Part shown: positions 1-64,000 of the stretch, in pieces
How positions within the stretch are numbered: position 1 is the stretch's first letter
Layout: every line of letters begins with the position of its first letter
Sequence record: PQ416618.1
Source of the DNA: Escherichia phage vB_VIPECOMC06
Length of the DNA: 64,000 nucleotides
Direction: 5' to 3' (one strand)
Position numbers and translations under genes: made by a program
Notes under the pieces: model-generated
The model's input: only the letters and a program-made list of their open reading frames with translations
The model's database searches: none
Told to the model about the DNA's origin: nothing

Positions 1-2323
<2,323 letters not shown>

Positions 2324-3148
2324 TTATTGTTTTCTAGGACCAGGAGGGGTTGGTGGAGTCGGGATTGGAATATCATGAGTATAAGTTTGTTCAACTTCGC
2401 CATTCCAATCTTGTGCTTCAACGTCTCTCGGTTTAATTTCTGTATCAACTGATTCAAAAACATTGGCTGCTGTTTGAAGGTCTCGTTCATTAGCATGAAA
2501 ATCAAGATAAGTCGTTTTAATAAGGCCTTCTGCTGCGCCTACCGGAGGATACATCCATCCATTTACTTCAAATGTTAATGACCACTCTAAACGTCGACGG
2601 GATAAATTATCACCGTCTATTTGTTCATCCATTGCTGCTGACATCCATACGACTTTAATATCCCTTTCAAATGGAATATCCTGCCCATATTGCTCAATCA
2701 TAGTCGTATTAAAATGCGGCTGAAAATATGGAATAATTTGCTCAACGATTTGGAACATATCATCTTCATAACGAGTAAAGATGCTCAGTTCAAAAATCAT
2801 TTTAATTGGTGATGGGTTGTATTGGTCTACAATATCCTTAGTCGATTTACTCAAAAGAGAGTTATTCAATATATTCGTTTTAAATGTTGGGTTATAAACG
2901 AAATCTACCATTTGGAGATTTATACGTGGTAGAATAGTTTCGACTTTAGCCACATCTTCTTGTGAGTTTATAGAGGTCCATTTATTAAGTTTCATCATAA
3001 AGTGCTCTTTAGATGCATACGTAATAGGAACTCTAATTAATTTATTGCCTGTAGACAATTGACGGTTAACTTGGATATTTGAAAACAAATCGCCCATCAT
3101 TGTGATATATCGCCTGAACGACGAGTTGTAAAAATAACCAAACATCAT
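2324..3148 (-). CDS. 15: Tail sheath stabiliser / tail completion protein gp15
   Basis: 274 aa (T4 gp15 ~272 aa); position between 14 and 16. Confidence 0.85.
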   Translation of the reverse strand: MMFGYFYNSSFRRYITMMGDLFSNIQVNRQLSTGNKLIRVPITYASKEHFMMKLNKWTSINSQEDVAKVETILPRINLQMVDFVYNPTFKTNILNNSLLSKSTKDIVDQYNPSPIKMIFELSIFTRYEDDMFQIVEQIIPYFQPHFNTTMIEQYGQDIPFERDIKVVWMSAAMDEQIDGDNLSRRRLEWSLTFEVNGWMYPPVGAAEGLIKTTYLDFHANERDLQTAANVFESVDTEIKPRDVEAQDWNGEVEQTYTHDIPIPTPPTPPGPRKQ

Positions 3149-3197
3149 TTCTCCTAACCGGCCTTTCGACCGGTGTTTGCTTTATCTTATCTATTTA

Positions 3198-3962
3198 TTA
3201 ATTCATAAACCCATCGTCAAATGGTGAATTTTGTCTACCACGGTTGTTAACTACTACATACGGCTCAACGTATTCACTTGCCTCTGAATTGATTTGCTCA
3301 ACTTCAGAATATTCATCGATATTAATGTCATGGATACCGTCAAGATTTCTAACAGGGTTAAGTTCCAAGTCACTAAATTCAGGTATATTGATACCTTCAT
3401 TTTTCTGAAGCACCGGATTGATTTCTTCACCAGAGTAAATAAACTTGCCTGCAGTAATTTTACGAATTGCATTTTTACCTACTTGATAGAATGGGTCATA
3501 TGGTTCAACCCAGTTAATCTCAAACAAACTGTTGTCCATTGGGAAGTATATTAAATCACCTTCCTTGGGCTCCTGATTGTTGACCTGGTGTTTGAAAAGA
3601 CCTGGGTTAATAGATAATGTAACTTCGTCTTGAACTTGCATTCCGAAGTTGTTGAAGAACGATTTCGCTCCTTCATAACCTTCAAAAGAGTTCAGATATG
3701 CAGCAAATTTCCATGCTTTAGTAAATTTATTTTTAAGGTCCTCACCAAAGATAAGGTCCACGGCAACATATTCACGTGGAACATAAAAACATTCAATACC
3801 GCGCATCTGTATGCTTTCTGCCACTAGAACATCAGCTAAGGTTTGACTATTTTCATATTTGTTGAAGTTCACGTATTTGTTTAAAATCTCGGTTTCATTA
3901 GTTTTAGAATAGCCTTCTCGGTTTTCTAACTTTGCAAATAAATTTGAATTATACGTCGACAT
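3198..3962 (-). CDS. 14: Neck protein gp14
   Basis: 254 aa (T4 gp14 ~256 aa); synteny 13-14-15. Confidence 0.85.
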
Positions 3963-4584
3963 AATTCCATCCTGCCCATTTAGGTTTGTTGTTTTTGCAT
4001 CGGCCTATAACCGCGCTTGATGTGATATTAAATTCTTCACCACATTCTTTGCAGGTGTTAAATATTTTACCATTTACACTAACTTTTCGAGCTGCTGGAT
4101 TTTTTGAACCAGAAAAATCAGGATGTCTATGTTTGAAATCTTTCCACATTCTTGCTGTAGATTCTTTACGTTTTCTTAACCCTTCTTCAGTCCATTTTCT
4201 TGATTTTGCGGCGTCAGACATTTTCTTTCTAGATTGGGCTGAACGTTTTTGTCCTATAGATGGATTATCTTCTGGGTTAATATACGACCTTCCGCCTGCA
4301 CCACCTTTAACAAGATTTGCGCAATTTTCTAAAATGGATAATTCATCTACCAGTAACTCTTCAGCTTCATCCATTAGAGCTTTAGATTCAAATGGCTTAG
4401 ACCATATAATTTCTTTTATACAAGACGGACCGTATTTTCTTTTGGCCCTTCGTATAAAGGTACCAGACCCAGTATAAGGGTCTTTTGAAGGGTCTTCGTA
4501 AACTGATTTGTGTTTACCACCATAAATCTTTATACCGGTGGATGTTTCAAATGTTGTAATATACAATCTGTAGTATGTTGCCAT
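3949..4584 (-). mobile_element. Free-standing GIY-YIG homing endonuclease gene (seg-like) inserted between neck genes 13 and 14
   Basis: 211 aa; N-terminal YRLYITT...GIKIYGGKH resembles a GIY-YIG motif; basic NUMOD-like middle region; C-terminal CKECG...C Zn-finger-like; no intergenic space on either side; T4 has no gene at this position. Confidence 0.7.
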
Positions 4585-4585
4585 A

Positions 4586-5512
4586 TTAACCTACCAAAAT
4601 ACCTGCAGGAGGGTCCAGTAAATATAACTCTTCTCGTAAAGCTTCTTTCTCTAAACGAGCTTCTTCAATTAATCGAACACCATCAACAGTGACGCCACCC
4701 GGTAACATCATACCTTGATGTTTAGCAAGAATTTGTCCATTAAGCTCTTTAGCTAATGCAGTTGCATAATCTTTAACCCAGCGGTTGTTATATGCGCCTT
4801 GTTTAGTTGCAGGATCTTCACCAACTCGACGTCCGATCAAATTATGGTCTGGATTATCATAACGTTCAGAAATAGACCATGAATCACGAGGACCTACTTG
4901 ACCGTACCCTACTGTATTTCCTACCATCTTATGGGTCTCGATATAAGAGCGAACATACGATTCAACGATAATGACATCTTTCTGTCTAAAGTTACCCATT
5001 ACTTTTAATTGCTCGTTTGCAGAGTTAAACCAAAAATCTGGAAGAGGAGCAATCATATCTTGAAGCATACCCATATAAGATACTAATTGAGAATAATACC
5101 CGAGATCAGCGCCAAAAGCGTTCGGGCCGTAGAATTTACCGCAATTACTACCCATACCACCTGAAACACCTGCCATTCCTAAAAGGAAATCAGTGAACCA
5201 TGGATAAGTTGCATTACCATCCATTGAAGTAATAGAGCCAACGTTTGTTCTTATAATTCTTGTTACAGCAAATACGTTAGAACCACGCATATCAAATACG
5301 CCGTGACGGTATTTTTCTTCGTCATCAACAAAAAATACATGGAAACCTTTATTCAACCCGTCAAAATGGTATTCGCCATAAAGTTCTAACGCTCGTGAAA
5401 TACAATCATAAATTTGATCTGTAGTTAATTCAACATTTACAATAGGAGCGCCTAAACGACGTAATATTACGTCCTTTAATTCTTTAGGGTTTTGTGCATT
5501 ATAACCTGACAT
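4586..5512 (-). CDS. 13: Neck protein gp13
   Basis: 308 aa (T4 gp13 309 aa); synteny wac-13-14. Confidence 0.85.
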
Positions 5513-5523
5513 ATAAATCCTTT

Positions 5524-5539
5524 AGGGCCCGAAGGCCCT
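5524..5539 (-). terminator. GC hairpin (GGGCC-GAA-GGCCC) between wac stop and gene 13 start; terminator/RNA-stability-like
   Basis: Perfect inverted repeat agggcccgaaggccct seen directly; intergenic location. Confidence 0.4.
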
Positions 5540-5544
5540 TTTCA

Positions 5545-6993
5545 TTAAGCTGTAGGAAGTTCAACCCATGCACCGTCTTTGCGAACATAGAATTTACCGT
5601 CTGAAGGAGCATCTTCAATATATCCAGCTTCCTTAAGAGTTTGGATTTCAGCTTCTGCAGCGGCCAAATCAGTTTCAAGAGTAGCAATTCTAGAAGTTAA
5701 ACCATTAATTGTCGTATCGTGACTTTTAACTGTAGGCAATATACCACGTTCTTCAACAGTCGAACCATTTGGGTTGGTGCCGTTTATAAGAGTATTTAAT
5801 GTGTTTACAGAACCCTTAATCCCTGTGGTATTAGTCCCAACATCAGTTTGAATGTTCTGAATGTCATTACTCATCTCACCGATAGATCCTTCAAGCGCTC
5901 GAGTACGATAAAGCAAAGAGCCGGCTGGTTCCGGTTTCCCACCTGAAGCGTCAACACCAACTACGTTATTTAACCATGACACATTAAAACGCAATCCTGA
6001 CGAAGAATCAGAGCCGACAACAGTGTTCAATGCTCCGATAGCATCAGTATTGAGTTTAATACGTCCTTGGATTGTAGTAGGCAAATCATCGGTGCCGATG
6101 GCAGTTTCTACTGTAGTCAAACGAGGTTTAATACCACCTGATTGATTGAGCTCAAGATTAATGTCGTTTATTGCTGAACTATTCGCATTAGTTGTAGTAA
6201 TAATAGAAGTCGTATTAGGATACCCAATAGACTGTTTAATGCCATCTAAGTCAGCATTTTGACGCGACAAAGTTAAATCAATACCGGAAAGACGACTAAA
6301 TACTGGAGTAGTGAAAGAAGTGCGAGGTCCCATTTCTTCGCGTAAGTGTTCGACTTCATTAGTTAAAGAGCCGACGTCAGAATCAGCAAATTTAGTTTCT
6401 AAATCAGTTAATCGAACACCGTGGTCAACAATCACAGAGCTATTAGTCATAATACGGCGTTTCATACCAGTGCTATCATTTCCTGGAGTAGGAACCCCAT
6501 TAATATCTTGACCGGTATATTGTCCTAATTCATTTTTAATCCAAAGCAGGTCGTTACGAACAGTTCTATAAACTGAATCTGTTTCCTGATTATAAACACC
6601 GATATCATCAGTATTCGCATCAATATGTTCATTCAAATCATTCAATTCACTAGCATGGGTTTGAACTGTGACTTTAATGACATCGATATCTTGGGTGTTC
6701 TGACCAATCTGTGCAAGTGCTTCGACGTCCCCGGAAACATCTAAAATACCTTGAATAACTTTTATATCTTCATTGGCTGTATTCAAAGAAGATGCTATAG
6801 TTTTAATATTAGTATCTAACGCTTCTACGTTACGTTGAACTTCAACAATAGGACGGTTCATTACACCTTCAGAACCGTATTTTGTATCAGCACCGGTAAT
6901 TTCTTCGTCGTTTTTAATCCATTCAATACGACTCTGACCCGCATCTGGCGGGCCGTCAACATATGGTAAATCTACCAGAGTTATATCAGCCAT
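5545..6993 (-). CDS. wac: Fibritin (whisker protein) with C-terminal foldon
   Basis: 482 aa; N-terminus [28 protein letters not shown] and C-terminal foldon GYIEDAPSDGKFYVRKDGAWVELPTA match T4 Wac. Confidence 0.92.
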   Translation of the reverse strand: MADITLVDLPYVDGPPDAGQSRIEWIKNDEEITGADTKYGSEGVMNRPIVEVQRNVEALDTNIKTIASSLNTANEDIKVIQGILDVSGDVEALAQIGQNTQDIDVIKVTVQTHASELNDLNEHIDANTDDIGVYNQETDSVYRTVRNDLLWIKNELGQYTGQDINGVPTPGNDSTGMKRRIMTNSSVIVDHGVRLTDLETKFADSDVGSLTNEVEHLREEMGPRTSFTTPVFSRLSGIDLTLSRQNADLDGIKQSIGYPNTTSIITTTNANSSAINDINLELNQSGGIKPRLTTVETAIGTDDLPTTIQGRIKLNTDAIGALNTVVGSDSSSGLRFNVSWLNNVVGVDASGGKPEPAGSLLYRTRALEGSIGEMSNDIQNIQTDVGTNTTGIKGSVNTLNTLINGTNPNGSTVEERGILPTVKSHDTTINGLTSRIATLETDLAAAEAEIQTLKEAGYIEDAPSDGKFYVRKDGAWVELPTA

Positions 6994-8576
6994 TATTTTA
7001 CCTTAATAATATAGTTTAAAGAAATATTCCATGGACGAGTTTCATTTCCAATTAATTCTGGACGATTCATGGTATATTTAGAGTTACGCTGAGACGCTGG
7101 ATCAATTTCATATCCTTCGTTAGTAAAATATGAACGGTTATCCCAGTCAAGTCCTTTACGAGTACCAACAAAGTTTGAACGACGAGTATTACCAAATGCA
7201 CCGGAATCATCGTGTTCGCCAAAACCACCAGCATGTTTATGATATGACATCTGTTGTTTTTGCACTTCACCGACATATCCACCAGTACAACCAACTCCTA
7301 AACGAGGTTTACCAAATTGGTCATTACCATTAACATTAGGGTTAGTTAAATGTGTACCACGACCTGAGCCGCGAACAAATAATCCGCGCATATCAGGCAA
7401 GCCCGGGTTAGAAGAGCTACCACCATATCGTGTCCCAATTCTGGAAGCATATACCGGACATTCTGAAGCAGAAACGGTCCCACCGTGACAGAAGCGCCAG
7501 TCAGAACTCGGTAAACTATCTGCAGCCCACATTGTAATAGAGCCAACAGGAAGAATTCGGTCTAATTCATTTTGAGTCACAATACGATTGCCTTGAATAT
7601 AACCACCAGTCATATTGACATTACCAGTTATATTAGCTCCACCAGAACCAACCGTCAACGTATTATTAATGCGAAGCGTGCCGTTAATAGTTTGTCCACC
7701 TCGTTGGTGGATAACATCAGCATTCCAAGCAAGGGCAGAAGAACCATCACCACCTGATTGGCTACCCGCTTGTGTAGTTAAACGAACAACTCCACGTAAA
7801 GAAGTTGTAGCCCCACGCCCGTTTAATGTTGCGCCGGTCACTACAACTGAAGAGTTGTTACTATTTACTTCAGTCTGTGTCCCTAGTTTAACGACGCCTT
7901 TATTAGTTTCTGATGCTACTGAATTCATAAAGGTATAAGGTGAAATTGCATAGCCTTCACGCAGGGTGCCTTGTTGTGCTTGTGCAACTGTAGCTAAACG
8001 AACAACACCGGTAATAGATTCGGTGGCGTCACTATTATTTGGAGCAATTTGCGAAATAAGTTTAATTGCTAATTGCTGTGTTTTTAACGGGGTCATTGCC
8101 GTTGTATCGTCAGAACCAGCTAATGCCGCAGCAGAAGTTGAAATTTTAATTACACCATTTGTTGCTTCTGTTGACACTTTTGTCTGAAATACATTGTCTA
8201 TTTTTTGATTCAATTTAAGCGGAGTAATTGATGCATCGTCAATAGCTCCGGTTACTGCTTCATCTTCAGTAGCATAACGAGTTAAACCATATTGTGTTTC
8301 GGTTGCATTAGGATATTGTAGACGAGCATTCAGTGTTGCCGGAGTAACAGCTTTACTATTATCTAATCCATCAATAACTTCTTGTGGAGTAGCTATTTGA
8401 ATAATTCCTGGTGTAGTAGTTGTTGCTTCCGGTACGCCATTAACACCTGAAGGAGAAATAGCAGCTAATGCGGCTTGGACATTAGTGACTGTATCTGGAA
8501 AATTCGACCCCGTAGGGTCGAATTCAACGTAAACGGATTCGTTTGAAACGTGTTGGTATGTATTGTTATTACTCAT
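6993..8576 (-). CDS. 12: Short tail fibre protein gp12
   Basis: 527 aa, identical length to T4 gp12; C-terminal receptor-binding region; synteny 11-12-wac. Confidence 0.9.
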
Positions 8577-9232
8577 GAGGCTCTCACAAAGTGGTAGAAA
8601 ACGGTAGGAGTATCATGGTTATCAAGAGTAACCGTTTGGGCACCCAATAAATTCCATGTTCCGTATCCGGATTTTGCTTCAGACAAAATTTCTTGCGAAA
8701 TTGTTACACCAAACGAAGCATATGTTGGCAACACATGACGTTGGTTATCTAAATATGTCACCTGAAGTTTATTACCTTCAGACGGATGGTCTTTATAAGA
8801 AGAAATAGCGATTTGATTAGCAATGGCTTCTTGTAAAGCTATACGAACTTGTGCCGTTAATTCGTTATCAGTCATACCGATTGTTGCTTTAACAGCAAGT
8901 CCAAATACGTTAATAACGACTGGCGTTCCAGTGTCCAAAGTATCGTCGAGAACATCACCAGAAAAAGTCCAATAATCAACTTGTGCTGTACCTTCAGGCG
9001 ATATGCCTGAAGTGTTTGTGACAACAGTACCAATATCGGCTCGTGCCATATTATGGACATCATTTATTGCAGATTCTACGTTAGCATCATAAAAACCGCG
9101 AGCTAACTGAGAAATAGTTACGGAACCTACAGCTTGGTTGTTTAAAACATCAATTTGAGCTGGGTTTTTTCTGTAATTCAAAAAATCAGCATGACGGGAA
9201 ATAACTCCCGCCTTTGTATTAAGTACAGTCAT
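8573..9232 (-). CDS. 11: Baseplate wedge protein gp11 (short tail fibre attachment)
   Basis: 219 aa from Met [12 protein letters not shown], matching T4 gp11 start and length; TAATG overlap with gene 10 stop. Confidence 0.88.
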
Positions 9233-11037
9233 TATGCAATCCTTACCCAACGGTATACAGTTATAGATGGCTGAATATTAGTTATAGAACGCGCTGGAAC
9301 ATGAGATCCATTAGTCTTTGCATAGTCTTCACGATATTTAGTGTAAATAGGACCTTCTTCATCTGGGTCATATTGGCAACCGCCTATAATTACTGTACCA
9401 TTATCATCAGAAATAAGAACCTTTTCATCGGTTTGTGTAGCTGGTAAATCAGCATTTTCTAATGTGATGGTTGTTACACCAACGGTACCACCTGCGGTAT
9501 GAGTAGGGTTACCATTGACGTCAAGGTCATTATTATTTAATGCAAAATTAGGATCCGACGCGTCGTCATTCCAACCTGCTAATACTTTGCCTTGTCCCCA
9601 AATTTTCCACGAACCAAAACCTAAATAAGTTGCCGGATTATTAGGGTTAACCGCATTTTCGTAAATAGTCCCGACAGGATAAATTGTATCAAATATTGCT
9701 GAGATAGTCGAGAATTCACGTTCATACTTAGGAACAGGTTCTACATTAGGCCATCCAATTTTATCGAAATCAGTTAATGCAACGTCACCAGTAATTTCAA
9801 CGTTAGACCCTTGAGAAACATATTTCTCATCAGCGACATCAAGGATTTCTTCCATTTCAAGAAGAGTTCCTAAATCGTTATTAAACCATGTGATGGTAAT
9901 AATGTCTTGGTCTTCAAATTGACGGTCAAACAGAATTGCGCTAGGGATATTATCAGTATATTCAATCGCATAATCTGTATACGATTGAGTCCATGTCCCA
10001 CCGAGATTAGCGCATGACTCTTCAGAATCGGCATCCACACCTTCACAACGGAAAATAGGAGTTCCAACAGTACCCGCTAATTCTTGGAGAATACCATTGA
10101 AGCGAACTTCTAATGAATTCGGGTTAGGTGGTTCTGTAGGATTAATACCAAATGCTGTAAATGGAATAGACCTGAATGTACTCAAATCAGTGACGTAAAT
10201 ACTTCCGTCAATAGACTTTTTAGCAGTCAATTTACTATCTAAAATGCGAACTTGGCGACGAGTATATGAACTACGCCACTGAGAAACACCATCTAGGAAT
10301 GTCTCAATTTGTACAGTGTCCCCAACATTACATGGTTGGCGTAATCTAATATTAAATCCATCGAGTGCAACCAGTTCACCAGGATTAGCGCCTGGAGAAC
10401 CAAAATCACTATTATCACTGAATACATCACCATAATACAATTCGTTGCCACGATGTTTTACGCGAATGTTGTTAACGTTATAAGAGGTACCGTTAAAAAC
10501 ATCCATGAAATCGGTCTGACCTTGGGTTTCAACCAGATATTCTCTACGAGCAACATTACTAATGTCAGAGCTAACTATTTTATCAATTTGTTTGTTCTTG
10601 ATGTATTCCCAACGTCCAGGAGCACAATAAACTAATTCTAAATCAGAGAACTGAACGTTAATTTCTACCGGAGATGAAGAACCTTTAATCGTGTCTCCAT
10701 TTGCCGGAATTAAAGTAACAGGGTTAATGTTCCAAGTTGCAAATACGTCACGAGCACGAATAACTTTATTATAGTCTGCAATTGTCCCTTTAGGAAGATT
10801 TACAGAAACTCGCCCGGAAGTAGTATTAATTGCATAAGATTTACCCCAAGCAGCATTAAGATTAAGACCATCAGCCGCATCATAAGTCTTCCATGCGCCA
10901 GCGGAATAAGGAACTTCACCATCACCTAATTCATAATAGATTTCGTCAAAGTTCTCATTTATTTTTTCACCACCTCGACGAAGGTAATCGCCTTGTCCGT
11001 CATCAACGACGTTACCAATTTTAATATTTTGTTTCAT
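9232..11037 (-). CDS. 10: Baseplate wedge protein gp10
   Basis: 601 aa (T4 gp10 602 aa); synteny. Confidence 0.88.
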
Positions 11038-11909
11038 TATTGAGCGACCCCAATTTTCTGAGTTGAGATAATTTTAACTGCTGAACGTAATCCAATAATA
11101 TCAGATGTAATCGTCATAGTAGCAAAGTTGTTAATAATACTAAAGCTAATATTAGCAATCTCGTCGGTTTCATCTACATTACCAACTCGCATTACTGCAA
11201 ATTCAGTAGAAAGAACTTCTGAGTTAATTGTATCTATTAGAATATTTATTTCGCATGTTTTTATTTTTCTACCGTCGGCGGATTGACATGTAACAAGCAA
11301 TTTAGCCATGTTATAATCTGTGCGATAAAACAGAGGAATAGAAACTGTGTTTCCTGTAAGACTCCAAGTCCCATCGACAGGAGATTCTTTCTGTCCAAAC
11401 ATGCTATCAGTAGAATAATTCCATACTGAAGTTGGCCCATTAATTTCAATACAACGAAGAACAACATGTGTATAAGGGGTGGAAATAACAAGATTATTAA
11501 GAACGCCTTTAATTGAACCATCAGTTACTTGGATACTTAAAGGATTGTTAACAGAAATAGACCCATTAGAGTTTATGAATTCTACAGAGTCACCTAATTC
11601 AGGACGGTCAATAATAACAATCACACCACCATCAGAAGCGTCAATATCATGCATGGTGCCTGGTTTAATAGGAGTTTGATAATCGATCGCCTTTCCTTTT
11701 TGATAATAACCTGTGGCATGAATAGTTTGACCTGTAGGTCCGGTTCCGTCTGCTACAGCCATTTTACGTTGATCGCCAAATGCATTGTAAATAGCGTTGA
11801 TATCGTCATTTATTTTATTACCACCGTCGAATAAGATATCACCTGTTGAGGCATTACCAATTTCGCCGGTATCGATTAATTGTTTAGGAGTTTGCTTAAA
11901 AAATGCCAT
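11037..11909 (-). CDS. 9: Baseplate wedge protein gp9 (long tail fibre socket)
   Basis: 290 aa (T4 gp9 288 aa); synteny. Confidence 0.85.
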   Translation of the reverse strand: MAFFKQTPKQLIDTGEIGNASTGDILFDGGNKINDDINAIYNAFGDQRKMAVADGTGPTGQTIHATGYYQKGKAIDYQTPIKPGTMHDIDASDGGVIVIIDRPELGDSVEFINSNGSISVNNPLSIQVTDGSIKGVLNNLVISTPYTHVVLRCIEINGPTSVWNYSTDSMFGQKESPVDGTWSLTGNTVSIPLFYRTDYNMAKLLVTCQSADGRKIKTCEINILIDTINSEVLSTEFAVMRVGNVDETDEIANISFSIINNFATMTITSDIIGLRSAVKIISTQKIGVAQ

Positions 11910-11942
11910 AATTCTGCCTTTTGTTGTCCGATATTATATTCT

Positions 11943-11950
11943 ATTTATAG
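11943..11950 (-). promoter_or_regulatory. T4-type late promoter TATAAATA for gene 9
   Basis: Plus strand reads tatttata (reverse complement TATAAATA) about 34 nt upstream of the gene 9 start codon. Confidence 0.55.
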
Positions 11951-11960
11951 ATACAAAAAT

Positions 11961-11978
11961 GGGAGCCCGAAGGCTCCC
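11961..11978 (-). terminator. Hairpin gggagcccgaaggctccc followed by a T-run on the minus strand, downstream of gene 8
   Basis: Perfect inverted repeat with GAA loop in the 8/9 intergenic region. Confidence 0.5.
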
Positions 11979-11981
11979 TAA

Positions 11982-12986
11982 TTAAAACATAAACAAAATG
12001 TTAATTTCTTCTGTTTGGTCCATTGCCATAATAACAGGTGGTCGGTTTTCCATATAAATCATTTCACCAGAATGACGCTGCAGGTCTCTAGGGTCGTAAT
12101 AATCCTTTTCTGCTTTAACATTAGGGTCATTTGGATTTTTCTTAGCTTCTAACGGGTTTGCGATAATTGATATCTGTCTAAAACCCTTGTTACCAGGCAA
12201 AGCTGCCTCAGGGAAATAAACAGAATCAAAATACGCTTTAAACCGCATCGTATTGGCTTTAACACGGTAAATCAAGCCGTAGTCATCTTGTTGCCAAGTT
12301 AAGTTATTTTCATATCCCCAACGGGTGGGGTCTTCTTTAATTTCTTCCGGCCATGGAACTACAAGATATTCATTAGTGCAACGGTTAATTGACACATCGG
12401 CAGGAATCTCATAAAGGTATTCCCAAATATACCCATCACCGGTTTCGATAACCCCATTAGCATCGCCTCTGCCTTCAGGAGGAGACATAGAACGAACAGA
12501 CGGAGTCCATTTACCACCTAATTTAAGACATTCATCTTTATTATCTAAAGATTCTATTGAACAGAGCCCTACGTCAGGGACATCTAAACAACGGTAAATT
12601 AACCAACCAGCTCCAACTTCTGTCGCGTTGTACGGAGCAGTATTACATGCGACTATATCGTTAATTCTAAACGTGTAAGGGTCTGGATATCGCACATCTC
12701 CCCAATCACGTCTAGGAATAACAGAATCTAACATTGAAGGTAAAACTTTAACGGTGCCCATCATATGGGTCCACATATCAGTAACACCAAGAACAGAATC
12801 TGTAGGATAAGGTGGGGCGAAGCCCACCTCATTTTCATTTGACGCCCAAGGCTCTGAACGTCCAAACGTAATATAAATGGAGTTCTTATCATCTCCATCC
12901 CCAACTGAATTATAAAAATTCAGCATTTTCTCTGTTCTAAATTTTGATGTAACTATTGCACGATAGATAACACTTGAATCATTCAT
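11982..12986 (-). CDS. 8: Baseplate wedge protein gp8
   Basis: 334 aa, same as T4 gp8; synteny. Confidence 0.88.
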   Translation of the reverse strand: MNDSSVIYRAIVTSKFRTEKMLNFYNSVGDGDDKNSIYITFGRSEPWASNENEVGFAPPYPTDSVLGVTDMWTHMMGTVKVLPSMLDSVIPRRDWGDVRYPDPYTFRINDIVACNTAPYNATEVGAGWLIYRCLDVPDVGLCSIESLDNKDECLKLGGKWTPSVRSMSPPEGRGDANGVIETGDGYIWEYLYEIPADVSINRCTNEYLVVPWPEEIKEDPTRWGYENNLTWQQDDYGLIYRVKANTMRFKAYFDSVYFPEAALPGNKGFRQISIIANPLEAKKNPNDPNVKAEKDYYDPRDLQRHSGEMIYMENRPPVIMAMDQTEEINILFMF

Positions 12987-15900
12987 CTAATTTAACCTGC
13001 GGTGGATTCACGGGGTCTCTTGGATTTCCTACATTATCGATTAACCGTTGTTCAACCAAATCTCTAAATCTAGAGAATGTTGTTCCGGACGCATCAAATA
13101 ATGGGCTCATCAGTTTACGTCGTTCCGATGGAAGTTGACCTTGAAATATGGAGTTATTGTTTTCAGCGTTATAATCTTCAGGCAATGGATAATCTTGGCC
13201 AGCCATAGGGCCTATTTCATATATCGCTTCACCTGTAATAGGGTCAAACTCAACATTTCCTTGTGGGTCTAATTTAGCCACTCGGTCTGCATATTTAGTC
13301 GGTAATCCAGAATCCCACTTATAGTTTTTGTATTTATTAATAATGGTTTCAACATGTTTAAGTGTTAATCCAGTGTTAATAAACATTGTGAGAAGGGTAA
13401 TTGCGATAAATCCAAATCCAACCGGATGAACAAAACGTAATACGTCTGATTTCCAACGAGATGATGGAAGTTTAGATTTAATCTTCATTACGTAGTATGC
13501 TCTACCACGATTTATGTAATCGATGTTGTTCTGAGAAAGCTCTTTACCTTTAATACCACGAACAATTTCACCTTCAAAACCAGGGAGTCTTTCAGCTTTA
13601 ACTTCCTGTCCTTGAATTAAACGACCTAAGAGGTTGTGAATTGTTACAGCCCATTGTAATTTACCTTTAGAGTAACTTCTCTCGATATACGTCACATTAC
13701 AACGTCCTGTAGCGGTGTATATGGTTTGTCCGACCAAATCTTCTGTCAACGAATCAGATTCAATGATGATATCATATTCGGTCCCGGAACTAGATTCAAT
13801 TTCAATTTCAACATCTTCATTATAAAGCACTTTAAACAAAAATTTATATGATGCTTCAGTTCCTTTAGTTGAATAGAAGTCATAACTTCTTGATTCAAAG
13901 AAACGAGACACTAAATCGCGTTTTTCGGCGTTTAAGTAAATGTTTCGTTTATAAATCTCAGACCATAAATATTCCCACGCATGCTCTTCGCGCGGATATT
14001 GATTTTTAATAAGATTTAAAAGGTTGTTATAATGGGTCCCATAGCCGTCAGAAAGATACTGAATATAAGCCTCGCAGAATGCTTCGAAGTTTGTATTATC
14101 TAAAAGATAAGACTCCGGCATCATTGTAGTGAGCAATGGACGTAAATCTGGGTCCGCAATACCATTCTCTTCAACAGGGGACCATGTGGTATCTTTTTCT
14201 TGGTTTTGTAACGATGCTGTTAAGAATACATTAGTAGGCTTCCAAATTATAGAAACATTATCTCTAACACGGTAACTAAAATCATAATAAGAAATAATCT
14301 CACCTGATGCTTTATAGAAAATCATGCCGGATGCATATTTTTTAAATCCGGTGAAATCTACGTTAGGCATCACTATTGTACAGTCACCGTCCTTCCAATA
14401 TTCATGAACTTCACGGTCTGGAGAACTAAGTGGATGACTCTCAATAACCTTAGTGTAAAGTAAATCAGAATAAATTACAACGGCCTTGTCTGAGTTATTA
14501 ATCCAACAACGAGTACCAGACTTTCTAGAATAACTAAAGAACGGCTCAGCATAGTATTCCATCGGTTGAGGAGTGAACGATTCCCATTGAGAGTCTTCGG
14601 TTGAAATAAATGACATCATATGATAATGTTTATCAGCCAACCATTCGCTAGGATACTCATATTTAACAGCACCGATTAAACCGTACTTGGCTTGTGTTTT
14701 TGGGTCATCAACAATATCTGATTCTAAAAATTTAAAATTACTAGATGAAATAGATAACTCAACACCATCAGTAGACATACTGGTGTACCCTGGTTCAATA
14801 CGACGGCGTTCTTCTTCAGTATTACCAAACACGCGTTTAAATGTGCCAGCATCATGGTCTAGAACGTAAACACCCTTATCAGCAGAATCAACAATAGGAG
14901 TGGTCCTCGGGTCGTCATTAAGATTAACAACTTCACCGATAATCAGTGCAAATATTTTACCACCAACAGAATCCATTTTATAGCAAACTGCCTTAGGGTT
15001 ACCTGTGATGTTAAATGTTTCTTGTTCAAACAAACGTTCGGAATATGTCGGAGATAATGGGTCTGAATCAATAGGGGCATTACTAGTTTTAATAAAACGA
15101 ACTTTATCTCGAGCAGCAACGTATACATAATCGTAATTGCAAACGATAGCTTCTGCAATACGTGATACGTTAGCAGGTAATGATGCATAGTTACCAAATA
15201 TTTCTACATCAAATCCTAAATTTAACTGGTCACCGATTTTAGCAAATGTTATATCTTGAGAACTAAATCTCACATCATCAGCGGACCAACGAACGTCTGT
15301 TGATTTACGGCCGTAAAATAATTTATCATACCCAAGAACATACGTGGTGTGATTTGTCTGGTAATACACTGTTCTTGATACAGGGTACCCTACACGGTCA
15401 TTAAACAATTTAACCGATTTCCAGGTTTGTCCCTTATCATTAGAGACTTTAACCACAGGCTGATACCGTTCAAACAAATAAAGAATTCCTTCGGATTCCA
15501 TCAAATAAACACGGTTTATATCATGACACACCTGTTGAATCGAACCTTGAATTTCATGATACTCATTTTCGCCAATAATGAAATTTTTAATAGATGAAAT
15601 ATCCGCATAAGCAGGGCTAAATTGGAACGATTCATTCATTAGAGCGGCCATTATAGTGTCATTATTAAAATCGACATAAGCCATGTTGTTATTTGTAAAT
15701 TTTTCTCTAATAAAAGTGTTAGCCAATTGCATTTCAATCATATGTTGAAATGTATAAGCGTTGGTCTGAAATGATTCAAATATTTCGGTATATACCCAAT
15801 CAGATCTCTCGAAGCCTTCGGCGGCAGTTGATACACGAATAATATAAGAAGTTAATGGGTCTAAGCTATTTTCGAACCAGTCGCTATTAGGAGTATATCC

Positions 15901-16077
15901 TAAATTTACCCATCTGTAGCTGGCAGGGGGAATTATTTCCCCGTCTGCCGTTTTAGTCTCAGCGATTTCTACGAAATAGTAGAAATTAGCACCAACGTCA
16001 TCCCAGCGTATTTGAACTTGGTTAGCGGACAACTTGGATATTCTGAGACTTGTGACTGCTGGCGCTTTTACTGTCAT
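12979..16077 (-). CDS. 7: Baseplate wedge initiator gp7
   Basis: 1032 aa, identical length to T4 gp7; synteny. Confidence 0.9.
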   Translation of the reverse strand: MTVKAPAVTSLRISKLSANQVQIRWDDVGANFYYFVEIAETKTADGEIIPPASYRWVNLGYTPNSDWFENSLDPLTSYIIRVSTAAEGFERSDWVYTEIFESFQTNAYTFQHMIEMQLANTFIREKFTNNNMAYVDFNNDTIMAALMNESFQFSPAYADISSIKNFIIGENEYHEIQGSIQQVCHDINRVYLMESEGILYLFERYQPVVKVSNDKGQTWKSVKLFNDRVGYPVSRTVYYQTNHTTYVLGYDKLFYGRKSTDVRWSADDVRFSSQDITFAKIGDQLNLGFDVEIFGNYASLPANVSRIAEAIVCNYDYVYVAARDKVRFIKTSNAPIDSDPLSPTYSERLFEQETFNITGNPKAVCYKMDSVGGKIFALIIGEVVNLNDDPRTTPIVDSADKGVYVLDHDAGTFKRVFGNTEEERRRIEPGYTSMSTDGVELSISSSNFKFLESDIVDDPKTQAKYGLIGAVKYEYPSEWLADKHYHMMSFISTEDSQWESFTPQPMEYYAEPFFSYSRKSGTRCWINNSDKAVVIYSDLLYTKVIESHPLSSPDREVHEYWKDGDCTIVMPNVDFTGFKKYASGMIFYKASGEIISYYDFSYRVRDNVSIIWKPTNVFLTASLQNQEKDTTWSPVEENGIADPDLRPLLTTMMPESYLLDNTNFEAFCEAYIQYLSDGYGTHYNNLLNLIKNQYPREEHAWEYLWSEIYKRNIYLNAEKRDLVSRFFESRSYDFYSTKGTEASYKFLFKVLYNEDVEIEIESSSGTEYDIIIESDSLTEDLVGQTIYTATGRCNVTYIERSYSKGKLQWAVTIHNLLGRLIQGQEVKAERLPGFEGEIVRGIKGKELSQNNIDYINRGRAYYVMKIKSKLPSSRWKSDVLRFVHPVGFGFIAITLLTMFINTGLTLKHVETIINKYKNYKWDSGLPTKYADRVAKLDPQGNVEFDPITGEAIYEIGPMAGQDYPLPEDYNAENNNSIFQGQLPSERRKLMSPLFDASGTTFSRFRDLVEQRLIDNVGNPRDPVNPPQVKLDE

Positions 16078-18047
16078 TGTGAAATAGGCTCCAAATCTAT
16101 AGTTAAGTACTGAGGACGTAAGTCATTTTCGAATACGATTAAAGAACCATCCTTTGTAAAAATAATATCATCTGCAGGGTCGGAATAAAGTTCAATTGTT
16201 TGAACTTCAAAACGGTCTGAAGTGAGGTCAATTTTAGCAATGTTCCAATAAATCGAATCGGCAGGATAATTCACTTCACCAATTGAATAGTATTTGTTTC
16301 GTCCGTCAGTAACAGTAAGTTTATTAAAATCATTACCTGTATAAGGTTGTATATTTTCGTTTTCAACAACATCACCGTCTGCAAATGGACCAATAATAAC
16401 TTGACCTATGCCACGGTCATTACGGTCCGAAGATACTATGCGAACACCATATTTAATAGTTTCGTTTGCATTTTCTGGATTAGGTCTGTGTGAATCAAAC
16501 GAGAATATATTAGATTCCATCGATCTATCTTTAATCTGATTATTGTATTTAATACCGGCCTCAGGCGTTTTATAGAAGTTTTGTACTTCGCGAACCATTT
16601 GAATAGTAGCTGAAGAACCAATAATAGAAATATCTGCATCATCGACATAAGTTAGCATTTTAGATTTTGCAAATGATGAGTTAAAAATTTCTACATCTTC
16701 AATATAATAACGGTCTATTTTATTAATAATCTGCCCTTCAAGATATTGTTCTGATTCTTGGAGTTTATTCAACGCGTACGTAACTTTGATATTCATTTTG
16801 ATAAACAAATAATCAGGCGAAATAACAACAGGTGTAATAGTCCCTAAGTTATAATCATTTAAATAGTTTTTGATATCATCACGTTGAACAGAAGTCAAAT
16901 ACAACCCAGACTTAGGTTTAGCAGCAATAAATGCGTACCCTGGTTTAGATGAATCTGTGAATGTTTGAACCGCTTGAATAATAGAACCAAACCGCTCAGA
17001 GACGAATGTGTCATAGTCGGAAGCTGTTACACAACGTTGTTGAGTTTCGCGTTTAATTGTGCCTAATTCGCGGATACGTTCAATATCTTCAGGGTCGCCA
17101 CCACCATCAGCCCCAACAAAGTCTGGGTTATTGCTAGGATTCTCGTTAATACCGATTACCGTGATATTAGCTAATGTATCAGCATAAGAAAATCCTACAG
17201 CACCGTTAGCATCTGCGCCGTTAGTAGAAATATACTCAATTACGATTTTAGAACCCTGAACAGGTTTAAGGCCGCCGATGTAGTTAGATGTTAACGCACC
17301 TTCTGATGTGTTAATAGAGATTTCGCCTTCACCAAAATAAAATTCGGTGTTCCCATCAACTGTTTCACGCATATAATAGATTGTTGACGTAGAACCAGCG
17401 TGAACCATCGACTTACGAGTCCAGTTAATCCATTCTGCTCCGTCAACATACAACTTAACCAAATTACGGTCAATATTCTTATCACGAATAATGATAGGTT
17501 TTAATCTATCAAATGTTAATTCAGTGCGAACAATACGGCCCTGAGCTAATCGAAGACGTGGAAAATATTGGTTATTTTTGTCTTTAACTACAATGACATC
17601 TTCAGTAGAAACAAAGTTATACGGGTTAACAGAAGTATCTTTAGCGTATGCTAAGAAACGAGTGCCACGTGGAATGGTGATATAGTTTCTATTTAATGCA
17701 TCCGTACATGTGAGCATAATTTCTGTTTGTGCTGCTGATTTAGATGAAGGCAGATATCCGTTATCTTGAGCCGCTTGTACAACAGAACTACGCAAGTTTG
17801 CAGTACGCATAAAACTTTCATACACTGCACTATTACTGAACTGTTGGATGTAAAGAGTGTTATATGCTAAAAGGTCACATAATACGTTTAAACGCGAACC
17901 TTCAAAATCATAATCAAGAAATTCATTCTGTCCATTGAGCCATTCGATAATGTTCTGTTTGATTTCGGCAAATGTGCCCCCGATAAAAATCTCGGGAATA
18001 GCATTCGCTGTTCGGGTTAATTGATAATTTACAGGAGTGTTTGCCAT
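16074..18047 (-). CDS. 6: Baseplate wedge protein gp6
   Basis: Start set at Met of MANTPVNYQLTRTANAIPEIFIGG (657 aa; T4 gp6 ~660 aa); ORF-track start 19 codons upstream is probably a spurious extension. Confidence 0.88.
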   Translation of the reverse strand: MANTPVNYQLTRTANAIPEIFIGGTFAEIKQNIIEWLNGQNEFLDYDFEGSRLNVLCDLLAYNTLYIQQFSNSAVYESFMRTANLRSSVVQAAQDNGYLPSSKSAAQTEIMLTCTDALNRNYITIPRGTRFLAYAKDTSVNPYNFVSTEDVIVVKDKNNQYFPRLRLAQGRIVRTELTFDRLKPIIIRDKNIDRNLVKLYVDGAEWINWTRKSMVHAGSTSTIYYMRETVDGNTEFYFGEGEISINTSEGALTSNYIGGLKPVQGSKIVIEYISTNGADANGAVGFSYADTLANITVIGINENPSNNPDFVGADGGGDPEDIERIRELGTIKRETQQRCVTASDYDTFVSERFGSIIQAVQTFTDSSKPGYAFIAAKPKSGLYLTSVQRDDIKNYLNDYNLGTITPVVISPDYLFIKMNIKVTYALNKLQESEQYLEGQIINKIDRYYIEDVEIFNSSFAKSKMLTYVDDADISIIGSSATIQMVREVQNFYKTPEAGIKYNNQIKDRSMESNIFSFDSHRPNPENANETIKYGVRIVSSDRNDRGIGQVIIGPFADGDVVENENIQPYTGNDFNKLTVTDGRNKYYSIGEVNYPADSIYWNIAKIDLTSDRFEVQTIELYSDPADDIIFTKDGSLIVFENDLRPQYLTIDLEPISQ

Positions 18048-18055
18048 TTTAATTC

Positions 18056-18349
18056 CTATTTTATAAAGACTTTTGACGAGGCCTGAGAAACAGTATCCCC
18101 GCATGAAATTGGGTCAGCCATTTGAACAGCCTTTTTACCGGTGACGTATACTTTAGATGTACGAGGTTCAGTAACACCTCCATGAGTCTCGTATGGTTTT
18201 TTAATTTCTGTATGAGGTGTTATTTGGTCTCCTGCCACAAGAACAGGAATACCACCGGTGAATACTTTAGATTGGGAAGCATTTATTACAGTAGGAGGCC
18301 ATGCTTCATGACCTGTTGTAACGCACTTGTCGTAACTTAAGCCAGACAT
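18056..18349 (-). CDS. 5.4: gp5.4 PAAR-repeat spike tip protein
   Basis: 97 aa from Met MSGLSYDKC (T4 gp5.4 is 97 aa); position between 5.1 and 6. Confidence 0.75.
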
Positions 18350-18351
18350 TT

Positions 18352-18867
18352 TCACGGCCTCACATAAACATAGTTTCGTAATTGTTGAGCCCATTTGCTC
18401 CAATTTCCTACTATAGTTTTTGTATAAACCTTAGTAAGAGTTTTTTGTACTGGAGCCGGTGGAGGTTCTGTACCAGAGGCACTTCTAGAATCGCCTGATG
18501 AACTTTCTTCTTGGTAGTTATAAATCATTTCAACCGTATAACTAAACACTTTACGAAGATTCTGAGGAGCTCTCCACAAATATAACTGTGTGGATTCATC
18601 TTTTGGTAAATCATCCCATGAAGATGCGGTTTCAAAATCATCATTTAATCGATATTTCAATGCATCTGAAGAAAAGCTAAACACGCTTTCATATGTTCCA
18701 TATAAACGATTACCATCTACCGTAATGCCTTGTGTCGGTTCATAATCTGTTATATTTATTGACACTAAAGTTTCGGTTGTTTCTAACTGTGGAGTAAAAA
18801 GGACGTCAATAGACGCCCCTTCCATGTCTTCTCCTAAGTCGGTATTTAAAGGAAGTATTTGTGCCAT
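18352..18867 (-). CDS. 5.1: gp5.1-like protein
   Basis: 171 aa ORF immediately downstream of gene 5, as in T4. Confidence 0.6.
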
Positions 18868-18870
18868 ATA

Positions 18871-20604
18871 TTACCCAATATCAATACGAGATCCGTCAAC
18901 AGTGTATTGTCCTGAAGCTACTGAGCTCATTGTAGACATTGTTTCTGCCCAATCCCCGGCAACAGTCATATCAACATTACCATTAACAGTCCATTTAACG
19001 TTTCCGTTGACGGTGTAATCATGATTCCCTTCGACCTGAGTTTTAGCATCACCTTTAACAAGAATATCTGCATTTCCGTCAATGACTATTTTGATATTGC
19101 CCTTAACGTAAAGAGTTCCATCGCCTTCAACAGTTTTAGTTTGGTTACCACGAATAAAGATTGTGTCATTGCCGTCTATTTGATGGAGGCGGTCTGCCAT
19201 GTTATAATATATTTCATTAGCACCAACGTTAACAAGTTTATCACCAGAAATCAAGAAGTTCCCATCGCCATTAGTGATGTCAAAAAGGTCTTCTACAGTT
19301 TTACGAGTACGTCGCCCAGACGGAGAAACTTCCTCATATGACCCTGTTGGATGAACTAAGCGATAACGTTCATTACCTGGAGTATCGTCAAATTCTTGGA
19401 TATGACCACTTTCTGTTTCCATAGCATGAACGTATGGATACTCACCACGATAACTTGATTCCGGTTCTTTAAAAAGGATGCGTGAATCTAACGGAACAGG
19501 AGGACCAGCCGGGTCTTCTGGATCGGTATTTCTAGTAACTAAATCAGCACCAACTCCTGGTGAAGGTGGTGTTTTAACAGGAACGCCATATGATTCCATG
19601 TTACCAGTTAAAATAATTGTTGTTACACGTGAAGCACGCCCTTTAGTCTGTTGGAACCATAACGAATCACGCCCAGATTTGTATGCGGTTTTCCAATCGC
19701 CTGTGGCCATTGCTTTAAGCATAGTATTGAATTTTGCTACACCGCCGACGCCCATCTGGAAGCACATGTTTTCTAATGCCATTTGGCGAGATCTGTTCAT
19801 TTTAGCATAAACAGGACCTACTTTAGAATTAGAACGAATGTCTTTCTGCATCTTAGCAAGGTCCTTCTCAAATAACGCTGTTGCTTCTTCTAATGTAATA
19901 GTTCCCGGATTTCCTGTTACTTCACGCCCTACTTGATCAGATAACAATTTATTAATTCGAGACATATCTCGGGTCTTTTCCATTACGATAAGGTGTCCAA
20001 TACCTACTGTAGGATATCCGAGATGGTCCCAATACACTTTATCACGAAGACCTTCGTCACGACGTAACATTTCTGTTATTGTAAAATTAGGGTCATCATC
20101 TTCTGGAATATTTGCTAAATCTGTATCGTCTGGGTTTATACCATAATCCAAGTTGTTATCTTGAATTACGTTAGAGTTCGAATAATAACCAGCTTCACCA
20201 CCTTGGTTTAGTACGTTCGTATCATTACCTAAACGTCGCGGATACTGGCCTGTCGGGTCTGAAAAACCTTCAAGTCTATTAGGCTTTTCACGTACTATTC
20301 CGCCATATGTACCAAGTACAATCCCGTTTGTTTTCCATTTGTCTAAGAAATGACCATATACTCGAGTTCCTTCAACAGGACCTGTAACAGAACCACCAAT
20401 ACCTGACATTGATGCAGACGTAATAGGTTGAATAACAGTCATCCATGGAAGTTTTTCTGTAGGAATACCTTGTACATCACCTTGTGTTCTCTGCGCTGGA
20501 TGAAGACCAACGACTCGAACTCGAACTCGCCCTTGTTTTAATGGGTCCATTCTGTCCTCGACAACACCCACGAACCAATTAAGGCTACTGCTAATCATTT
20601 CCAT
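18871..20604 (-). CDS. 5: Baseplate hub / cell-puncturing protein with lysozyme domain gp5
   Basis: 577 aa (T4 gp5 575 aa); internal T4-lysozyme-like motif LRRDEGLRDKVYWDHLGYPTVGIGHL; C-terminal VxGxxxxx beta-helix repeats. Confidence 0.92.
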   Translation of the reverse strand: MEMISSSLNWFVGVVEDRMDPLKQGRVRVRVVGLHPAQRTQGDVQGIPTEKLPWMTVIQPITSASMSGIGGSVTGPVEGTRVYGHFLDKWKTNGIVLGTYGGIVREKPNRLEGFSDPTGQYPRRLGNDTNVLNQGGEAGYYSNSNVIQDNNLDYGINPDDTDLANIPEDDDPNFTITEMLRRDEGLRDKVYWDHLGYPTVGIGHLIVMEKTRDMSRINKLLSDQVGREVTGNPGTITLEEATALFEKDLAKMQKDIRSNSKVGPVYAKMNRSRQMALENMCFQMGVGGVAKFNTMLKAMATGDWKTAYKSGRDSLWFQQTKGRASRVTTIILTGNMESYGVPVKTPPSPGVGADLVTRNTDPEDPAGPPVPLDSRILFKEPESSYRGEYPYVHAMETESGHIQEFDDTPGNERYRLVHPTGSYEEVSPSGRRTRKTVEDLFDITNGDGNFLISGDKLVNVGANEIYYNMADRLHQIDGNDTIFIRGNQTKTVEGDGTLYVKGNIKIVIDGNADILVKGDAKTQVEGNHDYTVNGNVKWTVNGNVDMTVAGDWAETMSTMSSVASGQYTVDGSRIDIG

Positions 20605-21179
20605 TATGCAATCTCCATCTCACGAATCAAATCTGTGATAAACGAGTTTATATCTTCTTTTGCAACAATTTTTATTTTACGAAGTTTTTCATTATCTAAT
20701 ACTGCCGCTTCATAAGTATCTACTGCAGCTAAAGGTCCTTTATATTGCGGATACTTACGAGCTTCATCACCCTTATCGTACCACACTAAAGGCTCGTCCG
20801 GATATGAAACCAAATTGTAAAATTTCTCATGATTTTCATTAATATGATAAAGAACTTGGTCGCCGCCAGCATTAGCATATTTCTGAATAGAAGCTTGATA
20901 CGCTGCTTCCTGAGATGTAATCCAACCATAATACGGATCATAGTTGTCATTACACATCAAAAGGACCCAGTATAATTGAGGGTTGCCATAAATTATGTTT
21001 GCCAGTTCTTCAGGACGCGGAGAGCCTTTAATATAATAAGAACGTAATCTATAATTGGCAGCAACACGCTTAAAGTACTCTTTATAGTTACGAAATATGT
21101 CTGTCATAGGAATAGTAGGTGCGTTCTTATTAACTGTTTTAGCACTATATCCTATTGGGTCGAAGAATGTAAATAACAA
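20604..21179 (-). CDS. 53: Baseplate wedge protein gp53
   Basis: 191 aa (T4 gp53 196 aa); adjacent to gene 5. Confidence 0.8.
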   Translation of the reverse strand: MLFTFFDPIGYSAKTVNKNAPTIPMTDIFRNYKEYFKRVAANYRLRSYYIKGSPRPEELANIIYGNPQLYWVLLMCNDNYDPYYGWITSQEAAYQASIQKYANAGGDQVLYHINENHEKFYNLVSYPDEPLVWYDKGDEARKYPQYKGPLAAVDTYEAAVLDNEKLRKIKIVAKEDINSFITDLIREMEIA

Positions 21180-21207
21180 GATAGTCTCCTTCCAATATGA
21201 AATTGGT

Positions 21208-21234
21208 ATAAATAATAATACTATTTATAAGGAG
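21208..21234. promoter_or_regulatory. Divergent T4-type late promoters (TATAAATA on both strands) in the 53/4 intergenic region
   Basis: ggTATAAATAat on the plus strand upstream of gene 4; actatttataagg on the plus strand (= TATAAATA on minus) upstream of gene 53. Confidence 0.6.
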
Positions 21235-21240
21235 GACAAC

Positions 21241-21690
21241 ATGGCCTACTCTGGTAAATGGGTCCCGAAAAATTTAAAAAAATACCGTGGAGACCATACC
21301 AAAATAACGTATCGTTCAAACTGGGAAAAATTCTTTTTCGAATGGTTAGATAAAAATCCAGAAATTATTGCATGGGGTAGTGAAACAGCAGTAATTCCAT
21401 ATTTTTGTAATGCCGAAGGTAAGAAACGTCGATACTATATGGACATATGGATGAAAGATGCATCAGGTCAAGAGTTCTTTGTAGAAATAAAACCAAAGAA
21501 AGAAACTCAACCACCTATTAAGCCTGCAAATCTTACTACTGCGGCAAAGAAGCGTTATATGAATGAAATATATACCTGGTCTGTGAACTGTGACAAATGG
21601 AAAGCTGCCTCAGCTGTTGCTGAAAAGAGAAATATAAAATTCCGAGTTCTAACCGAAGATGGTCTTAGAAAACTCGGATACAAGGGGTAA
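21241..21690 (+). CDS. 4: Head completion protein gp4
   Basis: 149 aa from [48 protein letters not shown] (T4 gp4 ~150 aa); AGGAG SD upstream. Confidence 0.85.
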
Positions 21691-21692
21691 TT

Positions 21693-22514
21693 ATGAGCAT
21701 ATTCCAAATTATATCTGAAGGCGTACAAGCCCCTAAGATTGCTCAGTCTGTGAATGAAAGAAAATGGATTGAGATAGGATTAGAATACAAGAAAGCTAAA
21801 GAGAAAGGAATTACTGCAAAAGCATTTGCAGAATCAAAAGGAATAAAATACTCGTCATTTACATCTGCAATGTCTAAATATGCATCATCTATTAAGACTG
21901 CACAGAAAATTGAAACGCTTGAATCTAAACCTAAAAATAAACTCAATAAGCAAGAACGTCAACTTCTGATGATAAACTCGTTTCGCAGTTCAATACGAGA
22001 AAAGATTAGAAATGAAGGCGCAGCAGTAAACAACAAATCATCTAAGTGGTTTGTTGAAACAATTAAGAAAAGTGTAAAAGGTCATAAAGTAGTCAAGCCT
22101 ACGCCAGGCAAAATTTATACTTACGTGTATGATGCTAAACATAAAGATACTCTGCCGTATTGGGACCGATATCCTTTGATTATTTATTTAGGATTAGGTA
22201 AACATAATTTGATGTATGGGTTAAACTTGCACTATATCCCACCTAAAGCACGACAACAGTTTCTTGAAGAATTGCTGAAGCAATATGCTAGCACAACTAC
22301 TATTACTAATAACACAAAGTTGAAGATAGACTGGAGCAAGGTGAAAGGATTTCAAGGTGCTGACAAAATGATTAAAGCATACCTGCCAGGCCACATTAGA
22401 GGAACAATAACAGAAATAGCTCCTAAAGACTGGGCTAACATAATCATGTTACCTACTCAGCAGTTTATGTCAAAAGGAAAACGTTTCTCTGCGAATACTG
22501 TTTGGAAATCTTAA
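21693..22514 (+). CDS. 2: DNA end protector protein gp2
   Basis: 273 aa (T4 gp2 274 aa); basic protein; synteny 4-2-3. Confidence 0.85.
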
Positions 22515-22616
22515 TTCTATTCTCTTCCGTTATTCTGATATTCTGTTGAACCGGATTAATGGAAGAGACCTAAAACCATTATACTGCATTTTTATTAAAG
22601 CGTTTTTGAGGTGCTT

Positions 22617-23201
22617 ATGACTCGTCCAGCGAGACAGATTTTTAACCAAACAAATATAACAAACTTTGTTGTGGATATCCCGGATAGTACACGAACTTCA
22701 GGTTTTGTGCTCAATGCCCAAACGGCTCCATTGCCAGGTGTGAGAATTCCTGTTGTTGAAACTGTGACAGGCACAATGGGGCTAGGACGTGCAATGCGTG
22801 CAGGCACCACATTTGAATACGACCCTTTTGTTGTACGATTTATAGTTGATGAAGACATGACGTCCTGGATGAACATGTATAAATGGATGCTCAGCACTAA
22901 TAACTATATAACCGGACATAATACGGCCCACTCTGATGGTCCTGAGTTTGTTACTTTGCACATTTTAAACAACAATAAGACCGAAGTAGTTTTGACGGCA
23001 AATTTCTATAAACCATGGATTTCTGATTTGAGTGAAATTGAATTTAGTTACACTGAAGACTCTGACCCTGCCGTTACGTGCGTAGCAACTATTCACTACG
23101 CGTATATGACGATAGAAAAGGATGGTGAAGTCATTGTATCTCAACAACCACGTCAAGCGGTCGAATCTAAATCCATTTCTAGACACCCTTCCTTGCGTTA
23201 A
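22617..23201 (+). CDS. 3: Tail completion / tail tube terminator protein gp3
   Basis: ORF between genes 2 and 1; start chosen at the first ATG (MTRPARQ) with GAGGTG SD; 194 aa versus ~176 aa in T4, so the start is uncertain. Confidence 0.7.
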   Translation: MTRPARQIFNQTNITNFVVDIPDSTRTSGFVLNAQTAPLPGVRIPVVETVTGTMGLGRAMRAGTTFEYDPFVVRFIVDEDMTSWMNMYKWMLSTNNYITGHNTAHSDGPEFVTLHILNNNKTEVVLTANFYKPWISDLSEIEFSYTEDSDPAVTCVATIHYAYMTIEKDGEVIVSQQPRQAVESKSISRHPSLR

Positions 23202-23254
23202 TCGCTTCTAGCTCCGTATGTTATAATCACTCATAAATTATATGAGGAAAACCT

Positions 23255-23989
23255 ATGGAGCTAATCTTTTTAAGTGGCATCAAACGTAGTGGTAAAGACA
23301 CTACTGCTGATTACATCAATTCAAACTTTAAATCCGTAAAATACCAATTGGCATATCCGATTAAAGACGCTCTAGCAATAGCCTGGGGACGTAGACATGC
23401 TGAAAATCCTGATGTATTCACAGAGTTGAAATACGAATACTTTGAAGGCATTGGATACGACCGTGAAACACCATTAAATCTCAATAAGTTAGATGTTATT
23501 GAATTATTGGAAGAAGCGCTAATTTATTTGCAAAGTCAATATTTACCAATTAATAATGTTAAAGTATTATCATCGTTAGAAGGTGGATATTCGTATCTAG
23601 ATATTAAACCATATGAAGCCCTGCGTGAAGCTATAAATAATATCAACGACACATGGTCAATCCGCCGTCTTATGCAAGCCCTCGGTACGGATGTTGTCGT
23701 TAATTTATTTGACCGTATGTATTGGGTTAAACTTTTTGCATTAAACTATATGGATTATATTGGAAGTGATTTCGATTACTATGTTGTAACCGATACACGT
23801 CAAGTCCATGAAATGGAAACCGCTAGAGCGATGGGTGCTACAGTTATTCATGTGGTTCGCTCTGGTACGGAATCCACTGATAAACATATTACAGAAGCTG
23901 GGTTGCCTATTGAAGAAGGCGATTTAGTTATTACAAACGACGGCTCTTTAGAAGAGCTTTATTCTAAAATTGAAACAATCTTAAGGTAA
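23255..23989 (+). CDS. 1: Deoxynucleoside monophosphate kinase gp1
   Basis: 244 aa; MELIFLSGIKRSGKDTTADYI P-loop and ...AMGATVIHVVR...DLVITNDGSLEEL match T4 gp1 closely. Confidence 0.93.
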   Translation: MELIFLSGIKRSGKDTTADYINSNFKSVKYQLAYPIKDALAIAWGRRHAENPDVFTELKYEYFEGIGYDRETPLNLNKLDVIELLEEALIYLQSQYLPINNVKVLSSLEGGYSYLDIKPYEALREAINNINDTWSIRRLMQALGTDVVVNLFDRMYWVKLFALNYMDYIGSDFDYYVVTDTRQVHEMETARAMGATVIHVVRSGTESTDKHITEAGLPIEEGDLVITNDGSLEELYSKIETILR

Positions 23990-23993
23990 TAAA

Positions 23994-24679
<686 letters not shown>

Positions 24680-24691
24680 TTTCACAAAGTT

Positions 24692-24720
24692 ATTTACACG
24701 GGGTTTTAGTAGTGATACTA
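24692..24720 (+). promoter_or_regulatory. Early promoter/stem-loop cassette (aTTTAC -35, tagtgatactattaccctatc palindrome over -10)
   Basis: Sequence seen directly; same architecture recurs about 20 times in the window. Confidence 0.55.
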
Positions 24721-24757
24721 TTACCCTATCAAAACAAATGTGAAATTAGAGAATAAA

Positions 24758-25030
24758 ATGAAAACATTTAAAGAATTTATCAATGAAGCTGCTTTTAACG
24801 AAAAAGTAAAAATTAGCAAAGCTGTCAAGGCTTTGATTGATGACATCAATTACCTATATGATATTGATTTAACTGACTATGTAACAGTTGGTAACAAACG
24901 TAACTTTTTCGTGTTTGACATCTCTGAACTTGACCAGAATCAAATTAACAACATTGAGCGTTTTGCTAATGATAAGAGTCTTCGTCATGAGTCAGCGGGT
25001 TATAAAAAATACGCAATTTATTTAAAATGA
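24758..25030 (+). CDS. Internal-protein-like injected protein with capsid targeting sequence (IPI-position)
   Basis: Starts MKTFKEFINEA, the T4 internal-protein capsid-targeting-sequence signature (MKTYQEFIAE); located 3' of 57B where T4 has ipI. Confidence 0.7.
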   Translation: MKTFKEFINEAAFNEKVKISKAVKALIDDINYLYDIDLTDYVTVGNKRNFFVFDISELDQNQINNIERFANDKSLRHESAGYKKYAIYLK

Positions 25031-25060
25031 GTTTACTTTTAAATAGGGTTGTGGTACTAT
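25031..25060 (+). promoter_or_regulatory. Early promoter cassette (GTTTAC -35, 18-nt spacer, TACTAT -10)
   Basis: gtttacttttaaatagggttgtggtactat upstream of the 25091 ORF. Confidence 0.55.
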
Positions 25061-25090
25061 TATCTCATCAAAATTAATTAGGAAAATAAA

Positions 25091-25399
25091 ATGAAAACAT
25101 TTAAAGAATTTATCTGTGAAGCAGCTGCACCAAAGACATTCGTTATTCATACTCAAGCGGGTCTTGATGATGAGTATGCGGAAGCAATTCTGAAGTCACT
25201 TGCTAAGAACGGCGTTGAAGTAATTGCTTCGGACTTTAAGAAAGGGGCTCCCGAGATGTTTATTTCTATAACTAAAGGATCTAAAGCTAAGATTAAATCA
25301 TCATTCGGAGTTGCTCGTACCGATCAACTTGACAATCATAACTTTAAACAAACTGGCGTTAAACGGCAGAATACGATTGCATCACGCGGAATAAAATAG
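25091..25399 (+). CDS. Internal-protein-like injected protein with capsid targeting sequence
   Basis: Starts MKTFKEFICEAA; 102 aa; paralogous N-terminus to the 24758 ORF. Confidence 0.7.
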   Translation: MKTFKEFICEAAAPKTFVIHTQAGLDDEYAEAILKSLAKNGVEVIASDFKKGAPEMFISITKGSKAKIKSSFGVARTDQLDNHNFKQTGVKRQNTIASRGIK

Positions 25400-25410
25400 T
25401 TTATAAAACC

Positions 25411-25448
25411 GTTTACTTTTAGATAGGGTAGTGATACTATTACCCTAT
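25411..25448 (+). promoter_or_regulatory. Early promoter/stem-loop cassette
   Basis: gtttac -35, palindrome atagggtagtgatactattaccctat over -10, then caactactgaggagaataaaATG. Confidence 0.55.
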
Positions 25449-25468
25449 CAACTACTGAGGAGAATAAA

Positions 25469-25654
25469 ATGAAACGCGCTGAACTGATTCGTAATGTTGC
25501 TGTAGTAATTGCTTCAATGGCTTTTAGTTTTTCGATGTTTGTAGGATTCATTTGTGGACTACTGACAACAACAGAAAATTCTATCTCATTGGTAGTAGCA
25601 TTTCTAATCGGCTTAATCGCTATCGTTATGGATAAAATTGCAAAAGGTGAGTAA
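25469..25654 (+). CDS. Small hydrophobic (membrane) protein
   Basis: 61 aa, one long hydrophobic stretch; GAGGAG SD. Confidence 0.5.
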   Translation: MKRAELIRNVAVVIASMAFSFSMFVGFICGLLTTTENSISLVVAFLIGLIAIVMDKIAKGE

Positions 25655-25655
25655 A

Positions 25656-26018
25656 ATGAAATATCAAGTATATGCGGATTTTGAATCAAATCCTTCTAAA
25701 GACCCTGATTGTCGTTTGATACGCAGACCATTTGATTCAGCAGCTCAAGCCTGGGCTTGGATTAAAACTTGTACTCCTTCTTACACTTTCTTTGAAGTGG
25801 TAGATGATAACGGCATTTTGCATCCAGAACCTACAAAAACTATTAATTTCCTTCTGTTTGCTGGTTACGACTGTTATCCTCTTGGCGGTATTGACGATCT
25901 TGTTGCTACAGGAAAAACTGTTGAAGCTCTTCGTGAAATCTACAAAAATGCTGAAGAAAATTTTGACTGGTACCAGATTGTCAGTGCACATACTTTTGAA
26001 GTGGTGGAACACTCATGA
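25656..26018 (+). CDS. Hypothetical protein
   Basis: 120 aa from MKYQVYADF with AAAGGTGAG SD. Confidence 0.5.
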   Translation: MKYQVYADFESNPSKDPDCRLIRRPFDSAAQAWAWIKTCTPSYTFFEVVDDNGILHPEPTKTINFLLFAGYDCYPLGGIDDLVATGKTVEALREIYKNAEENFDWYQIVSAHTFEVVEHS

Positions 26019-26305
26019 TTCTTTATGCTAAAGTAAAATCTGTCGAGAACGGATATGAAAGCGATCAACGTGCAGCTAAAGCACTAGTCGATGACTATGG
26101 TATTTTGACTATTTTTGAAGTTGAAAAGGTTTACATCGACCGTTCATCTTCACAGGTTAAATTACTCTGTGAAGATGATAAATTTAACACAGTTAACTTT
26201 GATTTCTTTATTGAAACAGAAAAAGGCCCTCTTGAATATGATATTTTCAAGAATCCTTTGAAATTACGTTGCATTGAATATAATTACATTAATATGGTAC
26301 GGTGA
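26015..26305 (+). CDS. Hypothetical protein
   Basis: 96 aa; ATGA start/stop overlap with the upstream ORF. Confidence 0.5.
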   Translation: MILYAKVKSVENGYESDQRAAKALVDDYGILTIFEVEKVYIDRSSSQVKLLCEDDKFNTVNFDFFIETEKGPLEYDIFKNPLKLRCIEYNYINMVR

Positions 26306-26309
26306 GTAA

Positions 26310-26825
26310 ATGAATATTTGTTTAGGCAGTACAATTCCTAAAGGTTACGTAATTGATGTCACTACTTGGGAAAATGACGGTGACAACTATAAAACCAAAA
26401 CATTATTTGGTGTAGAAGAGCATGAGCTCCAACAGTTTAAATATCTCTTGAAGAAATTTAAGAGCCGTCATTCTAGCACCAAAGCCGAACGTTATTGCGG
26501 TAATACACCATTCAGTGATTGCTCGCTTTTAATCTATGAATACTTGGTTGAAGGACTGTTCTCAGACCAGCTTTATCCAGAATTCATTAAAAAGGTCTTT
26601 GATATTGAAGTCGACCTCGGTAATAAATCTGAAGAAGACGAATCACGTGTATTTGACCTGTTCCGTGAGAATGGATATTTGGTATCAGAAGGTCTCACTG
26701 ATATTCTTGGTCATGCTTCTGAATATTATGATTATGATTTCTTGCGTGTAGTTGAACGTGTCGAATTTGCTTATATTGAAGAAGAAATCGTTTTGCCAAC
26801 CGTTAAAATGATTGATTTGCTTTAA
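26310..26825 (+). CDS. Hypothetical protein
   Basis: 171 aa ORF with GGTGAG SD. Confidence 0.5.
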   Translation: MNICLGSTIPKGYVIDVTTWENDGDNYKTKTLFGVEEHELQQFKYLLKKFKSRHSSTKAERYCGNTPFSDCSLLIYEYLVEGLFSDQLYPEFIKKVFDIEVDLGNKSEEDESRVFDLFRENGYLVSEGLTDILGHASEYYDYDFLRVVERVEFAYIEEEIVLPTVKMIDLL

Positions 26826-26904
26826 GAATTATGTGTTATTATTAATTCATACCCTCTATTACCAAAGGTGCTCTAAAGTGCCTTTCATAATAGAAAGTTA
26901 TTAA

Positions 26905-26976
26905 GGCCCTGTAGCTCAATGGGAGAGCTGTCAGCTCATAACTGATAGGTAGCTGGATCGAAACCAGCCAGGGCCA
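26905..26976 (+). tRNA. tRNA with CAU anticodon (Met or lysidine-modified Ile)
   Basis: Cloverleaf readable by eye: acceptor GGCCCTG/CAGGGCC, D-arm GCTC-AATGGGA-GAGC, anticodon stem GTCAG/CTGAT with loop CTCATAA, T-arm GCTGG-ATCGAAA-CCAGC, discriminator A; no encoded CCA. Confidence 0.8.
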
Positions 26977-27017
26977 TATTTTGGGAACATAAATACTCTT
27001 AGAAATAGGAGATATTT

Positions 27018-27686
27018 ATGTTCCATTACACTTATAAAATAACAAATAAAATTAATAATAAAATCTATATAGGCGCTCATTCTACCGAAAATTTAGATGA
27101 TGGATATATGGGTTCTGGTAAATTATTAAAAAGAGCCCAAGACAAGTATGGTATAGAAAATTTTAATAAAGAAATTTTAGAATTCTTTGACACTAAAGAG
27201 CAGATGTTTGAAGCCGAGAAAAATATCGTAAACGAAGAATTTTTGAATCGTTCTGACGTATATAATTTAAAACTTGGTGGCGAAGGTGGTTGGGACCATT
27301 TAAATACTTACGAATTTAATTATAAAAAGAAAGAAGCCTCTATTAAAGGAGCCAAAGCTTTTAAAGAGAGATTTGATTCTGATGAAGTGCTTCAAGAAAA
27401 ATATCGTAAAATGGGTTCAGAGAAATTAAAGCATCTGTGGACTTTACCTGAATACAGAGAAAAATTCTCTAGCACTAAGTCGTTTTTAAATAAAAATCAT
27501 ACTTCCGAAACTATTGCTAAAATGAAAGATACCCACGCCAGGAACAAACACCAACAAGGCGAGAAAAATTCCCAGTTTGGTACTATGTGGATTCATTCAT
27601 TAGAAGAAAAGAAATCTAAGAAAATTAAGAAAACCGATCCTATTCCGGAAGGTTGGATTAAAGGCTATAAACTAAAATTTAAGTGA
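27018..27686 (+). mobile_element. GIY-YIG homing endonuclease (SegB-like) immediately 3' of the tRNA
   Basis: 222 aa; N-terminal YTYKITNKINNKIYIGAHS GIY-YIG motif; C-terminal NUMOD-like basic repeats; T4 segB (~221 aa) also lies in the tRNA cluster. Confidence 0.75.
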
Positions 27687-27693
27687 GGAAAAT

Positions 27694-28038
27694 ATGAAAG
27701 GCAATATTTATCTGGTAGTTCATGATTTAACGTTTTATTTTAACGAATATGATACAGTTATTTCTCATCGATTGATTAATTCGCTGTATCAGCACGCCGA
27801 TTACATTTATGTCCAAAATGAATTTGGACATTGGAAGTTCATTAAAAATCGTTCTGGGTTAACTAGTTTTGAATACTTTGACCGTAAAGACCTTTTAAAC
27901 GAAATCCCATTGCAACATCGGTTCCAGAAACGCGAATCATTATATTATTGCCGTCATATACCAAATGCCGAATGTGTTTATGAAGCGATTAATCTATGGC
28001 GTCGGCGTCGAGAGCAAATTAATGATATGCCAAAATAA
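27694..28038 (+). CDS. Hypothetical protein
   Basis: 114 aa ORF with GAGGAAAA SD. Confidence 0.45.
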   Translation: MKGNIYLVVHDLTFYFNEYDTVISHRLINSLYQHADYIYVQNEFGHWKFIKNRSGLTSFEYFDRKDLLNEIPLQHRFQKRESLYYCRHIPNAECVYEAINLWRRRREQINDMPK

Positions 28039-28040
28039 GA

Positions 28041-28337
28041 AACCGGGTCGCTACCGGTAAGTCGTCGGACTGATGTTCCCTGCGTAAGGACTGGTCTTAA
28101 TAAATCTTTATGATTTGTTAATATCCCCTTACATCACAGCAGAAACGGCGCACAGAATTATCGATTCGAGGAAATATCTTTGCCGTAAGCCGAGTAGCGT
28201 TTTTGACGGAACGTTCGGATATGGTCGAGATATGGCCTTTTAAAAATATTGAGTAGCGTCAACTGCTTAATAACCGGGTTCGAATCCCGGCGTTTCGTAC
28301 AAACACTTGCCTTGCAGGTGGAACCCCGACAAGGTAT
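28041..28337 (+). ncRNA. ORF-free candidate structured/stable RNA region containing a tRNA-like T-arm
   Basis: About 300 bp with no ORF of 60 aa or more; ccgggTTCGAATcccgg at 28274-28290 is a canonical tRNA T-stem-loop but I could not pair a full acceptor stem; T4 encodes stable RNAs C and D next to its tRNAs. Confidence 0.3.
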
Positions 28338-28366
28338 AGCCCCTTCCGAAAGGTTGGGGCTTTTTG
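28338..28366 (+). terminator. Rho-independent terminator
   Basis: agcccc-ttccgaaaggtt-ggggct hairpin followed by TTTTT; a near-identical copy is at 43427-43455. Confidence 0.7.
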
Positions 28367-28498
28367 GTATCTAGGCCTTTCAGGGCCTCTCTAGGCATCA
28401 TTTAGTTTATACCCTTTATAATATATTATCCTACCTTTTAATTTCCTCTCCCTGCCCTAGAATTCCATAAAACTTTTTTTAAAAATTTTCACAAAACT

Positions 28499-28528
28499 GT
28501 TTACATCCCTGTTCTTCTATGGTACTAT
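28499..28528 (+). promoter_or_regulatory. Early promoter cassette (GTTTAC ... TACTAT)
   Basis: ctgtttacatccctgttcttctatggtactat then caactactg...ggagaataaaATG. Confidence 0.5.
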
Positions 28529-28570
28529 ATCAATATCAACTACTGATACAGAAACAACTTGGAGAATAAA

Positions 28571-28834
28571 ATGGATAATTACGGTGAACTGTTCAACTTC
28601 TTTATGAAATGCGTTCCAGAAGATTTCGGACGTACAGTGAATGATATTAAAGTTATTGGACCTGAACACCCGGTGTATGAAACCTATGCAGTAATGGGTA
28701 ATGAAGATGGACAGTGGTATACAATTAAAGTTGTGATTAATATGTTCTCGGCTGAAGGCTACGCCAAATCGTCTACCAAAGTTTACCATGATAACGATTT
28801 TGATGCGGAAGATTATTTCAATAATATGAAATAA
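28571..28834 (+). CDS. Hypothetical protein
   Basis: 87 aa from MDNYGEL with GGAG SD. Confidence 0.45.
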   Translation: MDNYGELFNFFMKCVPEDFGRTVNDIKVIGPEHPVYETYAVMGNEDGQWYTIKVVINMFSAEGYAKSSTKVYHDNDFDAEDYFNNMK

Positions 28835-28864
28835 TTGTTTACATGGGCTCATGATTAAGATATT

Positions 28865-29197
28865 ATGAGCCCTATTAATGAGAAGAATGTTATGAGTCTT
28901 TATACTGAACTGAATAAAAAATCTGAAGAATCTGCTGAAACTATTTTTAAAAACGTGCAAAAGCGTATTTTAGAAAAGATGTATAACACTGCAGCTAAAG
29001 GTGAAAAATCTTGCCGGTTTCCGATGAGGTGTTCTTCTGATTTATGCGCAAATACTATTGAATGGCTGGAAAGCGAAGGTCTTACGGTAGAGAAAAATCC
29101 AACGACTTCTATTGACAGTGAATCATATATTAGTATTTCTTGGGATAAACCACGTATTAATGAAGGACACTACAAGTTGTTAAGTTGGAAAAATTAA
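28865..29197 (+). CDS. Hypothetical protein
   Basis: 110 aa ORF. Confidence 0.4.
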   Translation: MSPINEKNVMSLYTELNKKSEESAETIFKNVQKRILEKMYNTAAKGEKSCRFPMRCSSDLCANTIEWLESEGLTVEKNPTTSIDSESYISISWDKPRINEGHYKLLSWKN

Positions 29198-29266
29198 AAA
29201 TAAATGATGTACAAACGCCAAGGACGGTGTTACTATAGACTTATCAACTACAGAGGAGTAAACAAA

Positions 29267-29431
29267 ATGACTACTTTAATTATTTGGTTCGATGAAAATG
29301 AAGAAACATACTGTGTGAATATTGGTGAAAGTCCAATGCCTGAATTTGAATCCTCAGATAAAAACTCTGTTGTATCTTGGGCTGAAGGTTATAAAGCAGC
29401 TAAAGGTGACGTTGAAATAATTTACATCTAA
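29267..29431 (+). CDS. Hypothetical small protein
   Basis: 54 aa from MTTLIIWF with GAGGAG SD; ORF-track extension upstream lacks an SD. Confidence 0.35.
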   Translation: MTTLIIWFDENEETYCVNIGESPMPEFESSDKNSVVSWAEGYKAAKGDVEIIYI

Positions 29432-29478
29432 GTAAGTTTATGTTATAGTAATCACATCAAATCAAGAGGAGAAACAAA

Positions 29479-29706
29479 ATGGCTACAGTTAGTATTGATG
29501 TCGTTGATTATGAATACACCGAAGAAGTTATTCGCAACCGTCACCCTGAAGTTCGTATCGATTCGGTCCAAGATTCCAAGTTCTGGACAACTGAGCTTAA
29601 TCTGAGTGGTCCTTATGAAGCTGTTAAGAAGTTCATGGTTGAAGAATACTGTGAAGGCATGCACCCAGAAGACGCCGAGTTTTATGTCAATTTGATTAAA
29701 AAATAA
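29479..29706 (+). CDS. Hypothetical acidic protein
   Basis: 75 aa; AGAGGAG SD. Confidence 0.45.
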   Translation: MATVSIDVVDYEYTEEVIRNRHPEVRIDSVQDSKFWTTELNLSGPYEAVKKFMVEEYCEGMHPEDAEFYVNLIKK

Positions 29707-29741
29707 TTTACAAACTCTTGAGAGCAGAGTATAATGCTCTC
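29706..29741 (+). promoter_or_regulatory. Early promoter/stem-loop cassette; near-identical copy at 59314-59348
   Basis: tttacaaactcttgagagcagagTATAATgctctc; palindrome gagagca/tgctctc flanks the -10. Confidence 0.55.
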
Positions 29742-29776
29742 ATTGGATATTAAACCACCAATTGAAAGGTAATAAT

Positions 29777-30370
29777 ATGAACACACTGAAGAAACTTGTT
29801 GAATTCATCCGCACTAAACTGGGTACTGCTATGGCTAAAAATCTGACTGTCGAAGAACAGTATAACGCAGCTGCAGATAAGTTGATTACCCAAATCAAAG
29901 AACTAAAAACGGCTTCTGTTAAATCTATTAATGAAGAAAAACGTATTCGTGAACTTGTTATTGAAAAGAATAAGCAAGCCGCTTCTAAGGAACGTGAAAT
30001 TCGTAAGCTCTTGGCTGAAGGACAAGATGTTACCATGCATGCTAAGCTTGGTCTTCTGTATCGTCGAACTGCCGAACAACTTAATACAAAAGCCGACGGG
30101 TACGCTGCTATGCGAATTGAAATTGCTCGTAAGGTGGTTGAACTTGATGATGCTCGTCAGAACCTGGCAATCAAACTCGAATACATTCGTGAAACTCGAG
30201 CAGCCAATGCCCTTGGTATCTCTACGGCTGATGATGTAATTGAAATCGCTGCACTGACTAAGGTTGATATCGAAGACACTCTGACTCGTGTTGAAACGTT
30301 CAATGGCACTCCAACTGGTGTCGAAACAACTTCTGCTGATGTACAAGAATATATTAACTCTTTGAAATAA
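29777..30370 (+). CDS. Coiled-coil protein, possibly PspA/IM30-like
   Basis: 197 aa, long heptad-like helical sequence (…[28 protein letters not shown]…[20 protein letters not shown]); resemblance to PspA architecture is by eye only. Confidence 0.4.
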
Positions 30371-30378
30371 AATAATAC

Positions 30379-30400
30379 GGAGGACTCCGGTCCTCCTTTT
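30379..30400 (+). terminator. Rho-independent terminator
   Basis: ggaggac-tccg-gtcctcc hairpin followed by TTTT. Confidence 0.65.
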
Positions 30401-30419
30401 GGATAATAAAGGAGTTAAC

Positions 30420-31016
30420 ATGCGAAACCAAAATAATGATATTGACTCAATGTTCGAAGAGTTCCGAAATAAGGTAAATCCACCTACGTCTTTAGTTGAT
30501 TCATTACGATATGTTGCAACTGGACGTAAATGGTACTGGTCGTCTTCTTATGAGACAACTGAATATGCAAATAACCGAAAATCTTTATTAGCCCCAGGTA
30601 TTATGATTCATGATATCGGAGCTATTGCTAAACTAGTTGCAGACCATGATATTAGATTCACTGATTTCGTTGCTCCTACGTGGTCTGTTTGTTGTTTAAA
30701 CACTGAATGGGACTATATCAGTGAACGCTCTGAAGATTATTATGGTTTTAGAGATAAGCTCTTAAGGTCTAACATGTTTTATATCGATACTGAAGTTCTA
30801 GTCGATAATAAAAAATATTACTTTACGTTAATCGTCGATTCTGAAACTATGTATGAAGGCAAGCCTTTGCTTAAAAGAGTTGATGCTTTAAGTGCTATTG
30901 ATGCGCTTTATGAAACCATGGTTGTTAGTCCTAATTTCACTAACAATTTAATCCTTGAGCAATTTATTATGGAATGTAGAGAATATGTCAAAGCCAACCC
31001 TGTACATGCCAAGTAA
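30420..31016 (+). CDS. Hypothetical protein ending in the FIMECR junction motif
   Basis: 198 aa from MRNQNNDID with AAAGGAG SD; C-terminus ...EQFIMECREYVKANPVHAK. Confidence 0.45.
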   Translation: MRNQNNDIDSMFEEFRNKVNPPTSLVDSLRYVATGRKWYWSSSYETTEYANNRKSLLAPGIMIHDIGAIAKLVADHDIRFTDFVAPTWSVCCLNTEWDYISERSEDYYGFRDKLLRSNMFYIDTEVLVDNKKYYFTLIVDSETMYEGKPLLKRVDALSAIDALYETMVVSPNFTNNLILEQFIMECREYVKANPVHAK

Positions 31017-31380
31017 GCCCTGGGCGTATGAATACAAACGTAAATTAATCCCAAATGAAGTACTATTTGGCCCTATTTTAGCTTTAGCATTTTTAATCTT
31101 TATGATTATAGGAGCTATTTTAGATTCCAATAAAGTTATATCATCTGATGCAGTGTTTTTACTTATTATAGCCGGGTCGTTTATTGTACCATTTTTATTA
31201 ATGCCTATTAACTGGGTGGGATATTGGTACCAAGGACGTCATCACAGAGCCCGATTAAGAGAATGGAAAGTTCAGTGCGCAAAAGCCCAAGCTCAGTATG
31301 ATGAAGCTGTTAAAAAGTATGAATATGAAGAAGCTATGGAATTCGTTAAGGAAATAAGATGCAAAAGCCTCAACTCTTAA
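30985..31380 (+). CDS. Small membrane protein (FVKEIRC-tail family)
   Basis: 131 aa from MSKPTLYMP; two hydrophobic segments; C-terminus ...MEFVKEIRCKSLNS. Confidence 0.5.
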   Translation: MSKPTLYMPSKPWAYEYKRKLIPNEVLFGPILALAFLIFMIIGAILDSNKVISSDAVFLLIIAGSFIVPFLLMPINWVGYWYQGRHHRARLREWKVQCAKAQAQYDEAVKKYEYEEAMEFVKEIRCKSLNS

Positions 31381-31718
31381 CCGTATGGCCTTCTCTTGGC
31401 GAGAACATTCTAATTTTTATTATGAGTATTGGCATGGGATTTGCCTTTGGATTAGTTGGATTTCTTATTGACGGCGTTGTGTTAGGATTTATAGGGAACA
31501 CTGGTGGATTCACAGACCAATGGCAGGACTTACGGTATACCCAAGCCTTTGCATCCATCGCATCCTTTTGTACTGTAGTCTATTTTTACTACGATTTTAT
31601 AAACCATAACAAGAAAAATAAAAAGGTTTACGCTTCTCAAATGATTAGTTATAATGAACTCCTAGCTAGACGTGAAAATGAAACAATAGAAAACTTTATT
31701 AAGGAATGTAGAAAATGA
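31359..31718 (+). CDS. Small membrane protein (FIKECR-tail family)
   Basis: 119 aa; hydrophobic segments; C-terminus ...ENFIKECRK; AAGGAA SD. Confidence 0.5.
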   Translation: MQKPQLLTVWPSLGENILIFIMSIGMGFAFGLVGFLIDGVVLGFIGNTGGFTDQWQDLRYTQAFASIASFCTVVYFYYDFINHNKKNKKVYASQMISYNELLARRENETIENFIKECRK

Positions 31719-32020
31719 GTAAGATTATTGAAATTAAAGTACCAGAGTTTAATGATGCCAAATCCGCTTCAGATGCAATTTATAAACTTCTGAATCAAGC
31801 TGAACGTATCGAAGAAGAAGCAACAAAGATCGCAGACCAATATGCTGTATCATTTTCTGTAGGTGATTACGGTAGCGGTCGTACTTATTATCCTAAGGGT
31901 GAAATTGTATCCCAGTGGATGAAAGATGAAATTGAAAATAATGGTGGTGATGTTAAACGTGAAGGTAATGGTTACGTTATTACTGAAGGTGCTTGGGTTT
32001 CGTCTTCTGCGATGTGCTAA
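31715..32020 (+). CDS. Hypothetical protein, member of a tandem paralog triplet (C-terminal W-V-S-S-S..C)
   Basis: 101 aa; C-terminus EGAWVSSSAMC; the next two ORFs share this tail. Confidence 0.5.
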   Translation: MSKIIEIKVPEFNDAKSASDAIYKLLNQAERIEEEATKIADQYAVSFSVGDYGSGRTYYPKGEIVSQWMKDEIENNGGDVKREGNGYVITEGAWVSSSAMC

Positions 32021-32029
32021 GGAATCATT

Positions 32030-32302
32030 ATGTCTAAAGAACAAACCGAACTGGCCGAAGCCGTAGAAAAAATCTATGCAGCTATTGAGGCTGCCAAAGA
32101 AATTGCTGATAAACAAAACACAACATTCGACTTGTATCCAGCTTATGGTATGGGTGGAACCTATCATTCACCTGGACAACTTAAAGCCGATCTTGAACGT
32201 TGTACAAAAAACGGCTATGCTGAATGGGCTGACGTTTACCAATACGACTACAACCTGAGCCTCGAAACCGGTGGTTGGATTGCATCTTCTCACACTTGCT
32301 AA
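32030..32302 (+). CDS. Hypothetical protein, paralog triplet member
   Basis: 90 aa; C-terminus GGWIASSHTC. Confidence 0.5.
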   Translation: MSKEQTELAEAVEKIYAAIEAAKEIADKQNTTFDLYPAYGMGGTYHSPGQLKADLERCTKNGYAEWADVYQYDYNLSLETGGWIASSHTC

Positions 32303-32311
32303 GGAAATCAT

Positions 32312-32509
32312 ATGTCTCGTGAATTAGATTGTGCTGTACGTACGGCAGTAGCTGCTCTGGAAAACCTGTTCCAAATTGCAACAGAAGAACGCGAAGAAGT
32401 TACATTATGGATTGAAGATAACGCAGGTCTGAATCTCCAGAATGCAATCTCGGTATCAAATAATAGTATTACTGTTCAAGGCTGGGTATCATCTAGTTAT
32501 TCTTGCTAA
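32312..32509 (+). CDS. Hypothetical protein, paralog triplet member
   Basis: 65 aa; C-terminus QGWVSSSYSC. Confidence 0.5.
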   Translation: MSRELDCAVRTAVAALENLFQIATEEREEVTLWIEDNAGLNLQNAISVSNNSITVQGWVSSSYSC

Positions 32510-32513
32510 AACA

Positions 32514-32543
32514 GTTTACAACAAGATAGGGCTATGTTATAGT
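32514..32543 (+). promoter_or_regulatory. Early promoter/stem-loop cassette
   Basis: gtttacaacaagatagggctatgttatagtagtcctatc (palindrome atagg.../...cctat over -10). Confidence 0.5.
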
Positions 32544-32571
32544 AGTCCTATCAAATTAAATGGAGTCCACA

Positions 32572-32811
32572 ATGATTTATTACGAAAGTATCGGAACCAA
32601 AGTGGTTGGTAAAACCATTACTCGTGAAAAGTTTGCAAAGATATTCGATATGCGTTATAAAAAATCTGAACACAAAGGCATCAGATTCGAAGATGCACAC
32701 TGTACAATTTGCCCTTATAATGAAGACATAAATGGTACAATCGTTCCATTGGTAGAGGCTTCACATGACGACCTCTGGGATGAATATAATATCGCATGTC
32801 GCGAAATTTAA
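32572..32811 (+). CDS. Hypothetical Cys/His-containing small protein
   Basis: 79 aa from MIYYES with GGAG SD. Confidence 0.4.
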   Translation: MIYYESIGTKVVGKTITREKFAKIFDMRYKKSEHKGIRFEDAHCTICPYNEDINGTIVPLVEASHDDLWDEYNIACREI

Positions 32812-32839
32812 GTTAATGAATTAATCCGAGGAAATTATT

Positions 32840-33796
32840 ATGATGTTAGTTATTGGTTCTCGTGCACTTCACTATCATGGACTTATTGATTCTAACGCTA
32901 TCAAAAATAGTGACTGGGACTTTATTGCGGACCAAGGTTCTTGGAATACATTCAAAAATCAAATGATGGGTGTATATGTTCACCAAGATAACCCTGATGT
33001 CCAAGTTTTCAAATGCTTCCATAACGGACGCGAAACTCATTTTGAAGCATATATTGTTCCGGCAATCACTAATGTCCGTGAATTAGTCGGTGAACTCACT
33101 CCTGAAGATTTCACGTCTTCTTACGACCTTTTAAAATACGCCAAGAAAAATTTAACTAAAGACCGTTTGAACGGGTTTTACTGGGCAACTCCTGGGATGT
33201 GTCTTGCAATTAAGATGTCTCATCGTTTCAAGAAAAATAATCCATTCTTTTTAAAGACTATGAACCATATTCAGTATCTTCGTGGTAAAGGTGTTACACT
33301 GAACGATGAACTTACTGAAATTATGCTGAAACGCCAGAAAGAAACCTTGAACTATGCTCACCCAGTTCTTGACACTTCTAAAAGTGCGTTCTTTAAAGAT
33401 GACATCTATACATATGACCATGATACTATTCATGAAGCCATTGCACTAACAGACCGTCCAGCATATACATTTTATATGAAAGACGGTTCTGAAGTCATGA
33501 CCTCACGCGAGAAGTTTGAATCATTACCAGAAATGGTCAAATTGGCCGGTGTATACGAAGAATCATGTGTACTAGCATTAGAACGTTCTCAGATTCCTAA
33601 TGACTTTAAAATTAACCCTGAATCCAGTTTCATGATGGCATTGGAAAAAGTCTGTACAAGCATCACCTCCGGTTGGTTCCGTGAGTATGCCTGGGAAAAC
33701 TACAGCAAAGTAGTAAGTATGTACCAAAGCTTAGGACATGATGATTACGTCAAACGTTTCAAACAAAATTTCCATATGGTAAAACCTTTCAAATAA
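32840..33796 (+). CDS. Hypothetical 318-aa protein, possibly nucleotidyltransferase-fold
   Basis: N-terminus LVIGSRALHYHGLIDSNAIKNSDWDFI loosely fits a pol-beta NTase G-S...D-x-D signature, but the spacing is atypical; GAGGA SD. Confidence 0.35.
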   Translation: MMLVIGSRALHYHGLIDSNAIKNSDWDFIADQGSWNTFKNQMMGVYVHQDNPDVQVFKCFHNGRETHFEAYIVPAITNVRELVGELTPEDFTSSYDLLKYAKKNLTKDRLNGFYWATPGMCLAIKMSHRFKKNNPFFLKTMNHIQYLRGKGVTLNDELTEIMLKRQKETLNYAHPVLDTSKSAFFKDDIYTYDHDTIHEAIALTDRPAYTFYMKDGSEVMTSREKFESLPEMVKLAGVYEESCVLALERSQIPNDFKINPESSFMMALEKVCTSITSGWFREYAWENYSKVVSMYQSLGHDDYVKRFKQNFHMVKPFK

Positions 33797-33808
33797 CTTC
33801 ACAAAACT

Positions 33809-33838
33809 GTTTACAACATGATAGGACTATGTTATAGT
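33809..33838 (+). promoter_or_regulatory. Early promoter/stem-loop cassette
   Basis: gtttacaacatgataggactatgttatagtagtcctat. Confidence 0.5.
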
Positions 33839-33866
33839 AGTCCTATTAAAACATGAGGAGAATATT

Positions 33867-34172
33867 ATGAAATTAGGCGAAACCAACCGAATTGGTCTTT
33901 TAACAATATTTGCATCACCTTTTTACGCAGCCCTTTCTGTTGCAGTATTACAAAAGGCTTACGATATGGATGGTGTTCCTGGTTTTGTATTCTTATCGCC
34001 GTTTTTGCTATTCGTTGGAGCATTGTTATTATATGCCACGACTAGTTTCGACCATAACGTCTGGGTCAATTATAAATGTAAATTGTCTGAAGAAGAACAC
34101 GCGGAAGCTCGTAAAAAAGCTATTGAATCTACTAATCTAGAAAATTTCATTAAAGAATGTCGAGGAAAATAA
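33867..34172 (+). CDS. Small membrane protein (FIKECR-tail family)
   Basis: 101 aa; two hydrophobic segments; C-terminus ...LENFIKECRGK. Confidence 0.5.
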   Translation: MKLGETNRIGLLTIFASPFYAALSVAVLQKAYDMDGVPGFVFLSPFLLFVGALLLYATTSFDHNVWVNYKCKLSEEEHAEARKKAIESTNLENFIKECRGK

Positions 34173-34243
34173 TATGAATAGTTGATGGCAATGAAGGTAT
34201 TTCATACTATTCAGTAGATTGGACATCCTGTCCATCCTACTTA

Positions 34244-34642
34244 GTGAAACATATTTGCCAAGAATTTAAAATCGACCAGCCAGCAGGTATTATCGTGAAC
34301 AGATACATTAATGGATATCAACCTATCGATGAAGTAATACGAACAACCCAAGCTGAGCTTGAAAAGTTTTTCAATAAGTGCCAATGGATAACAGGATGGA
34401 TTATATTTGTACCATCGGTATGGTTTTTTAGTACTAAAGTAAGTGCCTTTGCCGTACTAGATATTATCGCCATCTTATTAGCATCTATTATCATAAGTGT
34501 TGTTGGTGGCATCATTGGCGGCGGTACCGCCGCCATCATTATTAATCTTATTAAAAGTAGTTTACAAGAACGTAAAGACAAGATAAAAGCCAAGAATAAT
34601 GAAGTTGAACGTTTTATTACCGAATGCAGGAATTTGAGATGA
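34244..34642 (+). CDS. Small membrane protein (FITECR-tail family), non-ATG (GTG) start
   Basis: 132 aa; no in-frame ATG in the N-terminal two-thirds and no clear SD; hydrophobic core with GG-rich segment; C-terminus ...ERFITECRNLR. Confidence 0.35.
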   Translation: MKHICQEFKIDQPAGIIVNRYINGYQPIDEVIRTTQAELEKFFNKCQWITGWIIFVPSVWFFSTKVSAFAVLDIIAILLASIIISVVGGIIGGGTAAIIINLIKSSLQERKDKIKAKNNEVERFITECRNLR

Positions 34643-35097
34643 TGAGTAAGAAAAATAAAGTGAAAGAACTATCAGCCGGTATTATTTTCCTTACCGAAGA
34701 TAAAGAATTATTCATGGGGCGTGTAACTGGTTCTCGTCCTAAAGGTTCTTTAGCTCATCGGTGGGATATTCCTAAAGGTCGTGTCGAGCCCGGCGAATCT
34801 CCTATTGAAGCCGCTATTCGTGAATGTGAAGAAGAAACTGGGTTTACACAATATGACCCTGCCTTCCTGAAAGACCTAGGTGAACATCGTTACTCAGACA
34901 ATAAGAATATTCATCTGTTCCTATATACCATCCCTGTAGAGCACGAGCAATTCAGAAACAGTGTTTGTAATTCCTATCATACGTTCCCAGACGGACGACA
35001 GATTCCTGAATTTGATGCATTCGCTTTAATTAAACCTTCTCAATGGGAATATGTAATGGGCAAATCATTATATAAGGTGCTCACTACCCTCCTATAA
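34639..35097 (+). CDS. nudE: Nudix hydrolase NudE (T4 e.1)
   Basis: Nudix box GRVEPGESPIEAAIRECEEETG; about 152 aa; adjacent to lysozyme gene e. Confidence 0.88.
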   Translation: MMSKKNKVKELSAGIIFLTEDKELFMGRVTGSRPKGSLAHRWDIPKGRVEPGESPIEAAIRECEEETGFTQYDPAFLKDLGEHRYSDNKNIHLFLYTIPVEHEQFRNSVCNSYHTFPDGRQIPEFDAFALIKPSQWEYVMGKSLYKVLTTLL

Positions 35098-35103
35098 GTA
35101 ATA

Positions 35104-35131
35104 AATACCTCCTATAAACGTGGGAGGTATT
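35104..35131 (+). promoter_or_regulatory. Gene e translational-control hairpin with embedded late promoter
   Basis: tacctcc-TATAAAcg-tgggaggta: stem ACCTCC/GGAGGT sequesters the SD (GGAGG); TATAAA late-promoter-like element sits in the loop, as described for T4 gene e. Confidence 0.6.
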
Positions 35132-35620
35132 ATGAATATATTTGAAATGCTTCGTAATGACGAAGGTCTTAGACTGACTTTATACAAAGACACTGAAGGC
35201 TTTTGGACGATTGGCATAGGTCATTTAGTAACAAAGAACCCGTCTTTAGCTGTAGCTAAAGCCGAACTTGACAGAATGATCGGGCGTAAATGCAACGGTA
35301 CAATTACCCTTGATGAGGCTGAAAAGTTATTTAATGAAGACGTTGATAAAGCTGTTCGCGGAATCTTGGGTAATGCTAAACTTAAACCGGTGTATGATTC
35401 TTTAGATGCAGTTCGTCGATGTGCATTGGTCAATATGGTCTTCCAAATGGGTGTAGCAGGCGTCGCCGGTTTTACTAATTCTCTTCGTATGCTTCAACAG
35501 AAACGTTGGGACGAAGCGGCAGTAAATCTAGCCCAATCTAAATGGTATCGTCAGACACCTAATCGCGCGAAACGCGTAATCTCAACATTTAAAACAGGAA
35601 CTTGGAAAGCGTATATATGA
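35132..35620 (+). CDS. e: Endolysin (T4 lysozyme)
   Basis: 162 aa; [32 protein letters not shown]...[13 protein letters not shown]...[15 protein letters not shown] matches T4 lysozyme, including the catalytic Glu11/Asp20/Thr26 region. Confidence 0.95.
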
Positions 35621-35898
35621 AAACATATAGTGAATTTTTATCAGAATCTATTCTTAACGAAGCTACTGACACATTTGCAACTAAGCTAGGTGCAGCTTTG
35701 GTTGAAGCTGAAAGTTTATTAGCACGTATTTCTGAACTTGCTAGTAAGATAGATACTCGCAAATTTGAGCGCACCAGTGATATCGTTAAGCTTGAAGCCT
35801 TGTTGCGTATGTGCGATAAACCAGAAGAAATCGCTAAGAACGGCTCGCTGATGAAACAACGTCTTGAAAAATATATTTCAGGCGCTTCAGAAAAATAG
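35617..35898 (+). CDS. Internal-protein-like protein with capsid targeting sequence
   Basis: Starts [10 protein letters not shown] (CTS-like); ATGA overlap with the gene e stop; 93 aa. Confidence 0.6.
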
Positions 35899-35930
35899 TG
35901 TTTACTTCCTCCAAGGACTTTGATACTATA
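35899..35930 (+). promoter_or_regulatory. Early promoter cassette
   Basis: gtttacttcctccaaggactttgatactat then caactacttggaggaaattATG. Confidence 0.5.
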
Positions 35931-35956
35931 CATTCATCAACTACTTGGAGGAAATT

Positions 35957-36370
35957 ATGACTCGTATCAATTTAACACTTGTTTCTGAACTGACCGACCA
36001 ACATCTTATGGCGGAGTATCGTGAATTACCACGCGTATTTGGTGCAGTCCGTAAACATGTTCAAAACGGTAAACGTGTAAAGGATTTTAAAATCTCTCCA
36101 ACATTTATCTTAGGCACAGGACACGTAACATTCTTTTACGACAAACTCGAATTTTTACGTTTACGTCAAATCGAGCTAATCGCTGAATGCTTGAAACGTG
36201 GTTTCAAAATCAAGGACACGACTGTCCAGGATATTTCCGACATCCCTGCAGAATTTCGTAATAATTATGTCCCGTCCGAAGCGTCCATTGCGATAAGTCA
36301 AGCACGCTTAGACGAAAAAATTGCCCAACGTCCTACTTGGTACAAATACTATGGTAAATCAATTTACTAA
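35957..36370 (+). CDS. denV: Endonuclease V (pyrimidine dimer DNA glycosylase)
   Basis: 137 aa; [34 protein letters not shown]...[22 protein letters not shown] matches T4 DenV almost exactly. Confidence 0.95.
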
Positions 36371-36401
36371 GGAAAAAGGTTGCGATGGTAAAGCTTAAAT
36401 T

Positions 36402-36431
36402 GTTTACGCTTAAGTATTAATATGGTATAAT
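36402..36431 (+). promoter_or_regulatory. Early promoter (GTTTAC -35, TATAAT -10)
   Basis: gtttacgcttaagtattaatatggTATAAT upstream of the 36462 ORF. Confidence 0.5.
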
Positions 36432-36461
36432 TACTCTATCAAAACAAACAAGGAAACAAAA

Positions 36462-36776
36462 ATGAAAACGTATAAAGAATTTATTGCAGAATCCGCCAAC
36501 CAACGCGTTGAAGGTGGTTATATTTGGATTGAACAAGTTGAGCCACCGAGCCGCACTTCTACAGGTAAATGGAAAATTACTGTTGATGGTCCTGGTGGTA
36601 AACGTAGGACTCTTAAAGAAATTAATGGGTACTATGAAGAAGCTCTTTCGGATGCAGGAACTTACATGATGCAAATCATGATTAAAAACCCTGAAAACCG
36701 TTTTGCAGCTAAAGTCTTCCGTCGCATCGGTAATAAACTTTATGACGCATACTCTAAAAACTTCCCTAAAGAATAA
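36462..36776 (+). CDS. Internal protein (IPII-like) with capsid targeting sequence
   Basis: Starts MKTYKEFIAESA; 104 aa; near denV/e as are T4 ipII/ipIII. Confidence 0.75.
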   Translation: MKTYKEFIAESANQRVEGGYIWIEQVEPPSRTSTGKWKITVDGPGGKRRTLKEINGYYEEALSDAGTYMMQIMIKNPENRFAAKVFRRIGNKLYDAYSKNFPKE

Positions 36777-36802
36777 CATGAATTAAAACAATAGGAACAA
36801 AA

Positions 36803-37381
36803 ATGAAAACATATAAAGAATTTATCGCCGAGGCCTTTGCAGGAAAAGCTCAAGGCATTAATAAGGACGAGTGGACTTATCGTGGTGGAAACGGCTTTGA
36901 CCCTAAAACTGCTCCACTTGAACGATATCTAGCCACAAAGGCTTCCGACTTTAAAGCTTTCGCTTGGGAAGGACTTCGCTGGCGTAACGATCTAAATATT
37001 GAAGTTGACGGACTTAAATTTGCTCATATTGAAGATGTTGTTGCTAGTAACTTAGACGCAGCTTTTGTTAAAGCCGACAGTGATCTTCGACGCTGGAATT
37101 TAAAACTGTTCTCTAAACAAAAAGGACCGAAGTTTGTGCCTAAAGCTGGTAAATGGGTCATTGATAATAAATTAGCTAAGGCTGTCAACTACGCTGGTCT
37201 TGAATTCGCCAAGCACAAATCATCATGGAAAGGTCTTGATGCAATGGCTTTCCGTAAAGAATTTGCTGATGTTATGGCTAAAGGCGGCTTTAAGGCAGAA
37301 ATAGATACCTCTAAAGGTACGTTTAAAGACGCTAATGTTCAGTACGCTTACGCCGTTGCTAATGCAGCCCGTGGTAATTAA
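36803..37381 (+). CDS. Internal protein (IPIII-like) with capsid targeting sequence
   Basis: Starts MKTYKEFIAEAF; 192 aa (T4 IPIII ~193 aa). Confidence 0.75.
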   Translation: MKTYKEFIAEAFAGKAQGINKDEWTYRGGNGFDPKTAPLERYLATKASDFKAFAWEGLRWRNDLNIEVDGLKFAHIEDVVASNLDAAFVKADSDLRRWNLKLFSKQKGPKFVPKAGKWVIDNKLAKAVNYAGLEFAKHKSSWKGLDAMAFRKEFADVMAKGGFKAEIDTSKGTFKDANVQYAYAVANAARGN

Positions 37382-37419
37382 GGCCTATACTTAGGCCTAT
37401 TTACATTTAAAGGACACAT

Positions 37420-37749
37420 ATGAAAACATATCAAGAGTTTATCACTGAAGTTACATTATCTGCGGAACAGAAAGCTGCTATCGAAGAAGGTAAAAATCCC
37501 AAAGTAACATATAAAGTAAATAGTAAAGGCGTTTTTGATGGCTTGGTTCAAGACCCTGAATTGAAAAAAGCTCTTTCTAAAACTAATGCGTACTTTGCTC
37601 CTAAATTTAACACAGCCGGTGTACTTATTGGATTGGATGTATTCAACTCTAAAGGTGTTCTATCTAGTGCCTTTGGTTATGCCGCTAACAAAATTACCAA
37701 AGCCGCATGGGAATCCAATACCAAACAAGCTCAAAAGCCTAGAGTATAA
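37420..37749 (+). CDS. Internal protein with capsid targeting sequence
   Basis: Starts MKTYQEFITEV; 109 aa. Confidence 0.75.
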   Translation: MKTYQEFITEVTLSAEQKAAIEEGKNPKVTYKVNSKGVFDGLVQDPELKKALSKTNAYFAPKFNTAGVLIGLDVFNSKGVLSSAFGYAANKITKAAWESNTKQAQKPRV

Positions 37750-37922
37750 TTCTTGCCTAATAAAGGGAAACGCAACCTCTCCTTATGAACGTCGAGTCCT
37801 CTGAGTGATGTACCTTTTCCAACCTGTAATAAGGTCGAGCCCAAGTGCGGTAATGGGTTTACATAGCGAGTCGAAGGACCTAACATGTGCCACGGAATGG
37901 CCCCAACCTTAAGAGAAACTAA

Positions 37923-38462
37923 ATGAGAACATTTTTAACTGGACCTTATCTATCCCTGATGAATGCTTTTACACACCATTCTGATGCTAGAGTAGAAGAA
38001 ATTTGTAAGAACGGTTATGCCCCACCATTTGAAGACGTACTCAAGCAGTACTGTACACTTCGTTTAGATGGTGGCAGACAATCTGGTAAATCAACTGCAG
38101 TAACTAATTTTGCTGTTAATTGGCTGTATGACGGTGGAACGATTATTGTTCTTTCTAATACTTCAGCTTATGCTAAAATTTCTGCTGGCAACATTGAAAA
38201 AGAATTTTCTCGTTATTCTAGCGACGATATTCGATTCCGTTTATTTACTGATTCTGTTCGTAGTTTTATTGGCAATGAAGGTTCTAAATTCCGTGGATTA
38301 ACGCTTTCTCGTATTCTGTATATAATTGATGAGCCTATTAAAGCTCCTGATATGGATAAGATTTACAATGTCCATATTAAAACAGTCCAACACTGTTGCA
38401 AAAGCAAATATTGCATCAGCGGTAATGCTCGTCCTCAATTTTTTGTGATTGGAATGCAATGA
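37923..38462 (+). CDS. P-loop NTPase-like hypothetical protein
   Basis: 179 aa; Walker A-like GGRQSGKST and Walker B-like hhhhDE (LYIIDE). Confidence 0.45.
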   Translation: MRTFLTGPYLSLMNAFTHHSDARVEEICKNGYAPPFEDVLKQYCTLRLDGGRQSGKSTAVTNFAVNWLYDGGTIIVLSNTSAYAKISAGNIEKEFSRYSSDDIRFRLFTDSVRSFIGNEGSKFRGLTLSRILYIIDEPIKAPDMDKIYNVHIKTVQHCCKSKYCISGNARPQFFVIGMQ

Positions 38463-38767
38463 TGACAACTATTGAAGTTTTTGAGTATTGTTATAACAGC
38501 CCAGTATGCAATAAAAGGGCTCTTGTAGAAAATTATGAGATTTATCATTTTAAACCTAAACGATATCGTTTGACTAAAGGTCCGTTCGCAGGGCAGCAGG
38601 TTCTTTGTACTGCTCCTAATGCACGGTTGATGACTAGTATTCCGCATTTCAAAATGGAATTTATTGATGGGCCGTTTAAGGGATTAATCACTCAAAGTTT
38701 AATGGCGTTTAATTCCGACCCATTTTTGATTAAAGAAAAATCTTGGATAAATTTATTTTCTAATTGA
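38459..38767 (+). CDS. Hypothetical protein
   Basis: 102 aa; ATGA overlap with the upstream ORF. Confidence 0.45.
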   Translation: MMTTIEVFEYCYNSPVCNKRALVENYEIYHFKPKRYRLTKGPFAGQQVLCTAPNARLMTSIPHFKMEFIDGPFKGLITQSLMAFNSDPFLIKEKSWINLFSN

Positions 38768-38773
38768 GGTTAT

Positions 38774-39136
38774 ATGAAAGCATATCAAATTCTTGAAGGC
38801 ACGCATAAAGGTACTATTTATTTTGAAGACGGTATTCAAGCACGAATTATTGTCTCTAAAACTTTTAAAGAAGACGCTATTGTAGACCCGGAAATTTTCT
38901 ACGGTTTGAATGCTCGTGAAATTGAAATTGAACATCAACCTAAAGTTAAAATTGAAGGTGGTCAACACCTGAACGTTAACGTTCTGCGTCGCGAAACTCT
39001 GGAAGATGCAGTTAAGCATCCAGAAAAATATCCACAGCTGACCATCCGTGTATCTGGTTATGCAGTTCGCTTTAACTCTCTGACTCCAGAACAGCAGCGC
39101 GACGTTATCGCTCGTACCTTTACTGAGAGTCTATAA
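38774..39136 (+). CDS. Autonomous glycyl radical cofactor (GrcA/YfiD-like spare-part protein)
   Basis: 120 aa; C-terminal half [63 protein letters not shown] is essentially the E. coli GrcA/PflB glycyl-radical domain (RVSGY motif). Confidence 0.85.
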
Positions 39137-39360
39137 TGGCTAAATTGATTATAGAAGGGTCTGAAGATGTTTTAAAATGTTTTGCCGCCTGGTTTAGTTG
39201 CTCAGGCGAGCAATCATTCATTGAAGCATTTAGAACGGGTGATATTACTGGAAAATATCCGTCAACCGATATCACTGTACGCGGATATGGTATTAATGAG
39301 CCTATCCAATTGGTCGAATATGACCTTGCCACCGATGAGGAAATTCCTTATGTCGATTGA
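39136..39360 (+). CDS. Hypothetical protein
   Basis: 74 aa ORF, ATG directly after the previous stop. Confidence 0.4.
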   Translation: MAKLIIEGSEDVLKCFAAWFSCSGEQSFIEAFRTGDITGKYPSTDITVRGYGINEPIQLVEYDLATDEEIPYVD

Positions 39361-39616
39361 AGACATCAAAGGCTACAAGCCGCATACCGATGATAAAATC
39401 AGTAAAGTGAACGCTATTAAAGATGCAGAAGTCCGTCTTGGATTGATGTTTGATGCTCTGATTGAAGAAGCATATATCTTGAAAGAAAATGAATCAGAGC
39501 AACAAACCAAAGAAGATATGGATGCAGTGCAGGCTCTTAAGTATGCTAAGCAACATCTAAAAGAAGCCAGCATGTGGGCATGTCGTGCAGTATTTCGACC
39601 TGAGGAAAAATACTAA
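39350..39616 (+). CDS. Hypothetical protein
   Basis: 88 aa from MSIEDIKGY; overlaps the upstream ORF end. Confidence 0.4.
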   Translation: MSIEDIKGYKPHTDDKISKVNAIKDAEVRLGLMFDALIEEAYILKENESEQQTKEDMDAVQALKYAKQHLKEASMWACRAVFRPEEKY

Positions 39617-39831
39617 TGGCTTCTACTATTACTGGGTTATTGGACTTTCAAGAAAAGGTCAACAAAATTTGTAGTGAATACTTAAAGTATCTTGAAGAAG
39701 ACCTTGAAGATTGTAAGGAAGAAGGCGAAGAAGACTATGCTGACCAGCGTCGTCGCCAAATCGAAGAGATGAGGCATTTCGCCGATATGGTATCTAAAGA
39801 ATCTTGGGCTTTAACTCCATTTTATCAATAA
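39616..39831 (+). CDS. Hypothetical acidic protein
   Basis: 71 aa ORF. Confidence 0.4.
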   Translation: MASTITGLLDFQEKVNKICSEYLKYLEEDLEDCKEEGEEDYADQRRRQIEEMRHFADMVSKESWALTPFYQ

Positions 39832-39835
39832 AGTA

Positions 39836-39866
39836 GTTTACTTCTCCTCTAGATGTGTTACTATAG
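39836..39866 (+). promoter_or_regulatory. Early promoter cassette upstream of regB
   Basis: gtttacttctcctctagatgtgttactatagacct then gtcaactagaggagaaatcaaaATG. Confidence 0.5.
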
Positions 39867-39892
39867 ACCTGTCAACTAGAGGAGAAATCAAA

Positions 39893-40351
39893 ATGACTAT
39901 CAATTCTGACGTTTTTATCCGCCGTAATAAACTCCGTCGAATCTTTGAAACGGAGTTCCGCAAAATAAATGCCGGTATAAAAGATGCTGCAAAGTCTCTT
40001 GGAATACCAGGCTTTCATATCAAGTATTCTCAACATCTCTTAGATCGTGCTATCCAGAGAGAAATAGATGAGAACTACGTTTTTGAATTATTTCGTAAAG
40101 TAAAAAATCATGTTAAAGAAGTTGCAGAATTTTTATCAATGCCGGCACGTCCAGATGTTGATGAAGATTTTGTCGAAGGTGTTGAATATCGCCCAGGCCG
40201 TTTAGAAATAACTGACGGAAATCTTTGGTTAGGACTTACAGTTTGTCGCGAAAATCCAGCATTCAAAATGAAGACTCTTCAATGCAGAATGGCTATTATT
40301 AACAGTAAACGACTACCAGGAAAAGCTTCTAAAGCAGTGATTAAAATCTAG
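39893..40351 (+). CDS. regB: RegB site-specific endoribonuclease
   Basis: 152 aa; MTINSDVFIRRNKLRR...KYSQHLLDRAIQREIDENYVFELF...GVEYRPGRLEITDGNLWLG...LQCRMAIINSKRLPGKASKAVIK matches T4 RegB. Confidence 0.93.
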   Translation: MTINSDVFIRRNKLRRIFETEFRKINAGIKDAAKSLGIPGFHIKYSQHLLDRAIQREIDENYVFELFRKVKNHVKEVAEFLSMPARPDVDEDFVEGVEYRPGRLEITDGNLWLGLTVCRENPAFKMKTLQCRMAIINSKRLPGKASKAVIKI

Positions 40352-40359
40352 AGGTAAAC

Positions 40360-40902
40360 ATGAGAAAAGCACTACTCGCTGGTCTATTTGCTCTTTCATT
40401 ATCAGCACATAGCTCCGAGCATACTTTTAGTAATGTCCAACTCGATAACTTGAATTATGCTTATCAGTTTGGGGAACAGTTTTCTAAGGACGGAAAATTT
40501 AAAACGCATGAAAATATGCATAAGAAAGGACTTGGATACATAATGGCCGCAATACTATGGCAGGAATCATCTGCCGGTATTAATCTTAAAGATAAGAAAG
40601 GTCACCATGCGTATGGAATGTTCCAAAATTATCTACCAACAATGAGGGCAAGAATTAACCAGCTTGGTTATAATATGACTGATGCCCAAATTAAGAAAAT
40701 GCTATCTAAGCGGTCTAATTCAGCCAGATGGGCTTATATCGAATTTTCTTATTGGTTAAATATACATAACGGGGATATAAGAAAAGCTATATCCTCATAT
40801 AATGCGGGATGGAAGACGAGTGCTGGAAGTAAATATGCTTCTGAAGTCCTAGAAAAGGCTAATTACCTTAAATCAAACAAACTACTGGAAATAAAAGAAT
40901 GA
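40360..40902 (+). CDS. Secreted protein, possible lytic-transglycosylase-like
   Basis: 180 aa; N-terminal signal peptide MRKALLAGLFALSLSAHS; WQESS...YGMFQ resembles the SLT E-S / G-(L/M)-x-Q motif. Confidence 0.4.
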   Translation: MRKALLAGLFALSLSAHSSEHTFSNVQLDNLNYAYQFGEQFSKDGKFKTHENMHKKGLGYIMAAILWQESSAGINLKDKKGHHAYGMFQNYLPTMRARINQLGYNMTDAQIKKMLSKRSNSARWAYIEFSYWLNIHNGDIRKAISSYNAGWKTSAGSKYASEVLEKANYLKSNKLLEIKE

Positions 40903-41246
40903 CCAAAATGTTGGCTTTAATAGTTGGCTTGGTTTCATTTAACGCTCTTGCTAATACTACATATACTGATGTAACGGAGTATACAAACAGAACAGCGTCT
41001 GATTATTGTGGTAAAAGTCAAGAGTGTAAAGTAGATTTTTCACAAAAATTGTTATATGCGTATAAAGACGGAGAAAAAGATGGGGCGTCTAGTAGGTTCA
41101 AGGCGTCTACCTTAATTAAAAGATACTATAAAAAATGGCAAATATTAGAATGCTCGGTGGCGGAACCTAAAGATAAGGCAGCATGCAATTCTATGGTGGA
41201 CCGTCTAGTTGACTCTTATACTAGAGGACTTGCAGCAAGTGATTAA
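40899..41246 (+). CDS. Secreted/periplasmic hypothetical protein
   Basis: 115 aa; signal peptide MTKMLALIVGLVSFNALA; four Cys. Confidence 0.45.
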   Translation: MTKMLALIVGLVSFNALANTTYTDVTEYTNRTASDYCGKSQECKVDFSQKLLYAYKDGEKDGASSRFKASTLIKRYYKKWQILECSVAEPKDKAACNSMVDRLVDSYTRGLAASD

Positions 41247-41706
41247 AAACTATATCAAGGGCGATATTGTCGCCCTGTTTTCTAAAGGTAATAATATTGC
41301 TCATGGGTGTAATTGTTTTCATACAATGGGCGCTGGTGTGGCAGGACAATTAGCAAAGGCTTATCCAAAAATTCTAGAAGCCGATAAACTTCAAACCGAA
41401 TTCGGAGACGAGTCTAAACTCGGGACTTATTCGGTTTATGAAAAATATTTTAAGACCCATAAAGCTTATTGCTTTAATCTTTATACACAGTTTGAGCCTG
41501 GACCTAATTTTGAGTACTATGCTTTAATGAATTGTATAATAGAATTAAATGAATTCGGAAAGAATAAGATAACAAAGCCTGTAATTTATATGCCAAGAAT
41601 TGGTGCAGGTATCGGTGGCGGAAACTGGGATGTCATCGAAGAGATTTTAGATACGTATTCCACTAAACTAGAAATTGTGATTGTTGATTGGGAACCATTA
41701 TTATGA
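41209..41706 (+). CDS. Macro-domain protein (Poa1/ADP-ribose-1''-phosphate phosphatase-like), non-ATG start
   Basis: KGDIVALFSKGNNIAHGCNCFHTMGAGVAGQLAKAYP resembles the Poa1 macro motif ([25 protein letters not shown]); no in-frame ATG before this motif, so the start is TTG 41209 or GTG 41239 (GAGGA SD 10 nt upstream of the GTG). Confidence 0.6.
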   Translation: MTLILEDLQQVIKNYIKGDIVALFSKGNNIAHGCNCFHTMGAGVAGQLAKAYPKILEADKLQTEFGDESKLGTYSVYEKYFKTHKAYCFNLYTQFEPGPNFEYYALMNCIIELNEFGKNKITKPVIYMPRIGAGIGGGNWDVIEEILDTYSTKLEIVIVDWEPLL

Positions 41707-41915
41707 ATATACATTATCCACATCCATATGACCCAAAGAATAAGGCAGTAATTATTCGTCAATGGGAACGCATTTGTCGTACCAAATGTCCAATTAATAG
41801 TCCACACGATGTAGATAAAGACTACATCGGAACATTCGTTGAATATACCTTTATTGATAAGAAAGGCCGTAAACAACATGTAGAAGAATACTGCTTAAAG
41901 GTGACATGGCTATGA
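41703..41915 (+). CDS. Hypothetical Cys-containing protein
   Basis: 70 aa from MNIHYPHP; ATGA overlap with the macro-domain ORF stop. Confidence 0.4.
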   Translation: MNIHYPHPYDPKNKAVIIRQWERICRTKCPINSPHDVDKDYIGTFVEYTFIDKKGRKQHVEEYCLKVTWL

Positions 41916-42097
41916 GTTTAAGCAAAGAACAAAAAGACAAACTCTTTTCTCTTATCCATGAAGTTATGGATAAAAATAGTGAATTGGAAAAAGTTTGTAA
42001 TGAATGCGGTCCTTTTAGTGCAAACGAGTACGAAGAACTTTCTAAAGAATTCGATAATAAAGAGCAAGAACTCATTGATTATATAAATTCCTTATGA
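41906..42097 (+). CDS. Hypothetical small helical protein
   Basis: 63 aa; similar in size and composition to the next ORF. Confidence 0.4.
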   Translation: MAMSLSKEQKDKLFSLIHEVMDKNSELEKVCNECGPFSANEYEELSKEFDNKEQELIDYINSL

Positions 42098-42291
42098 TTA
42101 CTCGCAAACAAAAGAACGAAATATTATTTTTAGTTAGTGAAATTGTTAGTTTAGAAAAGGATTTGTCTTTTGAAATATCTTCTGAATACGGAGATGCCGA
42201 AACATATTACGAATTAGTAAAATCTATCGATAAAGCTGAAAATGATTTAGAAACATATTTAGAAAATTTAACTAAGGACTCTTATGGCTAG
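42094..42291 (+). CDS. Hypothetical small helical protein
   Basis: 65 aa. Confidence 0.4.
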   Translation: MITRKQKNEILFLVSEIVSLEKDLSFEISSEYGDAETYYELVKSIDKAENDLETYLENLTKDSYG

Positions 42292-42865
42292 TTTAATTTT
42301 TACATATGCCGCTATGAACGCTGGTAAATCTGCTTCATTACTTACTGCCGCACATAACTATAAAGAACGTGGCATGGGTGTATTAGTTCTTAAACCGGCT
42401 ATTGATACTCGCGATTCAAAAGGTGAAATAGTCTCTCGTATTGGTATTCGTCAGGACGCCAATATAATTACAAAAGACATGGATATCTTTGAATTCTATA
42501 AATGGGCTGCAGCACAAAAGGATATTCATTGTGTATTTGTTGACGAAGCTCAGTTTTTAACTACTGAAAAGGTGTATCAACTTAGTCGTATTGTTGACGT
42601 ATACAATGTGCCGGTAATGGCATATGGACTACGAACAGATTTTAAAGGTAATTTATTTGAAGGTTCTCAAGCATTAATGGCTATTGCCGATAAACTTGTT
42701 GAACTTAAAGGTGTCTGTCATTGCGGTAAAAAGGCCACAATGGTAGCTAGAGTCACGGAAGATGGACTTCCAATTACAGACGGCAGTCAAATTGAAATTG
42801 GTGATACTGATAGATATGTGTCATTATGCCGGAAGCATTGGAATGATTTGACAGGGTTGTTATAA
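42284..42865 (+). CDS. tk: Thymidine kinase
   Basis: 193 aa (same as T4 Tk); P-loop AMNAGKSASLL, VFVDEAQF, C-terminal CHCGKKA...C zinc motif. Confidence 0.93.
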   Translation: MASLIFTYAAMNAGKSASLLTAAHNYKERGMGVLVLKPAIDTRDSKGEIVSRIGIRQDANIITKDMDIFEFYKWAAAQKDIHCVFVDEAQFLTTEKVYQLSRIVDVYNVPVMAYGLRTDFKGNLFEGSQALMAIADKLVELKGVCHCGKKATMVARVTEDGLPITDGSQIEIGDTDRYVSLCRKHWNDLTGLL

Positions 42866-42892
42866 ATACTAATATCTAACCAAGAGGTATAT

Positions 42893-43105
42893 ATGCAGCA
42901 ATTAAACGAAAGACAACTTCGTAATCTTACTGTAACCCAATTGGATGAAATCCGAAGAGAATTAGGACATTCTATTTCTCATTTAAACGAGGATATCCGT
43001 CAAACTGGTTCTAAAGCTGATTATACACGCAAGCGCAAGCTGGAAAAATACCTCACAGATGTTAAGGCCGTCCAAAGGCGAAAAATAAATACTGGCCAAA
43101 ATTAA
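42893..43105 (+). CDS. Hypothetical basic helical protein
   Basis: 70 aa ORF with AGAGG SD. Confidence 0.4.
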
Positions 43106-43117
43106 CAGGAGGCCTAT

Positions 43118-43420
43118 ATGGCCTTAAGAGCGATAGCTGTCATGGCGATGCTGGGGTTTTTTGCAGCAACAACTCCTATCGTTGGTACTGCGTACACTGA
43201 CCCATATTTTGATAACTTTATGGAATCAGGGATTAAAAACGTATATACTTTGTTTGAAATTCAAAATGTCGAGAATTCTGAAAAATTCTATAAGTATATG
43301 GCAAAGCATTACAAAAATAGCCCCTGTGATGATGCATTTGAATGTCATGAACAAGGCATAAAAACTGCTAGACAATTTGCCGAGTTCATGAAAATAAAAT
43401 TAGAGCCTACATCTATCTAA
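43118..43420 (+). CDS. rI: Lysis inhibition regulator RI (periplasmic antiholin)
   Basis: 100 aa; MALRAIAVMAMLGFFAA...DPYFDNFMESGIKNVYTLFE...SPCDDAFEC...MKIKLE matches T4 RI. Confidence 0.85.
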   Translation: MALRAIAVMAMLGFFAATTPIVGTAYTDPYFDNFMESGIKNVYTLFEIQNVENSEKFYKYMAKHYKNSPCDDAFECHEQGIKTARQFAEFMKIKLEPTSI

Positions 43421-43426
43421 TTTACT

Positions 43427-43455
43427 AGCCCCTTCCTTACGGTTGGGGCTTTTTG
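43427..43455 (+). terminator. Rho-independent terminator (copy of the 28338 element)
   Basis: agcccc-ttccttacggtt-ggggct followed by TTTTT. Confidence 0.7.
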
Positions 43456-43465
43456 GCATTTAGCA

Positions 43466-43493
43466 GTTTACTTTTCCTCAGGTTGTGTTATAG
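43466..43493 (+). promoter_or_regulatory. Early promoter cassette
   Basis: gtttacttttcctcaggttgtgttatagtagacct then tacttactagaggagaacgttATG. Confidence 0.5.
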
Positions 43494-43521
43494 TAGACCT
43501 TACTTACTAGAGGAGAACGTT

Positions 43522-43701
43522 ATGTCACGTAAAGAAAAAATTTCTAAGTTAATGTTTTTGATTGAAGAGTACGCTAATGCGGTGTCTGATTGGGAAAATG
43601 CTCATGGTTGCGAAGATGGAGACATCGACATTAACAGAGCTATGAAAAAGATGGCAGATGCCCACACTGAATTACAAATGTATGTTAACGAGATTATGTG
43701 A
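43522..43701 (+). CDS. Hypothetical small protein
   Basis: 59 aa from MSRKEKISK with AGAGGAG SD. Confidence 0.4.
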   Translation: MSRKEKISKLMFLIEEYANAVSDWENAHGCEDGDIDINRAMKKMADAHTELQMYVNEIM

Positions 43702-43708
43702 GGATATT

Positions 43709-43876
43709 ATGCTTTACGATTATACCGGAAAATCTGAAGACGGTGTATTTGAACTTTTACCTGAAAGCGCTGAAGATGATGATATGGTGGTGATATATTG
43801 TGTTGGTTGTCAATCAATGCATGATGAAATTTTTAAACGTGAACCAAGAAACTGTTGGCACAGGAGCATGAGATGA
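43709..43876 (+). CDS. Hypothetical small Cys-rich protein (MLYD-family paralog)
   Basis: 55 aa MLYDYTGKSEDGVFELLPE...; paralog of the 43968 ORF. Confidence 0.4.
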   Translation: MLYDYTGKSEDGVFELLPESAEDDDMVVIYCVGCQSMHDEIFKREPRNCWHRSMR

Positions 43877-43967
43877 TTTATTATCTTGAACCTTGGGCTT
43901 GGTTAACAATGGCTGTAGGACCTGTTTTAATTGGTTTATTCTTTTCATGGTTAGCGAGGAAACTGTA

Positions 43968-44183
43968 ATGTTATATGACCCAAGCGGTTGTTCTGAAGAT
44001 GGTGTGATTGTTCTGGAGCCTGAGCATCCAGTTGGTGATGTATATCGCACCGTTGAAGTATGCGAATGTAATTTCGTTGAAGGTAATACTGGCGGAATTT
44101 CCATTGAGCAAGATGATGATGTTATTTACCTGGATGCAAGCCAAGTAGAAGCTCTTTATAACATTTTAAAACATAATCGGTAG
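43968..44183 (+). CDS. Hypothetical small protein (MLYD-family paralog)
   Basis: 71 aa MLYDPSGCSEDGVIVLEPE... Confidence 0.4.
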   Translation: MLYDPSGCSEDGVIVLEPEHPVGDVYRTVEVCECNFVEGNTGGISIEQDDDVIYLDASQVEALYNILKHNR

Positions 44184-44211
44184 TTTACGTCTTGGTAGGA
44201 CTATGATATAG
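44183..44211 (+). promoter_or_regulatory. Early promoter/stem-loop cassette
   Basis: gtttacgtcttggtaggactatgatatagtaatcctac (palindrome gtaggact/agtaatcctac). Confidence 0.5.
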
Positions 44212-44528
44212 TAATCCTACCAAAACAAATGGAGAACAAAATGAAACTTTTGCTTATCGCTTATGTTGTAGTACAATACAATTATCCGATGTTTACTTAT
44301 AACATGGTAAACGGCATAGTGAATCTTATTGAAACGAGTATGGTAAAATGACCCGTGAACAAGCTAATAAATTGATGGACCTTATCCATGACTTACGTGA
44401 AGCCGATTCAGATTTGAATGATGTAGCTTATCACGCGGTAAATGATAACGGAGACTTTTATGAAAATCAGGTTGATGCTTGCCAGAATGCTTTGGTGAAT
44501 TTTGTTGAAACTTTAATTGGTGAATAAT

Positions 44529-45059
44529 ATGAAAACTGTAATTGAAACGACCGAACTGTTCGGTGATTTGACTATCGAAAAACGTGGTAATGTATACGTT
44601 CTGACTCAGGAAGATGATGGTATTACTATTTGTCCTATGGAACTAGACGAGATTTTGAAACTCAATCCGCCTGGTCATGCATCGGCAATTAATATTGGTG
44701 GAGACCTTCAGGCTCGTTTTTATCATGGGCTTTATAACGGTGCTAATATCGAAACTGAAGACAAATGCCTTTCTATCGATAACTGGAAAACATTCGTTGC
44801 TAAGGTGAAAGAATTCTTGGAATCCGAACCACCTGAAAAGGCTAAACTTAAATGGGGTATCAGTCGTGGTGCTTACATTATTAATCCAATAGCTCCAAAC
44901 TATACCACGACTTTGGCTGTCATGAATTCTTATGAAGATGGTGATGTAGTAACTATTCGCCAAAATGATGATTTACGTTCACATGTTACTACATTTACCA
45001 AAGACGAAGCTGTAGCTCTTAAAGCTTATCTCGATTCCATTATCCCAACTTTGAAATAA
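44529..45059 (+). CDS. Hypothetical protein
   Basis: 176 aa from MKTVIETTELFG. Confidence 0.45.
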   Translation: MKTVIETTELFGDLTIEKRGNVYVLTQEDDGITICPMELDEILKLNPPGHASAINIGGDLQARFYHGLYNGANIETEDKCLSIDNWKTFVAKVKEFLESEPPEKAKLKWGISRGAYIINPIAPNYTTTLAVMNSYEDGDVVTIRQNDDLRSHVTTFTKDEAVALKAYLDSIIPTLK

Positions 45060-45068
45060 GGAATTATT

Positions 45069-45542
45069 ATGATTATCAATGAAAACTCTTGGCACTTTAA
45101 AATTTATGCCGCGTTCAATAGTACATGGAATCGTCCGAAAACGTTGTGTGTTTATTTTTGGAAAACGTTAATCCCGGTATTGGCTGTTTCAATTATTGGA
45201 TTTGCTATTTTAGCCGCAGTCACAATTATTGGCCAGGAATTTTTAACTAGATTCTTTGTTTTTAGTAGTCTATGGACATTAGTTCCGGCCTCAATTGGCG
45301 TAGGCATTTTAATGGTAGCAGTCATGGCTTTTATTGCTGCCGGGGCGGTAATTGGTCCGTCTTGGTTGTTAGACAAATATAACGACAGAAAATATTATAA
45401 AGAAATTGAGCTCATTGCGCAAAACCAAGAACGAATTAAAAATGGACTTGAACCTATTGAACGTAAGAAATCATTAATAGGTGAATACCTTAAAGCTCGT
45501 AAAGAAAAAGTCTGTCCTACTCTTGAATATAAGGCTAAATGA
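45069..45542 (+). CDS. Integral membrane hypothetical protein
   Basis: 157 aa; three hydrophobic segments; AAGGAA SD. Confidence 0.5.
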   Translation: MIINENSWHFKIYAAFNSTWNRPKTLCVYFWKTLIPVLAVSIIGFAILAAVTIIGQEFLTRFFVFSSLWTLVPASIGVGILMVAVMAFIAAGAVIGPSWLLDKYNDRKYYKEIELIAQNQERIKNGLEPIERKKSLIGEYLKARKEKVCPTLEYKAK

Positions 45543-46528
45543 TGAAAACAATTATGAAAGGCTACTTTGGTAGCCACCTTTATGGAACGTCTACTCCTGA
45601 ATCTGACGTCGATTTTAAAGAAATTTATGTCCCTCACGCTCGTGATATCTTGACCGGTAACGTTAAAGAACACATGAGCAAGAACACGAATAACACATCT
45701 TCTAAGAACACAAAAGACGACGTGGACCATGAGTTGTATAGTCTCAAATATTTCTTTAAACTAGCTGCAGACGGTGAAACCGTCGCATTAGATATGCTTC
45801 ACACTCCACAAAGTCTAGTAGTTAAATCTGATTTGCCTGATGTATGGAAGTATATTCAAGATAACAGGTCTCGTTTCTATACTACTAACATGAAATCTTA
45901 TTTAGGGTATGTCCGTAAGCAAGCTTCTAAATATGGTGTCAAGGGTTCTCGACTGGCTGTTCTTCGTCAAGCCCTTAAACGTTCTAATGAATGGGGACAA
46001 TACTTTGATAATGGTGCAGTAATTCGTTTATCACATATGAAGAATGTTCTGCCTATAGGTGAATTTGCTTCATGGGTTGAAACAGAAAACGAGAAAACAG
46101 GTAAGCAAACATTCTATAATCTGTTAGACCGTAAATTCCAAGACACATTAACCAATAAAGAGTTCAATGCCATCCTGGTTAAACTGGAAGAGAACTATGG
46201 TGAACGTGCTCGTAAGGCAGAAGCTAACGAAGGTATTGACTGGAAAGCATTGAGTCATGCATGTCGTGGTGGACTTCAATTATTGGAAATTTACAAAACC
46301 GGCGACCTGGTTTACCCACTTCAGGATGCTCCATTTATTCTCGATGTTAAGCTTGGTAAACATACTTTTAAAACTGTACAAGAATTCCTAGAAGATATCG
46401 TTGACCAAGTTGAACATGCGTCAGAACAAGCTGCCAAGAACGGTATGCAACAAAAAGTAGATATGAGTTTCTGGGATGACTTCCTTGAACAGGTCTATCT
46501 CGAAAATCATAATTCTTACTATAAATAA
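45539..46528 (+). CDS. Polymerase-beta-superfamily nucleotidyltransferase
   Basis: 329 aa; N-terminal KGYFGSHLYGTSTPESDVDF fits the hG[GS]x(9-13)Dh[DE]h NTase signature (GS...SDVD); downstream acidic residue in DMLH. Confidence 0.6.
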   Translation: MMKTIMKGYFGSHLYGTSTPESDVDFKEIYVPHARDILTGNVKEHMSKNTNNTSSKNTKDDVDHELYSLKYFFKLAADGETVALDMLHTPQSLVVKSDLPDVWKYIQDNRSRFYTTNMKSYLGYVRKQASKYGVKGSRLAVLRQALKRSNEWGQYFDNGAVIRLSHMKNVLPIGEFASWVETENEKTGKQTFYNLLDRKFQDTLTNKEFNAILVKLEENYGERARKAEANEGIDWKALSHACRGGLQLLEIYKTGDLVYPLQDAPFILDVKLGKHTFKTVQEFLEDIVDQVEHASEQAAKNGMQQKVDMSFWDDFLEQVYLENHNSYYK

Positions 46529-46559
46529 GTAGATAAATAACCATTAACTTGAGGTAAAT

Positions 46560-46823
46560 ATGAAAAAATTGGTAATTGGTTTATTCGCAGTAATGATGGC
46601 ATTCTCTGTTGGTGCTACCACGGGTGCAGCCGGCGGTAACCAGACTTCTGGGCCTTCTAATGGTTCGGTAAATGCATCACATTCTCAGGGTATTGAGAAC
46701 ATTAAATCAAGCTATATTAATAGCACGGCCGGACAAGCAACTGAAGCATGGTCAAAGGGACGAGTAGTTACTCGCTCCGTATTCTGTGATATGCCTAATT
46801 ATGTTGCTAAGTGCGATAAGTAA
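46560..46823 (+). CDS. Secreted small protein
   Basis: 87 aa; signal peptide MKKLVIGLFAVMMAFSVGA; Gly/Ser/Asn-rich; followed by a terminator hairpin. Confidence 0.5.
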   Translation: MKKLVIGLFAVMMAFSVGATTGAAGGNQTSGPSNGSVNASHSQGIENIKSSYINSTAGQATEAWSKGRVVTRSVFCDMPNYVAKCDK

Positions 46824-46827
46824 ATGT

Positions 46828-46848
46828 GGGGACCTTCGGGTCCCTTTA
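46828..46848 (+). terminator. Rho-independent terminator
   Basis: gggacc-ttcg-ggtccc hairpin followed by TTT. Confidence 0.6.
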
Positions 46849-46875
46849 GGGGGTTAAAATATTTTTAAAAAAGTA

Positions 46876-46905
46876 GTGTACATGCTTTTAGGATATGTTA
46901 TTATA
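46876..46905 (+). promoter_or_regulatory. Early promoter cassette (GTGTAC variant)
   Basis: gtgtacatgcttttaggatatgttattatagacctatc then ggagaataaaATG. Confidence 0.45.
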
Positions 46906-46942
46906 GACCTATCGAAACGAAATGAGTAAATTGGAGAATAAA

Positions 46943-47923
46943 ATGTTCAACGTTCAAATCAAAAAAGGTATCTATCGTAATAACGAAATCTCTGGTTCTT
47001 ATGTTGCCACAAAGACATGGTTCCCGGCAAAGCTTAATCCTGAATGTTCCCACTTAGGTGATGGTAAAATTTTCGTTATGATTGATGGTTCTGAACGTGG
47101 AGTATGGGTCTTCAAATCAGACATCGTAATGGAAGGAGTTGAGACATCACCAGTTGCAGTTGTTGAAAGCACTGAAGATATGAAAACTCGTATCAACAAA
47201 CGCTTTAAAGTAATGAACATGATGACGAATGGCATTATCGATGGCAAAATTCGTTCACTCATTATTTCAGGTGCAGCTGGTATTGGTAAGACGTATTCTC
47301 TGGATAAAGCACTTAATAACGCTAATGATAATGGTTTCATCAAATACAAAAGCATTAATGGTAAAATCTCTGGTATTGGCCTTTACGAACAACTTTGGCT
47401 CAACCGTGATGCAGACAGCGTTCTCTTAATCGACGACGTTGACGTATTCTCAGATATGGACATCTTGAACCTTCTTAAAGCAGCATTAGATACTGGAGAT
47501 AAACGCAAAGTTTGCTGGAGCACTGCGTCATCTTATCTCGATGATAAGGGTATTGATAAAGAATTTGAGTTTGAAGGTACTATCGTTTTCATTACAAACG
47601 TTGATATCGATAAAGAGTTAGAACGCGGTTCGAAACTTGCTCCACACCTTCAAGCTTTAGTATCTCGTTCAGTGTATCTCGACCTTGGAGTACACTCTAA
47701 TGAAGAGATTATGGTTCGAGTTGAAGATGTAATATTATCTACTGACATGATGCAGAAACGTGGTCTGACAGATGCAGAAACGTATAAAGCATTGTCCTGG
47801 ATGAAGGCTAACGTATCTCGTCTTCGCAATGTATCATTACGTACGGCTCTTTACGTAGCAGATTTTATTTCAACTGATAAAGATGGTTGGGAGGAAATCT
47901 CTGAAGTTACTTTACTGAAATAA
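46943..47923 (+). CDS. P-loop (AAA-like) ATPase
   Basis: 326 aa from MFNVQIKKG; Walker A ISGAAGIGKTYS; Walker B VLLIDDVD. Confidence 0.6.
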   Translation: MFNVQIKKGIYRNNEISGSYVATKTWFPAKLNPECSHLGDGKIFVMIDGSERGVWVFKSDIVMEGVETSPVAVVESTEDMKTRINKRFKVMNMMTNGIIDGKIRSLIISGAAGIGKTYSLDKALNNANDNGFIKYKSINGKISGIGLYEQLWLNRDADSVLLIDDVDVFSDMDILNLLKAALDTGDKRKVCWSTASSYLDDKGIDKEFEFEGTIVFITNVDIDKELERGSKLAPHLQALVSRSVYLDLGVHSNEEIMVRVEDVILSTDMMQKRGLTDAETYKALSWMKANVSRLRNVSLRTALYVADFISTDKDGWEEISEVTLLK

Positions 47924-48061
47924 GCTTATAGGAAGTTCTGAGGTAACAAAAGCCATAAAGATGAATAATCATATGGCTTACCTCAAAGAAGGACACCAGG
48001 AACCTACTGAGGGCATAGAAATATTTAAAAATAATGTTGTACAAATCAAAGAGGCTATGTT

Positions 48062-48349
48062 ATGGATTTTATGCAAAAAATTAAAGCCGCAGTAGAACTG
48101 TATGCTCATCGTATGGTTAGTTCTACAATGCAATATAGCGAGGAGGTTCGCCAGGACTCTTCCTTGAAAGGAAAAACTAAAGCCTTAATTACCTTAGATC
48201 GTTTGCAAAAGAATGCCCTAGAGTTGTTCCAGTACGACAAGGATGCATATAAGAAAGAACAGGAAGAGAAACTTAAATCTGAAAAATTACAGAAAATTCC
48301 GAAATCAGTTTGGTTCAGTGGAAAAAATACCGAAAAAAGTTTCTTTTAG
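48062..48349 (+). CDS. Hypothetical helical protein
   Basis: 95 aa ORF. Confidence 0.4.
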   Translation: MDFMQKIKAAVELYAHRMVSSTMQYSEEVRQDSSLKGKTKALITLDRLQKNALELFQYDKDAYKKEQEEKLKSEKLQKIPKSVWFSGKNTEKSFF

Positions 48350-48351
48350 TT

Positions 48352-48380
48352 GTTTACAAGGTCTATGGTTATGTTATTAT
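48352..48380 (+). promoter_or_regulatory. Early promoter/stem-loop cassette
   Basis: gtttacaaggtctatggttatgttattatagacctatc then caactactggaggtaaaacATG. Confidence 0.5.
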
Positions 48381-48407
48381 AGACCTATCAACTACTGGAG
48401 GTAAAAC

Positions 48408-48935
48408 ATGAACGCTAAAGATATTTTCAACCTGGTAAATTATAACGACGGTAAATTTAAATCTGAAGCACAAAGCAAGTTCTTTAATGACGTTGCTTAT
48501 GGTAACGAGATTACCGTGGACGGAGGTCAGATTTTCAAATCTCGCTGGAATTGGATTGTTATCATCGATTCAGTTGGAATTGTGGAAGTCTACAAAAACA
48601 CTAACAAAAAACGTACATTATTCTGGTCTCGTGAAACTAACGAGCAGTACAAAAAGGATAAAGCATCTCGTTTATCTAAAGTAACCCAGGAAGATATCGA
48701 GTTTATCAAGAAAGATATCGAGATGTACGAAAATTTAATCGCTGAAGACCAGGCAGTACTCGATAAGTTTGATGAAATTAAAGCTTCTCGTGAAATCCCT
48801 GACTTCATGAAAGAAACAGTAAACGAACGATACGCTCTCACTTCAGAACGTATTGCAAACTATACAAAACAGAAAGCAGAACGTATTAGTACTCTTCGGA
48901 AATTTGAAGAACGTTTAAAGACGGTTCACGCATAA
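48408..48935 (+). CDS. Hypothetical protein
   Basis: 175 aa ORF. Confidence 0.45.
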   Translation: MNAKDIFNLVNYNDGKFKSEAQSKFFNDVAYGNEITVDGGQIFKSRWNWIVIIDSVGIVEVYKNTNKKRTLFWSRETNEQYKKDKASRLSKVTQEDIEFIKKDIEMYENLIAEDQAVLDKFDEIKASREIPDFMKETVNERYALTSERIANYTKQKAERISTLRKFEERLKTVHA

Positions 48936-48937
48936 AC

Positions 48938-48962
48938 GCTTTACCCAAGGACGGGTTATAAT
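48938..48962 (+). promoter_or_regulatory. Early promoter (cTTTAC -35, TATAAT -10)
   Basis: ctttacccaaggacgggtTATAAT upstream of the 48998 ORF. Confidence 0.45.
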
Positions 48963-48997
48963 GGTTCTGAGTTCCAATTAAATCTGAGGAAATAGTT

Positions 48998-49993
48998 ATG
49001 AGCATTACATCTGATGCGGTAAAACATGAAATTAACGGTTTATGTGCTTCACAGATTAAAGTGTGGTTTAAAGACCATAATGATCGCAGAGCACTTAATT
49101 ATGAGCAAATTGCTATCCAAGTTCATCAATTACTGACTAGTAAATTTGATTTTCATATGCCGTCTGAAATCTATACTAATCTACCGCGAGCGCTTATTAA
49201 AGCGTGTAAAGGTTATGGAAAATCAATGGCTGATGGAATCTTCAGCGCGCTGAATAAACTTAACGTTCTGTCGATGATTAACTCTAACAACATCCTGCGT
49301 AATCTAGGACGTACTGATTTGTTCGGTCGTGAACAGTGTAAAATGCCTTTGAAATGGATTGTTGCTCATCTTAACGAGAACCAAACACGTTTTATGGCTG
49401 TATCAGCACGCTTACAAATGGGCCTAGATCGTCAGATGAACTTTAAAACTCATCCACGTTATTCAGGTTCAACAGACTTTTATAAATGTGAGCTTCAAAA
49501 GGTTGCAGGTAAAACTGTCTTAGTAGTTCGTGTAACGTTTGAAGGACGACGTCAAGGATATTTTGACCTAATCGGCTCTGGTCTTAAACATTGTGGATTT
49601 ATTGACGAAGTTGATATCAAGCGAGACAGCATTGGATACCGTATTGGATATGTTTGTACTCTTAAAGAAGAGATTTCAGGACCAGTACCAGGACTAAAAG
49701 ACGTTAGATATAAAGACGAGCTCGTTGAAGAAATAAAAGAAGTTGAATATGATATCAACCAAGAAGATGCTCTTAAAGACCTTATTGATGAACTAAACCA
49801 AGACGTTATTCCGGTTCAGAAATTTGAATCAAAACATGCTGAGCAAATCAAATACTTTGAAGCTTTGATTAACGAACTTAATGTAACTATTCAACAGACT
49901 GACGATGAAATCTCGCGATTAGCAGGCTTAAACGGTAAAAATAAAACGGAACGAGCTAATCTTATTCAGGTAGTAAAACTTCTTAAGGAATGA
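48998..49993 (+). CDS. Hypothetical 331-aa protein with C-terminal coiled coil
   Basis: Acidic helical C-terminal third; own promoter cassette. Confidence 0.5.
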   Translation: MSITSDAVKHEINGLCASQIKVWFKDHNDRRALNYEQIAIQVHQLLTSKFDFHMPSEIYTNLPRALIKACKGYGKSMADGIFSALNKLNVLSMINSNNILRNLGRTDLFGREQCKMPLKWIVAHLNENQTRFMAVSARLQMGLDRQMNFKTHPRYSGSTDFYKCELQKVAGKTVLVVRVTFEGRRQGYFDLIGSGLKHCGFIDEVDIKRDSIGYRIGYVCTLKEEISGPVPGLKDVRYKDELVEEIKEVEYDINQEDALKDLIDELNQDVIPVQKFESKHAEQIKYFEALINELNVTIQQTDDEISRLAGLNGKNKTERANLIQVVKLLKE

Positions 49994-50022
49994 TGTACAA
50001 CCAAGGATGGTTGGAGTATAAT
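49993..50022 (+). promoter_or_regulatory. Early promoter/stem-loop cassette (ccaaggatggttgg palindrome, TATAAT -10)
   Basis: atgtacaaccaaggatggttggagTATAAT; near-identical copy at 50986-51015. Confidence 0.5.
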
Positions 50023-50048
50023 AAATTTTTCAACATGAGGAATATAAA

Positions 50049-50981
50049 ATGGCTTTTATTACACGTAGAGAACTTATCAAAGAATTTACCTCGAACGCAT
50101 ATACTCCAGGACCTAATCCTATCCGTATGCCTGTAAAGACTCCTGAAGAGATTGAGGAAATCTGTTCATATTATGGGATTAATTCTCGTAAGTTTACTCA
50201 ATTTGAATGCGTTACTAACACACCCGTTAAAGAGTTCATTAAAAATGGTGAGTTCAGCCGTTTATTAGCCAAACAGAAACTTCGTAATTTTTGTATCGGC
50301 GGTGAAGGACAATATTTCGCTAAGCAGTTCAGGAATAACCTTAACAATCTGATGGCCATTGCTTCTCGTATTCGTCCTCAAGCAATTAACATGAAACATT
50401 TGAAATATACTTACGATAAGTTAGAAATCATGGTTATCAGTGAGAACGAGTTCACTCTTAAGTATAAACCTAAGAATGATAACGTTGCTCGTGTATTCCA
50501 CCAAGCGTTGGAAGTTTTAGGTGATAATATCCACCAGATTAAAGCAATTTATTCTCGTGAGCTTAATATTATCGACCCTATCAAGAATAAGGGCCATATC
50601 GCTATCCAGGCTCGTGTATCTATTGGTAAAAAGGTTCCTGCGCCATGGTGGCACAAAGACTCTGAATATTATAAAAATCTTAAAAAGGAAAATGCAACGT
50701 TTGAAGCGTCAATTATTGTCGCCCCGACTATCGGTAAGATTAACGCAGCTTCAGCACAACCTGTTATGTTTAACGGCACGTCTTCGACTAAACTGGAAAT
50801 CTCTAATGGTCTTCTTCCTGCCGAAGATTACTATTATAATCAAATCAAAGCCACTGTGGACCAACTGTCTGTTGAACTTGACAAAGCACAAGCTAAGCTT
50901 CGTGATGCTCAACAAGTAGTTACCAAGCTCCAGTTGCAGTACTCTAAACTTTTTAACGCAATGAATGCATTAAAATCATAA
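50049..50981 (+). CDS. Hypothetical 310-aa protein with C-terminal coiled coil
   Basis: C-terminus LDKAQAKLRDAQQVVTKLQLQYSKLFNAMNALKS; own promoter cassette. Confidence 0.5.
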   Translation: MAFITRRELIKEFTSNAYTPGPNPIRMPVKTPEEIEEICSYYGINSRKFTQFECVTNTPVKEFIKNGEFSRLLAKQKLRNFCIGGEGQYFAKQFRNNLNNLMAIASRIRPQAINMKHLKYTYDKLEIMVISENEFTLKYKPKNDNVARVFHQALEVLGDNIHQIKAIYSRELNIIDPIKNKGHIAIQARVSIGKKVPAPWWHKDSEYYKNLKKENATFEASIIVAPTIGKINAASAQPVMFNGTSSTKLEISNGLLPAEDYYYNQIKATVDQLSVELDKAQAKLRDAQQVVTKLQLQYSKLFNAMNALKS

Positions 50982-50985
50982 ATCA

Positions 50986-51015
50986 GTTTACAACCAAGGA
51001 TGGTTGGAGTATAAT
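50986..51015 (+). promoter_or_regulatory. Early promoter/stem-loop cassette (copy of the 49993 element)
   Basis: gtttacaaccaaggatggttggagTATAAT. Confidence 0.55.
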
Positions 51016-51043
51016 CTTTCTATCTTAACGAGAGGAAAATATT

Positions 51044-51994
51044 ATGACACGTTCACATTACATTGATTATTTTGCAGGTCTTATCGCTAACGTTCATGCC
51101 CAACGTGCTTCTGGTTCATTAGGATTTGATGTTCCACACCGAGTTGTAGTAAGTGGTATTCTTCGCGATTTTGGTACATACACAGGCCAAGAAAATCATA
51201 TCTGTAAAGATACTCAGAATGCGTATTCTCATTCATTAGGGACACTGCTTCAATGGTTCAAACGTTCTCGTTTATTATCTTCTACTGTAGCTCGCGATAA
51301 CATTAAAAACTTTATGAAGCCGAGCTTTATTAAATCTGTGACATCTAAAACCGATTTGGTTGAATTTACTATTATTAACGATGTTAAAAAGACTCATTTA
51401 GCTGATTGGTTATCTACCATTCCTGAAACTAAATTTGCTGATAAATTTGCTTGTGAATTCAATAACCAAGTGAATATGCTTTTTAAACATTCTCGTAAAT
51501 TATTCACAGGTGGCGATGATCGTACAAATAAAGTTCATGTTAAAGATTGGGTTACTGCAGTATTCAAACCGACCGGTAATGGTAACGCATCATTGTCAAT
51601 TGATATCCAGGTTCCGTATTACTACTCACGTAATCTCGGCACCATGAAAGCTGAAGAAATTAAGAAGCACAACAAAACCATTCGTTCGCTGTCTTATAAA
51701 CTTCGCATGATGTTAAGAATCATGGACGTGGTAGAAATGTATGATGAAACCGAAGATAACGGTTCAATGTTATTCAGTTCTCGTATTCAAATTAAGCTGA
51801 AGAACCCTAACGAGTATAAGCCTAAGCCTATTAAAGAGACTAAAGCAGAAAAAGCTGATAATTTAAGAGAAGAACGCGAATATCTCAAATCTCGTCTGAA
51901 AGAAGTCGAAGCCCAGATTGCAGAACAAACTAAATCATTAAAAGCTCTGAATGCAAAAGCTGATGGTTTACGAAATGCTATTGAGGTTTTATAA
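51044..51994 (+). CDS. Hypothetical 316-aa protein with C-terminal coiled coil
   Basis: C-terminus EEREYLKSRLKEVEAQIAEQTKSLKALNAKADGLRNAIEVL; own promoter cassette. Confidence 0.5.
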   Translation: MTRSHYIDYFAGLIANVHAQRASGSLGFDVPHRVVVSGILRDFGTYTGQENHICKDTQNAYSHSLGTLLQWFKRSRLLSSTVARDNIKNFMKPSFIKSVTSKTDLVEFTIINDVKKTHLADWLSTIPETKFADKFACEFNNQVNMLFKHSRKLFTGGDDRTNKVHVKDWVTAVFKPTGNGNASLSIDIQVPYYYSRNLGTMKAEEIKKHNKTIRSLSYKLRMMLRIMDVVEMYDETEDNGSMLFSSRIQIKLKNPNEYKPKPIKETKAEKADNLREEREYLKSRLKEVEAQIAEQTKSLKALNAKADGLRNAIEVL

Positions 51995-52299
51995 TGAAAC
52001 TACGTCTTTTAGAGGATATTGATATGAGCACTAATCACGGCTTGGTTAAGTTTATTGACGATAGTTCAAAGATTGAATTTGTTCAGCGAGATAAAATCCA
52101 CGGTGAAGAAGAGTTCGTTCCTCCGGCATGGAACGAAATCATGAAAATGGTTGAACGACGTGAAAATGCTGCCAAATCGGCAGCAAAACATCCGTGCCCG
52201 GAATGTGGAACTATCCAAGTCCAACTGGTTAACTGGACCACTGATAACTTGAAATTGAAATGCCGTAAATGCTTCCACAAATTTGAGAGAACATTATAA
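51994..52299 (+). CDS. Zinc-ribbon small protein
   Basis: 101 aa; CPECG...CRKC four-Cys motif near the C-terminus. Confidence 0.45.
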   Translation: MKLRLLEDIDMSTNHGLVKFIDDSSKIEFVQRDKIHGEEEFVPPAWNEIMKMVERRENAAKSAAKHPCPECGTIQVQLVNWTTDNLKLKCRKCFHKFERTL

Positions 52300-52712
52300 T
52301 GAGATATAGCCTTCGTTGTTTTATCGCAGCTTTAGTTTTTGCCATCATTCCATTCATTTGGAACAGCCAGAATACTTACATGGAAACTAAAGTAATTCCT
52401 GTGGAGGTAGTGGAATTAATCTCAGGCCAATCTACAGGAAAATATTCTAAATTGGAATTTATTGCAGTTTATAAAGATGAACAAGGTCGAGTTTTTGACA
52501 GGCATGTATCACCGTCGTTTTATACGCTTCTGAATAAAGGTGATACGATAGCTATAGAAATTCGTGAGATGGATATCAAACAAACTACTAAAGATAACTT
52601 GATTTGGTTCTTTGGTACAGTGTTGTTGGTTTCTATCTGTATCACAGGTTTTATTACATGTATTGTATTTGGCATTACATATTTAATCGATGAAAGGAAA
52701 AATAATGTTTAA
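52299..52712 (+). CDS. Membrane hypothetical protein
   Basis: 137 aa; N- and C-terminal hydrophobic segments. Confidence 0.45.
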   Translation: MRYSLRCFIAALVFAIIPFIWNSQNTYMETKVIPVEVVELISGQSTGKYSKLEFIAVYKDEQGRVFDRHVSPSFYTLLNKGDTIAIEIREMDIKQTTKDNLIWFFGTVLLVSICITGFITCIVFGITYLIDERKNNV

Positions 52713-52968
52713 AGTGTATGGTTATGACTCTACTATTCATAAATGCATTTATTGCGATAATGTAAAACGATTGCTGACTGTTAAGAAACAGCCATTCGAA
52801 TTCATTAATGTTATGCCAGAAAAAGGTATTTTTGATGATGAGAAAATTGCTGAGCTTCTGGTTAAGCTTGGACGTGAATCACAAGTCGGATTGACTATGC
52901 CTCAAGTGTTTGCTCCTGATGGAACTTCGATCGGTGGCTTTGACCAACTACGAGAATATTTTAAATGA
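52705..52968 (+). CDS. nrdC: Glutaredoxin/thioredoxin NrdC
   Basis: 87 aa; MFKVYGYDSTIHKCIYCDNVKRLLTVKKQPFEFINVMPEKG...MPQVFAPDG...GGFDQLREYFK matches T4 NrdC including the CxYC redox site. Confidence 0.92.
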   Translation: MFKVYGYDSTIHKCIYCDNVKRLLTVKKQPFEFINVMPEKGIFDDEKIAELLVKLGRESQVGLTMPQVFAPDGTSIGGFDQLREYFK

Positions 52969-53321
52969 CATATTCATTAAATCTTAAAGATTTCCAAGAT
53001 GTATACGAAGTTTGTGCTAATGAACTTGGTCCTGATGCTCCAACTATTATTGAAGTTTTAAATGTGCTCCCTTCATCATTAGCTTACGAAGCCAAATCAT
53101 GGGGTTGGAACGACACTGTCGTTCGTGATGACCTTTACGTCCTGATGAACGATATGATGGTTAAAAAGGCAGAACAGGCTGCACCAATGGTTACCATTAC
53201 CGTTAAAGAATATAATCGCCTGCAAGCCATTGAAGAGCTTCTGTGGAACATTGAATGTGACCTGCCATCCGGACTAGAATCCTGGATTGATTATGAAGAG
53301 CTCAATAAACTCCGGGGTTAA
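52965..53321 (+). CDS. Hypothetical protein
   Basis: 118 aa ORF. Confidence 0.4.
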   Translation: MTYSLNLKDFQDVYEVCANELGPDAPTIIEVLNVLPSSLAYEAKSWGWNDTVVRDDLYVLMNDMMVKKAEQAAPMVTITVKEYNRLQAIEELLWNIECDLPSGLESWIDYEELNKLRG

Positions 53322-53350
53322 ACCGTGGTATTCGGCTCGATGGGAGACAG

Positions 53351-53380
53351 TCGAGCCAGACGTCGAAACAGTTTACAACG
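53351..53380 (+). promoter_or_regulatory. Early promoter (GTTTAC -35, TATGAT -10)
   Basis: gtttacaacgacgaagaaaaatgtTATGAT. Confidence 0.45.
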
Positions 53381-53449
53381 ACGAAGAAAAATGTTATGAT
53401 GAGCCTTCAATAAATGAATTAATTGATATGGAAATGGGAAGAGATTATT

Positions 53450-53620
53450 ATGCAAGTTAAATTATTGTACCGTTTATTAAAAAATGGCAAGCATGATTGG
53501 TATTTGCTTATTAAAACCGATCCGAATTTTTTCTCTGGACAACCATTTACAGTTCGTCCTACTAAACGTCAGCTTCGCAAAGCTAAACGTTCTCATCATA
53601 ACTTTTATAGAGAATATTGA
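53450..53620 (+). CDS. Hypothetical small basic protein
   Basis: 56 aa from MQVKLLYRL; start uncertain. Confidence 0.3.
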   Translation: MQVKLLYRLLKNGKHDWYLLIKTDPNFFSGQPFTVRPTKRQLRKAKRSHHNFYREY

Positions 53621-53621
53621 T

Positions 53622-54035
53622 ATGAATATTTCTGAAACTCGCGGTAAATGGTTCAAGATTGTTAAAGAAGACGAAGAACTCCAAGATAAGTTTCCTGAAT
53701 TAAAGAAAGATACGATCATCAAGGTAATTGGTACTACTACCGAAGATGGTTATGGCGACCATGGCATTATCGAAGTGATGTTGAACACAGGTGAGAAACT
53801 TTGCATCTATGACCGTGATACTTCTCTTTGGTGCTTCTGGGAATCCCATTCAATAGATGAACTCGAAGAAATTGACCAAGTAGTTTGTGATGGTGGACTT
53901 GGCGAATTCGAAGGTGAACGTATTTCTTATGCTTTAGCTAAATTAGCCGCCCAAGAAAATAATGACGGTTATGAAGGTAATCTGATGCAAGCCGCAGCGG
54001 AATACATTGAATATTTAGAAAGACGTTTAAGTTAA
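53622..54035 (+). CDS. Hypothetical acidic protein
   Basis: 137 aa from MNISETRGKWF. Confidence 0.45.
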   Translation: MNISETRGKWFKIVKEDEELQDKFPELKKDTIIKVIGTTTEDGYGDHGIIEVMLNTGEKLCIYDRDTSLWCFWESHSIDELEEIDQVVCDGGLGEFEGERISYALAKLAAQENNDGYEGNLMQAAAEYIEYLERRLS

Positions 54036-54262
54036 GGGCTTATTATGAAAACTGCATTATTTTTTGGCGAAAGAACAAACGGTCAAAAATCTTGGAAATT
54101 TGTTATGATTGGTGCTCCAAACAATCCGAACATGAGGACTTCAATCATTTCTGTAACACGTCCTACTAAAAGAATGATTCGCCAATACAAACGTTTCCAT
54201 CGTGACTTTTATAACATTTATTAAATTATAAATACCCTTATCTAATATGGTAAGGGTTTATT

Positions 54263-54736
54263 ATGTTATTATCAGGCGCAAAATATAAAGAAGAAAAACA
54301 AAAATTTTATGATGCACAGAATGGTAAGTGTCCTATTTGCCACCGTGAATTAGACCCTGATGTTCAAGGTAACCATCTTGACCACGACCACGAATTAAAC
54401 GGGCCAAAAGCAGGTAGAGTTCGTGGGTTACTCTGTAATCTGTGCAACGCAGCAGAAGGCCAAATGAAGCATAAGTTCAACCGTTCGGGTCTTAAAGGAC
54501 GTGATGTCGACTACCTCGAATGGCTTGAAGCTCTTCTTGCTTATTTGAAACAAGATTATTCTGATAATAATATCCATCCTAATTTTGTTCCAGACAAAAC
54601 TAAAGAGTTCTCAAGACTAGGTAAAGAGGAAATGATGGCCGAGATGCTTCAAAGAGGATTTGAATATAATGAATCTGATACTAAAACACAATTAATAGCT
54701 TCATTCAAAAAGCAGCTTAGAAAGAGTTTAAAATGA
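54263..54736 (+). CDS. 49: Endonuclease VII (Holliday junction resolvase / packaging endonuclease)
   Basis: 157 aa; MLLSGAKYKEEKQKFYDAQNGKCPICHREL...HLDHDHELNGPKAGRVRGLLCNLCNAAEGQMKHKFNRSGLKG matches T4 gp49. Confidence 0.95.
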   Translation: MLLSGAKYKEEKQKFYDAQNGKCPICHRELDPDVQGNHLDHDHELNGPKAGRVRGLLCNLCNAAEGQMKHKFNRSGLKGRDVDYLEWLEALLAYLKQDYSDNNIHPNFVPDKTKEFSRLGKEEMMAEMLQRGFEYNESDTKTQLIASFKKQLRKSLK

Positions 54737-56550
54737 AAATTGAAAAAGAAATTGAAGGATTAATTCATAAAACTAATAAAGATCTTTTGAACGAGAATGC
54801 TAATAAAGATTCTCGTGTTTTTCCAACTCAACGGGACCTTATGGCTGGTATTGTGTCTAAGCACATTGCCAAAAATATGGTCCCGTCTTTTATTATGAAA
54901 GCACATGAAAGCGGAATTATCCATTTCCATGATATTGATTATTCCCCTGCTCTTCCATTTACTAATTGTTGTTTAGTAGATTTAAAGGGAATGCTTGAAA
55001 ATGGGTTTAAGCTAGGTAATGCTCAAATTGAAACGCCTAAATCTATCGGTGTTGCTACTGCAATTATGGCACAAATTACCGCACAGGTTGCTTCCCATCA
55101 ATATGGCGGAACGACTTTTGCTAATGTAGATAAAGTACTTTCTCCTTATGTTAAACGCACCTATGCAAAACATATTGAGGATGCAGAAAAATGGCAAATC
55201 GCTGATGCGTTGAATTATGCCCAATCTAAAACAGAAAAAGACGTATACGATGCATTTCAAGCTTATGAGTATGAAGTAAATACTCTTTTTAGCTCAAACG
55301 GTCAAACGCCTTTTGTAACAATTACATTTGGTACTGGAACTGACTGGACTGAACGAATTATTCAGAAGGCAATTCTTAAAAACCGCATTAAAGGCCTTGG
55401 TCGTGATGGAATAACTCCTATTTTCCCTAAACTTGTTATGTTCGTTGAAGAGGGTGTCAATCTTTATAAAGACGACCCGAACTACGATATTAAGCAGCTT
55501 GCTCTAGAGTGTGCAAGCAAAAGAATGTATCCTGATATTATTTCAGTTAAGAACAATAAAGCTATCACCGGTTCATCTATTCCTGTTTCTCCAATGGGTT
55601 GTCGTAGTTTCTTGAGTGTATGGAAAGATTCGACAGGTAATGAAATTCTTGATGGGCGTAATAATCTTGGTGTTGTAACACTGAATCTTCCTCGTATTGC
55701 GTTAGATTCTTATATTGGAACACAGTTCAATGAACAAAAATTTACTGAATTGTTCAATGAGCGAATGGATCTGTGTTTTGAAGCATTGATGTGTAGAATT
55801 AGTTCCTTAAAAGGAGTTAAAGCTACTGTTGCTCCTATTCTTTACCAAGAAGGTGCATTTGGGGTCCGTCTTAAACCTGATGATGATATAATTGAGTTAT
55901 TTAAAAACGGTAGAAGTTCAGTGTCCTTAGGATACATTGGAATTCACGAATTGAATATTCTTGTCGGACGTGATATTGGACAGGAAATTTTGACTAAAAT
56001 GAATGCTCGTCTTAAGCAGTGGACTGAAAGAACCGGTTTTGCTTTTAGCTTGTATTCTACTCCTGCTGAAAACCTGTGCTATCGATTCTGTAAACTTGAT
56101 ACTGAGAAATATGGAAGGGTAAAAGATGTTACTGATAAAGGCTGGTACACTAATAGTTTCCACGTTTCGGTAGAAGAAAATATTACTCCGTTTGAAAAGA
56201 TTTCTCGCGAAGCCCCATATCATTTCATTGCGACTGGCGGACACATTTCTTATGTTGAACTTCCTGATATGAAAAATAACCTAAAAGGTCTTGAGGCTGT
56301 CTGGGATTATGCTGCGCAACATTTAGATTATTTTGGTGTTAATATGCCGGTAGATAAATGTTTTACGTGTGGAAGTACTCATGAAATGACTCCTACTGAA
56401 AACGGATTTGTTTGTTCTATTTGTGGAGAAACTGATCCTAAAAAGATGAACACAATAAGAAGAACTTGTGGTTATTTGGGAAATCCGAATGAACGCGGAT
56501 TTAATCTCGGCAAAAATAAAGAAATCATGCATAGGGTTAAACACCAATGA
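54733..56550 (+). CDS. nrdD: Anaerobic ribonucleoside-triphosphate reductase NrdD (class III, glycyl radical), uninterrupted
   Basis: 605 aa, same as spliced T4 NrdD; C-terminal Zn site and glycyl radical motif ...RTCGYLG; no intron or intron endonuclease present. Confidence 0.93.
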   Translation: MKIEKEIEGLIHKTNKDLLNENANKDSRVFPTQRDLMAGIVSKHIAKNMVPSFIMKAHESGIIHFHDIDYSPALPFTNCCLVDLKGMLENGFKLGNAQIETPKSIGVATAIMAQITAQVASHQYGGTTFANVDKVLSPYVKRTYAKHIEDAEKWQIADALNYAQSKTEKDVYDAFQAYEYEVNTLFSSNGQTPFVTITFGTGTDWTERIIQKAILKNRIKGLGRDGITPIFPKLVMFVEEGVNLYKDDPNYDIKQLALECASKRMYPDIISVKNNKAITGSSIPVSPMGCRSFLSVWKDSTGNEILDGRNNLGVVTLNLPRIALDSYIGTQFNEQKFTELFNERMDLCFEALMCRISSLKGVKATVAPILYQEGAFGVRLKPDDDIIELFKNGRSSVSLGYIGIHELNILVGRDIGQEILTKMNARLKQWTERTGFAFSLYSTPAENLCYRFCKLDTEKYGRVKDVTDKGWYTNSFHVSVEENITPFEKISREAPYHFIATGGHISYVELPDMKNNLKGLEAVWDYAAQHLDYFGVNMPVDKCFTCGSTHEMTPTENGFVCSICGETDPKKMNTIRRTCGYLGNPNERGFNLGKNKEIMHRVKHQ

Positions 56551-57017
56551 ATTATGATAGATTTTATCCTTGCGATTTTGTGAATGGCCCTGGTTGCAGG
56601 GTCGTTCTTTTCGTTACAGGTTGTTTGCATAAATGCGAAGGGTGTTATAATAAATCAACATGGAACGCTAGAAATGGTATTCCATTCACGGGTGAAACAC
56701 TAGAGCAATTAATTGAATGTTTGAATAATGATTATATAGAAGGATTAACTATAACTGGAGGAGACCCTCTCTATCCTGATAACCGAGATGATGTTCATTG
56801 CATTGCTCAAACAGTAAAAAATCTTTATCCCAATAAAAGCATTTGGTTGTGGACAGGGTACAAGTTTGAAGATATTAAACAACTAGAAATGCTTAAATAT
56901 GTTGATGTTATTATTGATGGGAAGTATGAGAAAAATCTTCCGACTAAAAAGCTGTGGCGAGGATCAGATAATCAGCGACTTTGGTCAAATACCGATGGGG
57001 TGTGGAAACATGATTAA
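56547..57017 (+). CDS. nrdG: Anaerobic RNR activating enzyme NrdG (radical SAM)
   Basis: 156 aa; CxxxCxxC cluster (GCLHKCEGC). Confidence 0.9.
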   Translation: MNYDRFYPCDFVNGPGCRVVLFVTGCLHKCEGCYNKSTWNARNGIPFTGETLEQLIECLNNDYIEGLTITGGDPLYPDNRDDVHCIAQTVKNLYPNKSIWLWTGYKFEDIKQLEMLKYVDVIIDGKYEKNLPTKKLWRGSDNQRLWSNTDGVWKHD

Positions 57018-57131
57018 ATTGAATTATATTATGGATACTATAAATGATATGATTTTTCATTTTGGTCCAGAATTTTATTCACAATATAGTTTAGTGTTTA
57101 TCAATGCTTGGTTAATTAATTAAGGGTAAAT

Positions 57132-57347
57132 ATGTATAAATTTCGTAAAGGTTTAGCTGATTTTCTTACAACTGTAACGTTCTTTTTGTTTATGGCAGTT
57201 GGAGCTATTTTTCTTATTCCTTTTACTGTTGTATTTTTCTTGATTAGTTTAATTTCTCCGGAAAAGGGTTTATCCTCCAGCGAATTCAATGAACGTTTGG
57301 ACAAAATTACTAATAAACTGAATTCTGTTCTTGATAAAAAGGCTTAA
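57132..57347 (+). CDS. Small membrane protein
   Basis: 71 aa; hydrophobic. Confidence 0.4.
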   Translation: MYKFRKGLADFLTTVTFFLFMAVGAIFLIPFTVVFFLISLISPEKGLSSSEFNERLDKITNKLNSVLDKKA

Positions 57348-57349
57348 TT

Positions 57350-57667
57350 ATGATTAGTTTTGAGCAGTATGTGGTAGAGAGTTGGAAAGGTTTTGATATG
57401 TTCGGTAATGACTATTATTTTTATGAATGTAGTCTAAATCCTAGTTTTTGGGCTGGACGTGAACGAGATCTCGAAGAAATTAATGCTCGTGTCGAATTGT
57501 TAGGTGAACTGCCTACAGTTTATTTTACCTTTGATGAATCTGGATTTGTTATCCAGGTTTATTTTCCTGAAGAAAACTCTGGCGAGGATTCTGTTAATCC
57601 TCCTTATTGGGCTTACCAAGGAATTATTTCTCGTGGAACAAAACTCGAACTTAAAGAACAAGATTGA
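57350..57667 (+). CDS. Hypothetical protein
   Basis: 105 aa ORF. Confidence 0.4.
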   Translation: MISFEQYVVESWKGFDMFGNDYYFYECSLNPSFWAGRERDLEEINARVELLGELPTVYFTFDESGFVIQVYFPEENSGEDSVNPPYWAYQGIISRGTKLELKEQD

Positions 57668-57956
57668 AATCTATGGCATCCCTGAAGAAGTAGGACGTTG
57701 TCCCGGATGTTATACTGTTACAAAACTTTTAAAGGAGCTCAATGCTCCTTATACATTTTATAAAGTCCTCACTAATAATGGTAAGATTGAATATGACCGT
57801 CCTTTAATCGTATCTCTTGCTAAACGTGCAGGATTCACTTCACTTAATATTCGTTATCCTGTCATATTTTTAAATGATAAGAAACAAAAGAATATTGCAG
57901 AGTTTAAAAAGTCCTTGATTTCATTAGGATATGACTCTGATATCATAGAAGATTGA
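57637..57956 (+). CDS. Glutaredoxin-like (NrdH-like) redoxin, probable GTG start
   Basis: IEIYGIPEEVGRCPGCYTVTKLL has a CPGC redox motif in a glutaredoxin-fold-like context; no in-frame ATG, GTG with AAGGA 10 nt upstream; overlaps the upstream ORF end. Confidence 0.45.
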
Positions 57957-58064
57957 CCAGGTGCCGCCTGGTCTTCTTTATCTCATTTCTAATATAATCC
58001 ATTGGAATCTTCACTTCACTATCTCCTTGTGCCCCTCTCAAATCAAAAATATTTTCATAAAACA

Positions 58065-58094
58065 GTTTACATCCTCAATAGATGTGTTAAGATT
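58065..58094 (+). promoter_or_regulatory. Early promoter cassette
   Basis: gtttacatcctcaatagatgtgTTAAGAT ... tagaggaaaataaaATG. Confidence 0.45.
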
Positions 58095-58121
58095 AAACCA
58101 TCTACTATAGAGGAAAATAAA

Positions 58122-58370
58122 ATGATTAGTTTAGATTCAAAGAAAGTTGTTCTAACTCTTAATGTAAACAACGAACGTCTGATATTCATTACCATTTCCG
58201 ATTTGAACGTTGAAATTGCTAATGGCGTCCGTACTTATCAAACGTCTAAAACACAATGGGACTATATCCCAATGTTGACGCTTACTCAGCGTTTAGAATC
58301 AATCGGTCTTAAAGACCTTTCAGTAAGTGAAGTGAATTTTATCAAACGCATTGTATCAATCAACCTCTGA
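58122..58370 (+). CDS. Hypothetical protein
   Basis: 82 aa from MISLDSKK. Confidence 0.4.
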   Translation: MISLDSKKVVLTLNVNNERLIFITISDLNVEIANGVRTYQTSKTQWDYIPMLTLTQRLESIGLKDLSVSEVNFIKRIVSINL

Positions 58371-58377
58371 GGTACTT

Positions 58378-58671
58378 ATGGGTAAAACGTATCGTCGTAA
58401 AGATTTGAAAGTTCGTGATTACGACTATTTTGGTAAACGTAAAGCTCCTGACGGTGTTAGCCACAAAGACATGGTTGAAAACATTTTCCGCTCAGATAAA
58501 TGGAAACGTATGAAAGGTGTTGATTCTGAAGTCAAGAACGAAATGAATCGACAACTTCGCAAAGAAGTTCGTAAGTTGAAAAAAGATGTTTACAGTAAAG
58601 AAGATTATGATTATAATACTTCTCATACTGAAGCCAAACGTAAAGCTAACGAATGTTATCGTTACAGTTGA
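58378..58671 (+). CDS. Hypothetical basic protein
   Basis: 97 aa from MGKTYRRKD with GAGG SD. Confidence 0.4.
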   Translation: MGKTYRRKDLKVRDYDYFGKRKAPDGVSHKDMVENIFRSDKWKRMKGVDSEVKNEMNRQLRKEVRKLKKDVYSKEDYDYNTSHTEAKRKANECYRYS

Positions 58672-58809
58672 GGAAATTATGAATATCAAACGAATGCTTT
58701 TTAAGCAGGGATTATATACTTTAAATGCTAATCCAAAGGGTGATACAACTAAATGGTCTGTAAATGACTGGATTAAGTTCATCGACGAAAACGGGGCGTG
58801 GAACACAAA

Positions 58810-59010
58810 ATGAATCCTGAAAATATTGTGTCATGGCAACTTCGTGAAGAACGTGCCGAATTCTTTGCCAATATGAAACTCAACGGTGTTGAGGACGAAG
58901 ACTTTTTACGTTGGTTCTGGATTTACAAATACAAAGAATGCCAGCACGCTGTACTACTGACTTGTGCAGTTATGTATGAAGGCTGGAAAGGCGCTAAAAA
59001 GTTCGGTTAA
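58810..59010 (+). CDS. Hypothetical protein
   Basis: 66 aa from MNPENIVSW. Confidence 0.35.
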   Translation: MNPENIVSWQLREERAEFFANMKLNGVEDEDFLRWFWIYKYKECQHAVLLTCAVMYEGWKGAKKFG

Positions 59011-59073
59011 TAATATACAACGATAGGAAGACATGTTATTATCTTCCTATCGTCTTAAAATGAGGAAAATATC

Positions 59074-59313
59074 ATGGAACAAGAATTAGACATTATTACA
59101 TCGAAAAAACGTCTTGAAGTCGTAGTGAATGGCTCAACTATTAAGTTTGTATACGACACTTTAACTGATGCTATTACTGTTAGTTGTGGTGGAAAGGCTT
59201 TTAGTCTAGATTCTACTGAAAACAAATACCCGTTCTATAAAGGTATCTTTGATATGGGTGTTGATATCAGTGTTCGTCAAGCAAACTATTTACATTATCT
59301 TATCACGGAATAA
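59074..59313 (+). CDS. Hypothetical protein
   Basis: 79 aa; GAGGAAAA SD. Confidence 0.4.
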   Translation: MEQELDIITSKKRLEVVVNGSTIKFVYDTLTDAITVSCGGKAFSLDSTENKYPFYKGIFDMGVDISVRQANYLHYLITE

Positions 59314-59348
59314 TGCACAAACTCTTGAGAGCAGAGTATAATGCTCTC
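59314..59348 (+). promoter_or_regulatory. Early promoter/stem-loop cassette (copy of the 29706 element)
   Basis: gcacaaactcttgagagcagagTATAATgctctctc. Confidence 0.55.
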
Positions 59349-59381
59349 TCATTGGATAATAAAATAACCGAGGAAAATAAT

Positions 59382-59714
59382 ATGTCTACTAAAATCAAAA
59401 ACGTAGTTAATTCTTTCGCTTTCGATAAAGTTGTTGCTCTTCTGGAATCCGGCAATATTGTTACTCCTCAAGTCCTTGACGCGTGGGAATTCCGTCTTTA
59501 TGAAATCATGCAAAAACACGACCAGAAAATTGGACGTAATTCTATTCGCGAAATTCTAGTACAATATATTCTTTCTGAATTTGACGTTGCTGCATTTGGT
59601 GTTGAATCTAAAGCTTATCAGAAACATGAAATCTCTGAAAAAACTATCCGTCGTATGAAAAATCAACGTAAGAAAAAATTCGTTGACCTGAAAATTGTTA
59701 AGGCGGTAAAATGA
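59382..59714 (+). CDS. Hypothetical protein
   Basis: 110 aa from MSTKIKNVV with GAGGAAAA SD. Confidence 0.45.
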   Translation: MSTKIKNVVNSFAFDKVVALLESGNIVTPQVLDAWEFRLYEIMQKHDQKIGRNSIREILVQYILSEFDVAAFGVESKAYQKHEISEKTIRRMKNQRKKKFVDLKIVKAVK

Positions 59715-59938
59715 GCGTATTAACAGAAACTTTGATTAATGACCTGCGTCTAGCTGGTTACGAAGTTGGTACAAATAGCCTAGGTCTTTCTCAGATTGAA
59801 GGGCTTGGATTTATCCTAGAATATGAATTCAAACAATGGTGGCTATATGCTACGGCTGACGATGCGTTGAATATCGATTTCGTTGACCAATTTGATTCGT
59901 TGGATGATGCTCTTGAAGCAGCAAAGGAACTAGAATGA
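59711..59938 (+). CDS. Hypothetical acidic protein
   Basis: 75 aa; ATGA overlap. Confidence 0.4.
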   Translation: MSVLTETLINDLRLAGYEVGTNSLGLSQIEGLGFILEYEFKQWWLYATADDALNIDFVDQFDSLDDALEAAKELE

Positions 59939-60204
59939 AATTAACTCGAATCAGTATAACTGAAGAAAAGCTGGGCGAATTTTATGTTGACGAATACATG
60001 AAAGTCACGTATTTTCCATTCGTTAAAGGTGTTGGTTTTTGGGAAACTCATGTATCTCAATTAAACGAAGGCGACTATAACGAAACTCATGAGAACTTTT
60101 TAGATTTTCTTTATAATGCCGGTCTTACTGAGCTTTATATCGATATCCATGAGTTCAAACGTTTAATGGAAAAAGTGTTTCAGGCTTATTGTTTGCTCCG
60201 ATAG
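59935..60204 (+). CDS. Hypothetical protein
   Basis: 89 aa; ATGA overlap. Confidence 0.4.
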   Translation: MKLTRISITEEKLGEFYVDEYMKVTYFPFVKGVGFWETHVSQLNEGDYNETHENFLDFLYNAGLTELYIDIHEFKRLMEKVFQAYCLLR

Positions 60205-60276
60205 TATCTCGTGCTTTAAGATAGGTCTCTAAATATTATGATATAATAGACCTATGAATTGAGCTAAGAGGTACTT

Positions 60277-60834
60277 ATGACTGAACAAAAACCTAAAAAT
60301 AACTATGTGAATAATAAAGAGCTTCTCGCCGCTATAATCGAGTGGAAAAAGGAGCTCTTAAATAATAAAGACCCAAACAAAATTATTCGTCAGAATGATA
60401 CCATCGGTTTAGCAATTATGCTTATCGCCGAAGGCCTGTCCAAACGTTTCAACTTTTCAGGATATACCCAGTCTTGGAAGCAGGAGATGATTGCAGATGG
60501 GATTGAAGCCTCTATTAAGGGACTTCATAATTTCGACGAAACTAAGTACAATAACCCACATGCATACATAACTCGAGCTTGTTTTAATGCTTTTGTCCAA
60601 CGTATCAAAAAAGAACGTAAGGAAGTTGCAAAGAAATATAGTTACTTCGTTCATAACGTCTACGACAGTCATGACGATGATATGGTAGCGTTGGTAGATG
60701 AAACGTTTATTCAAGACATCTACGATAAAATGACGCATTACGAAGAATCCGCTTATAAAGCTCCTGGGGCTGAAAAGAAGGAAGTTGTTAGCGATTCGCC
60801 TAGTTTGGATTTTTTATATGAGGATGACAATTGA
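60277..60834 (+). CDS. 55: Late-transcription sigma factor gp55
   Basis: 185 aa, same as T4 gp55; [27 protein letters not shown]...[16 protein letters not shown]. Confidence 0.92.
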
Positions 60835-61033
60835 CATCTCTAACTACTTAGAAGAACCTTTTGACGAAGCAATCCCTTATTTGGTAAAACTGTTGGGTCG
60901 TGAATTTAAAATTAATTTTGACATCGACCCTTTGAACCCACATGACGTGTCATTTTCGATAAATGGGACTCCGGTTGAGTATGAGTTCTGTATTGAAGAG
61001 GACGGACGTTTTTATTTTAATTTAATGAGATAA
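60818..61033 (+). CDS. Hypothetical protein
   Basis: 71 aa from MRMTIDIS; overlaps the gene 55 end. Confidence 0.35.
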
Positions 61034-61034
61034 T

Positions 61035-61358
61035 ATGACTACCGAGATTATTGAAAATAAAGAAGCAGAAGATGCAGTAGCTAAAATGCTACAAGAAATC
61101 CAAAAGAAAAATGAAGCTGAAGCACGTAAAAAATCCGAAAAGATTCTTAAAAAGAATCGTTTTGAACTAAACCGTCTTTATGCTCATGCTCAAGAAGCAG
61201 CAATTCAAAACAACTTCGAAGCTTATGAATATGCTATTAAGAAATCTCGGGATATTCTACGACAACCATATAATGACAAGTTAATTAAAATCCAGTGGGT
61301 TACTACACGTCAGGCTATTGAGGACATCATTAATGGCGCTAGTTCAAACAAAGTTTAA
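61035..61358 (+). CDS. Hypothetical helical protein
   Basis: 107 aa ORF. Confidence 0.4.
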   Translation: MTTEIIENKEAEDAVAKMLQEIQKKNEAEARKKSEKILKKNRFELNRLYAHAQEAAIQNNFEAYEYAIKKSRDILRQPYNDKLIKIQWVTTRQAIEDIINGASSNKV

Positions 61359-61539
61359 ACGTCTGAAGTTGAACGCAGGGTTCACCCTTAAATTGGGAGG
61401 TCCTCTTTGTGTTAAAATCTCTGAAAAGGAATATCACGACGGTTCTATTACAGAAATTTGTCCGCCTATTGTAAAGGCAGACCCAAAACAACTCGTGTGG
61501 GTTGATTCATTTCAAGTTAAGAAATGGTGGAAACGATGA
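61333..61539 (+). CDS. Hypothetical protein
   Basis: 68 aa from MALVQTKF with GAGGA SD. Confidence 0.35.
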   Translation: MALVQTKFKRLKLNAGFTLKLGGPLCVKISEKEYHDGSITEICPPIVKADPKQLVWVDSFQVKKWWKR

Positions 61540-61751
61540 GAGAAATCGATTTAGGTATTTTCTGAGAGGTGATTATGCATGACGAACGACCTGACCTCTG
61601 AAAATTTCGATAAAATCCGTAAAGGCAAAGCAGAAAGAATGAGACGTTTTAAAGAGTCTTATGATAAAGCTAAAGCCGAAGGAACTATTACATACAAGCC
61701 CATTCGATTTAAAAGTTCAAATGAGCCTCTGTACGGTGTACTATGTGGATA

Positions 61752-61776
61752 GGAACTCTTCGGAGTTCCTTTTTTG
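61752..61776 (+). terminator. Rho-independent terminator
   Basis: ggaactc-ttcg-gagttcc hairpin followed by TTTTTT. Confidence 0.7.
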
Positions 61777-61798
61777 CTTTATAAACGGATGATAGAAT
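61771..61798 (+). promoter_or_regulatory. MotA-dependent middle promoter for gene 47
   Basis: tttTGCTTTA (MotA box) followed about 12 bp later by TAGAAT (-10), upstream of the gene 47 start at 61822. Confidence 0.5.
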
Positions 61799-61821
61799 GA
61801 ATTAACTAATGAGGAAATAAT

Positions 61822-62841
61822 ATGAAAATTTTAAATTTAGGTGATTGGCATTTAGGTGTTAAAGCTGATGATGAGTGGGTTCAATCCATTCAGTTGGATG
61901 GAATTAAGCAGGCGATAGAATATTCTAAGAAAAATGGAATTACTACATGGATTCAATACGGTGATATTTTTGATGTGCGAAAAGCAATCACGCATAAAAC
62001 TATGGAGTTCGCACGTGAAATAGTTCAAATGCTTGATGATGCTGGTATTACCCTACATACTGTTGTAGGAAACCATGATATGCACTTTAAAAATACTTTA
62101 ACTCCAAACGCTTCTACTGAGCTTTTAGCTAAATATCCTAATGTTAAAGTATATGATAAGCCTACTACAGTAGATTTTGACGGATGTTTGATTGATTTAA
62201 TTCCTTGGATGTGCGAAGAAAATACTGGTGAAATTCTTGAACATATCAAAACTTCATCTGCTTCTTTTTGTGTTGGGCACTGGGAACTGAATGGCTTTTA
62301 TTTCTATAAAGGAATGAAGTCTCATGGGCTTGAACCTGATTTCTTAAAGACCTATAAACAAGTCTGGTCCGGCCACTTCCACACAATCTCTGAAGCTGCT
62401 AACGTCAAATATATTGGGACACCATGGACACTTACTGCAGGTGATGAGAATGACCCGCGCGGATTCTGGGTATTTGACACTGATGTTGAACGTATGGAAT
62501 TTATTCCTAATGAAACAACATGGCATCGACGAATCACTTATCCGTTTAAAGGCAAAATCAATTATTCTGATTATACTAATCTAGCCGTACGTGTTATAGT
62601 ATCAGAAATTGATTCAGAGTTGACTAAGTTTGAATCTGAACTTGAAAAAGTAGTTCACTCTCTTCGTATGGTTTCTAAAGTTGATAACAGTGTTGAATCT
62701 GATGATGACCAGGAAATCGAGATTAAATCACTTCAAGATATCATTAAAGAATATATTGACGCGATTCCAGATATCTCAGACGAAGACAGAGAAGCGCTGG
62801 TCAAATATTCTAACGAACTTTATATTGAGGCAACACAATGA
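61822..62841 (+). CDS. 47: Recombination endonuclease subunit gp47 (Mre11-like)
   Basis: 339 aa, same as T4 gp47; phosphoesterase motifs LGDWHLG, GDIFD, GNHD. Confidence 0.93.
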   Translation: MKILNLGDWHLGVKADDEWVQSIQLDGIKQAIEYSKKNGITTWIQYGDIFDVRKAITHKTMEFAREIVQMLDDAGITLHTVVGNHDMHFKNTLTPNASTELLAKYPNVKVYDKPTTVDFDGCLIDLIPWMCEENTGEILEHIKTSSASFCVGHWELNGFYFYKGMKSHGLEPDFLKTYKQVWSGHFHTISEAANVKYIGTPWTLTAGDENDPRGFWVFDTDVERMEFIPNETTWHRRITYPFKGKINYSDYTNLAVRVIVSEIDSELTKFESELEKVVHSLRMVSKVDNSVESDDDQEIEIKSLQDIIKEYIDAIPDISDEDREALVKYSNELYIEATQ

Positions 62842-63095
62842 CTTTAGATGAATTTAACAATGCTGGGCTTGGGCTTGAAGTTGAAATGGACGTTAAAGAT
62901 GATGACGGATTCGAGAACACTATCAAGTATTGGATTGAGCCATTACGCGTTGAAGGCAATGAAGTTAAAGCAGTTCATGTCTGCACCGACTGGGCTATTG
63001 AATTTAGCTTTAATATAATGGACAACGATACTCCTGGCTCTATTCTTAAAATGGCTGAAGCATGTATTGAGGACGCGTATAATGACGAAGACTGA
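62838..63095 (+). CDS. Hypothetical acidic protein
   Basis: 85 aa; ATGA overlap with gene 47. Confidence 0.4.
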   Translation: MTLDEFNNAGLGLEVEMDVKDDDGFENTIKYWIEPLRVEGNEVKAVHVCTDWAIEFSFNIMDNDTPGSILKMAEACIEDAYNDED

Positions 63096-63321
63096 TTATG
63101 AAATCCATCGTCATGAATTTAGTATTGGCGACGGTTATATTGGTGTCGTTGAATGGACTGAGAATTACGAGGAATCAACTCCTCGTTTCTTTGGAACCAT
63201 GTATGTTACCTGTGAGTACGCACCAGGTGTTGTCATGTATGCAGAACTAGATGAATATTTTGCTGATAGAGATGACATGTTAAAATATGTAGAGGACTTC
63301 ATTCGAAGAGAATACATATGA
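63067..63321 (+). CDS. Hypothetical protein
   Basis: 84 aa; ends in an ATGA overlap with the gene 46 start. Confidence 0.4.
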   Translation: MRTRIMTKTDYEIHRHEFSIGDGYIGVVEWTENYEESTPRFFGTMYVTCEYAPGVVMYAELDEYFADRDDMLKYVEDFIRREYI

Positions 63322-64000
63322 AATCATTTAAATTAAATCGTGTTCGTTATCAAAACATCATGTCGGTAGGTGGGAATCCTATTGACATCCAATTAGATAA
63401 AGTCCAAAAGACATTAATCACTGGTAAAAATGGTGGTGGTAAATCTACGATGTTAGAAGCCATTACTTTCGGACTTTTCGGTAAACCATTTCGTGATGTT
63501 AAGAAAGGGCAAATCATTAATAGCACGAACAAGAAAGAGCTCTTAGTTGAGCTTTGGATGGAATTTGATGGTAAAAAATACTTCATTAAACGTGGCCAAA
63601 AGCCCAATATTTTCGAAATCTCCGTTGACGGTGTTCGTCTCGATGAATCTGCCAGCAGTCGTGACTTCCAAGAAGAATTTGAACGTAGCATCGGAATGTC
63701 ATACGCGTCTTTTAAACAAATCGTTGTGCTTGGGACGGCAGGGTATACCCCTTTCATGGCTCTTAGCACCCCTGCTCGCAGAAAACTTGTCGAAGACCTT
63801 TTAGAAGTCGGCACACTCGCTGAAATGGATAAAATCAATAAGTCTCAAGTTCGAGAACTTAATTCCCAAGGACAAGTTCTCGATGCCAAGAAAGATGGTA
63901 TTATCCAACAAATTAAGATTTATAACGAGAATATCGAACGTCAAAAGAAATTATCTGGTGATAATGTAGCGCGTCTACAGAATATGTATGACGACCTAGC
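63318..64000 (+). CDS. 46: Recombination endonuclease subunit gp46 (Rad50-like ATPase), 5' part only, truncated by window end
   Basis: Not in the ORF track (no stop in window); my translation from ATG 63318 gives MKSFKLNRVRYQNIMSVGGNPIDIQLDKVQKTLITGKNGGGKSTMLEAITFGLFGKPF..., matching the T4 gp46 N-terminus with Walker A. Confidence 0.9.
   Translation, partial: MKSFKLNRVRYQNIMSVGGNPIDIQLDKVQKTLITGKNGGGKSTMLEAITFGLFGKPFRDVKKGQIINSTNKKELLVELWMEFDGKKYFIKRGQKPNIFEISVDGVRLDESASSRDFQEEFERSIGMSYASFKQIVVLGTAGYTPFMALSTPARRKLVEDLLEVGTLAEMDKINKSQVRELNSQGQVLDAKKDGIIQQIKIYNENIERQKKLSGDNVARLQNMYDDL

Follow-up and report, generated by a model that had tools for sequence, protein, structure and literature searches.

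The open reading frame at 41209-41706 of the window, the whole 64,000-nucleotide stretch of phage DNA that was analysed, raises the question of which macrodomain protein it encodes and what that protein does for the phage. A sequence-only reading had placed a macro-domain motif in this frame, between regB and tk and next to two signal-peptide proteins. Both the frame and the motif (GDIVALFSKGNNIAHGCNCFHTMGAGVAGQLAKAYP) were confirmed in the translation, and the two neighbours are vs.1 and vs, whose N-termini are signal-peptide-like. The features of this region are:

39893-40351: regB, a neighbour.
40360-40902: vs.1, with a signal-peptide-like N-terminus and a weak SLT-like match below the Pfam cut-off.
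40899..41246, + strand: vs, "valyl-tRNA synthetase modifier", with a signal-peptide-like N-terminus (PHROG 1256, E = 5e-35; annotation of relatives).
41209-41706, + strand: the mechanically called ORF that carries the motif.
41239..41706, + strand: assigned tk.4/adfM ortholog, running from a GTG to a TGA and coding for a stand-alone macrodomain protein of 155 aa (identity to T4 Tk.4, Pfam, PHROG, AlphaFold2 model, GenBank relatives).
41703..41915, + strand: tk.3, DUF7202 (Pfam, E = 2e-38; relatives start at the equivalent of 41703).
Between tk.3 and tk: two small ORFs.
42284-42865: tk, a neighbour.

The stop codon of vs (TAA, 41244-41246) overlaps the start of the macrodomain gene, and at 41703-41706 an ATGA joins the stop of that gene to the ATG of tk.3. 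Such overlapping stops and starts along vs, tk.4 and tk.3 are typical of translationally coupled T4 early genes.

Over 2.6 kb around the ORF, the DNA shares 97-99% identity with many Escherichia Mosigvirus genomes, among them AV112, HX01 and moskry, and the source phage is a Mosigvirus (RB69/HX01-like). In moskry the gene is labelled "macro domain protein" and in the RefSeq record of HX01 "phosphatase", in both with a start that corresponds to window position 41239. The 155-aa protein matches PHROG 335 (E = 2e-66), and its homologs are called "O-acetyl-ADP-ribose deacetylase" at JGI. Compared with T4 Tk.4 (NP_049723.1), 130 of its 155 residues are identical (84%) in a gap-free, full-length alignment (E = 8e-104). 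The order regB, vs.1, vs, tk.4, tk.3, tk.2, tk.1, tk is common to the window and T4, where tk.4, likewise located between vs and tk.3, is annotated as "phosphatase; contains A1pp phosphatase motif". Because of the full-length identity and the same position between vs and tk.3, we assign the ORF as the Mosigvirus ortholog of T4 tk.4, a gene that was recently renamed adfM (anti-DarT factor, macrodomain). The gene is already known; it is annotated in hundreds of phage genomes and has been part of the T4 annotation for two decades.

Two start codons had been proposed for this frame, TTG 41209 and GTG 41239, as no in-frame ATG was seen upstream of the motif. The first in-frame methionine codon of the ORF is indeed the one within "HTMGAG", and the call of a non-ATG start stands. 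The translation signals are:

41224..41228, + strand: Shine-Dalgarno GAGGA, read from the sequence, 10 nt before the start codon; T4 has GAGGA at the equivalent place.
41239..41241, + strand: GTG start codon, homologous to the ATG of T4, ECO07P1, EcS1 and CC31, and GTG in all Mosigvirus copies seen.

The GAGGA at 41224-41228 agrees with the Shine-Dalgarno sequence that had been suggested for the GTG, and GAGGA-like sequences also precede the homologous ATG in T4, ECO07P1, EcS1 and CC31. In T4 an in-frame TAG lies directly upstream of the tk.4 ATG, and an N-terminal extension is therefore impossible in that phage. The TTG was rejected: the 10 codons it would add lie inside vs, relatives annotate the GTG, and T4 has its ATG there with the TAG upstream. 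It is an artefact of a frame left open inside vs. By homology, the true start is assigned to GTG 41239, which gives a predicted protein of 155 aa rather than 165. Of 59 viral loci that could be aligned from residue 1, 53 start with ATG and five with GTG, the latter being three Mosigvirus copies and two unrelated lineages; a GTG start is unremarkable.

A consensus scan pointed to one further element in the 5' part of the gene:

41258..41283, + strand: terminator-like hairpin (AGGGCGAT-ATT-GTCGCCCT) followed by GTTTTCT, with the stem-loop at 41258-41276.

The hairpin lies within codons 7-13 of the coding sequence (K-G-D-I-V-A-L-F-S). It has a folding energy of -13 kcal/mol and is built from GC-rich codons that are rare in the long ORFs of the window (AAG 0.24, GGC 0.18, GTC 0.13, GCC 0.14, CTG 0.08). 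The same hairpin is found in T4 and in other T-even-like phages, and the rV5-like phages have one of another sequence (GGGAGAT-TTG-ATCTCCC), in which the Ala codon has become Ser and pairing is kept. Across 17 hairpin-positive sequences, 98.5% of the cells pair and two pairs are changed on both sides, against 35-66% in slid controls; these figures are optimistic, as the subset was picked after the hairpin had been seen. The hairpin is absent from 27 of 45 distinct sequences. In both phage groups it is located about 20-45 nt beyond the stop of the co-directional upstream gene, and in Yersinia phage fPS-2 the same spot is annotated as a "terminator", with an early promoter placed close to the gene's 3' end. 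The hairpin is not covered by any Rfam family; the sole Rfam/tRNA match in the window is a tRNA-Met. The hairpin probably serves the upstream gene as an intrinsic terminator or attenuator, in which case expression of tk.4 would depend on transcripts that read through it.

That the protein is a macrodomain, as had been read from the motif, is borne out by both profile and structure. With the Pfam Macro family (PF01661) the protein scores 27.4 bits (cut-off 22, E = 3.4e-6), far more than chance, and 62 of the 64 family members match the same profile. An AlphaFold2 model based on the 64-sequence alignment (pLDDT 95.9, pTM 0.91) shows a three-layer alpha/beta/alpha fold with a central mixed sheet, in agreement with solved macrodomains. 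The nearest structures belong to the ALC1-like (TARG1-DarG-SCO6735-Poa1) class, clearly ahead of MacroD-type and viral macrodomains: the structural comparison values are 18.1 for BT1257, 17.6 for Poa1p, 17.1 for Mycobacterium tuberculosis DarG and 16.6 for both TARG1 and the Thermosipho DarTG protein, and 13.7 or lower for coronavirus, PARP and MacroD macrodomains. Foldseek returned the same set of neighbours, with TARG1 (4J5S) at the top and SCO6735 at a TM of 0.71. Searches of PDB sequences placed BT1257 first both with the single sequence (E = 1.6e-10, followed by Poa1, 1.7e-8; SCO6735, 8e-5; DarG, 8.5e-4; TARG1, 1.2e-3) and with the family profile (1.2e-17, followed by TARG1, 1e-16; SCO6735, 1e-15; Poa1, 1e-13; DarG, 7e-13). 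The Tk.4 protein falls into the TARG1/DarG/SCO6735/Poa1 ("ALC1-like") class; among solved structures the uncharacterised BT1257 is closest to it. The first impression of a Poa1-like protein was reasonable, and the protein does have the H-x-C-N-C motif in common with Poa1; the class is the better description. By family profile the protein is no nearer to Poa1 than to TARG1, DarG or SCO6735, and it carries Gln84 where Poa1 has Ser.

Three segments carry the predicted ADP-ribose-binding and active-site residues:

41302..41349, + strand: loop 1/ADP-ribose-binding motif H22-G-C-N25-C-F-H-T-M-G-A-G-V-A-G-Q37; H22 and N25 are kept in essentially all 157 relatives.
41476..41490, + strand: N80-L-Y-T-Q84, the end of the central beta strand, with Q84 at the position of the catalytic Lys (HMMER to TARG1, hhalign to DarG-type proteins).
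41593..41628, + strand: loop 2, the glycine-rich diphosphate-binding loop P119-R-I-G-A-G-I-G-G-G-N-W130; P119, G122, G124 and W130 are invariant.

The glycine-rich ADP-ribose-binding loops, M30-G-A-G33 and G122-A-G-I-G-G-G128, are both present and conserved. In an alignment of 63 homologs that go down to 37% identity, G23, N25, G33, A35, D49, G62, N80, Y82, T83, Q84, P119, I121, G122, G124 and W130 do not vary. In the wider set of 157 viral and bacterial relatives, Q84, N25, H22, D49, N80, Y82, T83 and W130 are kept in almost all, and every one of them is intact here. The glutamine itself is carried by all 80 bacterial relatives fetched and by 74 of the 77 viral ones.

This glutamine stands where DarG and TARG1 have their catalytic lysine. 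A HMMER profile alignment sets N-L-Y-T-Q84 opposite Y-L-I-T-K84 of TARG1 and G126 opposite D125, the second catalytic residue of TARG1. Using hhalign against an alignment of DarG-type proteins (Thermus aquaticus, M. tuberculosis, Thermosipho and PhiKZ gp104; probability 98.8%), N25 falls opposite DarG N22 and Q84 opposite DarG K80. A plain MAFFT alignment with BT1257, TARG1, DarG, PhiKZ gp104 and Poa1 fragments was dropped, as it placed the central strand off by 1-2 residues. In DarG the N22A mutation impairs the protein and K80A inactivates it, K80 being the equivalent of the TARG1 catalytic lysine (PMC5179494). Because an invariant Gln84 occupies the K80/K84 position, the T4 Tk.4 family lacks the DarG/TARG1 nucleophile, and DarG-like chemistry is therefore not simply to be assumed.

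A precedent for glutamine at this position is SCO6735, which hydrolyses thymidine-linked ADP-ribose on DNA; its Gln85 is the equivalent of the TARG1 and DarG lysines, the Q85A mutant is inactive, and the glutamine is proposed to hold the distal ribose in place so that an activated water can attack it (PMC9411070). The equivalence of Q84 with SCO6735 Q85 is transitive, by way of the TARG1 and DarG alignments. When the C-terminal 96 residues were compared with the PDB, SCO6735 aligned over the loop-2 region only; in that region the loop PRIGAGIGGGNW closely matches PRIGCGLAGGTW of SCO6735 and the loop of BT1257. This residue comparison, an invariant Gln in place of the catalytic lysine, is one of the things that the present analysis adds, next to the hairpin in codons 7-13 and the exclusion from the DarG family, and it offers a sharper, testable point.

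What the protein is for can be approached through its T4 ortholog. In a recent preprint, a T4 transposon library grown on a DarTG2 host gave tk.4 as the single significant hit, and a clean tk.4 knockout made T4 sensitive to DarTG2, upon which the gene was named adfM; its authors proposed that enzymatic removal of ADP-ribose from DNA "seems likely" (10.1101/2025.11.20.689424). Our literature search found this preprint, not yet peer-reviewed, as the sole paper linking tk.4 to DarT. That T-even phages have a resistance to DarTG2 which does not depend on AdfN was known before (PMC11825919). Another protein named AdfM, gp104 of PhiKZ, comes from an unrelated macrodomain branch and strips DarT2 marks from an oligonucleotide in vitro; it is a DarG2-like macrodomain with N23 and K78 (PMC13309987, Cell Reports 2026).

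By orthology, the most likely function of the protein studied here would be the removal of DarT2-installed ADP-ribose from thymidines of phage DNA, and the Mosigvirus ortholog would be expected to have the same phenotype as T4 tk.4. In this scheme the host DarT2 toxin would use NAD+ to attach ADP-ribose to thymidines of single-stranded phage DNA. The glycine-rich cleft of the Tk.4 protein would take up the ADP-ribose, and hydrolysis of the N-glycosidic bond between ribose and thymine would restore DNA that can be replicated. Catalysis would go through Gln84, as in SCO6735, and not through the lysine nucleophile of DarG and TARG1; if DarT2 marks are removed at all, lysine-independent chemistry of the SCO6735 type is the most likely route. 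The explanation as a whole, a Mosigvirus tk.4/adfM ortholog that is translated from GTG 41239 into an ALC1-like macrodomain and serves as a counter-defence by glutamine-based removal of DarT2 ADP-ribose, we consider probable. Of the roles suggested from the sequence, erasing ADP-ribose marks gains support from the need of T4 for tk.4 to resist DarTG2 (10.1101/2025.11.20.689424), and the analysis turned up nothing in support of degrading immune signals or of clearing tRNA-splicing by-products.

The alternative that survives best, an unlikely one in our judgement, is a Poa1-like small-molecule enzyme, acting as ADP-ribose-1''-phosphate phosphatase and/or O-acetyl-ADP-ribose deacetylase on what RNA repair, tRNA splicing or sirtuin reactions leave behind. 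The similarity to DarG is weak, while the single-sequence search puts Poa1, a small-molecule ADP-ribose-1''-phosphate phosphatase, nearer; the common H-x-C-N-C motif includes Poa1 H23 and N26, and Poa1 S30 corresponds to T29 here. The historical labels in T4 ("phosphatase, A1pp motif"), RefSeq ("phosphatase") and JGI ("O-acetyl-ADP-ribose deacetylase") point the same way, but weak A1pp phosphatase activity in vitro is common to many macrodomains and lacks physiological meaning. At the active site, moreover, Poa1 has Ser against the invariant Gln84 and Phe152 against Gly126, and over the C-terminal half the match to Poa1 is weak (about 10 bits). To our knowledge, tRNA repair by T4 Pnkp/Rnl1 leaves no 2'-phosphate, so that no Appr>p or Appr-1''-p would be expected. 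The sole phenotype on record is sensitivity to DarTG2 (10.1101/2025.11.20.689424).

A second alternative accepts the DarTG2 phenotype and explains it mainly without catalysis, by binding and inhibition of the toxin or by shielding of ADP-ribosylated sites, similar to the inhibition by interaction seen for DarG and SCO6735. SCO6735 also inhibits DarT by direct binding, and its catalytically dead Q85A form still inhibits DarT efficiently in vitro (PMC9411070); protection could therefore be partly non-catalytic, and the absence of the DarG/TARG1 catalytic Lys from the Tk.4 protein fits this as well. In DarG, however, the isolated macrodomain with K80A does not inhibit DarT (PMC5179494), and the 155-aa protein has no counterpart of the C-terminal DarT-binding domain of DarG. 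The putative active-site residues (H22, N25, Q84 and the glycine loops) are strictly kept in relatives from phages and bacteria, without a DarT partner close by, and this conservation argues for an enzyme; a mainly non-catalytic role is in our view quite improbable.

Least of all do we expect the protein to reverse or tune the ADP-ribosylation of host proteins or RNA by the phage itself (Alt, ModA, ModB) or to degrade immune signals, e.g. Thoeris gcADPR/His-ADPR: T4-like phages do encode the ADP-ribosyltransferases Alt, ModA and ModB, but Alt and Mod modify arginine, a linkage that this macrodomain class is not known to cleave, and the adjoining genes, vs and tk.3, include no transferase. According to a proposal from a comparative-genomics survey, Macro domains of phages may have a preference for soluble ADP-ribose derivatives from host immunity (PMC9503650), and two of the 64 family members have a marginal Pfam match to ThsA_Macro, but these two matches lie at E = 0.002 and the known phenotype is specific to DarTG2 (10.1101/2025.11.20.689424).

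Homologs of the protein are widespread. By tblastn, 2,790 of 50,697 phage records contain one, including T4-like, rV5-like and Felix O1-like phages, Ackermannviridae, and Pseudomonas and Vibrio myoviruses. In bacteria, a pattern scan with each species represented by one genome yielded 373 relatives, and most of the 80 bacterial homologs kept from these are stand-alone ORFs of 140-180 aa. Their surroundings were surveyed crudely: to the left and to the right, the longest ORF in 1.2 kb was taken. The 100 flanking ORFs are a mixture of housekeeping genes in which each Pfam family occurs three times at most, which leaves no recurrent partner; DarT is not among the 25 families listed, out of 83, in the ORFs flanking the 80 homologs. 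An origin as an orphaned DarG antitoxin is not supported for the Tk.4 branch, as no DarT is among the families listed near its bacterial homologs. Its members look more like protective enzymes that stand on their own than like antitoxins that have lost their toxin.

Joining these lines, Tk.4 may be a Gln84-dependent, lysine-independent, SCO6735-like thymidine de-ADP-ribosylase that is mechanistically distinct from DarG and from AdfM of the PhiKZ type. It would represent a stand-alone "NxYTQ" family, which occurs in roughly 5% of the phage genomes sequenced and in many bacteria lacking a DarT partner, and in T-even-like and rV5-like phages the intrinsic-terminator hairpin in codons 7-13 would gate its expression. 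We offer this combined picture tentatively, as possible rather than expected. As a discovery the gene carries little weight, as it was already annotated and an anti-DarTG2 function has just been assigned to it by others; the observation in the window is real but ordinary, and the doubt that is left is biochemical (the substrate, the Gln mechanism, catalysis versus binding) and does not touch the identity of the gene. If ADP-ribose is indeed removed from thymidine, the family would use the less understood chemistry of SCO6735, and the two phage proteins named AdfM would be independent recruitments of different macrodomain branches. A practical value lies in the prediction of a natural DarTG2 resistance in Mosigvirus phages (RB69/HX01-like), a point to consider when therapeutic phages are chosen or engineered.

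Among the known systems, T4 Tk.4 agrees with the window in its flanking genes, the position of the start codon, the Shine-Dalgarno sequence and the 5' hairpin. It differs in starting with ATG, where the Mosigvirus gene has GTG, and in overlapping the vs stop by 4 nt (ATGA) instead of 8 nt (GTGATTAA); the anti-DarTG2 phenotype is known for the T4 protein only.

DarG (T. aquaticus, 5M31/5M3E; M. tuberculosis, 5M3I) has K80 where the Tk.4 protein has Gln84. It is a two-domain protein of about 330-340 aa with a C-terminal DarT-binding domain, as opposed to a single domain of 155 aa, and its gene adjoins that of its DarT partner, whereas the neighbours here are vs and tk.3. The NCBIfam DarG equivalog NF048014 gives 30.4 bits against a cut-off of 250, with positions 4-146 of the 338-position model matched, and the Tk.4 protein is not a member of the DarG family. 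The PADLOC DarG model gives 31.8 bits for Tk.4 against 132.9 for PhiKZ gp104, and BLASTP between these two proteins aligns 23 residues only. Because the DarG-model scores are so far apart and the BLASTP alignment is so short, we assign the two proteins called "AdfM", the T4 Tk.4 type and PhiKZ gp104, to different macrodomain branches.

Yeast Poa1p (6LFQ), the ADP-ribose-1''-phosphate phosphatase, is a eukaryotic small-molecule enzyme with a long insertion before loop 2 and a C-terminal half that can barely be aligned. Of its residues that were probed by mutation, H23 is kept as H22, S30 is conservatively replaced by T29, and F152 is not kept, being G126 here. Human TARG1/OARD1 (4J5S) is of the same class and of similar size, but both of its catalytic residues are replaced (K84 by Q84, D125 by G126); TARG1 is also reported to remove thymidine-linked ADP-ribose (PMC8501950).

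Two bacterial proteins match the Tk.4 protein at the key active-site residue. BT1257 of Bacteroides thetaiotaomicron (2FG1/2AFC) has a matching residue at Gln84 and a near-identical loop 2; as an uncharacterised structural-genomics target it is uninformative on function. SCO6735 (5E3B), the thymidine-ADP-ribose DNA hydrolase of Streptomyces coelicolor, differs in its low sequence similarity (phmmer, E = 8e-5) and in being a cellular, SOS-regulated protein and not a viral one. Like the Tk.4 protein, it is a stand-alone member of the class of about 150-160 aa with no adjacent DarT; it has Gln85 at the TARG1/DarG Lys position, corresponding to Q84 by transitive alignment, and a near-identical loop, PRIG[CA]G[LI][AG]GG.W.

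The start codon of tk.4 has changed from ATG to GTG in no fewer than three separate lineages, namely Mosigvirus, one CC31-like/Karamvirus-like contig and one rV5-like contig. The copies with a GTG start are those of the window, the Mosigvirus sequences L001, L002 and L088-L090, and the viral contigs L108 and L131. A Shine-Dalgarno sequence was found in each lineage that uses GTG. The following features of the window lie in or near the gene, except for the tRNA gene.

Features of the window (position, strand, description)
26905-26976, plus strand: tRNA-Met (CAT), single gene
40899-41246, plus strand: vs, annotated as "valyl-tRNA synthetase modifier"
41258-41283, plus strand: terminator-like, GC-rich hairpin of 8 bp with a T-tract, within tk.4 codons 7-13
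41675-41704, plus strand: sigma-70-like promoter match (TTGTGA, 18 nt, TATTAT) in the 3'-terminal part of tk.4, shortly before tk.3 starts

The hairpin within the coding sequence is made up of rare codons. It is conserved among T-even-like phages, T4 included, and rV5-like phages retain it with compensatory changes, among them an Ala-to-Ser replacement, that preserve the pairing; it is not present in CC31-like phages and several other lineages. In Yersinia phage fPS-2 the same position is annotated as "terminator". The hairpin may attenuate transcription into tk.4 or terminate vs transcripts. At the other end of the gene, the promoter-like match comes from a scan that overall gave no enrichment over shuffled sequences, and a predicted early promoter is annotated in fPS-2 at the same relative position. 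Searches of the 64-kb window for tRNA genes and Rfam families gave no match besides the tRNA-Met gene.

The N-terminus of Vs (MTKMLALIVGLVSFNALA) resembles a cleavable signal peptide, and the product of vs.1, the gene just upstream, has a similarly signal-peptide-like N-terminus (MRKALLAGLFALSLSAHS). The SLT-like match of vs.1 is weak and sub-threshold. Secretion of Vs and modification of a cytoplasmic synthetase are two roles that are hard to reconcile. According to the HIDEN-SEQ preprint (bioRxiv 10.1101/2025.11.20.689424), vs was the most depleted gene of T4 in minimal medium.

Only one family member was found with Lys in place of the Gln equivalent to Q84. This protein, encoded at L129:1501-1956 on a viral contig of about 164.7 kb, carries the motif NLYTK and is a Tk.4-type scaffold with a DarG/TARG1-type residue. 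It would offer a natural test case for the interchangeability of Gln and Lys.

The name AdfM has been given by different groups to PhiKZ gp104 and to T4 Tk.4. PhiKZ gp104 (L007:22518-23006) is a DarG-like macrodomain with K78, whereas T4 Tk.4, the counterpart of window 41239-41706, is of the NxYTQ type. The BLASTP match between PhiKZ gp104 and the window protein is limited to 23 residues, and the PhiKZ gp104 and T4 Tk.4 macrodomains belong to unrelated branches.

Follow-up and report, generated by a model that had tools for sequence, protein, structure and literature searches.

Gene order and transcription signals between genes 55 and 47

Between gene 55 and gene 47 of the window, as the whole 64,000-nucleotide stretch of phage DNA analysed here is called, four small open reading frames (ORFs) of 71, 107, 68 and 57 amino acids were registered by means of ORF listing and direct reading of the sequence, and the same two sources gave no ORF of about 400 aa in this interval. 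The plus strand of the window corresponds to the early-gene direction of T4, and the locus is read on this strand as follows:

60277–60834, plus strand: gene 55, late-transcription sigma factor, 185 aa, 89% identity to T4 gp55
60818–61033, plus strand: ortholog of T4 a-gt.5, 71 aa, Pfam DUF5491 (E = 5.8e-13), PHROG 1169, 47% identity to T4 a-gt.5
61035–61358, plus strand: ortholog of T4 a-gt.4, 107 aa, Pfam DUF2654 (E = 1e-27), 55% identity to T4 a-gt.4
61333–61539, plus strand: ortholog of T4 a-gt.3, 68 aa, PHROG 1648 (E = 1.6e-34), 69% identity to T4 a-gt.3
61579–61752, plus strand: ortholog of T4 a-gt.2, 57 aa, Pfam DUF5486 (E = 4.5e-28), 65% identity to T4 a-gt.2
61751–61776, plus strand: predicted intrinsic terminator with an 8-bp stem, UUCG loop and T6 run (terminator scan and folding)
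61775–61798, plus strand: putative middle promoter for genes 47 and 46, MotA-box TGCTTTA with −10 element TAGAAT (pattern match)
61822–62841, plus strand: gene 47, SbcD-like recombination nuclease subunit, 339 aa, Pfam Metallophos, 86% identity to T4 gp47

A gp55 at least 99% identical to that of the window is present in 146 phage records, and the four listed in this band come from coliphages or Shigella phages, LF82-2 included. The start of the a-gt.5 ortholog overlaps the end of gene 55, the a-gt.4 and a-gt.3 orthologs share 26 nt, as do their T4 counterparts, and stop and start codons overlap or abut within the whole group from gene 55 to a-gt.2, which would form one tightly packed transcription unit ending at the terminator. 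Between the a-gt.3 and a-gt.2 orthologs the window has a 39-nt spacer (61540–61578), while the corresponding genes of T4 overlap. The a-gt.3 ortholog gave no Pfam match, and a literature search on a-gt.2 to a-gt.5 found nothing.

The 69 bp separating a-gt.2 from gene 47 contain the terminator and the putative promoter. The hairpin AGGAACTC-TTCG-GAGTTCCT (in RNA notation AGGAACTC-UUCG-GAGUUCCU) occupies positions 61751–61770 and is followed by TTTTTT; its folding energy is −13.9 kcal/mol (z = −3.3), and none of 200 shuffled sequences folded as well. The stop codon of a-gt.2 is embedded in this hairpin. Judging from its sequence, the element at 61751–61776 has all the features of an intrinsic (Rho-independent) terminator, namely a GC-rich hairpin and a T run located directly past a stop codon.

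Directly 3′ of the terminator, at 61773–61798, lies TTTGCTTTA-N11-TAGAAT. In T4 the MotA box has the form (a/t)(a/t)TGCTTtA and is located about 12 bp upstream of the sigma-70 −10 element, and the sequence found here fits such a MotA-dependent middle promoter, which makes it a putative one. The pattern TGCTTYA-N11-13-TANNNT occurs eight times in the window (at 2414, 3714, 7446 on the minus strand, 26818, 27388, 41520, 54645 and 61775) versus 1.6 occurrences expected, and not a single one of 100 shuffled sequences reached eight. Five of the eight matches are on the plus strand, within that half of the window which contains the early genes. The gene motA is annotated in pEK20, which is the closest complete genome to the window. 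Gene 47 is preceded by a good Shine-Dalgarno sequence, and transcription of genes 47 and 46 would be re-initiated from the middle promoter past the terminator. Most likely, the predicted terminator and promoter serve as boundaries of transcription units in the 55–47 interval.

Search for T-even glucosyltransferases

According to the original prediction, T4 carries the gene of its approximately 400-aa alpha-glucosyltransferase (a-gt) between genes 47 and 55, and in the window this place is left to small ORFs of 71, 107, 68 and about 57 aa and a terminator. The annotation of T4 agrees with the first statement (400-aa alpha-glucosyltransferase), coordinates and lengths given for the second proved to be exact, and a-gt was detected between genes 55 and 47 neither by ORF listing nor by tblastn.

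All searches for a-gt, b-gt and ba-gt were performed at the sequence level with tblastn. Over the 64 kb of the window T4 a-gt gave no significant match, the best E-value with default settings being 0.53, and at E ≤ 0.1 no match was obtained there for T4 a-gt, T4 b-gt or ba-gt of RB14 (T2-type). The same absence of all three genes (tblastn, E ≤ 0.1) was registered in positions 1–70500 and 133000–169226 of pEK20 and in the segments of JS09 and RB69. Counterparts of two other T4 genes, 47.1 and mobB, are likewise missing from the window. With word size 2 and the threshold raised to E ≤ 100, a-gt did match positions 47069–47308 (E = 0.011); we consider this a chance match, as it is gone with default settings and falls within an ORF of 333 aa that encodes a P-loop ATPase (domain AAA_22 and related ones).

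Nine large uncharacterised non-structural early ORFs (27018–27686, 29762–30370, 30399–31016, 32840–33796, 45539–46528, 46922–47923, 48998–49993, 50049–50981 and 51044–51994) were scanned against Pfam and PHROG, and no glycosyltransferase family was found among them. Other assignments were obtained on the way. In the tRNA/internal-protein region, Pfam recognised a GIY-YIG / SegE-like endonuclease domain (E = 1.3e-6) in the 222-aa ORF at 27018–27686 (plus strand), which probably encodes a homing endonuclease of the seg type. The product of 45539–46528 (plus strand) is an RlaP-like nucleotidyltransferase of the pol-beta family (RNA-repair pathway), paired with the neighbouring 46922–47923 (plus strand), a P-loop AAA ATPase that has an HTH-like stretch at its C-terminus. 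Early plus-strand ORFs 32840–33796, 48998–49993, 50049–50981 and 51044–51994, which are 310–331 aa long, are conserved in phages (PHROGs 2141, 2257, 2351 and 1435; DUF7275/7277, DUF7235).

Across the phage collection homologs of a-gt were found in 657 records. In 502 of them identity to T4 a-gt is at least 90%, and this set closely matches the 505 records with gp55 90–95% identical to that of the window. Of the other records, about 143 come from Klebsiella phages, with 66% identity, and the remainder from Erwinia phage Cronus and a few cyanophages or others. There is no phage of the Mosigvirus group among the 60 matches listed out of 657.

Relatives of the phage and modification of their DNA

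The 2.7 kb around the interval are 98–99% identical over their full length to phages of the Mosigvirus JS09 species, namely pEK20 (98.9%), JQD51, PNJ-6, ST0 and JS09, and a 25 kb stretch of the window shows about 97% identity to JS09 and its relatives. Six contigs with gp47 identical to that of the window are 96–99% identical to the window, and no record identical to it was present among the database matches. This identity, together with the collinearity with RB69 described in the last section, assigns the window to an RB69/JS09-type T4-like phage of the genus Mosigvirus.

The content of homing endonucleases varies even among near-identical Mosigviruses, since pEK20 and two other relatives differ in this respect from the window. 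In pEK20 a MobD-like homing endonuclease is located between 46.2 and 46 (L001, 5883–6743), where the window (62838–63321) and JS09 have a short 46.1 gene. The gene nrdD, which is intact in the window (54733–56550), has homing endonucleases next to it or within it in the relatives L014 and L016.

Within the genus, RB69 is the phage that has been studied by experiment. That it has no homolog of a-gt, b-gt or ba-gt was reported by Thomas et al. 2018 (PMC6024577) and again in PMC13326640. Thomas et al. described arabose on RB69 DNA and proposed ORF003c, with homologs in JS09, as a candidate GT-B arabinosyltransferase. The chemistry was later revised: cytosines of RB69 are fully replaced by mono- or di-arabinosylated 5-hydroxycytosine (Lee et al. 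2026 NAR, PMC13326640). In the same work gp48 of RB69 was experimentally shown to be a flavin-associated 5hodCMP synthase, phosphorylation of 5hodCMP was ascribed to the gp1-type kinase gp159 (NP_861849), and gp46:47 and gp3 were proposed as the first and second arabinosyltransferases. Genes of NDP-arabinose synthesis in this system are gp51–53 with gp55. The same modification, with a mono:di ratio of 1:4, was found in Mosigvirus NP, the DNA of which is cleaved by the GmrSD-family type IV enzyme BrxU (2026 AEM paper, PMC13390438). The BASEL study already treats arabinosylation as a trait of the genus.

Inside the 64 kb window, one component of the published arabinosyl-5-hydroxycytosine pathway was found and no homologs of the other arabinosylation genes:

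23255–23989, plus strand: gene 1, dNMP kinase, Pfam DNMK (E = 1.4e-96), syntenic with JS09_026

The annotation of JS09_026 notes its similarity to RB69 NP_861849, and the window thus appears to encode the gp1-type dNMP kinase of the RB69-type system. In JS09 and pEK20 the region between gene 43 and uvsX contains genes for an arabinose-5-phosphate isomerase, a 561-aa NTP-transferase/kinase, a small phosphatase-like protein, a peptidase-like protein, a thymidylate-synthase homolog, the 299-aa araGT1 and a thymidylate-kinase-like protein, and a 366-aa homolog of ORF003c adjoins gene 39. The pEK20 proteins of the 43–uvsX region are 95–100% identical to RB69 gp45, gp46:47, gp48, gp50–53 and gp55, genes of the system occur at this level of identity in JS09 as well, and in RB69 itself the arabinosylation genes were seen for the 43–uvsX cluster. 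The ThyA homolog of pEK20 and JS09 has 99% identity to RB69 gp48 versus 24% to T4 gp42, and dCTPase gp56 is present in the relatives alongside the arabinosylation cluster. Directly past gene 43, genes of SIS isomerase and NTP_transferase were found in all six contigs with window-identical gp47, and araGT1 of at least 95% identity occurs in 153 phage records versus 152 records with gp55 at least 95% identical to that of the window. Because these genes lie outside the window, the cluster can be ascribed to the present phage by proxy, from relatives that are 96–99% identical, and on this ground we infer that the phage carries it in the remainder of its genome.

Together with the literature, these data point to the following route. 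The thymidylate-synthase homolog (gp48 in RB69) would convert dCMP to 5-hydroxy-dCMP, which would then be phosphorylated by the gp1 kinase encoded in the window; once it is incorporated into DNA, two GT-B arabinosyltransferases would attach a single arabinose or a pair of them, drawn from a nucleotide-arabinose donor made by the cluster between genes 43 and uvsX. Thus, very probably, we deal with an RB69/JS09-type Mosigvirus, which has no a-gt at 55–47 and relies on other genes to produce arabinosyl-5-hydroxycytosine instead of glucosyl-hydroxymethylcytosine (hmC). This explanation joins what was observed here (content of the interval, orthology to T4, identity to RB69, absence of glucosyltransferases, arabinosylation genes of the relatives) with chemistry taken from the literature.

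Two other ways of modifying the DNA, and one other origin of the small ORFs, have to be weighed against this explanation. Enzymes of the GT-B type can diverge past recognition by BLAST, ORF003c was linked to a-gt by Thomas et al. with profile methods, and several ORFs of 300–330 aa in the window have no assigned function, so that one might think of a divergent or relocated a-gt ortholog elsewhere in the genome and of DNA that is still alpha-glucosylated. Such an ortholog was named as a possible objection along with the original prediction, and tblastn found none in the window or the rest of pEK20. Taken with the scan of nine ORFs, which revealed no Pfam glycosyltransferase, with the location of the sole marginal match (word size 2 only) in the P-loop ATPase ORF, and with DNA of RB69 and NP bearing arabinose derivatives rather than glucose (PMC13326640, PMC13390438), this makes the idea essentially refuted, its remaining chance being very slight. 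The other objection concerned a small ORF being a piece of a split a-gt. Indeed, the gene names (a-gt.x) hint at remnants of a decayed or split a-gt, and a-gt residues 300–342 can be aligned with positions 60815–60946 within the a-gt.5 ortholog, at the noise level of tblastn (E = 1.4). However, every small ORF belongs to a Pfam or PHROG family of its own and has a full-length ortholog (47–69% identity) in T4, where a-gt.5, a-gt.4, a-gt.3 and a-gt.2 adjoin an intact a-gt; genes coexisting with intact a-gt are not its fragments, and the place of a-gt is taken by the 69-bp spacer, with nothing in it besides terminator and promoter. The probability of this origin is practically nil.

A further possibility is that hmC is glucosylated by b-gt and/or ba-gt only, as in Karamvirus CC31, which is reported to have homologs of both, or that cytosine is unmodified. 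A Karamvirus also lacks a-gt at 55–47, which speaks in favor of such a variant. It is nevertheless highly improbable, since neither b-gt nor ba-gt has a match in pEK20, JS09 or RB69, the ThyA homolog of the relatives is nearly identical to the 5hodCMP synthase of RB69 and remote from T4 gp42, and the relatives have dCTPase gp56 as well as the arabinosylation cluster.

With arabinosyl-5-hydroxycytosine as the preferred reading, the suggestion that the modification of this phage may differ from that of T4 is borne out by the mono- and di-arabinosylated 5-hydroxycytosine of the genus members RB69 and NP (PMC6024577, PMC13326640, PMC13390438), and the expected influence on sensitivity to type IV restriction is a consequence already established for the genus. 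The difference goes deeper than the pattern of hmC modification, as the base itself is 5-hydroxycytosine and not hydroxymethylcytosine. Once the genus is known, arabinosyl-5-hydroxycytosine becomes the likely DNA chemistry in place of glucosyl-hydroxymethylcytosine, and it predicts resistance to most type II restriction enzymes, preserved sensitivity to BrxU and other broad type IV enzymes of the GmrSD family, and behavior unlike that of T4 toward defences specific for glucosyl-hmC. The layout without a-gt is normal for RB69-like (Mosigvirus) phages and, like their DNA chemistry, already known; as all this has been published since 2018 and refined in 2026, the window represents another member of the group and brings no new biology.

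Comparison with T4, other genera and RB69

In T4 the genes follow in the order 55, a-gt.5, a-gt.4, a-gt.3, a-gt.2, mobB, a-gt, 47.1, 47. In a DNA alignment, collinearity of the window with T4 begins at the end of gene 55 and reaches past a-gt.2 to the terminator, beyond which the window passes straight to gene 47; in both phages a-gt.2 is followed by a UUCG hairpin terminator and then by a MotA-box module. The difference consists in 2283 extra bp of T4, which encode mobB (a homing endonuclease of the HNH type), the alpha-glucosyltransferase of 400 aa and 47.1, and in a second terminator/promoter module of T4 past a-gt. These three genes do not belong to the Mosigvirus genome type. Klebsiella phage Roth79 has a-gt at the same locus without mobB or 47.1, whereas in Gaprivervirus SP18 and a Karamvirus gene 55 is followed by small ORFs and gene 47 with no a-gt; given these two cases, the lack of a-gt between genes 55 and 47 is by itself not diagnostic. 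In SP18 (L010, about 5140–5278) an unannotated 47.1-like ORF (MELFLGYVVLFMAFY...) was noticed between the promoter module and gene 47, which the window does not have.

In T4, Roth79, SP18 and a Karamvirus, equivalent MotA-box modules are located either ahead of gene 47 or around a-gt. The complete module, composed of a UUCG hairpin, T run, TGCTTTA and −10 element, is located on both sides of a-gt in T4 (L002, 5925–5975 and 8032–8075) and in Roth79 (L009, 2929–2990 and 4195–4260), and is single in phages without a-gt, including the window (61751–61798). The 5′ end of the window module resembles the upstream copy of T4, its 3′ end the downstream one. Since duplicated regulatory modules flank a-gt in T4 and Roth79, this gene looks like a self-contained cassette, and the sequences suggest that duplicated terminator/middle-promoter modules are its bounds.

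The state without a-gt might have arisen by deletion of an ancestral a-gt cassette via recombination between the flanking terminator/middle-promoter modules. The paired modules around a-gt in T4 and Roth79, the only copy in a-gt-less phages and the hybrid look of this copy in the window are all in line with such an event. However, a-gt is absent from Mosigvirus, Gaprivervirus, Karamvirus and, according to annotation notes, JS98-like phages, and its insertion in the lineages of Tequatrovirus and Klebsiella phages fits equally well; we regard the deletion as possible, though less likely than not. Shuffling mediated by regulatory cassettes is reported for T4-type phages (PMC2839356). Rather unlikely in our estimation is a general role of the hairpin-terminator and MotA-promoter module before gene 47 as a recombination landing pad for DNA-modification cassettes (a-gt with or without mobB), gained and lost between T4-like genera. 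If it is nevertheless true, the hybrid-looking module of the window would be a scar or an empty site of cassette exchange, and switching of the hypermodification type would be linked to shuffling of regulatory cassettes.

The RB69-type arabosyl-5-hydroxycytosine system as a whole is represented in the window by the dNMP kinase of gene 1, and it is in this single component that likeness within the window begins and ends. In the record of RB69 araGT1 is divided into two ORFs, whereas JS09 and pEK20 have a single ORF of 299 aa; the split was attributed to a sequencing error (PMC13326640). At the 55–47 locus the order 55, a-gt.5, a-gt.4, a-gt.3, a-gt.2, 47 (RB69p067–p071 and p066) is the same in RB69 and the window, as is the 69-bp spacer between a-gt.2 and gene 47. 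The interval 60835–61821 (987 bp) is 98.4% identical to RB69 without gaps, and only point substitutions distinguish the two phages between genes 55 and 47. Over 60813–62841, which takes in the overlapping end of gene 55 and all of gene 47, identity to RB69 is 92.4%, which is below that of the interval, and the best overall matches of the window are phages of the JS09 species.
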